Below are positions 1-64,000 of a stretch of DNA of 64,000 nt, in pieces. Every line of letters begins with the position of its first letter. Within the stretch, counting starts at the first letter, position 1. The stretch covers positions 6,760,001 through 6,824,000 of the forward strand of contig NC_087245.1 of the NCBI RefSeq assembly GCF_037042905.1. Direction: 5' to 3'. The notes under the pieces were generated by a model, which was not told where the DNA came from, did no database searches, and saw only the letters and a list, made by a program, of their open reading frames with translations. The stretch is from Lytechinus pictus (Eukaryota). Both the position numbers and the translations under genes were made by a program.

Positions 1-309
1 GTAACATTGCCAAATAATCAATGCAAACAATTATTATTGCAAGTGATAAGTGTCTTCTTTGATATTAAATGGCATTCGATTATTTTCATAATCTATAAAG
101 GCTTTTCAAGCGTGAATAGGCATTTTGATTTAATGTAAGTCCTATTGCCATATGGACATTACATTACTGGTAAAACTGAAATCAATGATTCATGTTCAAT
201 CTTGTCTGTTTTTCTTTGTTAACATTACTGAAATAGATAAAATAGAAATTGATCTACTAGTGCAAGTGTAGTATATTTGCTTGTACGACATTAATTTACT
301 ATTTTATAT

Positions 310-425
310 CAGGGGCCGCGGAATGGTTTTCAAAGTGGGGGGGGGGGGGGGCTGACCATGCAAAAAATCACAATCCTATGGTCATTTTTACGTTTTTGTA
401 CACGGTTTTGCTTCCGCGGCTCCTG
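310..425 (+). mobile_element. MITE, CAGGGGCCGCGGAA TIR family (hAT5-like), 5-bp TSD TATAT
   Basis: TIRs plus TATAT at 305-309 and 426-430; same family as the copies at 2163 and 9741. Confidence 0.8.
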
Positions 426-2069
426 TATATTTCATTTGCACTTTTATCTTGTTGTATACTTATTGAAAATGTCAATTGTGCAAATTTTATCATTTAATAT
501 ATTTCTATTGTGCTACTGTAATTTCGCTTGCATTTGTTACTATAAAAATCCAAATGAAACATAATTATATCTTGCCGATGGCTACAGTTTTCTTTTTCAT
601 TGCATAGTAGCAGTACAGGGCTCTCTCGAAAAGCAGTTTTTATGTACTGAAGAGACCACCCTGTCTCAAGAATACAGAAATAAATGATAAATAAATAGTA
701 CATTATAATATGGTTCATTTTATATGGATGCCTTATTAGGCCCACGAATTGTAAAAAAAGGGGTGTATTGACTTTTCACCCGGAGTTTTCTTTAAAAAGG
801 TTTTTTTTTCTCTCTCTCTCTCTCTCTGGACTCCTGAGAAAGTTAAAAATCTTTCCTTAGGTATAGAGGGTTCCCACAAATAATAAAAACCTGTGCATCA
901 GACTATGAAAAGTCATTGTTTTCGTGGTTTTGCTATTGTTTTGTCCTCCACCATGACACCAGGGAACCTCTATTGTAATGACAGGCTACATGAGATGAGG
1001 GGGGGGGGGGGGAGGCTGTCTGTCCTGAGATAGGGGGGGGGGTACATTTAGCAGTGTTCCGGATTTAGGGGGGTCTCCAAGGCAGGAAAAGCCCGCGAAA
1101 GGGGGTTCAGAAATTTTGGCAGACATGGGGGGGGGGAATTATTCACGTAATTTTACAACAAATGAATGGCCTACTTTATGAAATGAAATGTTTGTAACAA
1201 TGCAATAATTCATATAGTATTCAAATAATTTTCAGCTCGTATTTCTTGTTGTGTATAACATAACATGACTGTGTACATATGCATACAGTTCTTTGTTCTA
1301 ATAAACTTGTAGAAACTGTGTTATATTACATTTCATATGGTATTTTATTTATGTTTTCAATAATTTTGTCACTCTCTTTTCTCAGTCTCTTCTCTATTTT
1401 TCTTCAATTCGGTCATATATTCATGTTTTTTAGTTCAATATCAATTTTGCTTGTACATTAAACATATCTGATATTTTCATGGCGAATTTTACGAGAACAT
1501 AGTCATTGACTAGAGATAGATATATCCGTTGCACTCGGATGACTTCCAATCCGATTATTGTAACTCATTCGAATAAAAACGAGCTGGTCCCTTTAATTAC
1601 GCCCCTCTCAGGGTGAAACGAGAGACCAGGCCGTTTCGTGAGATTTGAATCTTTAAAGAGTGGTTTTTAGCTCTTTTTAGTGAAAGTGTCTAAAAAAGAA
1701 AAAAAAATCGCAGTTCACTCCATATGGAGTTATAATGCAAAGTTTACTTCCAAAGTAGGCCTATTGTCCATATTCCTAGCATGCCTAGAGGAGTGTCATT
1801 ATGGACATCTATAGCTGTTTTGTATTTAGATCGTATAAAGTGTATTTTGTAGTAGCATGTTCAAATATTCAAGATTGAAAACTTACTTCTCATAGCGAAT
1901 GTAAACTTAGTCAGAAAATTCCTTGATGTGACACAGCGAAATTATGTTAGTGAATTGATATCAATTATTCCATAAATAATAGATGCAAATTCAATTATAT
2001 CGATTGAATTTTAAACTAGTTTATCATAACAGGTATATCCCAGCTACTACAAACATCAATATTTATTAC

Positions 2070-2100
2070 CTATTTTGTCCGGCCGCCGCCATTGAAAAGG
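2070..2100 (-). other. Candidate first exon of a divergent - strand gene (ATG at 2092, MAAAGQN..)
   Basis: Minus strand reads CCTTTTC-A-ATGGCGGCGGCCGGACAAAATAG|GTAATA: a TCT/TOP-like pyrimidine start, an ATGGCGG (YY1-type) start motif and a donor. Downstream exons are not established. Confidence 0.4.
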
Positions 2101-2162
2101 ACCTTCATAAGCTTTCGGTCCTCTATTTGCTTGCTTAGAAAAAGAGGTAATGCTCTCTTAGT

Positions 2163-2314
2163 CAGGGGCCGCGGAACGGTTTTCAAAGTGGGGGGGGGGG
2201 GGGGAGCTGACCATGCAAAAATCACAATCATATGGTAATTTTTACGTTTTTGTACACGGTTTTGGAAAAAAAGTGACTGGGGGGGGGGGGGTTGCCCCGC
2301 TTCCGCAGTCCCTG
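2163..2314 (+). mobile_element. MITE, same family, TSD TTAGT
   Basis: TIRs plus TTAGT at 2158-2162 and 2315-2319. Confidence 0.8.
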
Positions 2315-3559
2315 TTAGTAATCAGGTAAGATAAAAAGAACCAACCACCACCATCACTCTTACAGAATGATAAAATCCTGTGACTTTTTTTTTCATGCCT
2401 GAAGATGACGACAATCGATTTACAGAAAGGCCTTTAAAACAACAATTTTTATACTAATATAATGTGATAAACTTCGCAATTGATCATCTGAAAATATTGA
2501 AAAACAGAAATCAATGAGATAAACGATTAACTTTCATGCAAATCATACTTGTGTAGTTAGCATGGTCGGAGTAATCTCAAAGTCAAATATGAGCGACAAA
2601 ACGGCATGCAGTTGAAGTGATCCTGGGCTCCTGCGTGATCTTTCTTTCATAGCGTGCTTGAACAATTTGTATAGGTATTCAGTGATCATGTGCTAAAACC
2701 TAAGCGCAAATACGAGAAGGATTAAAGTCGATGTAATGTACTTTAAGATACACAAATGAATATAAATGGTCAATAAGAGTGGATCAGAGGCAAATCATGT
2801 TTTGATTGAGATTACTTGAAATGTTTACCAAAAAATGCAGGCTTTCCAGGGTGTTTTAATAATCCAGAATTCTCTTATTGCATTCAGCTCGAAGGCTTTT
2901 CTTGAATTTGACGGGAATAAAAAAAAAGATATATACTCATTAGTTAGAATAAGGATACGAAATATGTGAATGATAAATGATCATGCCCAGGGGCAGATCC
3001 AGGATTTTCAAACAGGGGAAGGGACATTTTCCCGAGGACAATTTTGACAAGCAAAAAAAAAAAAAAAAAAAGATTTTCAACCAAAAAATAAGGACACGGG
3101 TTCCGCTAGTGATTATGCCCTATAAAAGTGGAGCAAATGCACGATCAATTCAATGTAGATACATATATTTCGACATGGTATTTGTGGCATGATTCCATAT
3201 CATGATTTCCTTGGATGCAATTCTGTTTGTTTCCCTCTAAGGAATTTTTTTTTTAATTTCAGGTCAATTTGGAAGGTAAAATCTAAAGAGGCACCCGTTG
3301 CCGTCTCCGAAGAAAGCAATGCCATTAGTCGAGTAACGATAACAGAGATGTAAATATGGCAATCCGTTCAGCAAATGCTTTGATACAACCTCAAACATCT
3401 CTCAGAAAAAGGGAAACCATACGAGAACGCAAACAGGACTAACAAACAGTATCCATACAGAACAATGAAATACCTTCCCGTTGGGGGTCTTCATTGATGA
3501 ATCTACAAAAAACAGCGTTTAGGTCCAAAATTGTCTCTTGGATAAAGTAGGCTCATATA

Positions 3560-4509
3560 CAGTGCGTATCAAAAAAAGTTTACGCTTTGTGTTAATAATC
3601 ATGTAAAATTATATGTTTGTAATATCCTGAAGCTTTTTCCACATTTAAACATTAATACAGATCTCTTTAAGCAAATGACGATATAACTGTCGAAAAATCA
3701 ATCTTTACGCTTAAGAGAACACCACTTACTTTTGTAAAAAATCCGTGATAAATGATTTGCGCAGAACTTGAAAATAATTATAAGAATACAAGTAGAAATT
3801 AATCATGAAGAACACATGGACTTTAGCTAGGAACATTGATTTGAAGATTTATTTTACCTTTTTAACTTGTTTCCTTGCCCAAAACACTTCATAGATAGCC
3901 ATTGCATCCCTCCCCCCCCCCCCCCTCTTATCGTGATGATATCTGCTTTAGACGGAGCTGTGAATAACATGAAATGGCTTAGGTTTGATTTTCATTTTGT
4001 TAATCACTCTCACACTTGGGAAAAGTGTGGAGAAACGAAATAAAACATGAAATGTGTTCCCACTTTAAATGATAAAAAAGAAACTTAGTGAAAGAATGCT
4101 GGAGATGTCTAAAATAATATTTTGTTTACATAAAGTTATGTCCTCAGATCCAGCTGGCAAAAGGGTAAATGTTGTGATTACTTAGGCTTTAAATGTAAGT
4201 TTGGGTGACAAAGTTGTTATAAAATATTCGGATGTATCTGCTTTATTTAAATTTGCAAAAAATGCAAAAAGAAATGTACCGCACAGTCAGTTTTTACGTC
4301 GTTTTTTTCCTTGACTCAGCGTGAAAATGAGTATTCCTTAGCAAAAATGGACAGTGCTCATTCAAGAGTAACATTTTGTCAATTTTTTTACTTTAATTGA
4401 TAGATGAGAACCAAACCCAAATATACAGTAAGTGTGAAAAAATATCCCCATGTTGTATATTTTTCAATTCCCACGACATTTTCAAATAATAAACTTTTTG
4501 TACGCACTG
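3560..4509. mobile_element. Tc1/mariner-type non-autonomous element
   Basis: TA|CAGTGCGTATCAAAAAAAGTTTA ... TAAACTTTTTGTACGCACTG|TA. Confidence 0.8.
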
Positions 4510-4511
4510 TA

Positions 4512-5029
4512 CAGTGCGTCCCACTAAAACGGAAACCCGTTTCAGAGACAGATTTCACAATTATTAAATATGTTTTTACTACAAATTTAATATTTATGGT
4601 AAGAGTGGAATCTTCTTTTTAATATGAAACCAACATCTTAGCAAATCGTTCGCACATGGCATATTAAAAACAATACATATTGAGACATGTCAGAAATAAT
4701 TTGGGCAGAACCTGCACGTGTGAATCTGAATCCATTCTCATTTCAGGGATCAGTGAGAGAAAGAAATGCTAATGAGCCAATCGTCTAATAAGCACGATGG
4801 TCGTACCACGAATCAACCTTGTTCAACTTTTCTGCGCAGCCTGATGCTGACATTAAAATTTCAACTTTATCTTGCTCATTAAAGCGTATTTGTTCGTCTC
4901 ATATTAGGTATCAAAGTACAGAGAAATAATTGAATTGTATGATGATGCTAATGAACTATCATCATTCATTTTCGTTTGAAGAAAAAAAAAGATATAGGAA
5001 ACCCGGTTACTTTCTTCTAGGGCGCACTG
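4512..5029. mobile_element. Second Tc1/mariner-type non-autonomous element abutting the first
   Basis: TA|CAGTGCGTCCC ... TAGGGCGCACTG|TA; shares the TA at 4510-4511. Confidence 0.7.
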
Positions 5030-5662
5030 TATATATCTAGAAAAGAGAAGAAAACAATCTATCAAACATTCCCCTTGTAGATCTGTCCTGCCTTATGATA
5101 TTATCAGTTAAGAAAATGAAGTTCTTGATTTCGCTTTTCAGATAAATTATTTAAATTGAAAAAAGTTCAGACAAGCTTTCCTTTCTCTTGTTGATTTACC
5201 TACAAAAAGAGAAGATAATCAGGACAAGGAAGAAACACAGCTCATGATACTTTAAGAATCAAGTTTTGACAAACTAATATCCAATTCCCATCTTCTATTT
5301 CTGTCTTCAACAATGACATCCAGTAGACCAAGCACAAGCAGTTCTACACCCCCCCCCGGGCCCCCCCCCCTCCTTTCTTTCTCATGGCCATCTTTCTATT
5401 CACTCGTCTCTGTTCTCCCTGATATACAAATAACATCCACAGTCTCCGGAATACTCGTAACTATGTCTTCAGGTGCATTTCGTTTCAGGGATCATATAAT
5501 AGAAGAGTTCTTGGATGTGTGCTTGAAGACGTCAGCTTTTGGTAACCGAAATTTCTTTGGAAATGGTCTGGATTGGAAGATGAGCTAAGTTTATTAGATC
5601 GGAGTTGCTGATAATAACGATCTTGGATTATCATCCGATATATTCATGTAGACCAGTCAGAG

Positions 5663-8600
5663 ATGTCAAGGTAATTTGATTTCTTTATTGGATTTATTTT
5701 TGTTTTACCCTTTTTCCGATTTAATTAGATTTGATTAGACCTATATGGTCAAACTGTTAGTAAATCATTTTGTCAAATGTGGTTAATTTACACGCATGCA
5801 TGTGTTGACAGTAAGACTTATAAGTGAATAAGTATTGCAAATTAAACACGAACAATTTGTTAAAACCTCTTTTTCATCAGACTTTATTTTGAAATAAAAT
5901 TGCTTCTTAATTAATTTGACAGATTAATGCCTTTTTGGGACCATGGGACCAATGTGTGTTGTTCTGGACAATATCCAGATGGAATCATCCCATAACAATA
6001 TGGGCCCTATATGTTTTTTTTCTGTGCAATATCTGAATAGAAATCATCCCAGTACAACACATGTGGACCCCACTTGGGCCCACATGTTGGGCCCACAAAT
6101 TGGGCCCCACTTGGGCCCACAAATTCAACTCGGATAATTATCAATGAAGTGTTGGGTACAAAAACCCACATACCACATCATGATAACATTACTCTTAATA
6201 GATTTAAATTACTTCATCCCAACCTTAATGCAAATTAATTCACCCCGAATTAGCAAGCAATATCAATAGCCTCAACGCACATTTCGCAGATTATCTCTCA
6301 GATCCAAATCAAGAATCTTTCTTTAAACCCCAACAAATCCATCCGAAGTCATTAACATTGCCCGTTCCCTTCGCAATTCTAAATCGTCCGGTGTTGACGA
6401 ATCATTATGTTTCTACTTAAACAAATAATTCACCTTCTTACTAGCCCTCTGACTTACATATCTAATAATTCTTTATCTCAGGGCATTTTCCCAGATTTAT
6501 TTAAAATAGCAAAAGTCAATAAAAAAAAAAATGATCCTCACGAATCAGTAATTATCGTCCAATCTCCTTACTTCCAACCATATCTAAAATTCTAGAGATA
6601 ATAGTTTATACAAGACTTTATAAATTTATCAACATTCTTAACTACAATCAATATGGCTTCAGAAAAAAAAGTACTCAACAGATTTAGCATTACTTCAAAT
6701 TTATGACAAAATTACAAATGCCAACAAAAGACACATAATTGATATTTTCTGTGACCTTAGTAAAGCATTTGACACCATTAACCACGATATTTTACTTTCG
6801 AAACTCAATTATTATGGGATACGGGGCCAATTTCTTCCATGGTTTAAAGATTACTTACATAATCGAAGACAATATGTAACTTTTAACAACAATTATTTTG
6901 ATTCTCTTTTAATTCGCTGCGGTATTCCTGAAGGTTGCATTTTAGGCCAACTTTTATTTTTATTATATATTAATGATATTATCAAAACCTCCTCAGTTTT
7001 GTCCTTTGTCTTATTTGCCGACGACACAAACATATTTTATTCTAACAAAGACGTTAATTCATTAAACAATATAGTTAATCGTGAAATCAACAAAGTATCA
7101 AAGTGGTTCAAAGCCAATAAACTATATATCCCTAAATAAAAAAGACACACTTTATGTATTTTTTAGATGGCACACCATCAAACAGAAAAAAACCCTCAAA
7201 ATTTGTAAGTGTAATCATAGATGGATTTTGACCTGGAATCAACACATCATTCTATAATGTGCGTTTCAAAAAGTATTGGCATAATTTTCAAGCTAAAAGT
7301 TTGTCTTCCCCATAAAACATTATTCGTATTGTACAATCTTTTAGTCCTCCCTTATCATGCTTATATAACATACTGTAATGTCGTTTAGTCTAATTGTGGT
7401 TCTTCGAAACTAAATTCTATCTTCAATGATCTACAAAAGAGAGCCATCAGTATGTGTACAAGGTCACACTGACCCCCTGTTTCATAAACTGAAAACATTA
7501 AAAGAAAATTGATATAAACACTATTCAAGTAGCAATCTCTATTTGTGAAGAAATCTTTGGCATTACTCCTATGTGTTTAAGATCGCATGCTCGATCAGTA
7601 ATGAAAATCATAAGTCAGAAAAAATTGGAACCAGTGGGATTCGAACCTGTCATCTACTGCTTGCCGGGCAGCGACTCAACCACACATAGGAGTAATGCCG
7701 AAAATTTGTTCACAAATGCCGAATGCCGAAAATTTGTTCACAAATTATTGTTACCTTCTATTGAAGCCCCTTTATTTACTATCTATTGTCCACGGCGGAC
7801 GGCATTTGCATATTAATGAGTCAGAAAGAAGAGGATAGAGGGTATTTGTATTCCAGTAGTTCATCGTGACTTAGCCGTGAACCAGAATAGCCTGGTGGTT
7901 CAGTCGTTGCCCGGTAAGCGGTAGATGACAGGTTCGAATCCCACTGGTTCCAATTTTTTCTGACAGATCGAGCATGCGATCTTAAACACATAGGAGTAAT
8001 GCCGAAAATGTGTTCACAAATTATTATTACCTCCTATTGAAGCCTCTTTATTTACTAGCAATCTTTATGTTTTAAAGTATATCAACAATTACTCCCTCCG
8101 TTCTTTGGTAACATGTTTAGGTTGAGCAGGTCTGTCCACTCCTACCCAACTCGCATATCTGGAAACATCCATCTCACTAACCACAAGTCAACCCCAACCC
8201 ATAAATCCATTCGACATTATGGTCCCAAAATTTGGAACAATTTTCCAAACAATATCAAATCATGCTCAACTAATTACTCCTTGAAAGCTAATCTTATAAG
8301 AAACACCATTCAATCTTATGCACTTTTAAGTTGAACATCAACTGCTCCCTACTATATTGCACATACACCTGCACCTGCATTTGCACCCACTCTTGATCAA
8401 TGAAGAAATACGTGTACCTTTTTATGAGGCCGCCATCATTATCAAGCCTATAATCGCTCACGATGGTGGTCTCCTGCATTCTCTTAAATCGTCTTTCTGT
8501 TTATTGAATAATACATTTGTTAAATTAGTATTGCTTATACTTCAGCAATATTATTATTTTGTTATATACTACATTGGTACATATTACTTTGTATACTTAT

Positions 8601-10998
8601 ATTTGATGCATTGAATGTTGAAACAAAAGCAATAAATCAATCAATCAAGCAATCAAGCAATCAATCAATCAATCAAATTACCTTTTATTTTTCATCCTAA
8701 TTTTCTCGTTTTGTTATAGCAATTTTGTGTTCCCTTTCATTATTGATAAGTGCTTCCCTTTCTCCCTATTTTCTTCTATTGCAAAAACGATTTCGATAAA
8801 CTTTTTAAAGACTCGTTCACCATAAAGATCATTATACTAGGTTATATCGCATCAAGGTCCACCAAGAAACAGAGTTCGTAAAAAAAAAGACAGTAGTATT
8901 CTTCCGAATAATACTTTAAATTCTTATTCGAAAATAAAATACAAATAGCATTAGAGATATCTATCAAAATTGCCTTTCAGTGATATACATAACGTCACCT
9001 TTTTCTGTCAAAATAAAAGATTCAGTTTCATTTTGAGATGTCTTATTTTGATAGTCTTTTATGTCAAACTATCGCTAACTTTTCGATTTCTTTAAGAAGT
9101 GAAGAAGCGGTGCTGGATGATCAAATATACTTTATAAAAGATTGTCGTGAAATTTTATGTCGTCTTTTTGCTCGCTTGGTGTATAGGGAGTTTACTGAGG
9201 ACTATGGGAGGTCCTCAAATCCTGGACAGTCTCCTCGCCGTGAGGCATGGAGCCCCACCCCGGATCATATCAAAAACCTCGACGACCATCTCGTACCACG
9301 ACACTCACCCAGAAGATCATTTCATAACGGACGCGTCTCTCCCATCAATGACCAGGGGGATCTAGAGGCGGGATTACGTGGTGGCACACGGGCAGGAGGT
9401 GGAACAGGCCAGACATGTACGTACGTAGCATTGGCTGTGATGACGACCTTGCTCGCCGCAGGAGCAGCGGTCGGTGTCGTCTATGGGTTAACAGGTTAGT
9501 ATATATATATTCACCTCCGATTTCTACTTCTCTCTTCAAACTTACGAGAAATTGCCGTTTGCCTTTAGCAAATGTGTACGTAATTAAAGCAATTTATGTA
9601 GAGATTGTGAGGAAGGAGTGGGGCGACAGCTAGTAAACACCATTTATAAATATGCAGGGGCGGTCCTACTGGAGGCAGGGGGCGACCACATCATTTTCAA
9701 GAAATGAAGAAAAGGAGGGAAAAAAGAAGTATATGTCAAGCAGGGGCCGCGGAACGGTTTTAAAAGTGGGGGGGGGGGGCTGACCATGCAAAAAAACATA
9801 ATCAGATGGTATTTTTTACGTTTTTGTACATGTTTTGGAAAAAAAGTGCGGGGGCTGAAACTTCGAAGTTTCAGCCCCCCCCCCCCCCCCCCCCGCTTCC
9901 GCGGCCCCTGTCAAGAAGCGAGCAGCGAGTACAGATACGGGGTCATAGAGAGATCATGCGATTTCTGCGGAGTTAGGGTAACGAAATTCATCTGTTTCCT
10001 GTTTTGTGTGAATATAATTCGGCCCAAAATCATGGATGAACTTGAATCCATACGACTGTCGCGCCACATAGAGAGATTATGTGAGTAGAGGTATGCAAGA
10101 AGTTTACATTCACCCTACGATTAAAGTAGGCCAAATGGTAAACGGAGCACAGGTATCGTTTTGCTTTCTTTGAAGGTGAATGCCAACTCTCAAGTATATG
10201 TTCACGTTTATGATATTGAACTTAATTCGCATTATTCTTTTAACAGGTTTCAATTTCGGCAGCTCATCGCCGGTGAGATCGACTGCTTTAACCCTAACAA
10301 TTTCATCGTCTCCAGCCACCATATCAGCCTCTGCTCTAACAACAAATGAAGCATCTACTACACAATCAGACAGCACTTCAACTGCATCTACAACAATCCA
10401 GACTACAACACTTGCTTCTACCACGAATGCGGGATCAACCACACAAACTACAAGCTCTACTTCTTCCTCTACAAATCAAGCCTTCACGTCGACCTCTGCA
10501 CCCACAACAAATGCAGCGGCCACGACACAAGCGGACAGCGCTCCAACGACCTCTACAACTATGCAGACGACGATTGTTTCTACCACTAATGCGTTATCAA
10601 CCGCACAACCTACAAGCTCTGCAACTTCCTCTACAAATCAAGCCATCATGTCGACCTCTGCGCTTACAACATTTACTTCTACAACTAATGCGGCAACAAC
10701 CACTCAACTCTCAAGCTCCATAACGCCTTCTACAAATCAGGCTACAACATCGGGTCTCACAACGACCCATGTATCAACAACTACGTCATCTGAACTTGTC
10801 GGTACCACACTTGAAGAGGCTACAGCCGAGGAAGAGGAGGTTACGGTTGCCATGACAACTTTAGATTCTTCTGAGATGAGTACGATTGAAGGTGCCACAC
10901 AGACTGGATCCACTGCGGATCAAGAAGTGACCAGTATTGAGATGACTACAGAAGAATTGACAGCAACACCCATGGACGCAACTACAGCGGACTCCTAA
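5663..10998 (+). CDS. Type II single-pass membrane mucin-like (Ser/Thr-rich) protein, ~355 aa; coding exons 5663-5670, 9187-9494, 10247-10998
   Basis: ATGTCAAG|gtaatt (5663-5670) splices to gtatag|GGAGTTT (9187) in phase 2. ACAG|gttagt (9494) splices to ttttaacag|GTTTC (10247) in phase 1. Total 1068 nt open: MSREFTEDYGRSS...TCTYVALAVMTTLLAAGAAVGVVYGLTGFNFGSSSP...MDATTADS*. There is an in-frame stop upstream of the ATG, one hydrophobic helix (~aa 83-104) and ~250 aa of S/T-rich sequence. Confidence 0.8.
7539..8055. mobile_element. tRNA-derived short retroelement with inverted plus partial-tandem structure, nested in the LINE
   Basis: 9-bp TSD TAGCAATCT (7530-7538, 8056-8064); removing the insert restores LINE peptide DINTIQVAIFMF. 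Inverted arm 7541-7683, direct partial copy 7684-7744, full unit 7745-8020, 35-bp tail 8021-8055. Confidence 0.85.
7879..7952 (+). pseudogene. tRNA-like head (A box TAGCCTGGTGG, B box GGTTCGAATCC, CCA, T-run); not a functional tRNA
   Basis: The T-stem is mispaired. The anticodon reads GGT here but GGC in the inverted copy (7626-7683). Confidence 0.75.
9741..9910 (+). mobile_element. MITE, same family, TSD TCAAG
   Basis: Perfect TIR CAGGGGCCGCGGAA...TTCCGCGGCCCCTG plus TCAAG at 9736-9740 and 9911-9915. Confidence 0.85.
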
Positions 10999-13900
10999 AG
11001 TCACTGTTTACATAATACGTGATCTGCACAGCTTCGTTTACTTGAAGATCTAGGCCTCGACCGTCATGGACTCTGGAAGCTTGGATATCTAACGACACCG
11101 CCAAATTCGATCCTATCCGGTTTTCCTATCCTTTTGCGAAATTTATTTTATTGATGGTAATAATTACACAATGTTTATATGCATGGATTACAATTGGTCA
11201 TGTGAACGATGATGAAAATGATGAAACAAACAGAGGACGTACACAAAGGTATAAGATTACATTAACTACCACTTTTTTTCTTCTAAATCCCGCCGAACAC
11301 TTCAGCATCCGACGAGTATAACCTAACTTTTATTTTAGCAAATATCATTTGGAATCAAGTTCAAAAAGTAAGCTTTTTAAGTTCTGAAGAATGCTACGAA
11401 AACTGAAATCTATATTCTGCAGAACGCTTACCCTTGTTGTTGGAGTAAAGTCCAATTCGGCTTCTAATTGCAGCCGATTGAAAGATTACGATTTTTTATC
11501 ATGGTTAATGAATTACCCTTTATTTCGACTGGAAAGCTCATAGTAGCCTAAATATACTTCTAATATCCATAACCATGATAACACTACCGTGGACCTTGGT
11601 GGGGGTGTTCTTATCAATGTTATTACGAAAAAAATCATGAACTTCTCCATCAGGTCGAGTGGGCATCGGGTTTTCTTTGTCAGAGTGACGTAACCGCATC
11701 TATACATTGTAGTGCGAGTTGTGAAGCATGACCCGCCCTAATATACATCATAACTATGATACTGTAAACCCCATAAGAACTTATTCTTAAACATAAATTC
11801 ATTAAATTAAGACTACTTTTAGGAATGGGTAATTGATTGACAAGTTACTTTCAAGGAAATAATAGTCAACTCTGTTTCCAAAAAGAGCTTCTAATTATAC
11901 GAGTACATTGCACAAATCAAGAATGTGTTCGTTGCCCACTTAAATTACATTTCTATGTTTATAATGATCAATCACATATTATTACCTGGTGTTTTATGCA
12001 ACAGTAAATATCTTTACATGACATTTCGACTTCAAGTGGAAGTGTAAAAACTGTACCAAGTTTAAGATTTGTTTATATTTTTTTTTATCTTTTATACATG
12101 TGTGTGACAATGTTTGCTGTGAATTTAGTGCGATTGTTAGATAACAGAAACTCCCAACATATTTAGACCGTTTGTTCTGTTTTTCAAAATTTATCTAAGG
12201 TTAGCATTGTAGATAAAAACAATCAAGTCGGACTTTATGCATAACCAGGTGCACGTTATTTGTACAGGTTAATATCTGACATTAATCGAGAAGTATAATT
12301 TTCCACCATATCTAAAGAATACTCGTGTCGTATACGTAAGCAATTAGTTTGTAAGATTTATTGTCAAGATTATCATAATAATCACAAAAAAAGATACCAG
12401 TTTTCCTTCTAAGTGAAAAAATAATAGAGGCGATGCATAGCTCCTTTGATGCCCGTATATCGAGTGTACAAAAAGAATATGAGTCACGACGAGTAGGTGC
12501 TCACTTTTACAGCTTAAAGAAATATATCTTATATTTTCTATGTTTTATTCATGGAATGAAGCAACTATGTTGATGACAAGGAAATCACCTCCTGCTTGTA
12601 AATGCATTAATGTGTTCTAGTTTATTTTCCCAACGAATTAGAAATAAGGAAATGAATAGCACGATTTCTCACAATAAACATGATAAAGCCTCTCATTACT
12701 GAAATTAAACAATAGGCACCAATGCCACCAAAAATCAGCTACAGCATCCCTGGGAAATTGCATGGTCGGAGCCGATTTAATAGTGTTATTGTTATTGCAA
12801 CAGTATGAAAAAATGAAATACATTTGTATATTTCATTACAATTCTTATTTAAATATCATTTCCTTCGATAAATGTTTCATAACGATATAGGCACGTTTCT
12901 TCTCAAAACAATGATTAAACTGATGAATATTCCTAGATGTCGTCCCCTTGAGGTTTAAGACTTTGGTGATTTTTTTTCATCTCTTTATTGAACTTTCTTA
13001 GTTAACTGTCTCAATGTACATGTGGGTATACTACAAAGTACTTCCAGTATAGTGGAAAGAAGTTGTATCAAACCATGGTGATTTAAACATTCTACATTTA
13101 AGCACCAAGTTTGTATTATACATGGTATATCTGTTGAAAATTTTAATGTTGTATTTTGGGGAAATACAAAAGAAGAAGAAGAACACAAACAACAAAAACA
13201 GTGTGGGGGAGACAATTTTCTCTCCAATTGGTTTGGTGTATAAAAGGAAATATAGATTATGGGGAAAATGTGAAAGAAATCAAAGGAGGCAGAAGAATGT
13301 CATGAACTATGAAGGATAAAGAAAAATTGAAAAGCATGGTTTGAAAACTTGTCTTTCAGAGCACTTTGTTTGCAGTTCTGTTTGCGTTTAGAATTTTTTT
13401 TTACAACCGATGAAAATCTACTTAATGCGATCGCAGTTTGAACCGAAGGCATTCAAGCTCTTTAGATTCATTGGTAGACCGGTTTATTTCACACAGGACA
13501 GTAAAGGAGAGAGAGAGAGCGTATACAATTTAGTAATTTTCATGAGATAATCATTTTTATTGCAATAAATTATCATTTCTTAAATTAATCATCTTCATAT
13601 ACACATTGTGATTGGAATGCATAAACACTTCATCTTCAAGGCAACTCATAACCACATCAAATTCAAGACTTTCAAAGTCAGTATTCATAAAAAAATACAA
13701 CCATCCAATAGCAATTGCAGCATTATGACATGATTGAAAGAACCCACAGAGATCGTCACAAAACTGCTCGATATTACAAAGTAACCGAATGCTATATGAT
13801 AACCGATTGTTTTAAACAAATTTTCTGTTTGCCGATGGGGGTAAAAAGAAACATTTGGGGAATGATGAACAGTTAAAATGACATTAACAGCTAACAAAAA

Positions 13901-14525
13901 TGACAATAAAAAGAAGCATGATTAAAAATGGCACATCATTGAGTAATACGATACATTGATATTGCAAGAAAACAATATTCCCTGATTCTTCATTTCATTC
14001 CTGATATACATGATTTGTTCAATATCATTTTTAATGGTGAGATAATCATGAAATCAATTCATAGATTAGACCATGTGTTCTCTGAATCCATTATAATAGT
14101 GAAAATTATGAAAAATACAAGTAACATTGGAAATCTGAATTTAGACCAATCTATAAATCTGTTGGTCTAATATTTTCTTTTAAATGCATGTACAATTTTT
14201 GATTTGTCGAAAATTCAACCTCATTAGAGAGAAAGAGAGAGAGAGAGAAAGAAAGATAGAGAGGGGGAGAGTAATCAAGCATTTATCATCATTTTATAAT
14301 CATCAACTATTTCAATTAAATTCACCTGATTCAATTCACTTGACAAAAGTGCACTTCTTAAAACAAAATTATTTCAGATTATCACTAACATATCAATTAA
14401 AAAACATAACGAATCATGATGAAAATTTAATAAGAAAGACATTTTAGTTCAAATCAAAATCATTTGATAATCCATTGCACACACATTTTAAATTATACAT
14501 TTTCTTATAAACACATCTGTAAACT

Positions 14526-14745
14526 GAGGAGCGTTTCATCAACATTTTTGTCTGACAAGTGGCCAGATCTGACAATTTTCCTTAGTTCTGATTGGCTAAG
14601 ATGCACTGTTACTATGGTAACTGTCAGATGCAATGGGACTTGTCGGATAAAACTTCTGACAAATAAGCGTTTTTATAATAATAATAATAAACACAGCATT
14701 TATTATGCGCCATCTATCTAGTAAACTATTCATGAAACGCTCACC
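14526..14745. mobile_element. Palindromic MITE with nested (ATA)n SINE-tail-like fragment
   Basis: GAGCGTTTCAT ... ATGAAACGCTC inverted ends; internal GATTGGCT..GTTACTATGGTAAC core. Confidence 0.6.
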
Positions 14746-17700
14746 TTATGTACTCCAACTAAATGTTGTACTGGGCCACATGACAGCATTTCGGTGGACC
14801 AATGATTTTTTTTTACTCTGATGGCGAGTCAAGTTTTTGTTGTTGCTCATATAGCAAGTCATTTTTTTTTAAACTTCCAGCCCCCACCCCCTGGATATCT
14901 CTGGTGCGTCCATTAACAGCAAACATTACACAGCACCTTAAAATAGAGTTTGAAACTATTTTACAGCATGATGCAATTTTCATGATTTTCAAATTTGAAA
15001 GACTTGCATGAATAAAAGAAAGAAATTAGTTGAAAGAACAAGTACACAAATAATACAGCTATTTCGGAAATTATCATTTTGATACATCGAACTTGGCACG
15101 AACTTACAAACTGAGATCCAAATGCAATCCTTTTACTGACAATAAAAATTGTATTGCATTCGTTTTAGTGAAAGTTGAGATGGGGAATTCTATCAGAATG
15201 AATGAATGAATGCAAGACAATGCTAATGAAATAAGTATTTCTAATATTTAACATTTAAATCGTAGCATGGAGCTAGCTCCATAGTTGTACTACAGTATGA
15301 TTTATTAACTTGTTATAGCAGAGCGTAGGCTGAATCTTCGTGAAAACAATCAAATATAACACGTTTAACTGTACCTGCGAATTCTATATATTGTAACGAT
15401 AATTCAGATTTCGTTGCAACGATGGATGTTTAGATTTTTGACCCATCTAATTATTCCATAATTATTTGAATTACTACACGCGGGATGGATGAATATAATG
15501 TCATATAAGCATACGTCTCTTTCTGAGAGAAAATCAACACGAGTGGTTATATTTTAGCCAAACAAAGAATATATAATTTTTCTTGGTATGCGATGGATTC
15601 TTAATGGAAGGCTTAATCTTAACCATGATGAGTATAACTATTGGAATGGTGTGACAAAAAAAGTATTATTCGCAATCACACAAACCTGTTCATTTTAGAA
15701 GGGTGTATTGTTCATGTTGTTAGTGGATGTCATAAAGTGTCATAAACATATTATACGACAAAAAATATTTTGTCGGAATACAAACAATACAAATGGATGA
15801 TGTGCACAATTGAGGAATGAATGACTTTAGATTAATGATTATATCGCCTATGACAATGATTTAAAGAGAGCTAATTAGATGGTTCTTAAAATTGTTCTTC
15901 TATAAACGGCAAACGTATGCTGCGTAAGTTTCGCGTGTTAGTTTGTTCGTTTGCGTTTTTTGTGTAAGAATAATACAATTTTTAGCATGGAATATTCGGG
16001 TGGATACAAAATTTTAAAATTCAATTCTTTTATGTTTTTTATCAAACATATCCTCTACCAGCGACAACTTTGACCCTCTCTTGAGAAGCGTTTATCAAAA
16101 GACACGTTGTTTAACTTGTGGTATCCTATTAGAACATTTCCTATATCAAATCTAATATACGTCATATGACAAGATTTATTTTGCCAGTAAAAATATCTGA
16201 TACTGTTGATGATTATCATGAACATTGCAGCTTATCTTTAAAATTTGTTCTACCAAAAATTAAATCGAAGTCACACAGTATTTATGGTGAACAAAAATCG
16301 AATTGTCGTGTCAGATGAGAGGGCTTACTGATCAGAGGTGTATCTTTACCCTTGGTGATCAAAGATCAGAAATAATAAAGACTTATATTTTTATGAAGCC
16401 CTTCTCGTTTTGAGAAGACAAACTTGAAACTGTTACATGCACTGCAGGCAGCCAGCTGTTTAAAAGGTTTCACTTCAGATTTTCGTTAATATCACTGTAA
16501 TAGCAAAACCGGTTACCTTTGGTGTGCTCAATACACAGGTCTTGATGAGCTCTCTTGAACTGACTTTGGACTATCTCCATTAACCAGCACAACCCTGAGT
16601 TACCATAGCACGAAAGTCGATAGCATTCAATGGGTTAAGTCATGATCGCCTCCCATACTCGAATATTTCCGGATGGTATATACTCGAACCGAGTGCCATA
16701 AACAGCGATTCTTTAACGTAGAGGGCGTGGTTCAAATCAGATTGACGCTGCAACACAATGATAGAAAATGTACCGATGTGACACTTCGTTGAGTGCCGTG
16801 TCATACATTTCTTGTTACATGTACATGTACTTCATATACAACAACATCTCTTTTAAAGGAAATTTTTGCTAGAATATCAATTTATTTTTTCTACTGGGAA
16901 ATGACAATCTTTTTAAAAGTCTTATAATCCCCTGGAACTGTGGAATGAAAGAATACAAAATAAGACAAAGTATGCTTAGAGATAACGGACATGGCGGATG
17001 CCAATCTATCTTTTTAAAATCATATTTTTCATTCTAAACTATATAAAGCTTTATAAGTGAATACCATTGGTTCAGTAACGATACAACAAACACATCTTTG
17101 CCTTAACCGAGACCGACTTGTTAAACTCTGTTTATTATTTTTTTTATGGACGCTTTTTAACTACCTTGGAATGCAAAGAAAATAATATTTGTTGGTATCG
17201 ACCGAAATATATTGGTAATAAAGGCATTGCTATTACACTTTTAAAAAATCCAAAAACCCTGAATCCTATATATATAAAATAAATATATCATCACGGTAGA
17301 TCTACAGTGGAATACGTTTAGATAAGTTTAGAAGAGTAATTCCTTTTGATGGAATCACCGTCCTTTTTTGGGATGCATTTTGAGAGACGGTGAACAATCT
17401 TTTGCTGGAATGTTTTAGTCTAGCACTAATAAAAAATGATTAAATTAAGTCAAGCTGATTATAACTGAAAGCACACAACTCACTTTAAATAGGCAAATAT
17501 AGGATAGGCAATTTTCATTCCTGTTGTAGATTTAAAAAGATGAATAAACAAGTAAAACCCCAAAAGACGACTGAATGGACTTATCCTCCAATCATGGAGC
17601 TATCTGTAATAGCTCTATGCTCAAGGGCACATCTCTCTACTTTTCTACATTGTATATTAATTCTCTTTAGAAAGAAAATCGTAAATCAACATTCGAAACG

Positions 17701-19727
17701 GTCATTATGATCCTTTTCAAATTAACAGATGTAAGTGCATCTTTTGATGAAAAATGCAACCATGTACAAACTCAGTTCGTTGTTAAGTTACGAATAATTT
17801 TACAGCGAATGTAAACCCTGCTAAGACACTGTAAAAAAAACATTAAATTTGAAAATTGATGAAGGTAATACAATTTTAAAAGTATATACAGGATTCTTAA
17901 ACATCTTTCAACGTGGTGAAACGGCAATGAATTGTGTGGTTTTCCAATTAGAGATGGCAAATTTCAATTAAAGAATTTCAAATATCATGGGAGCGACGAG
18001 CGACAAAATATTTTCATTACATCTAAATGTCTTAGTTTTTTTTTGTTGGTGAAAATAATGTACCCCATTGACATTTTCACGTGGTCTGTTGTTAACTACA
18101 GCATTTAAACAAATGTAACCCATGTGAAGAATAGCCTATCAAGACATTAATACATTCTAACCAAAATTCAGACCGAATCGGTGAAGATTTACAATTAAAC
18201 AAAAACATGTTTTTTTTTACTCATTTTCTTTTACACCTTTATTGCTTGGCATGCATGTATCCGACCTAACCTAGCACAGAATATACCCTTTTAACATGCT
18301 GAAAGAACACCCTCCCCGAAAATATCTTATTAAGCTTCCCAAGTAGTTTTCACTCTTGCGAGAAAGGTGTAACGTAAAAAAAGTTATGTCTTATTTGTGC
18401 AAATTTGGCCGCACAAATTTGTTCCACCCCAAACATCAGAACGTATCCTCACTTCGCAAAATACATATCTTGATTGACTGTATCTAACCATATTGACAAT
18501 GAATTGACATGCATGGTTTTGCAGAAGATTAAAAAGTGGAACCTCGCTGAAAATGTCGTAAAAGTGGTGAAGATTTACATACAGCAACAAAAATCGGAGG
18601 GAAGTATTAAAGTTAACATTAATTACGAACATAGTCCTTTCATAACGGTGGGATAAAATATATTATACAAAACATGAACAGAAGCAAGCACATTCAACTT
18701 TCAGATAAAACACAATTTTTAACGATGTTTAACGCTTACTATGATATATACAAAATAATTTTCATCTCATTCTAGATTTACACAGAATTTGCTTAGAGCA
18801 TAACATGAAAAATAAAATAATTCATAAGCTTTAAATATACATTTAAGAACCTTTGTATAAAAAGTATAATTTAACAATAATCAATAAATACTGTCATTAT
18901 ATGGCATCAACAATGCCGTATTATAAACTCTTAAACGGTGTAGTCGATTCATACAAAAAAAATGATAGAATTTATAAAGTTCACGAGATGAAATGATAAA
19001 ATTCAGATTTCATAATCATTGACGTCTTCTTACTCGCCCTGCTTCCTACCTACACTACCTTTTTCTTTAATATTAAAGTTTTTTGTTATACATAAACAGA
19101 ATAAAAATCACGCTTAATGAAAATGCCTTATAAAATGTTGCTGAGTTGGCGCCAACTCAGTACTGATTAGATGTTAGGTTGCAAGTAAGTTGATACTGAG
19201 TTGGAAGGTAAATGATTCTTTGGTGTTATCTCATTGGGCAGACCAACTTTGCCCCGCCCCAAGTCCGTTCGCAAACACACATACATACTCGCATGCCTAA
19301 CCTTGAATACGGCTCGGTCAAAATATGTTTTGGACCCTTTGGAGTTCGGTTCATTATAAGTCCCGGAATTCACATTTTGCCAGGCCAAAAAAACTTTCAG
19401 CTTTAGATTGGGAAAGGGTGTCATATAATCATGAGCAATTAGAAGCATTGTCTGTTCCCCACCGATCTTATTTGATTAGAATAACTTGATATGATGAGAC
19501 TAATCGGCAGTTTGCAATAGCGATTCTATAAAGTATACACCGAATCTTGCTGTTTCGTTTCTGGAATACTTGCAGTAGGCCTACTCTGCGAGTTGTCTCG
19601 GAACACGAGTATGTACACTTCATAATCTTTCACCTATGGCAGTTACAGCACGCTCGTCCAACGAAACAACCTTACTGCAGTGCAACGCACCTCGCGCAAG
19701 GCATCCGCCGCGCAGGCAATTTTCTCT

Positions 19728-22700
19728 TTATACCTTCTCATCCAGTCGATCATCTTCGACTCTGGGTATTTCCGGCATGACATCCTGACTGATGGTGTTC
19801 GGTGGATCAGTCTCTTCATTGCTCTCCTTGGCTGGACGGTAGGTGACGAGAGCAAGGATGATGGAAATGATTGACACACCTTTAACACATTGCAACATGA
19901 TGAGAGTATATCGAGATAACTCTGCATTATCATACATCCAACAGTTCCGGCTGCCATCGCATTCATCCTCCCATATTAGGCACGTTCGGTCAATGAGGGA
20001 ACCGAAGATAATTGGTGCCGGTATAGATCCTGGTAAAGAATATAGGAGAGAAGTAGCATTAAATTTTACAGTTTCTCGTTTGATAAGCGAATGTGTAGAA
20101 ATTGACGACTTTGTTATAGCAGGGAAATTTCCCGCTTATAGTATAGTGACGCGAATGGTATAACCAGTTGGAAGATGTCCCTAACCTTGCGATTATACAT
20201 TATACATTCTGGTTGATTGGTTTATTCATACGGGAAAATGGCTCTTGTAAGTCAGCACCCTTCCCCCAAATCAATAGCTTTTATGCCGATCTTTGACAAG
20301 AAAAAAAAACTAATGAGGATCAATGCTCATGTACCAAACACTACCTAATACTACATTACCGAAATAACACTACCGAAATAATAATGTACGGTCATTGTAT
20401 TTCGAGACTTCCCACCCTCTCCAGCAAACCATGGACCTAATAGTAGGAGGTCCATGAGCAAACCAGCCCAATACCCGTCTACACTCGACGATTCTGTCTG
20501 TGAGAGAGTGGATTGTACTTACCTAAACACCTGTATATAACAGACTGCACTCCCAAGGCAAATGTTCTCTGCGATTGCGAGACACAACTGAAAAGAACAT
20601 GATAAACGTTGTTTGCTATGAATAACAAAATATATTTATATATGGGGTTTAAAAAGCAATATTGAAATCATAGTGTATGTCTGTGGAAAGCGATTCCCAA
20701 CTTTAGAAAAAAAATCATAAGCTGAATTTCAGTGCCAATATGTATATAGTTATGAGGATCGTAAACGTCCCTTAAAAAATAATCGTTGGTGTAACTGCTA
20801 AAAAGGTCTTGATACTTACCGTAGAGTGGCAGTAAGCTGTGGGACGGCTATCATAGATGTTACAGTAATTAGAGCAAAGGTGAGTAAGATGAAGGTCAGT
20901 TGAGAAGAGCACCCCTGTTCACAGCGACCACCAGTACCTTTCCCTGCGATTCCTGCAGTGGTGTTCGTATGCGGTATACAGTCACAATCAGAATAAAGCT
21001 AGGATGATAAGAAAAACGCGAATTTGTTTTAATTATAACGAACATATAGCCTTAATTTATTATGCCAAAGTTTTTCTCAAGCATTAATGCTAAGATTTAA
21101 GAGCTTATAATATGTATAAAGAGCACCAAAACGGGTAAACGATAAAGAGTAGCTTGCTGGATTTCGGAAACATGACGAATGAATACTATACCTGATGAAA
21201 ATGGGTGCATTTGATTGGTTGTTCATTATACTAAGGCCTATACGACTGTCGGGTGACATTTTTTTTTACCTCTTTCTCTGTGACCATGATCAGAGTTTCA
21301 GTCATGATCACATGATATTGACTGGCTTTGAGGGAGATACCATATTTTCCAAAGTAATTTCATATTGCCCGAGTCATGAACGAGGGCAATATGGGTCTAC
21401 CGTACAATGTGTTTGGAATCTCTAGAAAATTAATGCCATTCGATATTTCATATCCCAAACAAAAATTATGTTATTTTCTTACCGATATAGATTCTTCATT
21501 GTATGTCTTAACTGTGCACCCAGCATGGCATGGTGAGTAGTACATGACGTCATCCTCACCACACACAGGTTGGAAGTTATTGGTACACATACAATCACCA
21601 TTACAAGTAGCTGTAACGTTTGATCCTTCCTCTGGTGTTATGTCTGTGGGGCTACAAATTTACAATGAAATAATATTGAAACAGATAAAGATTAAAGATT
21701 TCTGATACGATAGGGCCTAATCATACAAATTATTGAAGAAAATAATTATGTGGTACCCAATGACTGTTTACAATTTGCTGTTAGCCCTACCCCGGTTTCT
21801 CCCCCCCCCCCATCCTTGTTTCTGAACTCGGTATTAATAGCTACGCTAGTAGCTAAGTGAAAAAAAAAGCAAATTAAATTCAGTCCGACTAAGACTTATC
21901 TATTCTTGTACAAACATGCAGAGAGGAATAAACCATATCTTTATGCGTTTCATACGTCATGTACGTAGTTCCCACTGTCACAATTTGCGCGATTGATATC
22001 GTGGTCTCAATCGCGGAGTAATCGTTGTGATCCTATCAGATCTCATCAGATCACGGGGTCAGTCGTGGCAATCGTAGTGATCGTAGACAATTTTTGAACA
22101 CGATGAGCTGTCAATCGTGACAATCACATCAAAACGTGCTTGAATGTAAGAGAACGTGACAGATCACATCTAATCTTTGTTTGAAAGCGGGGTGATCTTG
22201 GTCATCCTGAGACAAGTATAGTGTGTATTATTCCTTTGGCGACCTATGGCGATTAAAGGGCAATTAAGGGCCCCTCAGTATGTTTGTATTTTTTGTTGGT
22301 GAGGTGACTACGTCAAAACAAATGTTTATGTATTTTGTAACATTTCCTTGTTTTGGGATAGGAAATGGAGTGTTTGCAATTAAATTTCTGATTTTCAGAA
22401 ATAATTTTTAAGGTTGCAATTTTTATCATTTTTGCGGTGGTCGTGGATTTCATTTCTTTCATTAATTTTTTTTTTTTTCTTATTTCTTGATCAAATGGGT
22501 GGTCAAAACAAGGACCGTTCAGATGGGGGGGGGGGGGGGAACAAGATCTTACAAGTCTTGCCGTTGTTGAGGAAGGTCATGACGAATCGGGTTCCTAACC
22601 TTCTGTTCAACCAGGAGTTCAAAAAGTCGCCGTTCGGGTTCAAGTTTCAACACATTAATCATCATCCCCATCACCATCACCACCACCACTATTTTATCCC

Positions 22701-25140
22701 TTATCCTAAACATATTCCGGATAGTGCATGCAACTGCACCATTGTGGTGAGATACAGTATGACTTTGTGTGTTCTCTCTGATTCTTTAATGTGCTGTGGA
22801 TGAGTTGGGAGGTACAATAGGTTGATCCAGATCTGCCCAGTCCACATTTTGTCTCTCTACGCACCTGGAAACATTGTGGTTTCCATTCTCACTGTCCGGC
22901 TGTAGTGCAGCAATGCCCAGATACACCGTGCAATAGTCTGTTCTGCAGAAGGACTGAAGCTTCCACGGAATCCTTTTCCATTGTCCTGTGGAGAAATCTG
23001 AATCTGCTGGCAAGTATTCCGAAGCAAAGACATTCTCAACTACTCTCCTCCCATAGGAGATTCGATAATTCAAGATTCTTTCCTCTCTGGACAATACTCT
23101 TCTGCTGTATGGCTTCCTGATATATAGTACGAATGCTTTATCCCAACATGCCCAGAGATTAAAGAAAGCAATGTTGTGATGATCATCGGTACTTCCAATA
23201 GGCAGGGTGGAGCTATTCCTACTAGGTTTCCTCTTCGAAACCTGCATGTGAACAGCTCAGAGTCGCCAAATATCTGAGCATCTGACATAAGTCCTTTCCA
23301 CTAAGCTCAATCCATATGAACTTACAATCCATGTCCACCATAGCCAGAAGAAAAATCTGGAATAAGTCCTTATGCAGGATGCAGGTGTGGGATTGGTTCT
23401 TGATTGCGATTCATGGCTCCGACAACGTAAGGGATTTATCACTTCTGCTTAAACTAGTAGACTTTCGCTGTCCAGACTTTACGCAACCAAAATACATTTA
23501 CGCTTGCACAATAATTGCCTGTTATATTCCAGAATGATCTTTGAGATGCTGGACATTACATACCTAAAAGCCTACGCAAGGGACTAATAGACATGATGTT
23601 TTCAGTGGCCAGGTTCTCAGAGTAACTGGCAATTTGAGACCCAAAGGATTGTCTAAAATGTTCCTTCTTGGTTAATCATGTTAATGGGGCTGGAGGACTG
23701 GCCAAAATGTTGTCTTTGTGTCATGCACAACCCCAAAACTATCTGACTGCAGATTTCCTGACTTTCTGTGGTTGGTGATGGGGTTTGCCTTGCTGTTCCT
23801 AGTATTCTTCTCCACTGGAGACAATGTAAGCATACCGTCATCTTTCTATACTGCCATAATTGTAGTAGGTCATAGTCTTCATTATTTACTCTATGGAAAG
23901 TCAAGAAAAAATGAAACCTATGGCCACTTGGATTTCATTAATATCCGTCAATCTCCAGTTGTAGGGCAATATTATTGGTGATAACTTTCGATCCCAGTCC
24001 GCATCGGTTCGTAATGGTCGTATCCGAACGTACATACACGTACCAGATAGTCATAAATAAAATATCTGATCCTGATGTTCGTATGAGATCTTTACCTAAC
24101 CGCGTACTCAACCGGGACAATCCCATCGGAAAGTATTCGATCATATCTGAACGGGATACCAGATCGTGGTACCTGAAAATGACCAATCGTGACCCTATCC
24201 CATCCAAGCGCATTAAATCATATCCATTAGTAATACCTCGTATCTCAACGTGAAATTTCAGAAAAGTTGACAAAAAAATCTGCGATCAGCTACGAAAGGA
24301 CAATCGCGGCGTTCGTAGCGCGAATCGTGACAGTGGGAGCTCTAATTAAGGACGCAATATACAGATCAGTTAAAAGCCAGGATGTTACTTACTCTCGTCC
24401 GTAGTTCACCGTTACACCAGCGAAGTCTACGTTTGCGCAGCTGATTAGGAAGACGAATTGGAAGGCAAAACTACAGAGAAGAACACCTAAAGTGAAACGC
24501 ATCATGCCTCGATACTTGAGATTAAAATGCTTGACGACCCAGCCACCAAACAAAGCACCTATAAAACTTGATGGTGTGACGATGATGCCTGGAGAATTAA
24601 TGAAACAAAAATAAGACTTCATGAGATTATATCGCAAATTCACCATTCATTAATTGTTAATTTCAAACCAACATAAAAAGCGCTGATTACGTAATGTTGG
24701 TTGAAGTGTGTAGTCATGTCAGTTGTTATATATCAGGAGAGAAAATTAAGGTTATTACATTGGCGCTAAAAACCATTAGACAACGATTAATCACAGTTTT
24801 AGGAAGATGACAACTGTTCTCGGAACTGTCACAGGTAATCGACAATTTAAATGACTTGTGTTTAAAGAACTAACATGATGTCACAATGCTGATGAACTTA
24901 TTTTGCGAGACTTTGTGATATCTTGCAAGCAATATGCTGCTTGCATTAGTTTCCACCACCACCACCACCACCACCATCATCATCACCATCATCATCATTA
25001 CCATCATCATCACCATCATCACCATCATCATCACCATCATCATCATCATAATCACCATCATCATCACCATCATCATCATCATCATAATCATCATCACCAT
25101 CATCATCACCATCATCATCACCATCATCATCACCATCATC

Positions 25141-25172
<32 letters not shown>

Positions 25173-28100
25173 TGTCGTCGTTGTTAGTCTTTTCTTACCT
25201 GCTATTATAGCTGCCTCTCCAGCTGTCATATTAAACTGTGATTCCATGAATTTCGGACCGAATACACCCACAGCGACCAGTATAAATGTTTCCATGGCAG
25301 TCGATAAATTGTTGAACATAAAGGGAGGATTTTTTAATAGTGTCCACAAAGCTTTGGGGAATTGCATAATTGATTTCCATCCCGACTTCGCTTCAAATTC
25401 TGTTCCTTTCTGTGTTTCAACCACACGCTGGGCAAAAATTGCCTTTCCACCTGTAAAAAAGGGATTACAGATTTAATGATTATAAGTGGAGAAAAATGAA
25501 CTCTTCTCTAGACAATAGAATTAATGGGAATATAAAAATACAGAAAGGGTCAATATCAATTCAAGTTCACCCGAACGAAAAAAAAATACAAAGAAAAATT
25601 TTGAAGCAAAATATCCTTATTTTTTCATTAATTTTGATTTTTTAAATTTGCATTAAAAATGTGAAATGAGAGACCCGACGATGTCATAGCCCACTATCCC
25701 TTTTACTTTGTCTTTTTTAATGATAAATATATATAATTTCAAATAAGTACAAAATGAAGTTTCTACTCCAAAAATGTTAACTATGGTTTTAATCCTCACT
25801 CGTCCCGGCACGAAGTTTGGGGTGGATGGGAGCAATGATTCTTAGTGTCTTTTGTGTCAGTGAAGGGGGAGCATGGGCTTGTTACCGCTTCTTTTGGAGG
25901 GATCACTTTTTGAAAAGTTACCTCTCGTGACAAAAACAGTCACCCATACACATGATGGAGGTAGAATTGGTCTACATTTGCCTCATTGATAATTCAACAA
26001 GCAACATAAAAAAAACGTCAACTAAAACAAAAAGGATGATCGCCATTTCCGATGTGGGGTAATTTTCAACGGAGGCGGTCGTGAAAAGCCCTAGCTAGCT
26101 AGTATACCTGGTAATGATCGACTGTATCCAAGGAATGGAATAACGATAGAGAACGATATTAGAGCTGCTACTATAAAACCAAGCCACCAAGCACCAACCC
26201 ATGTAGGATCTGAAGGACTGATGTCAAGCCTATATAGTAGAAAAAGGAAGGGAATGTTTGTCATTATCATGAGCAGTCAAAAAGTACGATAGTATTAGAA
26301 GCATGTTTTGTATATTTAGCTGAGGAAGGAAAAGAAGGAGAAAGAATGAGAATCTACAATTGTTCATTTTCTTGAAAGTAAGTCTTAGTTTATTATGCCA
26401 TTATGTCGCCGGAAATCTCAAACAAAATACACAGCATGAATATGGAGAAAGCCCGCATACAAACATCTCAATTGACCATGTTGGCAATCATTTCGTGTAC
26501 AAAATATAGAATATCTCTTTTCCTCTTTAGCTCTATAACTGGCATTTCAGGGCGCATAACGGATTGAAACGTCTTGGAAATGATCGTGTAAAGTAGGCGA
26601 ACTTTGATAAACCGCTTGACTATCAAGCATAAGGAAAATTATTTATTTGTGTTTTTATTAACTATTTATTTACCAAAACTATCATAAAACCCCACTCTGT
26701 GCAGCGGAAACAAAATAACAGCAGCAAGGTCTCATTTGGTCAAGTTCTTGACGTTTGTGTTTATTTTTTCCTGTACATGTTTGTTTCAAAAGATAGAAAA
26801 TAATAAAATAGGTCCACATCTACTCTAGATCATGCTATCCATGTTTCAGAAGAAAAAAAGTTTCTTCGACGGACACCAAACTAGGATGAACGTCTTTCTT
26901 AAGTTAAGGGATATGAAATGAATTTATGCAATATTGACTACGCTAAAATGATATATTTTCCATGTATAAACTGTGAAAGGCCATTAATCCCCTCTAACAT
27001 CTATTCCAAGTAATGCAACTCTCCAGGATGTAAAGATTGTACTCACTCATCTGCGGCCTGTAGTTCGGTATAGAGACCGAGGAAGAGTCCTCCCACAATG
27101 TACCCTATTGCTGGTCCCAGAATGGCCATAGATTTAAACACACCTGTAGAGAAAAGGTTAACAATATAATGAATGGGGGAACGCAGAGAACGAAAAAAGA
27201 GAAGGGAAAAAAGAAGAAAATTGTGAAAAAAGAAAGAGGAGAAGAAAAAGTAAATGTTTAAGAGAGAGAGAGAGAGAGGGGGGAAGATAATACACGATAA
27301 ATTTAGAAAAATGAGTAGTGCTCAATAGGGTCGAAAGGGCCTCAGACAAGCCTTCATTACCCGCTGAACTCATCATCTGATCAAGATATTTTTTTAATGT
27401 GAATGAAGATCGGCAAGCCTTCAGGTCGCCAAAGAAATCATCTGATCTTGAAATTTTGCAATATTAATGGAGATTTTGGACTGACCAACCTAAACGTTCC
27501 CAAACAACTCCATCTGATCTAGAATGTATCTAAACTTACTATAGATTTTAAACTTCAATGAAATCTTATAGACTCAAATTGCATTTGCCTATGGTAGATT
27601 ATTAATTGCAATCACCAATTTTTCACCCTAATCAGGAGTTGGCTTATAAAGTGAATACAAATTGTTGCGAATACAAAAAAATATAAGCCTGTTTTTTGTC
27701 ATATTACTGGATGAAATAAACAAGCCCCTTAACATGCTTAAGGCCCTGTCACATCGTTCCGTGCAAGCCTTTAAGGGAATGATGATATGTGCAAGAAATA
27801 TTTGTCTATGTTAAAAACCCAATGCGTAAACATAAATGGAACTACTAAATCCTAGTTGTAACATCGTAAAGCGTGGCCAACGGTTGCTTTGATTTAATTG
27901 GGTTATGAGAAGAAATAAGCACACTTACACTAACAATTCATTTGACATGTTTGAAATGAAATACTGTTTAGTAAGACCGTTTTTCAAACGTGATCCATAC
28001 CTATATAGAGCCCGGAGTTTGCTGACGACACATTCTCGTCGATATACGTGACACCGAGTGTGTAGAGAGGTGAGGCACCGATACCATGGAATACCTGAGC

Positions 28101-29931
28101 TAGGATGAATACTCCGTAAAAGTTGACTAGAGACTCGTCTTGTACTTCTATCGTCGTACATATATCGTTTGACGTTCGGTTTGTGTCGCACATCTCAAAA
28201 TCGGCATCCTATAGTATTCAAGATATATCAAGATTATACATAATTTGTCACACAAGGTTAACTGTTTCGAGATTATTTTATTGTATTAGACAAATCTTCT
28301 ATCATATCAATGTTCTAAACCGGAAGGCTGATTGGACAGGTGACATTGATCACATGTACTTGAGCTCGGAAGCTGTTTCTTTGGCATAAACACGTACCAT
28401 AACACGGCATAGATGCAAATGCCGAATGTGATCATTCCAAATGTCTTATTTGGGGCATTTTGATGACCGTGTAAGGTAGGAATAGGACAACGGGCATAAT
28501 AGAATGATCTGAAGCCCTTTTCATAAAAACTTACAACTTTGGTAATTTAATGATACTAAATTTGCTAATCACGGTAACTACCAAGGAAACAGTTGACAGC
28601 TGAGCCATCCGTTATCACATTGCTAAAATGGAATTGAGAGTGTTTATGAAACGGACCCAAGAACTAAATGTAGTTATGATTGCAAATTCATAAATATTGC
28701 GAAATAATGGTATTGCAGTCACAAACAAACTTGTATATTATGCAAACATAAAGTTAAAGCAGACAGCCTGATAATTACCTGGTATTCGTACTCTCCGCTT
28801 AAAAAGTGTGGAAACGTAAAAATAATCGAACCGATTCCAAATATGAAAGCCCCAATACCCAACCAGACTGGCTTGTGCGCCTTCTCGCCGAAGTACGTAA
28901 CGAAAATGATGATAACCATTACTGAGAAGTCATAGCTGCTGGAGATGAATCCACTACGGACGCTGGTGAATCCAAAACGGCGTTCGAGTGTGGTGATGAC
29001 CACATAGACTAGACCATTGACCGTCATACCCTGAGCGATTACGAAGATTGATAGGAAGAGGGTGTAGCCGACGATGTTATTACAACACTGTGAATTTAAA
29101 GCAGAAAGGGGAGAAATAGCGATGAACATGATAGGCGAAACTTTAACATTTACAGTATACCTGGTGGTTGTTTCGTAAAGCTGTTCTTAAGTTAAGAGCA
29201 ACTTTAAGAACAATTGATGATCCTTTCATACGCTCTAAATAATCACCAATGGTGAATTTCACTTACCACAAGAAAGGATCACCAGTCGTTCTTAAAGTCA
29301 CTTTGAACTTACGAACAACTTTATGAAACGGACCCCGGGTTTTCTCTCACGACGTAAAGTAACAGATGAAAGACACTTTATCATGAATGAATACCAATAG
29401 TATAGTTTGACTCTTTGCGTAAAGAGATGATACTGTCTCGTTATCAATCAGTGTATCCTTAAATACGTTTATGTGAAAACTAGACAACTCGACTCTAAAC
29501 TTTTGAAAGTACTTTGAAGAATAAACATGAATGAATTAATTGGGCACGGAAGGCATTGCGGGAAAATACTGGTATCTTTTATAAAAAGAATAGCGTACCT
29601 GTAAACATTGAGGTCTCCACCTAAACCACCCACATTGTGGATTATCATCTTCATCGGTATCGTTTTCTTTGGGTGGAAGTGCATCCGAATCCGCAATATG
29701 ACCATTGCCATTCGACATCGCCCTCGCCTTGCCGTCTGATGTTCCTCCATTTTGTTCGTTTACGTGACCGTTTTGTAACGTCGTCTCCGTCTCGACGGCG
29801 AGGGGGTTGTCAATTCCGAGTTCTAGTTCAGCTGCTCTCTGAGGGTCATTGAAGTTGGTTTGAGTACCCACCGTAGAGGGTGGCCTTAACAGTATCCTGT
29901 CATCATTGTTTGTTGTATACGTTCCATCCAT
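19728..29931 (-). CDS. SLCO4A1: Organic anion transporting polypeptide (OATP/SLCO4-like), complete, 743 aa; exons 29931-29599, 29087-28779, 28208-28001, 27143-27047, 26229-26108, 25450-25199, 24588-24393, 21651-21483, 20998-20820, 20587-20523, 20029-19728
   Basis: All junctions are GT-AG and phase-compatible (2232 nt). Motifs: ITTLERRF, HKPVWLGIG, FPHF, QVFHGIGASPLYTLGVTYIDENV, OATP signature DPTWVGAWWLGF, Kazal-like CNGDCMC..FQPVCGEDDVMYYSPCHAGC, TM11 YRCLGSIPAPIIFG. The SLCO4 assignment is from motif recall; the symbol means 'SLCO4A1-like'. Confidence 0.95.
21966..24342 (-). mobile_element. Decayed PIF/Harbinger DNA transposon in an SLCO intron
   Basis: TIRs AGTTCCCACTGTCACAATTTGCGC and GCGCGAATCGTGACAGTGGGAGCT. 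Frameshifted DDE_Tnp_4/HARBI1-type transposase at ~23860-22790: GLKLPVTLR, LLAMVDMDCKFIW, MSDAQIF, RKPYSRR..EERILNYRISYGRRVVENVF..ILASRFR. Confidence 0.88.
24953..25172. repeat. Compound (CAC)/(CAT)n microsatellite
   Basis: Visible directly; begins ~25 nt inside the intron after SLCO exon 25450-25199. Confidence 0.95.
27345..27525. repeat. Degenerate ~65-70-bp minisatellite (3 units)
   Basis: Recurrent CAAGCCTTCA ... CATCTGATC ... AATG(A/G)AGAT. Confidence 0.5.
28510..28660. mobile_element. Short palindromic MITE
   Basis: CCTTTTCATAAA ... TTTATGAAACGG inverted ends. Confidence 0.5.
29161..29338. mobile_element. Short foldback MITE
   Basis: GTTTCGTAAAGCTGTTCTTAAGTTAAGAGCAACTTTAAGAAC is nearly the reverse complement of GTTCTTAAAGTCACTTTGAACTTACGAACAACTTTATGAAAC. 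Confidence 0.75.
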
Positions 29932-30107
29932 AGTTCTTTAGGTAATTTACCTTGTATTGCTCCTCAAACTAATCGTCTGGCGTCAGTGGAAAATGAACTT
30001 ATGGTCCTCCCTTACATTGACTACACTCACTGCAAAGAATGGATCCTCAGATAAGAATGCTAGTCCTTTGTAAGTCCATTTTGAAGAAGTCCTCTGTAAT
30101 ACTCATT
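29932..30107 (-). other. 5'UTR portion of the ATG-containing exon of the first SLCO gene, with uORFs
   Basis: Acceptor tcttcttctgcag| ends at 30108. uORF 30106-30047 (MSITEDFFKMDLQRTSILI*) and an ATG-TAA at 30017-30012. Confidence 0.55.
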
Positions 30108-31115
30108 CTGCAGAAGAAGAATATATAAATAAATGTATCACTATTTAGCTACCCATCACCTACATGTACCCCAGACAAAAAAATAATGTGCAGCCTACTG
30201 TCCGTACTAATATAATGAACATTATGATTTCCAAGCATTTATCTTTTCACTGGTAACCGAATCCGTTGTTCTAAACTTCAAACAAACGGATTCAAAAGTT
30301 CAAACATAACTAAACATGCAAAGTACGGTTAATAACGTTGATAATATGATAGGCCGACTGCATGATATGAAACAATAGTTTTTGGCTTAATCTTCATCAC
30401 ATCAGTAAATACTAGATTTAAGTAATTTACATCTAGGGTAAGCTGACCTCGTATTATCGTGATTTGATTCTATTAGTTATCTTTGAGTAAACCTTCGCTC
30501 CTATATTCATACAAAAAAAAGATCGCGGACTTCTAAAAACGTTACTGTCTGCGCACTCTACATAGTAAAGCGCTTTATGAAATACAATTATTATGATTTT
30601 GGGAACTATTTAGTTATTTATAGTAATTATCTAAGTTACTAGGCTCTAATACTGTCTGAAATTAATACCCGGAAATCAATAACTGAATAGAAAAAAGGAT
30701 GTGAGCCTCCGATTATCGTGGAGTGCAATACATCAAGAATTTATTAACACTAATAAATCACAGGCTCTTGGCACTTTGATATTAATGTATTGATTTCAAT
30801 ATTCTTCTCTGTCACTTTGCTCCATGACAGTATTGACTAAATCATCAAATTTACTGTCTGATTGGACAAGAATGTTCTATTTCTTTAGTAATATCCCTAC
30901 TGTTGAAAGTGTATTATGTCAGAGTATATCTTTGTACCTCTATCTTCTTATTTCCATCTTCTTCCCATTATTTCTTTCATTTCCTATTCATTATTATTTT
31001 TTGTCATTAGTCATACTCATATTTCAAAGCGTGTGTAATAGAGTCAGGCCAACAGCTGCCCCATCCATCGCAAAAATATTTTGAAAAAAATCTATGTTTC
31101 TAATATCAAATTTGT

Positions 31116-31262
31116 AGAAGAAGAAGAAGACGAAGAAGAAGAAGAAGTAGAAGAAGAAGAAGAAGAAGAAGGAAGAGGGGAGGAGGAGGAGAGGAGTAAA
31201 AATGAAATGAAGGAGAAGGAGAATGAGAAGAAGTAGAAGAAGAAGAAGAAGAACAACGACAA
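31116..31262. repeat. (GAA)/(GGA)n purine microsatellite
   Basis: Visible directly. Confidence 0.9.
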
Positions 31263-33649
31263 CAATAAAACAACTTTAAATTACAAATACAAAATCCACC
31301 TTTGTGATTAACATGGTGGCTTCGCCCCATCCCTTATCATGCTTATGTCTGCGAAAAGAATCTATATACTATTGCCGTATGGCAGCAATGGCGAGTTTTC
31401 GCTCGGCGGAAATAGCCGTGTATTCGAATGAGTCAACAAGCATGCCAAGTGTATGGGTTGAAATTATTAACTCGTAAAATGGATATCATCAATTCTAAAT
31501 ATTATTAACTATGATTAAGTTTTGATGTATGATTGGGCGATTCGATATAGTGGGACAAAGGTCAAGTATACACACGTAACTCTATAACGTTTACCGATCT
31601 CAGTGATAATTAATTAAATAACATATTTACTATAGCTACATGAAATATTGCATCATTTGTGCAGGCCCTTTTAAACCTATTAATCAGACGCTGACTGCTC
31701 TTTCGTTCATTTTTTCGGATAACCGTTTGACAATGTGAGACACAAAATATTTCTAATTATCAAATTAAAATCATTATAATTTATTGATATTGGGAACCAT
31801 CTACAGTAAATTCCATCAAGTTTGATTAAATTTCCAAACATCCCAAAATTCACAAAAATAATGACAAATAATAAAGTCATTGCCATATAAACCAAATAAC
31901 CATCCATTTGAGTTAAATCGAATACAGAATATTTTTAAATAGTTTAAGATTGATTATCAAGTTTCCTTTAGCAATTCAAATAAGTGTATGTTTTAGAACT
32001 TTAGGTCAAGTGTTGATGCATGATAAACGGGAAGGGAGGGGGTAACGAAAATTGAGTCACTGTCTTGAGTGGCCAAATTATTTTGACAAACAAAATTAAA
32101 TCGATCCTTATTCCAAAAAGTATCTATTGATTAGCATACAAAAGCAATTGGCTATCAAAGAAAATGGAGTCGGTTTTTCCAGCGTGTCTGTGGCATTAAG
32201 ACTGAGTGTTAAAAGTTGGTCCCAAAACATAATATTTAGCCTTTAACTATAGCGTCTGTAAAACGGTAATTACATAATAAAATATTTAATACGTCTCAGC
32301 TCTCGATAAACGTTTAATAGTATGAGTTCTATGCACTGACATGTACATCACATAGTTATTTAAACATTATACGGATGGGGTGACATGTATAGGTCCGGTA
32401 ACAGCATTCACGAAATCGAAAATCATGGAATGTAATATATATATATATATATATATTTTTTTTTTTTTGGGGGGGGGTAATTCTATAGCAAAAGCATCGC
32501 TCTCTTTATTCATTTTGGTCTTAGCCGAAACCATTATATGAATGTCCCGATGGATAGAATTTATTTTATCAATCCCATATAAAATACATGTATTCACCCG
32601 CTGATTAATTAATTTCAATTGAAAAATAACCTAATCATAATTATAGGCCTTATAACTCTGTCCCATATCAGTTGAATACATGCATGTAGAATGTTTTTTT
32701 CCGAATTCGTCTCAATTATGTATAATATATTCGAAAAATCGTTGTTAATAATCACTCTAATTTTATCTTTCAAGGTGTAATTCTTAATGCTTTTAATTCA
32801 TTATTTCCTTTTCCAAAATTAAGACATTTACCACTTGCCGGCAAGAACTGTGCATTTGACTCCCTTTTAGCTTTATTTCATATCATTGTACTAATAAGGT
32901 CATAAAATTTCCTTTATGATGGAACTACATTCGTCATACATTCGTCATGATGAAGAAAATGTGATTTGCAGGTATGATACTCATGTCACAGTTGACTCAC
33001 CCTTATCTTTACTTTGTTTTATTACATTATAGGGTGGTAAAATATTTTTTTATGATGCATCTTTGAACACACTAAAGAAAATATGATTTCCAGTAATGAT
33101 ACATCATATGAATCACTTCATAAAAAAATGTAATTGATACTTGTAGAAAAGGAAGAATATATATTTTACTTACTATTAAGTCGATTCAAAATGATATTAT
33201 AAACGATAATCCAGTCACACACTTCAAGAAATTCCAGATGTAAAATGGGCTTACGTCTCGTCTTATAGTGGCAGGATTTAATACCTATACGCTTTTCAGA
33301 ATGTCATATTTGTATTACGTATGAGAAATTTAGAGTGACGGTCTATACAGACCCACATGAAATGCATCATTTATTAGTGACATATTAATTTTGGACTTTG
33401 CCCGGTATCAATTAGCGATCTCTTGCTCACATCGGAAGATTGTGCTTGCAAACTCAGTACGATTCGAAGTATTTGTTTTACACTAATCGAAGCAGTACAC
33501 TGATAAGTTTGGACGCGATAATAAACAAGAAACAAAACAATGATCTGATGATGAGAAGATGGGCGTTAGTCTTGTGACATTTTTAATCCATCCTTCAATT
33601 TTGGTTTAATATATTGTTACTTTACATGTCGTGATCTATTTTCATTATG

Positions 33650-33840
33650 TTTTGTTGAGTGTTCTTTAAAGAGTCACGTGGCATGGTCCTGATGGGAAGC
33701 GGGTAATTTTAGTAATTTTATATCATTTCATGTTTGTATTTGAGTATTATTCTATTGTTGTAAATTGTACACTTGTTTTTATTCAGCCTTTGGCTGCGAG
33801 GCATGTTTTTAATAAACCATTATTGAATTGAATTGAATTG
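33650..33840 (+). mobile_element. 3' end fragment of a CR1/L2-group LINE or SINE
   Basis: CAGCC-TTT-GGCTG stem-loop, AATAAA and a (TTGAA)n tail. Confidence 0.55.
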
Positions 33841-35016
33841 GGTGCTGATATACCGGAGGGGGGGGGGGGGAGGGCTGCGTCGTGTGTTTATTCTCCGTAG
33901 GCTGCACCCCCTGGGAATCTGGTAGGTATGCTGAATATCAGAAATAAAAAAAACTAACAAATAAAATAGGACCAACATTTTTGCATTTGCTTGTCAATTT
34001 TTTTCCTTAACCAAAATCACCGTCATTTTTTAACGAAACTTTTTTTTGACTTGTCAATTTTTCTCCTTGAGGGTGAAAAACTATTTTTGTTTTGTTTTGA
34101 ATGTCCAGGGCTCAGTCATGTGGCTCCCTTTGTTTCTCGTCTGACCAACATTGTTTAACTTTACATGTTATAATATAGCCATGACCATAAATAAAATAAA
34201 TTGCCCCTCATCCAATTATTTTTTTTTCTTGGAGTGCACTTCATTACAATTTATTTCACTCAACTCATACAAGGTTGCCATTCCTTGGTTCAGTGCATGC
34301 TTTAGTCAATGAGAATTACATTTTCAAGTATGATACCATGGATACTGAGCGGCGTTATGAATCCGATGATCTAATAAAAAGGTAAGCAAGTGATCAGAGC
34401 ATCCAGGATTAACACAAAGGTTGAAAAGAACGACTTATTGAACACGTTTCGTACATTTTTCCAAAAATTTGCAATGCAAAAATAACTTTTTTTTCAAAAT
34501 ATATGGAGGCACTTGTCCCCTGCTCCAATTATTGGTGCATGTGGCTATAACACCCTCACTCACCCCATCACCAGCCTCCACCCCACCCAACCTCGGGCCC
34601 ACCCCACCCCAGGCCCCACCCATAAATCATACATTCATCATGTTCATGTTTGGATTTGATAATTCACAATATGTACGTCAATTTGTTCAGTCTTTTAAAA
34701 CCTGTGAGTTATATTAAGACATGACGTCCGACAGACATCATAATCCCGACCTTTCGTTGGAGAACGCGAACGCTTATTTGCGACGGTAGTTGATTTTGGA
34801 AGAGACTTTTGGGCCCGTCGTCATGGTCGTAAAACTTTGTCCTGCAATGCAAATTGTGTGACATGAGATTTTTTTTTCGTTTCGCATCTGGAACGGAAAC
34901 ATTCAATCTGCGTTTCGTGTGCAAAACTCTGGTTGCTACTATGGTAACAGCGATATATCCGATTTAGGACGACTTTCCAAAGCCACATTTGGTTCCTCCC
35001 AGAGCTCGAGATGCCG

Positions 35017-35315
35017 CCCGGGGACCCACTTCCATTGAAGAGTGGATACCAGGCGCGACCACGCGTAAAAAGGGAAAGAGTGGGCAAGTACGTTACGTAT
35101 AGGCCTATGTAACGTTATCAGGGTGTCAAAAACGATGTTTAAAATACTGAAAAGGAGGATATGTTTTCAATACTTGTAGGGTTTCACAAGCTAAATACTT
35201 GTTAAGAGATGCATTTTCATAATCTGGAATGACTTGCTTCCCTTGTTTAGGGTGCTTTTCGAAACCCCATGGTCGTGCCTGGTATCCACTCATCAATGGA
35301 AGTGGTCCTCCCGAG
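35017..35315. mobile_element. MITE with ~45-bp TIRs starting CCCGGG
   Basis: CCACTTCCATTGAAGAGTGGATACCAGGCGCGACCA and TGGTCGTGCCTGGTATCCACTCATCAATGGAAGTGG. Confidence 0.8.
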
Positions 35316-35841
35316 AATTTGAATCTAATCCCCCATTTCTGGGGAAAGTAAAACATAATGCCCATTACATTGTGTGCTAGAGGCATACCATTTGTGTAGA
35401 AGGAGTATACAAAAGAAAAAACCCCGCAAATACGTCTGAATTTCAGTCGATTTTGAGGGTTTTTTTTTTGTTTACTCCTACACAAACGACATGCCTCTAG
35501 CACACAATGTATAGGCATATTGCATATGCTGTGTACATATCAACGCATGCGAAATGGTTTCGGCTGGAGAGGTGATCTGACCCATGGAATCAATTAAAAT
35601 AATCCACATTAAATGCAATACCGATTCGATGGCCTGTAATGACCTATATCTAAGCCTTAATTCAGTAACCTTTTCCTCACTCAATATGTACTCGATTTGT
35701 TTGAAAAAACACTTTCTTATCCATGTCATAATCTATTGTAGGTCCTGCATTTCGAATATCTCCAGCCATCAGTCATAATATACATGCATGTATGGTGCGG
35801 GTGTCGCGGGAAAGAATTTTGCACACGAAAAGCAGATCTGT

Positions 35842-35987
35842 AGGGCCTGTAACCCCCTGTAACACAAAGCTTATATAGCATTGATTGTAGAGCAGTTTTC
35901 TACGTTTGATTCTATTGACTATAATGTACAATCAATCTTAAAAATCAAGTGTATGATTAAGCGTTAACCTTTGTGTTAGGGGACCCT
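35842..35987. mobile_element. Short palindromic MITE
   Basis: TAACACAAAG ... CTTTGTGTTA inverted ends. Confidence 0.55.
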
Positions 35988-37524
35988 AATATTAGCGTCC
36001 GTGAGGATTGCGAAAGGTCCCAAATTTCTCTAAAGCGCTCGGTCTCTTAAGATAATGGAATCCCAACAATGACACTTCAATTGAGAAGGTGCTTTATACA
36101 GAAATAGGAAACAGGATATACCATTCTCTCATTTCATGCTAGTAAACCACTGCTGAAAATGTCGTCAAATTCGGAAATAACGAAGATTGAAGTTTCTTAA
36201 TTTGGGGTTTTTCGGTGCAGCAGTTTCATGCATGCTGAATGCATATGCAATGTGTGACCTTATTTTATCACGCATTCAATTTCCCTAAAAACGTCATTAT
36301 ATAGAAACCATAATTATATTTTTTAACATGATTTGTGTGTAAAATATCTATCCTGTATCAAAGTGGTTCGCATCAATGATGATCTTTCACATATTATATC
36401 CTAAATATGATTACATTCTTGGAATAAAAACAAATTAGTTTGAAATTTCAAAATATGAAAGAAAAGGTAGGGGGGTAATCATCAGCTCATAATTCATAAC
36501 GTCATGAATAGAGCAGTTTTACCAAAAAATATGAATACATCTTAATATTCCAATCACATCATTTTCAGCAGTAACTTTTCAGAACTCTGCAACATATATC
36601 TTAATTGTTCAAATCAATCTAAGTTCAACACGATCAATGATGATGTATTGAGTCCCATGTAATTGCTATTTCAAATCGAAACGATATGAAAGAAAGCATA
36701 TGGGGTGTCTTGATAGCCATTCTAATTGATATTTTAAAAAAATAAGGCGATAATTATTGTTAATTAGCAGTAAAAGATTCACATTTTAGTAACAAAATAT
36801 ATACAGAAAGTAAATCCGCTGAATAAAGTGTGATTAATAAATCGATGAAGTGGTTTACTTGTGACAATATTGTCAAAGTATCCCGCCTTTTATATCACAC
36901 TTATCTTTTAGTTTCTATATTATGTATGTATACATTTTTGCTGAAGTGAATGAATAACAAAGATTACTACAAAGCAAAAAAACACTTATAAATTTACAAT
37001 TTTTCATTAATAATCGTAGTTAACAAAAGTGCTCCAGAATTTTTGAGGTCATTCGAAATTGTTTTTTTTTTGTAGAAATAATAATTCATTGAGTTGAGTT
37101 ATTAGTTAGCTATGTGGTTTTTAGTTAAAAGGGATTAAACGATATACCGATATCATGACATTATATCGGTATATATAAATTTGCATATATCGTTTCGCAT
37201 CTTGACAATATTTCCTTCTTTTCTTTCCTTCTTGGCATAAGTGAGTAAAAGGATGACGATTCGACTAAAATAGAAACACAAGTTAATTCGGTTGATGTAT
37301 TACGCTTGTCAGACATGCCTCTAATATTGGAAACTTAATTGGACGAAAGTGTTGTGTGCAGTACGGAGCGAAGCTGGAGAAAGTTATCATTTTCTTTAAT
37401 TGCCTTCTGGCCAACGGTGATGTTACGGGAAAGGGGAGGGGTCTTCTTTTTATTTGGCAACCAGTCCATTTGACTATTTTCGCCAACCCTATAACCCCTA
37501 TGGGGGGGGGGGGAGGAGTAACCG

Positions 37525-37671
37525 TATTCTAGATCTGGACGTTAGTAGTTATTTCTTTGGAAAACACTACACTCACTTATTGCATCGGTATATACACCAA
37601 TACAAAAGAGGAGGACTGGTGTATTGATGTGTATACCGATACAAGAAATGATAACGTCCAGATCTAAACTA
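37525..37671. mobile_element. Foldback MITE with 8-9-bp TSD
   Basis: TAGATCTGGACGTTA/TAACGTCCAGATCTA TIRs, inner ATCGGTATATACACCAATAC/GTATTGATGTGTATACCGAT arms, flanks (G/A)AGTAACCG. Confidence 0.8.
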
Positions 37672-40600
37672 AAGTAACCGGCTTCTGGTATTTCAAGTCA
37701 CAATGAAACGAAAAAGAGGAAAAATGTGGAAAAAATGAAGAAAAAGAACTGAAGACACATAAACTATTAAACTGAGATGACACAATCGTGCGCCTAATCA
37801 ACTTAAAATAATTCTAAAAATGTAAAAATCAAATATTTTAACTGTAAAAAAAAGGATTTTTTTTTAATCTTGGTATCATGGCGCCACGTGCCACTTCTCA
37901 TTGTCCAATAGCTATTCAGTTGATTAGAGGATATATGGCAATAATAAATAAATTGCAACAATTCTAGCGTTTTTATGTTTTGAATAACATCAGATAAAAA
38001 AAAATCAAGGTTGAATGTATTCATTACTCAGTTGCTTACCCATCGTACTCACTCAACTTCAATTACTACTTAATGGTTCACATCAATGCATTTACATTAT
38101 GAAAGTAAAACTACATACTTGCATGTCATTATCTAACATCTAACATCTATGTAAAAATCACTGATGTGACGCGTAAAGAAACACTCCGTTATCTCTATTC
38201 GTAAGGAGATGTCTCCTTGGTTTTACACGGTATAATTAAATATCCTATTTCATTCCTGAATATTATAACTCTGTATAAGCGAATGAATAGATAAGAGAAA
38301 GGGCAACATTGTAACTTTCCGCGCAAAGCGCAAAGCGCAAAAGCAAAATTGATATTTGATCTTATTTAAGAAAGAAAATGTTACGTTTAATTTTTATTTT
38401 CGAAAAGAAAAAATAGAAGAAAAGAAGGTCATGAAGCTGCCTGAAGTTACTTTCCTTTGCTTGCATTACTTCTATTAACCTATTAATAAACAGAATACCT
38501 ATTTGCAGATCGGAGAAGTAAAAATTGGAAGTATGAGTGGAACGAATTTAGGAAAAAATATATACGAAAATAAATTTGAGCAAGCTCTCCATATAGCATT
38601 ATATTTTGCGGGTTTTATCATCTCGGTACATGTATTTATTGAATTGATTTATCAATTATTTATTAACGCATTCTTGATAAAACACAGGGTAGTATCATTC
38701 AAGTCAAAGATCTGTTAGCCACTATTATCCCCATTATACAATCGCAATTCATACACAATTAGATAGACACGTAGATATACAGTATAAACAGCGCATATTG
38801 ATATATAAAACACAATCAGTAGAACAATCAAATAAAAGGTGTATCAATAATGGGGAGGGGGTAGGTAAGTGTGAGATTTGTCGAAAAATTATAATAATAA
38901 CAATATAGCGCATATCATAATAACGTCCCTCTATGCGCTTCCAAAGGACTTGAATGTTATTACACTGACTTTAGCCCAGCAGCCTTTTACATAATTATGT
39001 TGTTTTCTTAACGAGAGGGTATGGTTTATAACCTGTTTTGATTTTTACCCATTGCTTTTGACGGTTCCCCCTCTTATGGTGTATAAACTTACTTCATCTG
39101 GGGCTTCTTTTATGCTTATCAACACTTGGTCCAAATCACTTAAGAGGACTTTTTTAAAATCATTATCTCTGTATTCTAATCATTTTGAACCTTGAAATAT
39201 TTGTCAGTTTATCTGAGCAGTGTATTGCCCTTTACCTCTGATTGCATTGTTTTGCTTGTGGGTGTGTAAGTTTGTGTGGGTGTGCGTGTGTTGGGATGAG
39301 GGTGAAGGTACAGGTGTGTGTGGGGGGTCGACAAACTTTATGTCCAAAGGGGGGGGGGGGCATTTGATTCAATTAGAATTTCAGATAAAACTGACAATAC
39401 TCATTATTCATTCTATATATTACTTTTGGGTTTTGTGGGTAGATTGTACAGTGGGACGTATGATTTAAGAAGGGGTACGGAAATATCAGCTCACAGAAAT
39501 AGCACTTATTTTGCCAATAGACATGATCAATTCACCTCAAGAAATAACGTGGAAAAAAGAAGCGAAATGCAGAAAATATCTTGAAATCAATAAACAATAC
39601 AGGCCTATTCGGCAAAACGGAAAACAAACAGATACGGTAAATTTACAAAATAATAAAACATAACAAGATTGAGCATAAAATAAATAAAAAAATCCTATTT
39701 CTAGATTTTAATTTAAGATGTATCACTTAAAAGGACCAAAAGCTATTTATTTTTAGACGTTAGATAAATATACTTGATAAAAACGACTTCTAACATGCGA
39801 TCAGCTTACAATATCGTTCTCTAAAACAGCATTGTATTTTGAACTTCTTGATGATATTTAAAGTTATATTGAGCGTTGTATTATCTGCTTATCACTAATG
39901 ACAATTAGTAATGATTAATTAGATTCCACATTATGCTAACGCAAGGTTATGCAACTATCGAGTATTTGTTCTAGATTTACACCTGGTTAAGGACAATCAT
40001 AGCGCAACTTGATTATAAATCTGTTTACCCCCATCGAGAGCGAAAAATAACAAAACAAAATCAAAATATAGAAATACCCAAGAATGTCACCAGCACAGAC
40101 GTGAACTAACGTAGGAAGACGACCTTGTTAAGCCTATCATAAGTTAGAAACTTGTTTGTCTTTATAAAAGATCACTGGACCCCTGTCTAACCTCATGAAA
40201 TCAAGATAAAAACGTTACTTTGCCTATTTCAATCAAGCGAATACAGACTTAAATGGGGTTTCTTTAATGTTTGCATCCGTTGGTATCATTTTTTTTCTAA
40301 AAAAAAAAACACAACTGACAATAAAATATTTTTATTCAATAAGTCATGACACTTATGGGTTCTCTAAGTTTTCTAGGGACAACTTTCCTGGAGGGTAGAT
40401 CCTCGAAAACACCCCACTCCCTCACGACAGTTAGCATGATCTTTCCAATTTTATCATTATTTTTCATCTGCATTTTTTTTATTGGTAAAAAAAAGAAAGA
40501 TTTGATCCAGTATTATAAATCTCAACGATTGATTGCGGAGCTGATTTTAATGATTAATTATGCACAGTTATCACCTACTTGCAATCAACAGTAGAAACCA

Positions 40601-43600
40601 GCCCAATGACCAATCGTTACGGTCTTTGGTATGAGGTATTTTAGTGCCCCCCCCCCTCCTCTAGGACAACTCCCCGGGAGAACAAATCTTCCCTGACAAC
40701 CCCCCCCCCCCATTTAGCTTTCGCAGAAAACATGGAAAAGAACAGCGGTGATTTTGTAAGTTCTAGTGACACCAAAGTCGTTAGCTGTCTGGTTTGTTCA
40801 CGTCTGAGGCACAACAAAAAGATAATATGCTCTGCAATTCTAAAATTTTCTTTGGCCAAGTACTGCACAAAATCGAAAGATAAATATGGATTTTCTGTTC
40901 AGTTATGATCCAGCAGGAAATTCTGTGTTTGTTTTGTTTTGTCTTCATTTAGCTCTTGGGGTGCGTCTGTTTGCTGTAATACATGAAAGGCAAGCTCATG
41001 ATGCTTCTTTTCTTTAGATAGAATGGCTAGGATCATAATTGGTTAACCTTTTGTGGATTAATGGCGTCTGATTTAGGAACTGATTTTTATTAATTGTCAA
41101 AGAGAACGTGGATGCAATATCACTTATGACTTTACAACTTTCTTGAAGCTGACATAACTTGAAATGTAGATAAAATTATGATAGTTATAATGATAGTCAA
41201 ATATTGATGGGATTGCGTATCTTAATTTCAAATCTTCCTTATTGAATTCTGAATTGAGCAAACAATCAGTAAGAAATTCAATCACGATTCTGTTTTTTTA
41301 ATACTTAAAAATCAAGAACTTGATAATGCATTTCAATGAGCATTTGCAAACATACTCTATATAACTGTATCATTATTTCATTTATTAATCAAGGCTGACT
41401 CTTTTATTTCCATTTTGAAAAAAATTCTAATTTTTCGAAAGATTTTGACATAATATTCAGAGAACAGTGTTATATTTTACCATTTCCCTTACATTTTCTT
41501 TCTTTTTTTCTTGGACATGAAACTATTGGGGTTCCATGGTCCCCTAGTCCCCCAACAGTATGTCAGTGTCCACTTGGCCTACTAACACATGGTCTATAAT
41601 TCTTAGATTGTCGAACACTATCATGGCGTAAACCCATTTGGTCTTAAATCTGAACTAGTCCTGTTTTCATTTGGTCCCGTCATCACTTTCTTGGTCTTAT
41701 TGTCACTTGAGCCAACTTCCACTCGGTCTTAACGGTTTAGTTTTCACTCTGTCTGCATACTTACTTCATAGTCAATATTATTAATGTGAATATGCCATTC
41801 ATACACAAGTGTGCCCTTCCCCTTGAAAGTCACAAGAAATATTTTGAATGGGAATATGTCGCTCATAAACAAGTGAGGACTTTCTTTTCTTTTCTTTTGA
41901 TTCTCAAATTTTACGTGAACAAAATGACCTTCATTTTCAAGTGAAAACTTCTTCTTTTTTTTGCTTGTCAAATTTCGTGGGAAAATGTGCCACCCCCTTG
42001 AAAATCCTGGACCCGCCCCTGATACAAATTTGTTCCAAATGTAAGGAGTGAAAAAGAGGGTAAAATGTGAGGGGGAGAAAGAAGGACAGAAATAGCAGAG
42101 TTTTGGGTCCTTTAAATTTCCCTATCAATTGAGAAAACGATAGACTTCACTTTCGGGTCGTTGTGACCCTCCCATTGAAATAACCTACCGTATAAAACAC
42201 CGAAGCCGGTGACACATAATGCAGTAATGCAACAATCCTCACCAACTATCAAGGCTACGGAGCATTACTTCCCATCCAAGGTTGTTACACACATCTATCC
42301 TTGATGTAAAGTAATTATTTAAAATTGATGTGTCATTCGCACTTACAACATTTATCATTAAATATTTTAGTTTTCGTCATATTACATTCACCATACTATG
42401 TCCATGCATGAGGCAATAAGGTAGTAATAAATAAAATTTACTTGCGGTATCTTTATCCATTTTGATAATGATATAGATGCATGTTTTTGTAAGATACCGC
42501 AATCAAAACAAGACAATAAATAAAATATCTTGGAGACCCTGGTACACCCAGTCAGGTAGCCCGGATAGTCAAATTTGATGGGTATGACTAACATGCATGC
42601 CTTCTCGCCCACACCTGATTGGGTAAATAAGGATCTTTACACGATATTGGGTAAAAGTGCTCCATGAGGGTGATTATGTGTCCAACCAACATTGGGCATT
42701 TATTTTGGGCATTTTTATTTCTCCAGTGTGATGACAATTTTGCCCATTCTAAGGTAACTGCTGCTTATTTTGTAACCTTACTGGACAATAATGCTTCCCG
42801 CATTGTGTAAAATACTGCCCAAAATTGGTTTGACACATAATTACATAATTGCATTGTACACACAGTAAAATTACAAAATGAAATAGCATTACTGTAAAAA
42901 TAATAATAATGCATAAATAGATAAGAATCAGCCCCTCATTACAGCATTGATTAGTATGCATGGTGTCTTTACCTTCTTCGACAAGACAACAACGAATAAA
43001 ACAAACTTAATGAATGAATATAGGTGTGTTTAGGGGGCTAGCCATGCTTGATAAATAAAATTATATAGCACACAATGATAATGAATCATCATTACTATTT
43101 TTCCGTGTTTGATAAGTGACTCTGATCGATGGAGGGGGGGGGGGCATTTAACTGTTGTGTATGATTTTATTTTTTTGCTCTTAGGGTATAACAAATGCAT
43201 ATCGCTGACTCCCCCTCTCTTCTTTCTATCTCATGTTATCATAATTATACTCACTAATTACACACTCATGCACCTCTTTTCATCAATCATTCTGGTGTAA
43301 GCATGATTATATATTTTCTCAAATTACTCCCAATCTATTTAATCCCTTCCCTCAACCATCGAGGCTGCACCAACACGAATATATATCTGCCATTCATTTT
43401 CGCGTTATTCAAATATTTGTTCATGCTCTATCAACGAAGTGTTCACCGACACCTCCCCTCCCCTCATCGATCCTAACATAGGTTTCATGGTTAATTTATT
43501 CCCATCTCCGTTACTCTTTGAAATTGATTGTAAAATAGCTAAATTGAACGTAGATATGAAGCGGGCTCATCACACGGATTGACATTAAGATCCGTTACTG

Positions 43601-45512
43601 TTTCAATTTCATGGCATTCATCCTACAGCAAACTTCATTACGACGACCAGACAATGGGTTTTATTGTTTAAATCAATATTTTGCTATCGTACTTTAATAC
43701 AAACATAATTCAACCAGCAATACTATAATTTTAGCAACCTGGTCAGACGCGACTATATACGGCGGCTACAGACATTATAGAGGTGCGACGTGATATATTA
43801 CACACGCCAAGATTTATATGTTTGTTTCCACGTACAAGAGAAAGTAAATACACCTTTTAGATGACATCTTTAAAGTACACAAAATGACAACTATGATGGT
43901 TATCGTTCGCATTTTCCAGTGCAGCAGTATTTTTCTAATGCAAATGCCCTTGTCCGAAATGATCATTCAGTATTTTGCTATATTTAAACTGGATGCTGAA
44001 TAATTTAGAAGTGTCTAAAGCTTTAAGATTAATTTGCTTCCAATGAATGTGTGCATGGGATAGGTATTATCCCAATTGGATGGCAAGTCTCACATTGCTT
44101 TCTCTTTCTACCCATCCCTGTTTTTTCCTGTCTAACTCTCACCTATATCTACACAATATCCCCTGCTTACTTGTTTTGTTTTCTCTGTCACCCCCATAAA
44201 AAAATGCACCATAAATCTTGTTGTAGTATTCGTAGTCATATCTGTTTATAATCATCTTCTATTTGGTTTGGTTTTTCTCCGAATTAAGAAAAACAAAACC
44301 TCCAAATTGCACAATGACAATGGAATAATGACATAATCAAATAAAAAACCTCACTCTCTTTCTCTGGATGTCAAAACACCTGATCTTGTGATTCTGCATA
44401 AATTTCACGCTCCCCCCTTCCCTCACATAATGTATGAATCACAAGGCATTATTGTGAACTCCCTGGATGTGAAAATGAGGTTGTTATGATGGGAAGTGAT
44501 GTAACCAGGGAACACCTGCCCTCCTATACACACACTGATCGATTGACCATGAGCTTGATATACCGTCGAGATATACATGTCTGTATTATTATCATTCGTC
44601 TGTCACAGTAACTTTTTCCTTTATAAGTCATGATGCAAATAGTACACATTCCACACATTTCCCTCCGTCTTGCCTACATTGTTGTTATGTTAACTCCGTA
44701 CATAAAAAAATCTACCCCATCCACAAAATAGAGAAATAGAGCTGGAAAAGTAAATTCAACTGACATGACTGAGTTTGATGTAGTTTACATAATTCATATG
44801 AAAATATTACTATACATATTTCATTGCTCCATTTTATTCTGAACTGAAGTTTATATGAAGCCAACAAAAATAAATCACCTCTTTAAACATGTTGAATGAT
44901 AATGAAACATAATTTTGATAGTCTTGAACAATCTCATCAAAGTGAATGCTTTCGAATAGTCCATTTGAAACGACATTCGTTCTTTTCAGTCGAGACCTGT
45001 GCGTAACGGTCTGTCATTTGCGCTGGGTATGTACACAGTCTGTAATACTTGATTATTTGCGAGCTTTAAAAAAAAAAATTAAAAAGTGTTTTCACTGAAT
45101 ATTCAAGGATATCATGAGTGTTAAACTGAGACAAAATTCAGTGAACACCATGTTGAAGCTGTAAATAATAGCTTTTCATTTGATCGCATATGATAGTGTT
45201 TTTCGACGGCTGAATGTGCTTATGCAGTATATTCATTTTTAAAATTATAAATATTAACTATAATATATTATGTAATGAGATGATGCAATACTGAATTGAA
45301 CTTAAACCATTAATGTTAAACCCGTTTGTAGAGTTCCATCTTTGCCCTGATTGCAGGGCAAATATGTTTCACAAGCTATAAAGTATAGTTATATTTTTTT
45401 GATGCATTTAAGCACATGTATTGGAAATAATTTGTCTTACGGAACAAATTTACAGCATGTTATGTGAAAATCTGAATATCAAACACTCATAAATGCTTTG
45501 TTTTGACAATGT

Positions 45513-46022
45513 TTAACCCTAAATATACTGGGCCCTTTCGAAGCCTAAAAAGACACCCCCCCCCCATGATCTCGGCCGTCGATCGCGACGAAAATTGGCA
45601 CGCGCGTTCACCCATAGGGCCCTGCATGGGAACGATTTTTTTGCTGGGGGTGCTTAAGTAAATTTGACAAGGCTTTCGCTACAAAATGAAGGAAGTTTTA
45701 ATCTTAAAAAAATTGACAATAAAAAAGAAAAAGAAAAGGTTATTACTGCAAAATGAAGGTCGTTTCGGTTCCAAGAAATTTGACAAGCAAAAAATAAGAA
45801 AAAAGGCTTTTGCTACAAAATGAAGGTAATTTTGGTCTAAAAAATGACAAGCAAAAAAAAAAGTTTCAACACTAAATCTTGGTCATTTTCCATGTATTTC
45901 TCAAATTTGATACACGTACCGGAATTACAGTGGGTGCTGCCTATAGAAAACAATATACGAAACACCCCCAGGGAAAATATTGGGGTGCTGAAGCACCCCT
46001 ATACTCCCGCTTCCCAGGGCTA
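45513..46022. mobile_element. TTAA-CCC (piggyBac-like) end with a nested G-rich MITE carrying internal ~60-bp tandem repeats
   Basis: TTAACCCTAAA at ~45513; repeated TTTGACAAG...GCTACAAAATGAAGG units at 45662-45870; related to 2988-3095 and 41930-42021. Confidence 0.5.
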
Positions 46023-46139
46023 TGTCCAAGGGCCCTGGGTTGAATGGCATTTTTAACAAATAAACCCTGCAACAATCTTATCGAATTATAATATATACTT
46101 TCTCAAGGGCTTGAGATAGATTTCCAGTGAACAATTATC

Positions 46140-46635
46140 AGGTTCTAGATAAAATAGCGAAAATTATCATCTTTTTTTAATTCGTAACACAAACTAATGA
46201 TGTCATATACCCCACTTGTTCTTTTGTATTTTATTACATGATATCATGTTTATTCAAAATTTGTCCTCCAAGAACTAAACAAAAAAATGGAATGGCAAGT
46301 GAGTTGATGAATATAGATTTTCATTGTTGCAGCATATTCTATGATAAGAGAGACATATGTTTACCCACAAGCATGAAAATATGAAATGATTATGATTTCA
46401 TGTTATATATCATAAGAAAAAGTAAAAAGGCGTTGTGACATCATCATCCCACCTAATGAATATTCATGACGACGTGCATATTTTTATATCTGTTTCCATA
46501 AAATATTGCTAAACTTTTAATTTAAATATCTTCCTTATTTGTTATCAGTTTTGATGAAATTTTCAGCACTTTGCTCAGTGAATTTTATTCTATTTATTTA
46601 GATATAATCGTTTTAAGCCCTGAGTACCCCTTTAA
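46140..46635. mobile_element. Dispersed repeat ending in TACCCCTTTAA (Kolobok-like TTAA end); related segments at ~36150-36630 and ~25560-25790
   Basis: TTAAAGGGGTAC terminus on the - strand; shared CATCATC..AATATTCAT internal motifs. Confidence 0.45.
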
Positions 46636-47642
46636 ATCAAAGCTATAGGTATAATGTCATATATTCTGTACTATTTAGTCTTAAAATATAAAACACAATT
46701 GGGATTATAGAGTTTACTGTGAATTGCGATGGTTATGTGAGATACCATCCTGAAAAGGGGAGTATTGGGCATGTTGGGAGTATTCTGCGATTCTACCATA
46801 TGATCTTTGTAACATATTATTGTGGTGCAAATGCATTAGAATCTTCCCAACAGAGTAAAATCATTGAATCTGGAAAAATAACCGTTTCTAAAAGTCAGTT
46901 CGTATATAACATGTCCTCTCAATTATATTGTTGATGGTGTATATACATTCATAATAAGAGGTCGCGGAGTGAGTTAAAATTCAAAATCTTTGACTGATGG
47001 TCATCATAACAGAAAACAACTCTGGGAGGTCTTCCAACCCCTTACCAATTGTTATGTTGAGATTATATTTTCTATTTATCAAATGTTGGTGAATCAATAA
47101 ACTATATTTAATGAAGAGATGAATAGTCTCACTTTATTGTAAATGTATCGCGTGTTCCATAGTGATGGACCCAGTGATAACAAAATACTTTTTTTCATAC
47201 AAACATTTTTCATACAAACATTGGGCAAATTGTTTTGACAGTAATTTTGGCAAGATCTACACGCTTAGGAATTATAATAACGCCAAGGCAGTCACACTCA
47301 GGCTGATGAAATGGACCACAGACTGACAAAATGTATTGTGTTATTTCCAATGATGTAAAATGTATAACCTCGGTTTGTTTGAAATCGGCTTCGTTTGTGT
47401 GACTGAAGGATATCTCACTTGGTTCATTTGTAAAAAGTGTCTTAACGAAAAAAAAAATATGGGGAAGCACTATTTTTAAAAGGGATAATTTGGGTAGTAT
47501 AATAATGCCGGGTTTAGATCTAGACCTATATAATTGCAGATTATGAGTTTTTTTTAAGGTAATCCTTGAGTGAAAAAGTAACATGGCGTGAAAAAAAAAT
47601 TAATACGCAATATTTGAGAAATACTGGTTGTTATTATCTTAC

Positions 47643-47719
47643 CTCAGTGAAATGAATTATATCCATTCGCAATTCAATGTTCCACCTGCTGTAGACCAGA
47701 ACTCGACACACCAAACTGA
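47643..47719 (-). promoter_or_regulatory. Candidate non-coding first exon/TSS of the first SLCO gene
   Basis: Initiator-like TCAGTT at 47719-47714 followed ~75 nt later by a strong donor GAG|GTAAGA at 47642. Confidence 0.3.
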
Positions 47720-48974
47720 CTCCATATCAACTTACACCTGTCATATCAACTTTGATGGTATAAAAGCTTGGTAGAAATCTAATCACGTTATGTACCGACG
47801 AGTACACACCAAAATATCATGGATAATGGGCTGAAAGCATTATTGTCATGTCCTGACATAGCCTTTCGACCATCATGTTATATTCCAAGCGGGGACAAAA
47901 TGATGGTGAATGATGTTATAATTATACTCAGGCGGACTCCAATTGACTGCCATGAGCCTGATGAGAGAAAACAGGCAGAGAGAAAAAGAAAGAGTCGCCG
48001 GTAACTCGTTAGTATGGACTTTAGCCTCAGATCAATACACAATAAAGTTGTTGGGGAAAAGTAATATTATACGAAATTATACGATACCAATCAGTGGCGG
48101 AAAAAGCCAACAATTTTAAGGGCTTGTCCTTGTGTGTGGGGCAAAATTTCTTAAGCATCGCTAGCGAGCGATTTTATTTTGTAAAGAAATCATAGTTTGA
48201 CAGATTTTGACATAATACGGAAAATTATAACATATTTCACCCTCTTCCCTTTACTTTGTTTGTTTTTCTTCTTCTACCATTTTCTCTTGTTTGTGGGCTT
48301 TTTGGGAGGTAAAGGGACCCAATGACCCAAGCCGCCATCTTTTATCTATACGCCAGTGATATCACCAATAAACAAAATCCACTTAACGCTTTCAATTATA
48401 AAAGGAAATGTTACACGCAAATAATTTAGAGGTCCCCTTCCCTAAATATTTTTCCTTCTCAAATTACATAAGGGACATACCACAAATAGCCAACAATAAA
48501 TAAATAAATGAAAAAAATAAAAACATAAATAGATAAATAAAAATGAAAAATAAAATCTTGTTGGCCGAAACCAATCTATGGAAATAAATAAAATACATCG
48601 CATTTGAGATTTCGGACTTTATAATGCTAAGTGTGCCTGAATGAAGGCAACCATCGCATGGAGTAGAGCAAATATTGAAACCATGGTATAGCCAGGCAAC
48701 GGAGGAAGAAAGAGAAACAGCAAACATGACGAATAAAGTGAGTTTCATTAACGATGTTTGAATACTGACTTCATTTTCAAGACATTGATCAGATTCTAGA
48801 TAGCATCTGAGTGTATATCTTCCTTTCACTGGATTGTAATTAATGGAAATGCATAACATACATAATGGGAGGGGAAGACCGGATCAAAGCAAACTTCCTA
48901 TCTTATTTTATTTTATTCATTTTTTTCTTATTAATCTATTTCATATGAACACTCGGTTCCCACTTTATCTGGAA

Positions 48975-49075
48975 ATAATCATGATAATAATAATGGTATC
49001 AATAATCATGATGATAATAATGGTATTAATAATAATAATGATAATAATGGTATTAATAATAATGATAATAATAAT
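48975..49075. repeat. (ATA/ATG)n microsatellite with higher-order ~27-30-bp period
   Basis: Repeated ATGATAATAATGGTATTAATAATA; a similar (ATA)n lies at 49938-49988. Confidence 0.85.
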
Positions 49076-49287
49076 ACCTATAAGTATCTGAACATATAAT
49101 CATAACTTGTCTTTTAAAAAAATTTCAGAAGTAATCGAAAATGTCATATTGCTGATATGATCGCATTCGTTTCCTTTGATTTTTTTTAAATAAAATAAAA
49201 GTATTATATAGACCGTATAGCCGAATCGCGCACCCAATTGACTGAAATATCTTTATTCTTGACTCAATTACTTGAGTACCCTTGTAA

Positions 49288-49556
49288 AGGCCTGGTTCCA
49301 CTGGCCGACGGACACAAAACGTATTCATAACAGCGAACGAGTAAAATTTCGGAGTGGCTCCACCCGTTTCAGACCAGACAATTGACAAAATAGGCGAACA
49401 GTGAAATCACAGTGGACGGATGCTCTATGGATACAGAGCGTATGAAACACGTATGCAAAGAGTATACAACGGATACATAACGTTTTCCAACGAATGGCAA
49501 GATTCTTTTCCGTTTTACATCCTCTCTGCATCCGTAAGTGCAGTGGGACCAAGCCT
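49288..49556. mobile_element. Harbinger-type MITE
   Basis: AGGCCTGGTTCCACTG ... CAGTGGGACCAAGCCT with TAA/TTA flanks. Confidence 0.65.
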
Positions 49557-50010
49557 TTAAATGACTTGTGGAATTCTTTGATAGGAAGGGATAGTTGTTT
49601 ATTCAATTTGTTGCTATGCAGCTCTTAAAGCTCATCTATCACTGTATTGCACTCATGGAACTTTACTCAAAGGAACCTATTAGAATATAGTCAATCACCT
49701 AACAATCCAGTGACCAATTAATCATTCAATGCATTCGTCAATCGTTTGTAATCGATACCAACTAGGCTATTAACTGAAAAATCATAACTGAATCAAATTA
49801 TTACTCAAATCATCATGATCATGTTCATGAATTATCCTACCCATTATCTAGGGTCTCGTTCCATGAGTGACGTACGAATAAACATAACTCAAGTTGCAAA
49901 AACTCCTACTTTAGAGACAAAATACATAAAAAGCTTAATGATAATAATTATAATAATAATAACAATAATAATAACAATAATAATAATACAGCTGGCAGAA
50001 AAGCTGAATT

Positions 50011-50163
50011 CTCACACCCCTTTTGCATAAAAGTTATTATTATGGTAACTTTGCCATCCAGTGATAAGTTGCAGAGAATCCTTAATTTGACTGGCTATCA
50101 AGTGTCGTTACCATGGTAATTACTTTTAGAAGGCAAAGTTTACTTTTATGCAAAGGGGCCCTG
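50011..50163. mobile_element. Short palindromic MITE
   Basis: CCCCTTTTGCATAAAAGT ... ACTTTTATGCAAAGGGG; GTTACCATGGTAA core. Confidence 0.65.
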
Positions 50164-53100
50164 AAATGAAAAAAAAAAGACAAAAAAGACAACTTCATGT
50201 CACATATATCTCAACACACAAAGACTACACGAATTCGGTCGTATATTTAAATACATCAATTTTAATGAACATATCAAAGTGCTTCGACACTAGAAATTGT
50301 TAACATAATTTGATTTCCATTGAGCTATGGATGACAGAAAACATATCAGTACAAAATATAAGTATTCAGAAAACCCCATGGTAGATATTTAAGAAGTATA
50401 TTACAAAAATACACATTCCATTTTTGTCACAAAGATACAGTTTTGGATCGGGAGGTCAAATTCGAGTTACTATCATATGTACTTTGCCCCATGACACTGT
50501 AATAATTGGACAAAAGAAAATAGGAAATATCAAAGTTGATAACTTGTTGTACCTTGTTGTACCATCTGATTGGACTTAATTATCACTACAAATTTGCAAT
50601 CACTTCAAATTAATTTGAAGAGAAATTTAAAGGCAAGACTCGCAGCATCAAAACTATGCCTGTCTCGTTGGCATCATTCATAATGAAACATTGAATTACA
50701 TACTTTAAAATATATTTTTAAAATATATCATAATTTCAAAATCTATCAAGTACAATGATGCAGGATTTAACATTATTGCTCCCGTTCAATTATGTGGAAT
50801 GTGGAAAATGATCTTCGTAATGTTATAAAATGAAACACAGTAACTCTTCTTTGAAATACGAACTTGTTGTCATGGTTGTTGCTTGAATGCATCCAAATGA
50901 GACAATTGCCTAGATAAAGTCAACGGCTTTTAATTAACAGGTAAGAATCCGTATTCAGGATTTTATGAGACAACATGATTCTCCCATTTCATTCAAGTTC
51001 CCAATGCATCAACTTCATATGTAAGCACTGTCTAGAATTTACTACTAAAACTCCAAATCAAAACAAACATTGATCATATTATTAGGGATATTAATTTACC
51101 AGGTATGAACGTAAATCGACCAGTCCCTGCCAATATTATTCATTCGGCGACATATCTAAAGCATTATAGCAAATAATGGTAGGTCTGTGTTTGCACTATG
51201 ACAGGCGCATTAAACTTCAGACTCGTTTGCTTTGGGATGAAGAATACAAATAGAGAAAGAGTTTGATCTTTACCCGGCTCAAAGTGAAATTAATTAGCTC
51301 AATGACAGCGATCACAGTCTATTGTGATGGTAAATACTTAGGCCTATATCATTACATTATGGTAAACTTATTAGACACAATACAGAAAGTTATTTCCAAT
51401 CAGCCCGGGAAGAGAGCAATGTCAATGGATTCATATAACGTAAGGATATTTTACAAACTGAATGTTATTATATTTAGCATTTACATACGACCCCACCCCA
51501 TCCTCCACATCTCCACCACCCTCAACATCTCCCATTGTAAAGAGAGTATACAGTTTTGTCCAGTGCAATCCTACTGCCCAAGTATATAGCAGAAATGAAT
51601 TTGATTCACCACCGCATTACTAATTGCAAATATGTTTGTGTTATTGGAATGTGACTGAGTGAGTTTGTTTGTTTGAAGGAGGGGGATCAGGAACCAAAAC
51701 GCAATTCCATTATTCCCTACAAAATGGATTTTGAAGCCATAGATTAGAATTGACTGTCAATTCCTTCAGCAAAAGAAAAAAAAACAAAAAACATTGCGCT
51801 GCAAACAATCAAGTGTGAGTAAAAATTTACTGACCAAAAACAGAAGAAAGAAAAAAAAAAGTTCCTTAGTCAGGCGACGAGACGCCATGGGTTAATAATT
51901 TGAAGGTTTGTAAAGCAATATTTGATTAATGTGCTTTACTTCCACATATTTCATGACAACTCATTTAAGACACCTGTCTGTTCATCATCAAGTTGGACAT
52001 TGGAATAGCAAATACAACTATTTTCCAGCTTTATGTTTACTTTCATTTTCTAAGACCGGATGACTTTAAATAAATTGAATTCCATTTATGGAAGGTTCCA
52101 AAGGTTTATAGCTCAAATTCAATATTGCAACTTAGAAGTGTAGACAAATACCATAAAATTGCACTGGTTTTGATTGCTACATATCAATACTGATATCATC
52201 ATACAGACCATTGGCAGGAATAACCAATCTATTTTTCATTAAAATTATTTTACGGGAGCTTAGTGATGAAAACATGTACATATCATGTAGGTACTACTAA
52301 GAAACAGAATTAAATGCTTTGCTGCAATGCACAGTGTAAGCTATGTTCGTATAGTTAACAAACAAATATTAAAATGTAATGTTCAAGCTATACTGATCGT
52401 GTAGCCATCATAACATTAATATCATACAGATACACATTGTAGTTTAAAAGAATAAAATATTGAACAATAACATTGACAAATATCACAATATTTACTGAAC
52501 AGTAGACATGTATTTGATTGATAAGAAAGTGACACATAAGGCAGTAGTGGATACTAGTAATGCATACTTATGACAAGCTGGTGATGTGCATGATAATGAC
52601 AAATTAAAAACAATATCAATAACAATTATGTGCGGAGGTACAATAATATGATTATATTAATTCTTTAGAATTCAGCAAAAAAAATCATCAATGACTCCTA
52701 AGCTCTGCAAATATTTCACATCCATATTCCTAAGGCAAAAAATAGCAAAATTAACAGAATATTGTTCATCACAACAAAATACAAAATGGCAAATAATTGT
52801 TAGTTTAAAACTAACAATTAACAAATAAACCGACCTTTTTTTTGGTTCAAACAAAAAAATAACAAATATTTTACAAAGACTGCATATAATGGCATAAGCA
52901 CCATTTGGTATTTATATATAAATATATTTAGACTGCATATAAACATATAAAACGGCAAAACAACAAAAGTACAATAGTTGCTATCTTGTGACTCCGAGGA
53001 ACAGAGACCATGGTTTACAAAAAAAATCATACCAGTATAATATACATATACCTCAATAGAACATATTTAGTTGTTATATTGAATAAATATTAATATACAG

Positions 53101-55587
53101 TAATATCAAAGTTAATTTGTTCTATCCTCACATATGATCAATCAGTGTTATAAACAAACACGTCATTTGAAAATGTTCATTTGAATTTCTCTTGGCATTT
53201 AAATTGGATTAGGCCTTTTAAGACCACACACACATGTACCATATTGCTAGAATTGCTAAATCCTACAAATAAATCAGGATGCCTAATCATTGTTTCCTGG
53301 CAATGCTTGTGATGATAACATAAATTAATAAAATCATGAGGCGATTGGCATTCAACACACTATACAATGAGAGGCAAAGAAACTCCATATTGCCAGACCT
53401 GACTATGAGATTTAGATTTTTTGCACAAATAGTGAATTAAAGTACCCATAACTCTTTTAATTTCTTGTTTTATTTATTTTACTTTCGTAGATATCTTCCT
53501 CATAATTTCCAGCAGTCAATTTAAACAAACTCGTTATCAAGGCAGACTTTCATTCAGAATGCAATACCATCTCTTCCTAAAATCATCATTCATGAATAAA
53601 ACTAGGGATTCTCATAACTTCTACAAAGGAAAAATAATTTAGAGAATGTTATGCATTTGATCAAATATAGTCCACGTCAATCAATTGCTAGAAATGATAA
53701 TACTGGGTTGTGAAACTAGAAAAGAGGAAACAAGTATTTGTAATAGTGAGAAGAATGAATCAAAAGTACACAGCAATCTGACCATGAAATTATTTTACAT
53801 GTGATACTCACCAATATCTTTATGTTACATTAAAAATGATTGACACAAAGTGGAATATGTTACGTGAATTTGGCAGATATTTTTTCTTCTCAATTCCGGT
53901 CTAGGATTTTGGTTGAAATACATGTAAGAAATTACCAATTCCAATAAATGTTAATGATCAGTTTAATTAAAGAAGTAATAAATAAATGTAAAATATGAAC
54001 TTATTTTTTGTTGTTAATTACATTACATCCACAATATCCACACTCTTTGGCAAAATGAGGGCTATGCTCAGTTTTGTACAAATTCTCTTTCAATATGAAA
54101 AGAGTTTGGTCACCTTGTTTATAAAAACAATTGAAAAACTGCTATTTTACATCTGGGTATTATACCACTTGCAAAAGGTAATCAATGGATAATTCATCAG
54201 AGAAAGATAAACATAACACAAAAGAAGAAAAGTGGACTATTCTCATGTCCTGTCTCATGTGTATCAATTGCACTACATTTTAAATGGCTGTATGTATATA
54301 TAAATATTGCATACATAAATAAAATAGAAATTACATATATTTTTAATAAAATGCTACAATATGTCCAACCAAACAAATGAAAATCAAGAGTAGGATTAAT
54401 GAGGTATACATAAATCTAAATTATAAACAAATCCAGAGTTTGATGGGCTCACAATGAACATTAAAAAACAAACAAACAATACAAGTATTACCAAATGTTA
54501 TAACTACAAAAGAATTGGGCACAATATGTCATTTAACAAACACTCTCCAAGGATGTGTTAATTCACACACAAACTTGCCTGTCTCAACTATTATTCAAAT
54601 TTACAAGTCAACCATTCATATACAGATAAAAGTATTCTTTGAGGCTAAAAGGCTATAGATGCTTGTACATGTACTTTCACTGGTATAGCTAAGGAATGTC
54701 ACATTATAAATAATTTTCAATCATTCTAAATCAATTCATTATGAACAATATACCATAATTCTACTTTCAACATTCTCCTTCCACAAAATAGAGAAAGTTA
54801 GTAAAAATAAATTGACATACTATCACTAGAATGTATAGTATTACATATGAACATTAATATAGCTGGCTTACTCACACACAAAACAATTCTCTCAAAGTTT
54901 ACCCTTTTCTATAACTGAACTTTGACCTCCCAAGTCGCTTTGTCATCAACAAACAAGTTATACAATCGGGGGAGGTGGGGAAGGGGCAAACAATTTGCAC
55001 TTTTTTTCAATAGAGTAGATTTAATTGCTACATATCAATACTGATATCATCATATAGTTGGACGGGTTAAATTTTAAAACCATGGCAGGGTCAGTTCATC
55101 TACGTGCACATCACATGTCCACATGACACAAATGCTGTAGCAAATGCTAGGGCAGGATGATATGTAATACGAGCAGGAGACTATTGAAGTCTGTCCAGAG
55201 CCTTTTAGTCATAGCTGTTATCAATGAAGGAAATGGAGTTCATGTGTCAGATTTCCAATTTACTTTTCTTGTGCTAATAAAGGTGAGTTAAATTGCATGA
55301 ATACCAATTAACAAAGAGTGTATTTTGATTAAATTCCAATGCTGATGTTTAGCCTGTACAAAAGGAACTGCAGTTGAAACCCAACCAAAAAAAACTAATG
55401 GTTTCCCAACATGCCGGCAAGATGGCACTCAACTCAACTCATGATGGCGCTCTTCAAATTCCATGAGTGTAAATCATCAATTTGGTTACTGCAAGAACCA
55501 ACATTGCATTCAATTAGAGAAAAGTCAGATTTAGCATGGCTATGATTATCAAGAAATGTTGATCATTTCAATTTACTCTTACTCACA

Positions 55588-55618
<31 letters not shown>

Positions 55619-56276
55619 GGATTGTATACAGGCATATAAATTGATTGTAATCTAAGAATTTTCTCTGTATTTTACTAGAAATATAGAATATGCAATATCT
55701 TAAAATCCAATTACCACATACTGAATGATTATCACTAGGGGAATATCATCTCATTTCATACATGACTATATCTATGTGAATATGACCAAGTGTCAAAAAA
55801 TATAGAAGATTAGAAAATGAGTAGCATTGTGTATGTGAAAGTGCATAAGACTACTCTCTTTGATGATGATGTAAAGGCACTCATTCCTATGTCATGTAGT
55901 ATATTACCATTCACAACCTAGTAGTGAGGAAGAGTTAGCTACGGAATAAAGGTGATAAAACAGCCACTCATAATTACTGATATACAATACATTGTTCTTC
56001 ATAGCAACCTCATCTTACATGGTTTCTTTAACCAATCTATACACTATACACATAATACCCATTTTGAACATGACACCTACAAACATTTTACTAAGACTTA
56101 GATTCGGTCCTCTGAACATTTATTTGTACTAGTTGACAATGTGATGATTCTTGCTAGTGGCTGAGGTGAAATGTGAACTACTTCCTTACTGTGGTGTTGA
56201 GGTGATCAATCAGTCATCTTAAAGCTATTAGATTTACGCTACACACTGCTCAGAATGCATGCCTCTGAACCAATCA

Positions 56277-59200
56277 TCATACCCTGCTACCATTATCATA
56301 GGATGCTATTGAGAGATCTGTTCTAGAGTTCTCCACCTTGGCCTCACTCTGCTCCGGGGATTCAACCTTCTCTACTAAAGGTTTACTTGGTTTGTACAGC
56401 ACCGCAGCAAGTATGCAGAATAGGATGGAGAGAAGTTTGAGGACAACCAGCAAAGTCAGTGTGTAACGGCTGAAGAGGGAATTGTTGTAGGTCCAGCATT
56501 TGCGGCTACCGTTAGACTGGTGCTCCCATAGCAGGCATGACTGGTCAATGAGGGCGCCAAACACAACTGGGCCTGGTACGCTACCTGTTTTTTTTTTTGT
56601 CACATGGGAAATTAATCAATTGTAAATGGGCTTTGTAGGTGATATGTAAGGTTAAAGCCTTTTTTTCAGCTTGGTAAATCCCCCCTAAAACGGGCCACAA
56701 TTTGAACTTATTACTACATTATATGAATGAAGTAACATGAAAATTTATTTTAATTGGGTCTCTTGGATTGATTTAAAATAACTGCTTTATCGTTTTTCTA
56801 TATATTAAACCACTTCTCAAGCATGGAATGGACAACAAATTTCAGGACATAATCGTCTGTAGTTTTTTAATATCCAATCACTAATTGTGTGAGAAAAATG
56901 CTAAAAAAGGACACTCTTAGAGATAAAAAAGAAGGGCATTTCTGTAGATTCAAAATATCTAACAGGATTCAACAGTCAATGCAAATTTTATTAAGGTTGG
57001 GGCATCAATGATCCTGAAGTATAATAAATATTATTACCAATCATTACATGGACTTTTAACTTCAAAGATAAAATCAGGACCACCTGGATAACAAATATGA
57101 TCTTTGTCTTTGTAAAGATCTCTATCCTCAATGCATCTGATCTTTATAATTCTAGTGCAAAGTACAACTGATATACTGGTATAGTTTTATACTTACCAAG
57201 TAGCCTGAACATCAATGACTGTAGACCAAGGGCATAGGTCCGCTGAGATCTTGAAACAACTCTGAATTGAAGACAAATTTATTGAAATTTATATTTCAAT
57301 CACCAAATGAGAGTTTAATATCTTAAAAGAAAGAAACTTAAGTACTGTATAATTGAATTCGGACAACTAAAGATAAAACATGCATTCTAGCACAATATCT
57401 CTTTCTTTTCCATGTCATACTAATAGGCCTTTCATCTCAGTGGGGTTTTTTTAACACATATTCCCCCATCAAAATATTAATGTTATTTTTTCACAAAACC
57501 TTGCAAGGATATATCTTGGTCCATGAGAGATTGCGACATCAAACAAGGATACACAAAAACATATCCGATTATTTTGTAATTAGAACTTCCTAATTTCAAG
57601 TCATCTAAATCAATCAATTAATCAATTCAGAAATGTGTCACTTCACTAAATCTTGGTCTGTGTTGAGTTACTGAGCTTGTTTGCAAGTTTGTGATGTTGT
57701 CTTGTTGAAGAACAGTCTATTTTGCTAGTTGTTTTGTTGTATAGAACTAAATCCAATGCAATGTATCCTATCCAAGTCTTACCTTAGGGTTGCTGTTATC
57801 ATTGGAACAGTGGCCAAGAATGTGAATGTAATCATGAGGAAGAGCAGGGCAAAGAATGGTGCTCGTAGAGGGCAGTCTGATATGCATCTCCCTGACATAG
57901 CGCCCCCTCGTGCTAAGGGATTGCTAGTAACATTATTACTCATAACACAATGGCATTCATGGTATCTCTAAAGATGCACAGAAGGAAAAAAAAGATGAAA
58001 AGATAGCATTACAAAAGGCTTCTTTATGCTGTAGTGATGAACAACACATTTTAATTTTTGAAACTTCTCAATCACAAGACAAGTTAAAAATTGCAATTTA
58101 ACTTATTTAAATTACTTATATTATTGTTTAAGGATTGCCCATTGTCCACATGAAAAGAGTAATCAAGGAACCATAAAAATGATGGAGTTAGTGATGTATA
58201 AAGAGGTGATACTATCGGGGGGGGGGGGGCAGATGACAGCTAGTGCTCCCCCTTATGGTAGTGAAAAGTAGAGAAAAAAGATGGGGGGGGAGGAATCAAA
58301 GAAAGAGTATAAAAAGACATTTCTAGAATGTAAAATGGGTTATCACTACATGTATTCTTCAAACAAGAAAAAAATGATGGCACTGTTAGGTCTGATGGTC
58401 CCCCCAACAAAATATACTTTGTATCTGCCCCTTGAGATTAATTTTCAATAAGCTTTCGTAAGTCAGACTACAGAAATGCATGAGCAAAATGGATAAATCT
58501 ATCAAGATTAAGGGCTTCAAAAAGACACATGTGGTGACCAATATCGATCATTAACAAAATTGAAATGACAAGATATAGTGTGAGGTCTATTAGTCATTTA
58601 AAATGGCCTTGGCTCTCGGCCAGATAGCACAATGAGATATATTCCTCTTGTGTGAGTAAAAGGACGGGAAATGATCTAAGTCCATCCAAAAAGATGAGTA
58701 AAAACCAAAACCAAGTGTAACATGTAATGGTAGAAACTATTTTAAGTGTGGAAACTGTTTCTCCCCCTGGTTCAAAGGAACCTATTACATGTATATCGAG
58801 CCAAAGATATGCCTGCCTCTACACTTTGTATTCATACAAAAACATGGAATGGTCAAGCAGTACACATGTATTTAAGATTTACAGAGCACAAAATCAGAGA
58901 TATCGCTATGACCACACTATCCTCTATATTCATACATACATCATGACAGTCCAGGTAGTGTTGATGTGTATTTTAAAGAGCATACTTGTAAGCCTATGCC
59001 AGTATCCATACAAACAGCATGACTGATTTGTATTCAAGATTCAAAGATCATACAATCAGAGATATGCTCACCTCTACACTATATTCTGCACTACCATCTG
59101 CATTTATATAGCTTGCATATTACAGGCTGAATATACTACATCACAAGTATTTAATATTAAATAGCATGAAACCACAGATATGCTTACCTCTACAATATCC

Positions 59201-62200
59201 TCTGTAGCATTTATTTGTATTCATGAAGCCGTAGAAGAGACTGAATAGTACATGATAAGTATTCAAGATTTAAAGAGTATGAAATCAGAGATATGCTTAC
59301 CTCTACACTCTCCTCTGTATCTTCTACTGTATTCATACAGCCAGCATGACAAGCAGAATAGTACATGATATTATCTTCTCCGCATACAGGTTGGAAGTCA
59401 TTACCACAGTGACAGTCAGCGTTACAACCTGCAGTAAGATTAGCTTCTTTACCACTGTATTTCATCGTCCTATAAGAAAACAAAAGACTTAATGAATATA
59501 CATGTTGACTTACCATCATTGTCCTAGCCTAGAAGTCTGCAGGAACTATTGGTTTTCACAAGTGCACAATGCAGGGTCTAAAATACGAGACTAGATTTAC
59601 AGGAGCTGATTCTAGACACATCCCATTTAGATTCTAGTCTTCATACTAGGCATGTTATTAATTGTTAAAGTGTCATATTTGAGTCTGTGCTAGCAGAATA
59701 CCAGTACAGCACTTATATGATATACAAAGACCTTAATCAGATTACATGTACATATAAATTTGTTTTACTTGATGGTAAAGACAGAAAACTTTAATGAACA
59801 TGATGGTAATAGTCTGTATCAGTCATATACATGTAAGAGTGCTATTCAACCAATAAGAAGTTTTTACCCATTCCCATAATTCACAGTGACTCCAGCGAAG
59901 GAAGCATTGGGGCAGCTGATCATGAACGTGAAAGTGAGCAGAAATGATGCACAGAGAGCAACCAGTACAAACTTCATCATCCCACGGAACTTAAGATCAA
60001 ACCGTTTCACGATGTAACCTCCAACCAACGCACCCAGCACACTGGACGGAGTAACAAGCAAGCCTGGAAAAGATGAGACCAAAATAACATAAAGAATTAA
60101 GAATTATGATACAATTTCTGACATATACTCACCACGGTTTCATTCCTTGTGCACCAATTATTCATTTTTATTTGGTTGTGGTATGCCAGCGAATCAAAAT
60201 TTCATCAAAGTAATGAAATGATTTATGTATTAGTCAGAATACCATCGCAGTCTCCCACATTTCAGTCCTCATAAGTTGTGCGACACTTTGGTTGTATTGC
60301 ATTTACTTCAAACTTTGATATTAAAGTGAACCTAAAATACATGTGCTATCACTGTCTAATCACTGAAATTAGGTTTTAATCAAGATGGTTCAAGCATTTT
60401 ACGAGTTGGAGTTTCATGTGAAGGGATAACAGCCAAGGGATTACAGATCGAGCATGCGATCTTAAACACATAGGAGTAATGCCGAAAATTTGTTCACAAA
60501 AAAGGATAACAGCCTGTCTTGTAATGATGATCAGATTAACTACAGCTTTTGGAAGGCTGCTTCACAATTTGAGATGGTTTACCCTACACAAAAATATGAA
60601 CAGTAAGGTAAATTTTGTTAATCAGCTGATAATCCCCCCAAAAAGAGTTTATCATATTTATGTAATTGTTTATCTAGCTACATATTTTGTTTAATTTGCA
60701 TATCAGTATGAGACAATAATAAGACTGCATATGCGATGTAGAATTCTGAGTTCTTGAATTCTTTTAAAGAATGGCAGAGTTAAAATATGAATTCAGCAGT
60801 CTAGCAAAGTCTTTGATCTTTGTTGCAATTGTTAGAAAGTGCATGAATGTCAGTCCATACCTGCTGTTATAGCTGCAGAGCCAGATGTCATATTGAACTG
60901 TGATTCTAGATACTTTGGTCCAAAGACAGCAATGGAGGCAAGAGTAAATGTCTCTGTGACAGTGACCATACTGACACACATGAATGCAGGATTCCTGATA
61001 AGCATCCAGGTGGCTCTGGGGAAGTCAATCAGGCTCTCGCTTAAGCCTGCTCGCACCTCAAACTCATGGCCGTTGTGCGCCTCATTTCGACGAAGCTCTT
61101 TGACCTTCTTTGCTCCTGAAAACAAACCATCACAGTATGAAGTTATTGAGGAAAGCTGTGAAAAAGCATATTCACAACATGTTATGCTTAATTTCAAGTC
61201 TCTCTGCTTGTATTCATAAACCTTTATTTTCATTTGATATTTTTTTGCATTTATATCACAATGAGTTGTTTGTTTTGTATCTGACAGATTTGTGGAAAAT
61301 AAAATGAAAACAATATACAATGACAAGACAATTAATTATGGAAATATGCATATTTCTTACAAACCTCTACGGGTAGACCTTCATTTTTACACGAGAATGA
61401 ATCTGATCCTATATTATCAAAACTATATGTGAGCAGTAATTCTATTATTGTGAAATAAAAAAAAAAGATAGTTGTTTCAGATGTCCCTCTCTTAGATTAC
61501 AAGGCCTACATCATCTTATCTATGATGCTCACAGAAAGGAAAATTTTTTACAGAATTGAAAAACAAACAGGGTTATTTACCTGGTAATGAGCGTGTAAAT
61601 CCACACAATGGAATAGCTACTGTAAGAGCTAATACACCAGTAACTAGGAATCCCATCCACCAGGCACCTACCCATACTGGACTCTTAGGTGTGATGTCAA
61701 GTCTATACAGAAGATAAATTAAAACATAATTGTTTTCAATAATAATAATAGTCAATTTTTAGCACAAAGCACATAACTACGTCTCTATGTGCTTCTGCCT
61801 CTAGGCAAGACAAGACAAAGAAAGAAATGCAAATATCCCCCTTTTATTTTCTATAGTTTGTAGTAAAATCTTGAATGTTTTCCATCATTTTATTATCCCA
61901 AGAACTTTTATTCTAATTTCCGTCTGGACGATATATTGCATGGTTTCTATTCCCCGTCAGCTCCAAGCAAAATGAGGAAACTGCATAAAAAGAGCATATT
62001 CTACTCTCATTTGTGAATATCCTTTTGTAATGGTGGTGGCAGACTAGTGGTAGAAACAACGTCATACAGACAAAGACTACAATCAATATTCTCGAAATAA
62101 CAAGAATAAAGAAAACATTGAAGATTATTATCCATGGTGATGGGATCCATGGCTTCATAAATTTGTTTTTTTTTCACACAGACATGATGGAGGGAGGAAG

Positions 62201-63999
62201 CCCTAATGAGAGAGAAAAAACCCCACTCTTTCCACATATACTGTACATGTAGCTAGGTGTTGACTCAGTACTGAATTATTACTAGCTGTATATACCAATA
62301 CGCTCAAGAACACATTGCTATGAATATTTTATTTTTCACAAAATTATTTGATTTTTGAGATTTTATGATTCCTGTGGTGCATGAATGGGCATATGAACCA
62401 TCAACACCCTAACAAAGAGGTCACACAAATACAAACTGAACAAAGGAATTTTTTTAGCATTGCAAGAACTGAACAACAAAAAAAATTGAAGAGGCTTTCA
62501 AGGTTTGGATAATTGCCCAGAAATACATTATCCTGTGCAAATAATTTGACAATGCTGATTGCTAGAAGAGACCAAGGCTATAACAGAAAATATTTGTGAC
62601 TGTTCTAAGCCGGGTATTATGTTTGGTTCATTAGTGTTCTAGGTTAATTTTATGTCATAAAAATCATACAGGGTCATTTTGGCGATAGTGCAAAGCAGAC
62701 ACATAAACAATTCCAAAAGCCAAGAGTATTATTCCAAAATGTTAATGATTATATACCAATTTTTTTTTTTCAAAATCATTGATATATTTTTTCATTAGTT
62801 TTATGCTGTCTCAGAGATAAACCATCAAATTTAGCTGGAGGACATGTAAAATAATATTTCCTCAGGACACTGGTTAATTTTTTTTCTAACTCACAGTCCA
62901 TTAAGTATTTTCTGTAGATTTAAGAATTTGTTGCTTTTTGTTCTTTGTTTTTATTTAATAAATGGCAATTCTCAAATAAAGCTCTTACTTCTCTCAAGAT
63001 CTAGCTCCCTTCGGGAGAAATAACACCAATCAGTTATTGGAAACAACTACCAATATATTTCGATCAATCATGAACACGGTGCCTTTAATTTGTACTTTAG
63101 TAAACACATAGTTTTGTCAGTAGCAATTGTCACTTTTGTTATGGTATGTTCGTATGACCATAGACCTATTTATGCAACAGAAGGAAATACCACTAACTTA
63201 TTTCCTTGTTTGGTACCAGATGGGAAACTGGTGACAGAATCAGGATATATCAGATAGAGTCAAGGTCGGGAATTAACCTTATCTACCGTTCATACACAAA
63301 ATCATTAAGAACTATCAATCTTCTTTTCTATTTTTTTTCCATAGCTATTGTTTAATCAAATGAATAATAAATTGCATTCTCCTTCATGATAATTGACAGA
63401 TAAACTTTATAATAGGTATTTTTTTTTAATTGAAGCATATTCAACTGACATGCATGTACGAACAATACTTTTTTTATAAGAGTTTTTGCAACTAAACTCT
63501 TCATTTCTATCTTCTTTTTTTTAAACTATACATTCAAATGGATTCATGCTCAAATTTCTACCATGTTGTATTTGTGTTTTGTTTACATTGTTCATACGAA
63601 TATGTAATAGGAGGCTGCATTCTACAAGCTTCGCTTTTTAGCAGCTTCCTCCGTTTCCGACCAGATACATGGTTATCTTGATTATTATATATAAAGTTTC
63701 CTTGTTTTATTGATTATAATCATATCAAGATGTATGAACCAAAACTTATTGTAAATGATTGTTGGAAATGGAAAATAAATGAAATGAAATTAAATTAAAA
63801 TGATATTAATTACTTGAGCCAATCATTATACAGATTGCAAGTTCTAGAGGGTTTTGTGCAAAAAAAAATGCTATTAGGGATATGACATTAATTACTTACT
63901 CATCCTTGCTGATAAGTGGGTCTATATACATCCCAAGAAACACACCTCCTAATAGATAACCCAAGGCTGGTCCTAATATGGCAAACGCTTTAAACACAC
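56277..63999 (-). CDS. SLCO4A1: Second OATP/SLCO4-like paralog, 5' part outside window; exons 63999-63900, 61702-61581, 61115-60861, 60063-59868, 59469-59301, 57967-57783, 57261-57197, 56584-56277
   Basis: GT-AG junctions in the same phases as the downstream paralog, with exon sizes 100/122/255/196/169/185/65 vs 97/122/252/196/169/179/65. Motifs: GPALGYLLGG, SPVWVGAWWMGFL, FGPKYLESQF, Kazal CNADCHC..FQPVCGEDNIMYYSACHAGC, FRLLGSVPGPVVFG. Confidence 0.93.
58790..59375 (-). repeat. Degenerate ~113-bp tandem repeat of the Kazal-exon 3' end plus splice donor
   Basis: AGATATGCTTACCTCTACA-like units at 59289, 59176, 59060, ~58897 and ~58805. Confidence 0.75.
60435..60503 (+). mobile_element. 5'-truncated copy of the same short retroelement
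   Basis: CAGATCGAGCATGCGATCTTAAACACATAGGAGTAATGCCGAAAATTTGTTCACAAA matches 7964-8020, has a short A tail, and is flanked by direct repeats GGATAACAGCC (60424-60434, 60504-60514). Confidence 0.85.
63560..63805 (+). mobile_element. 3' end fragment of a LINE (Crack-like)
   Basis: GGAGGCTGC..GCAGCTTCC stem, AATAAA and a (TGAAA)n-like tail. Confidence 0.45.
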
Positions 64000-64000
64000 C

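Follow-up and report, generated by a model that had tools for sequence, protein, structure and literature searches.

Among described systems, those closest to the locus reported here are Penelope-like elements (PLEs), animal retrozymes, the Schistosoma repeats SMalpha and Sjalpha, and the TRIMp3 elements. The Penelope insert Pen2a_Av contains two direct pseudo-LTRs (pLTRs), an adjacent inverted pLTR, a 9-bp target-site duplication (TSD) and a 31-bp tail, and pLTRs are able to move unrelated sequence in trans (Arkhipova et al. 2013, PMC3846280). A tail of 30-40 bp, often present at one end only, distinguishes PLE insertion from LINE-type TPRT (Craig et al. 2021, PMC8557442), and the same source records non-autonomous Chlamys families as well as hammerhead-less Naiads. 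The PLE enzyme cuts and extends both strands, the tail corresponds to the stretch between two internal RT start sites, and ribozyme cleavage is not needed in vitro (Frangieh et al. 2024, PMC11167929). The pLTRs of canonical animal PLEs carry a hammerhead (PMC4209133).

Animal non-LTR retrozymes have been proposed to be non-autonomous PLEs (bioRxiv 10.64898/2026.07.22.740005), and tRNA goes unmentioned in the main text of that preprint. For SMalpha, it is thought that an upstream unit transcribes the next one (PMC6765202; PMC8490949). The TRIMp3 elements Helenus, Ajax and Cassandra are LTR elements with a PBS, a PPT, a 4-5-bp TSD and a Pol III module located inside the LTR (PMC10886601); the passages of the Helenus paper used here make no mention of Penelope.

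The insert described in this study lies at 7530..8064 of the window, i.e. the whole 64-kb stretch of Lytechinus pictus DNA that was analysed. It resembles EN+ PLEs and their non-autonomous derivatives (Penelope/Poseidon inserts such as Pen2a_Av, PMC3846280; Chlamys MRC1, PMC8557442; PAc, PMC11167929) in its pseudo-LTR tandem and adjacent inverted, truncated copy, and also in the 30-40-bp tail at one end, the TSD of the 8-10-bp class, the two end sites and the AT-rich targets. It differs from them in having a 276-bp unit with neither an ORF nor a hammerhead core, which contains an internal pseudo-tRNA and a terminator. With animal non-LTR retrozymes (PMC7229834) it shares a non-coding unit of ~300 nt, a permuted or tandem arrangement and a probable PLE dependence, whereas its unit lacks the defining type I hammerhead and bears a tRNA module. 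As in SMalpha and Sjalpha (PMC6765202; PMC8490949), there is a SINE-like tandem unit (335 bp in the schistosomes) with an internal Pol III promoter, putative in our case; unlike SMalpha, which has an active hammerhead and is not tied to PLE tails or inversions in those sources, the present unit has a T6 run behind the tRNA module. The TRIMp3 elements (PMC10886601) are likewise non-autonomous, with a small-RNA-derived Pol III module placed away from the 5' end and a non-functional tRNA that has kept its A and B boxes. Neither a 4-5-bp TSD nor a module enclosed in two LTRs, as in Helenus, was found here: the TSDs are of 9-11 bp, a tail and an inversion are present, and the 96-bp direct repeat does not include the module.

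On this comparison, and on the analysis given below, we regard the insert as quite probably a gene-less, non-autonomous PLE derivative, mobilised in trans and copied from multimeric RNA by what, judged from its footprint, would be a PLE enzyme.

Layout of the insert and its target

The 9-mer TAGCAATCT is present at 7530-7538 and again at 8056-8064 and encloses 517 bp. A 9-mer match at two random boundaries had a chance rate of 0.00016 (0-3 nt of slack at each boundary; up to 200,000 trials), which bears out the 517-bp insert with a 9-bp TSD proposed in the initial annotation. The following parts were distinguished:

6642..8260, + strand: target context, a decayed LINE-type reverse-transcriptase frame (judged by eye beyond 7136)
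7530..7538, + strand: target-site duplication, left copy (TAGCAATCT, 9 bp); a single copy in the empty target, where its first base is C
7539..7540, no strand: 2-bp spacer separating the duplication from the inverted arm, unmatched in the main unit
7541..7683, - strand: inverted, 5'-truncated, tail-less arm of 143 bp, beginning at the tail-less end site and reaching back past the T-run into the pseudo-tRNA
7682..7716, + strand: pseudo-LTR part, the last 35 bases of the preceding unit (34/35 identical to 7986-8020)
7715..7742, + strand: 28-nt stutter, a 7-nt partial copy plus an exact 21-nt copy of 7694-7714
7745..8020, + strand: one complete unit of 276 bp if the tail-less end site is taken as its start (repeat spacing 276)
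7960..8020, + strand: post-terminator region with small hairpins and, at its end, the tail-less end site (...TTCACAAA)
8021..8055, + strand: 35-bp tail, a restart of the unit up to the second end site of the family
8056..8064, + strand: target-site duplication, right copy, 9 bp

The inverted 3' portion annotated at 7541-7683 was recovered by alignment with 7895-8021, in which 118 of 127 aligned bases match, plus a 16-nt gap. These 16 nt follow the T-run; they are absent from the main unit and kept in the inverted arm and in the reads. The annotated 276-bp unit (7745-8020) agrees with the observed spacing of 276, with the correction that it has lost 16 nt. The start of the unit (7745-7781) recurs at 8021-8057 with 34 of 37 bases matching, in line with the 35-bp unit restart (8021-8055) described earlier. 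A direct copy does exist in the region previously designated as a direct 3' fragment (7684-7744); it actually consists of 35 template bases (7682-7716) followed by the 28-nt stutter. The latter comprises a 21-mer at 7722-7742, identical to that at 7694-7714, with the 7-nt partial copy between them, and we infer that it arose by a template slip during copying. Two nucleotides (7682-7683) are common to the inverted arm and the direct fragment and constitute a microhomology at the head-to-head joint.

The layout thus includes a partial tandem forming pseudo-LTRs, an adjacent head-to-head inverted and 5'-truncated copy (7541-7683), and a tail within the 30-40-bp range at one end only (35 bp on the right; none on the inverted arm or on the solo copy described below), all of which are characteristic of non-autonomous PLEs. 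Folding of five stretches gave no significant z-score (the best being -1.79).

The target yielded an RVT_1 match (6642-7136, E 1.8e-18), and the LINE frame appears to read on across the duplication. The window has a G+C content of ~35%, and OATP transporter exons as well as LINE relics are located within its 64 kb.

The pseudo-tRNA module and the octamer

Three further features of the unit concern its possible transcription:

7804..7811, + strand: octamer ATTTGCAT, polymorphic in the family and probably incidental
7878..7952, + strand: pseudo-tRNA, with a 7-bp acceptor-like stem (7879-7885/7944-7950), an A box (7888-7898), a 5-bp stem with a 7-nt loop, and a B box (7931-7941)
7954..7959, + strand: T6 run, resembling a Pol III terminator

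The presence of a tRNA-like module with A and B boxes, followed by a T-run, was confirmed: the A box has one mismatch, the B box is perfect, and the run consists of six T. The combined A+B+T pattern occurred once in the window and in 0 of 200 shuffled windows. ARAGORN detected no tRNA at its default setting and Thr(GGT) only at -ps80, and the Rfam tRNA clan scored 16.7 bits on the module (E 0.33; gathering threshold 47). With its T stem broken and an anticodon position that varies (GGT for the main unit, GGC for the inverted arm, GGA for the majority of the reads), the module shows neither the canonical cloverleaf nor the stable anticodon of a functional tRNA gene. Judged from its sequence, the module is a tRNA pseudogene of uncertain isotype. 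The 'CCA' (7950-7952) at which the module had been described as ending is incidental and says nothing of a mature tRNA end, its first C belonging to the acceptor-like stem. An Rfam search over 6500-9000 gave no match at E up to 1. For three short stretches searched at E up to 10, sub-threshold matches alone were obtained, of which we took the tRNA-clan and vault rows as meaningful; both track the A and B boxes.

The octamer reported at 7804 is present; a functional role for it found no support. The 64-kb window contains 13 such octamers (expectation ~0.1 per 517 bp), and position 7809, a C in the window, is replaced by A in 82% and 95% of the DNA depth of two runs. The same position is A in 611 of 650 sense RNA reads and in 10 of 86 antisense reads, with the octamer intact in 76 of the 86 antisense reads. 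The octamer is polymorphic and dispensable. An snRNA-type promoter, composed of the octamer and a PSE-like stretch at ~7862-7878, was considered and rejected: the octamer is mostly missing from the reads, and the PSE-like stretch adjoins the tRNA start instead of lying 50-60 bp upstream. Newt satellite 2 had prompted the idea of such a promoter.

Family evidence and competing origins

Evidence at the family level came from the window and from four of 24 listed public runs (X1 and X4, DNA; X21, stranded rRNA-depleted RNA; and X24; the other 20, small-share runs, were left aside), the source species of which may differ from that of the window. In the window, a second copy, unmentioned in the initial annotation, was identified:

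60424..60514, + strand: second family copy, a 69-bp insert (60435-60503), 5'-truncated and tail-less, with 3 extra A at its end
60424-60434 and 60504-60514: 11-bp duplications of the second copy

This solo copy and the inverted arm end at the same tail-less site. Both flanks could be read for only two insertions, and the two copies in the window (2/2) differ in the length of their TSDs, 9 and 11 bp, such short duplications of variable length being a PLE feature. Among the 24 listed of 762 loose ends, 18 contigs (X1) and 17 contigs (X4) break off at 8057, and in X24 the tail-less site accounts for 76 reads (at 7541) and 45 reads (at 7716), which places two end sites one tail length apart, as in PLEs. 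Neither a poly(A) consensus at the tail end 8057 nor simple A-tailed monomers beginning at the tRNA were found among these 24 of 762 loose ends; such monomers had been named in advance as the outcome that would count against the annotation. The flanks beyond 8057 are AT-rich and unlike each other (agreement 0.45 in X1 and 0.48 in X4), and inversion joints were located at several different positions (15 of 108 joints listed).

The depth of the unit interior, divided by that of the empty-target contig described below, was ~2,500-3,000 in X1 and ~5,700-6,300 in X4, values valid as an order of magnitude only. This suggests a family of thousands of copies, as read from depth and not as a copy count. 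Upstream of the tRNA, coverage is about as deep as over the tRNA part itself; its depth being of the same order, this upstream part belongs to the unit, and its mobilisation had been correctly predicted. Pattern scans for further copies returned 0 viral contigs and, with two patterns, 0 metagenome contigs. The matches in prokaryote genomes (3 and 2) were all 5 attributed to chance, being 18-22 bp long and without extension.

Could the insert be a tRNA-derived SINE, or a satellite derived from one, moved as a multimeric transcript by a LINE of the CR1, L2, RTE or L1 type and inverted by twin priming? We consider this unlikely, although it is the strongest of the alternatives. The A and B boxes, which are located in a tRNA-like region as in SINE2 elements, the 9-11-bp duplications, the 5' truncation, the 3 extra A on the solo copy and the LINE relics in the window would all suit such an origin, and SINE-derived satellites are known (PMC10702118). 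Two other SINE2 hallmarks were lacking: there is no tRNA head at the 5' end, as the unit includes 133 bp upstream which travel with the tRNA and are deeply covered in DNA and RNA runs, and there is no single 3' end with a poly(A) or short-repeat tail, the sole exception seen being the 3 extra A. In LINE twin priming, the inverted piece has its outer end beside the stopping point of the direct piece. In the present insert, the inverted arm instead has its outer end at the tail-less end site of the family, common to the solo copy and to the 76 and 45 reads mentioned above, and poly(A) is missing beyond the tail end in the loose ends listed.

The RNA reads bear on transcription of the unit and on a possible ribozyme origin. 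In X21 (~6% of the run read), first mates lay on the minus strand in a ratio of 4.4:1 over 7778-7905, which, under the usual library convention, means tRNA-sense RNA. The T-run was crossed by 238 X21 reads and the unit junction by 149, and RNA reads extend beyond the tRNA module. The sense pool of X21 shows hardly any variation, and a small number of loci may account for it. X24 (~25% of the run read) showed no strand bias (0.84). The reads showed no peaks of starts or ends, and those crossing the junction do not discriminate between circles and tandem DNA, since DNA contains the junction too. Libraries of this kind would miss short Pol III products.

A retrozyme with a decayed or non-standard hammerhead, also mobilised by a PLE and self-cleaved into circles, is in our view very unlikely. 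Its unit size would be appropriate, the 276-bp partial tandem falling within the 170-400 nt of animal retrozymes (PMC7229834). At 7728-7747, GAAA, a 7-bp stem and UUA resemble the right half of a hammerhead, and a 7-bp helix is located in the inverted arm, 2 nt ahead of the position equivalent to GAAA; the first of these features occurred in 4.2% of shuffles and both in 0.3% (n=3,000). The descriptor was, however, written after the sequence had been seen, the two halves derive from different copies, and the best match to the core, CUUAUGA, is 4 nt off the helix. The CUGANGA hammerhead core is absent from both strands, as had been annotated, and three short stretches contained no Rfam ribozyme family up to E 10; the absence of read end peaks likewise speaks against self-cleavage. 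Neither the hammerhead that is usual, though not universal, in PLE pLTRs nor a type I hammerhead in each unit was found. We treat the motif at the unit junction as no more than a pointer to a possible relic. Inspection by eye revealed no matching helices for a Twister- or HDV-like ribozyme, and both readings were dropped.

A joint from 7500 to 8073, from which the insert is absent, was found in both DNA runs (2/2, one contig each), and a single copy of the 9-mer was read between the joint ends in the X4 contig. This empty-target contig and the window disagree at 37 of the 323 bases aligned, and the contig may be an orthologue in a related species or a paralogue (the LINE being old); in either case, it shows the state of the target before insertion. 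Because the empty contig may be a paralogue, we abandoned an estimate of age based on the divergence of the flanks. Minority variants are common to both arms (7928 with 7650, and 7763 with 8039; 40 of 142 variant rows listed), and the 9/127 differences between the arms are divided between them as private changes, roughly 3-4% each. The common variants and private changes fit a single template lineage followed by ageing. These data largely refute the hypothesis that two or three SINEs inserted independently, one within another, at a single spot, to which we give hardly any credence: the differences between the arms and the 16-nt gap might be cited in its favour, whereas there is one outer duplication and none inside, the empty target lacks all parts at once, and the arms share minority variants and otherwise differ by private changes. 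The earlier view of a non-autonomous element with Penelope-type insertion architecture, as opposed to nested SINEs, is supported by the layout, the ends and the empty target.

A DNA transposon derivative, namely a Mutator-type MITE built from a tRNA-bearing repeat, is just as implausible, since the 143-bp inverted repeat and the 9-bp duplication, which is the rule for Mutator-type elements, are offset by a repeat that is not terminal on the right (owing to the 35-bp tail), a second copy with an 11-bp duplication and no inverted repeat, and inversion joints at several positions (15 of 108 joints listed).

Proposed mechanism and significance

If the insert was copied from RNA, it follows from the layout that the template was the tRNA-sense strand, of at least ~350 nt, and not a monomer starting at this tRNA. 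The layout requires passage through the T6 run and the unit junction, so that the template would be a multimeric read-through RNA or a circular RNA; the multimeric template postulated earlier follows from the layout as well. Under the PLE reading, the enzyme (a telomerase-like RT joined to a GIY-YIG endonuclease) would nick the two strands of the target at positions 9 bp apart. Priming by one end would take place at the distal start site (the tail end, 8055), and copying from there would pass through a full unit and into the previous one, slip to give the 28-nt stutter, and stop. The other end would be extended from the proximal start site, which lies 35 nt upstream of the distal one (the tail-less end), and copy 143 nt, after which the two products would be joined head to head through the 2-nt microhomology. 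Priming at the proximal site alone would generate tail-less solo fragments such as that at 60435. The 3 extra A that end the solo copy and the missing hammerhead count against the PLE reading, although a hammerhead is also missing from Naiads.

Within the PLE reading, the pseudo-tRNA may serve as an internal promoter from which Pol III, by leaky termination, transcribes the following unit of a tandem array, as has been proposed for Schistosoma SMalpha; we rate this model as somewhat short of an even chance. The main obstacle to it is the T6 run directly after the module, which argues against Pol III making the template. Alternatively, and with about equal odds for and against, the pseudo-tRNA would be a captured passenger and the templates would arise by Pol II read-through.

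In the literature searched, the scope of which ended short of repeat databases, supplements and most subscription journals, we came across no account of a PLE derivative that bears a tRNA and lacks a ribozyme; the supplements of Craig et al. 2021 and of the 2026 retrozyme preprint could hold such families. It is conceivable, albeit doubtful, that "Penelope-dependent SINEs" form an unrecognised class of non-autonomous PLEs, in which a tRNA gene used as an internal Pol III promoter would replace the pLTR promoter and the hammerhead. In such a class, each unit would transcribe the next by leaky termination, making these elements the counterpart of SINEs (LINE-dependent) and TRIMp3 (LTR-dependent). 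The more specific possibility of a tRNA-like fold that stands in for the ribozyme by serving as a substrate of host tRNA-processing nucleases seems decidedly improbable.

Non-autonomous PLEs have barely been catalogued in animals. As the best-known ones (retrozymes) were found by their ribozyme, families without a ribozyme would escape notice or be classified as SINEs, satellites or tRNA genes. What the PLE enzyme needs in cis is named as an open question (PMC11167929; PMC8557442), and with its short unit (276 bp), its thousands of copies and its two sharply defined end sites, the present family offers a compact natural substrate for defining these requirements. Should the tRNA module prove to be a passenger, the family would be an ordinary PLE derivative that inflates pseudo-tRNA counts. 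Should it be a working promoter, Pol III capture would have occurred in all three classes of retroelements.

Target and right flank of the first insertion

The 517-bp gene-less insert bounded by 9-bp duplications (7530-7538 and 8056-8064), which is read as a Penelope-like derivative, lies in a coding frame of another element:

6642-8260, + strand: decayed LINE-type ORF2, with an RVT_1 match at 6642-7136

Judged by eye, the ORF2 frame runs on across the target duplication. The right flank of the insertion (8098-8270) is itself a repeat; contig depth in the public sequencing runs compared with the window reached approximately 1,400-7,300 over 8130-8270, versus 38-80 for single contigs.

Other repeats and frames in the window

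309-410, 2162-2275 and 9741-9848: a different repeat, roughly 110 bp in length and containing a long run of G, present three times at 87-94% similarity
10180-10998, + strand: mucin-like, Thr/Ser-rich frame with a 162-bp tandem duplication

A further frame (22786-23256, - strand) was taken by eye to resemble a fragment of a Harbinger-type nuclease; in the comparison with Pfam it gave no match at E 0.001.

Setting and 5' junction of the second copy

Exons on the - strand at approximately 19700-61400, both of the two tested matching Pfam OATP, appear to belong to several OATP transporter genes arranged in tandem. The second copy of the element (60435-60503) seems to sit within an intron, antisense to an OATP gene. 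At its 5' junction (60421-60441), seven target bases, identical to those just left of and running into the duplication, are repeated before the element starts, which suggests that a short stretch of the target was copied again.

A length variant of the unit

In 261 reads of X21, a public rRNA-depleted RNA run from organism C, the part of the element beyond the T-run terminator, here at 7587-7614 within the inverted arm, had some 34 nt duplicated internally in tandem. Organism C therefore has a length variant of the unit.
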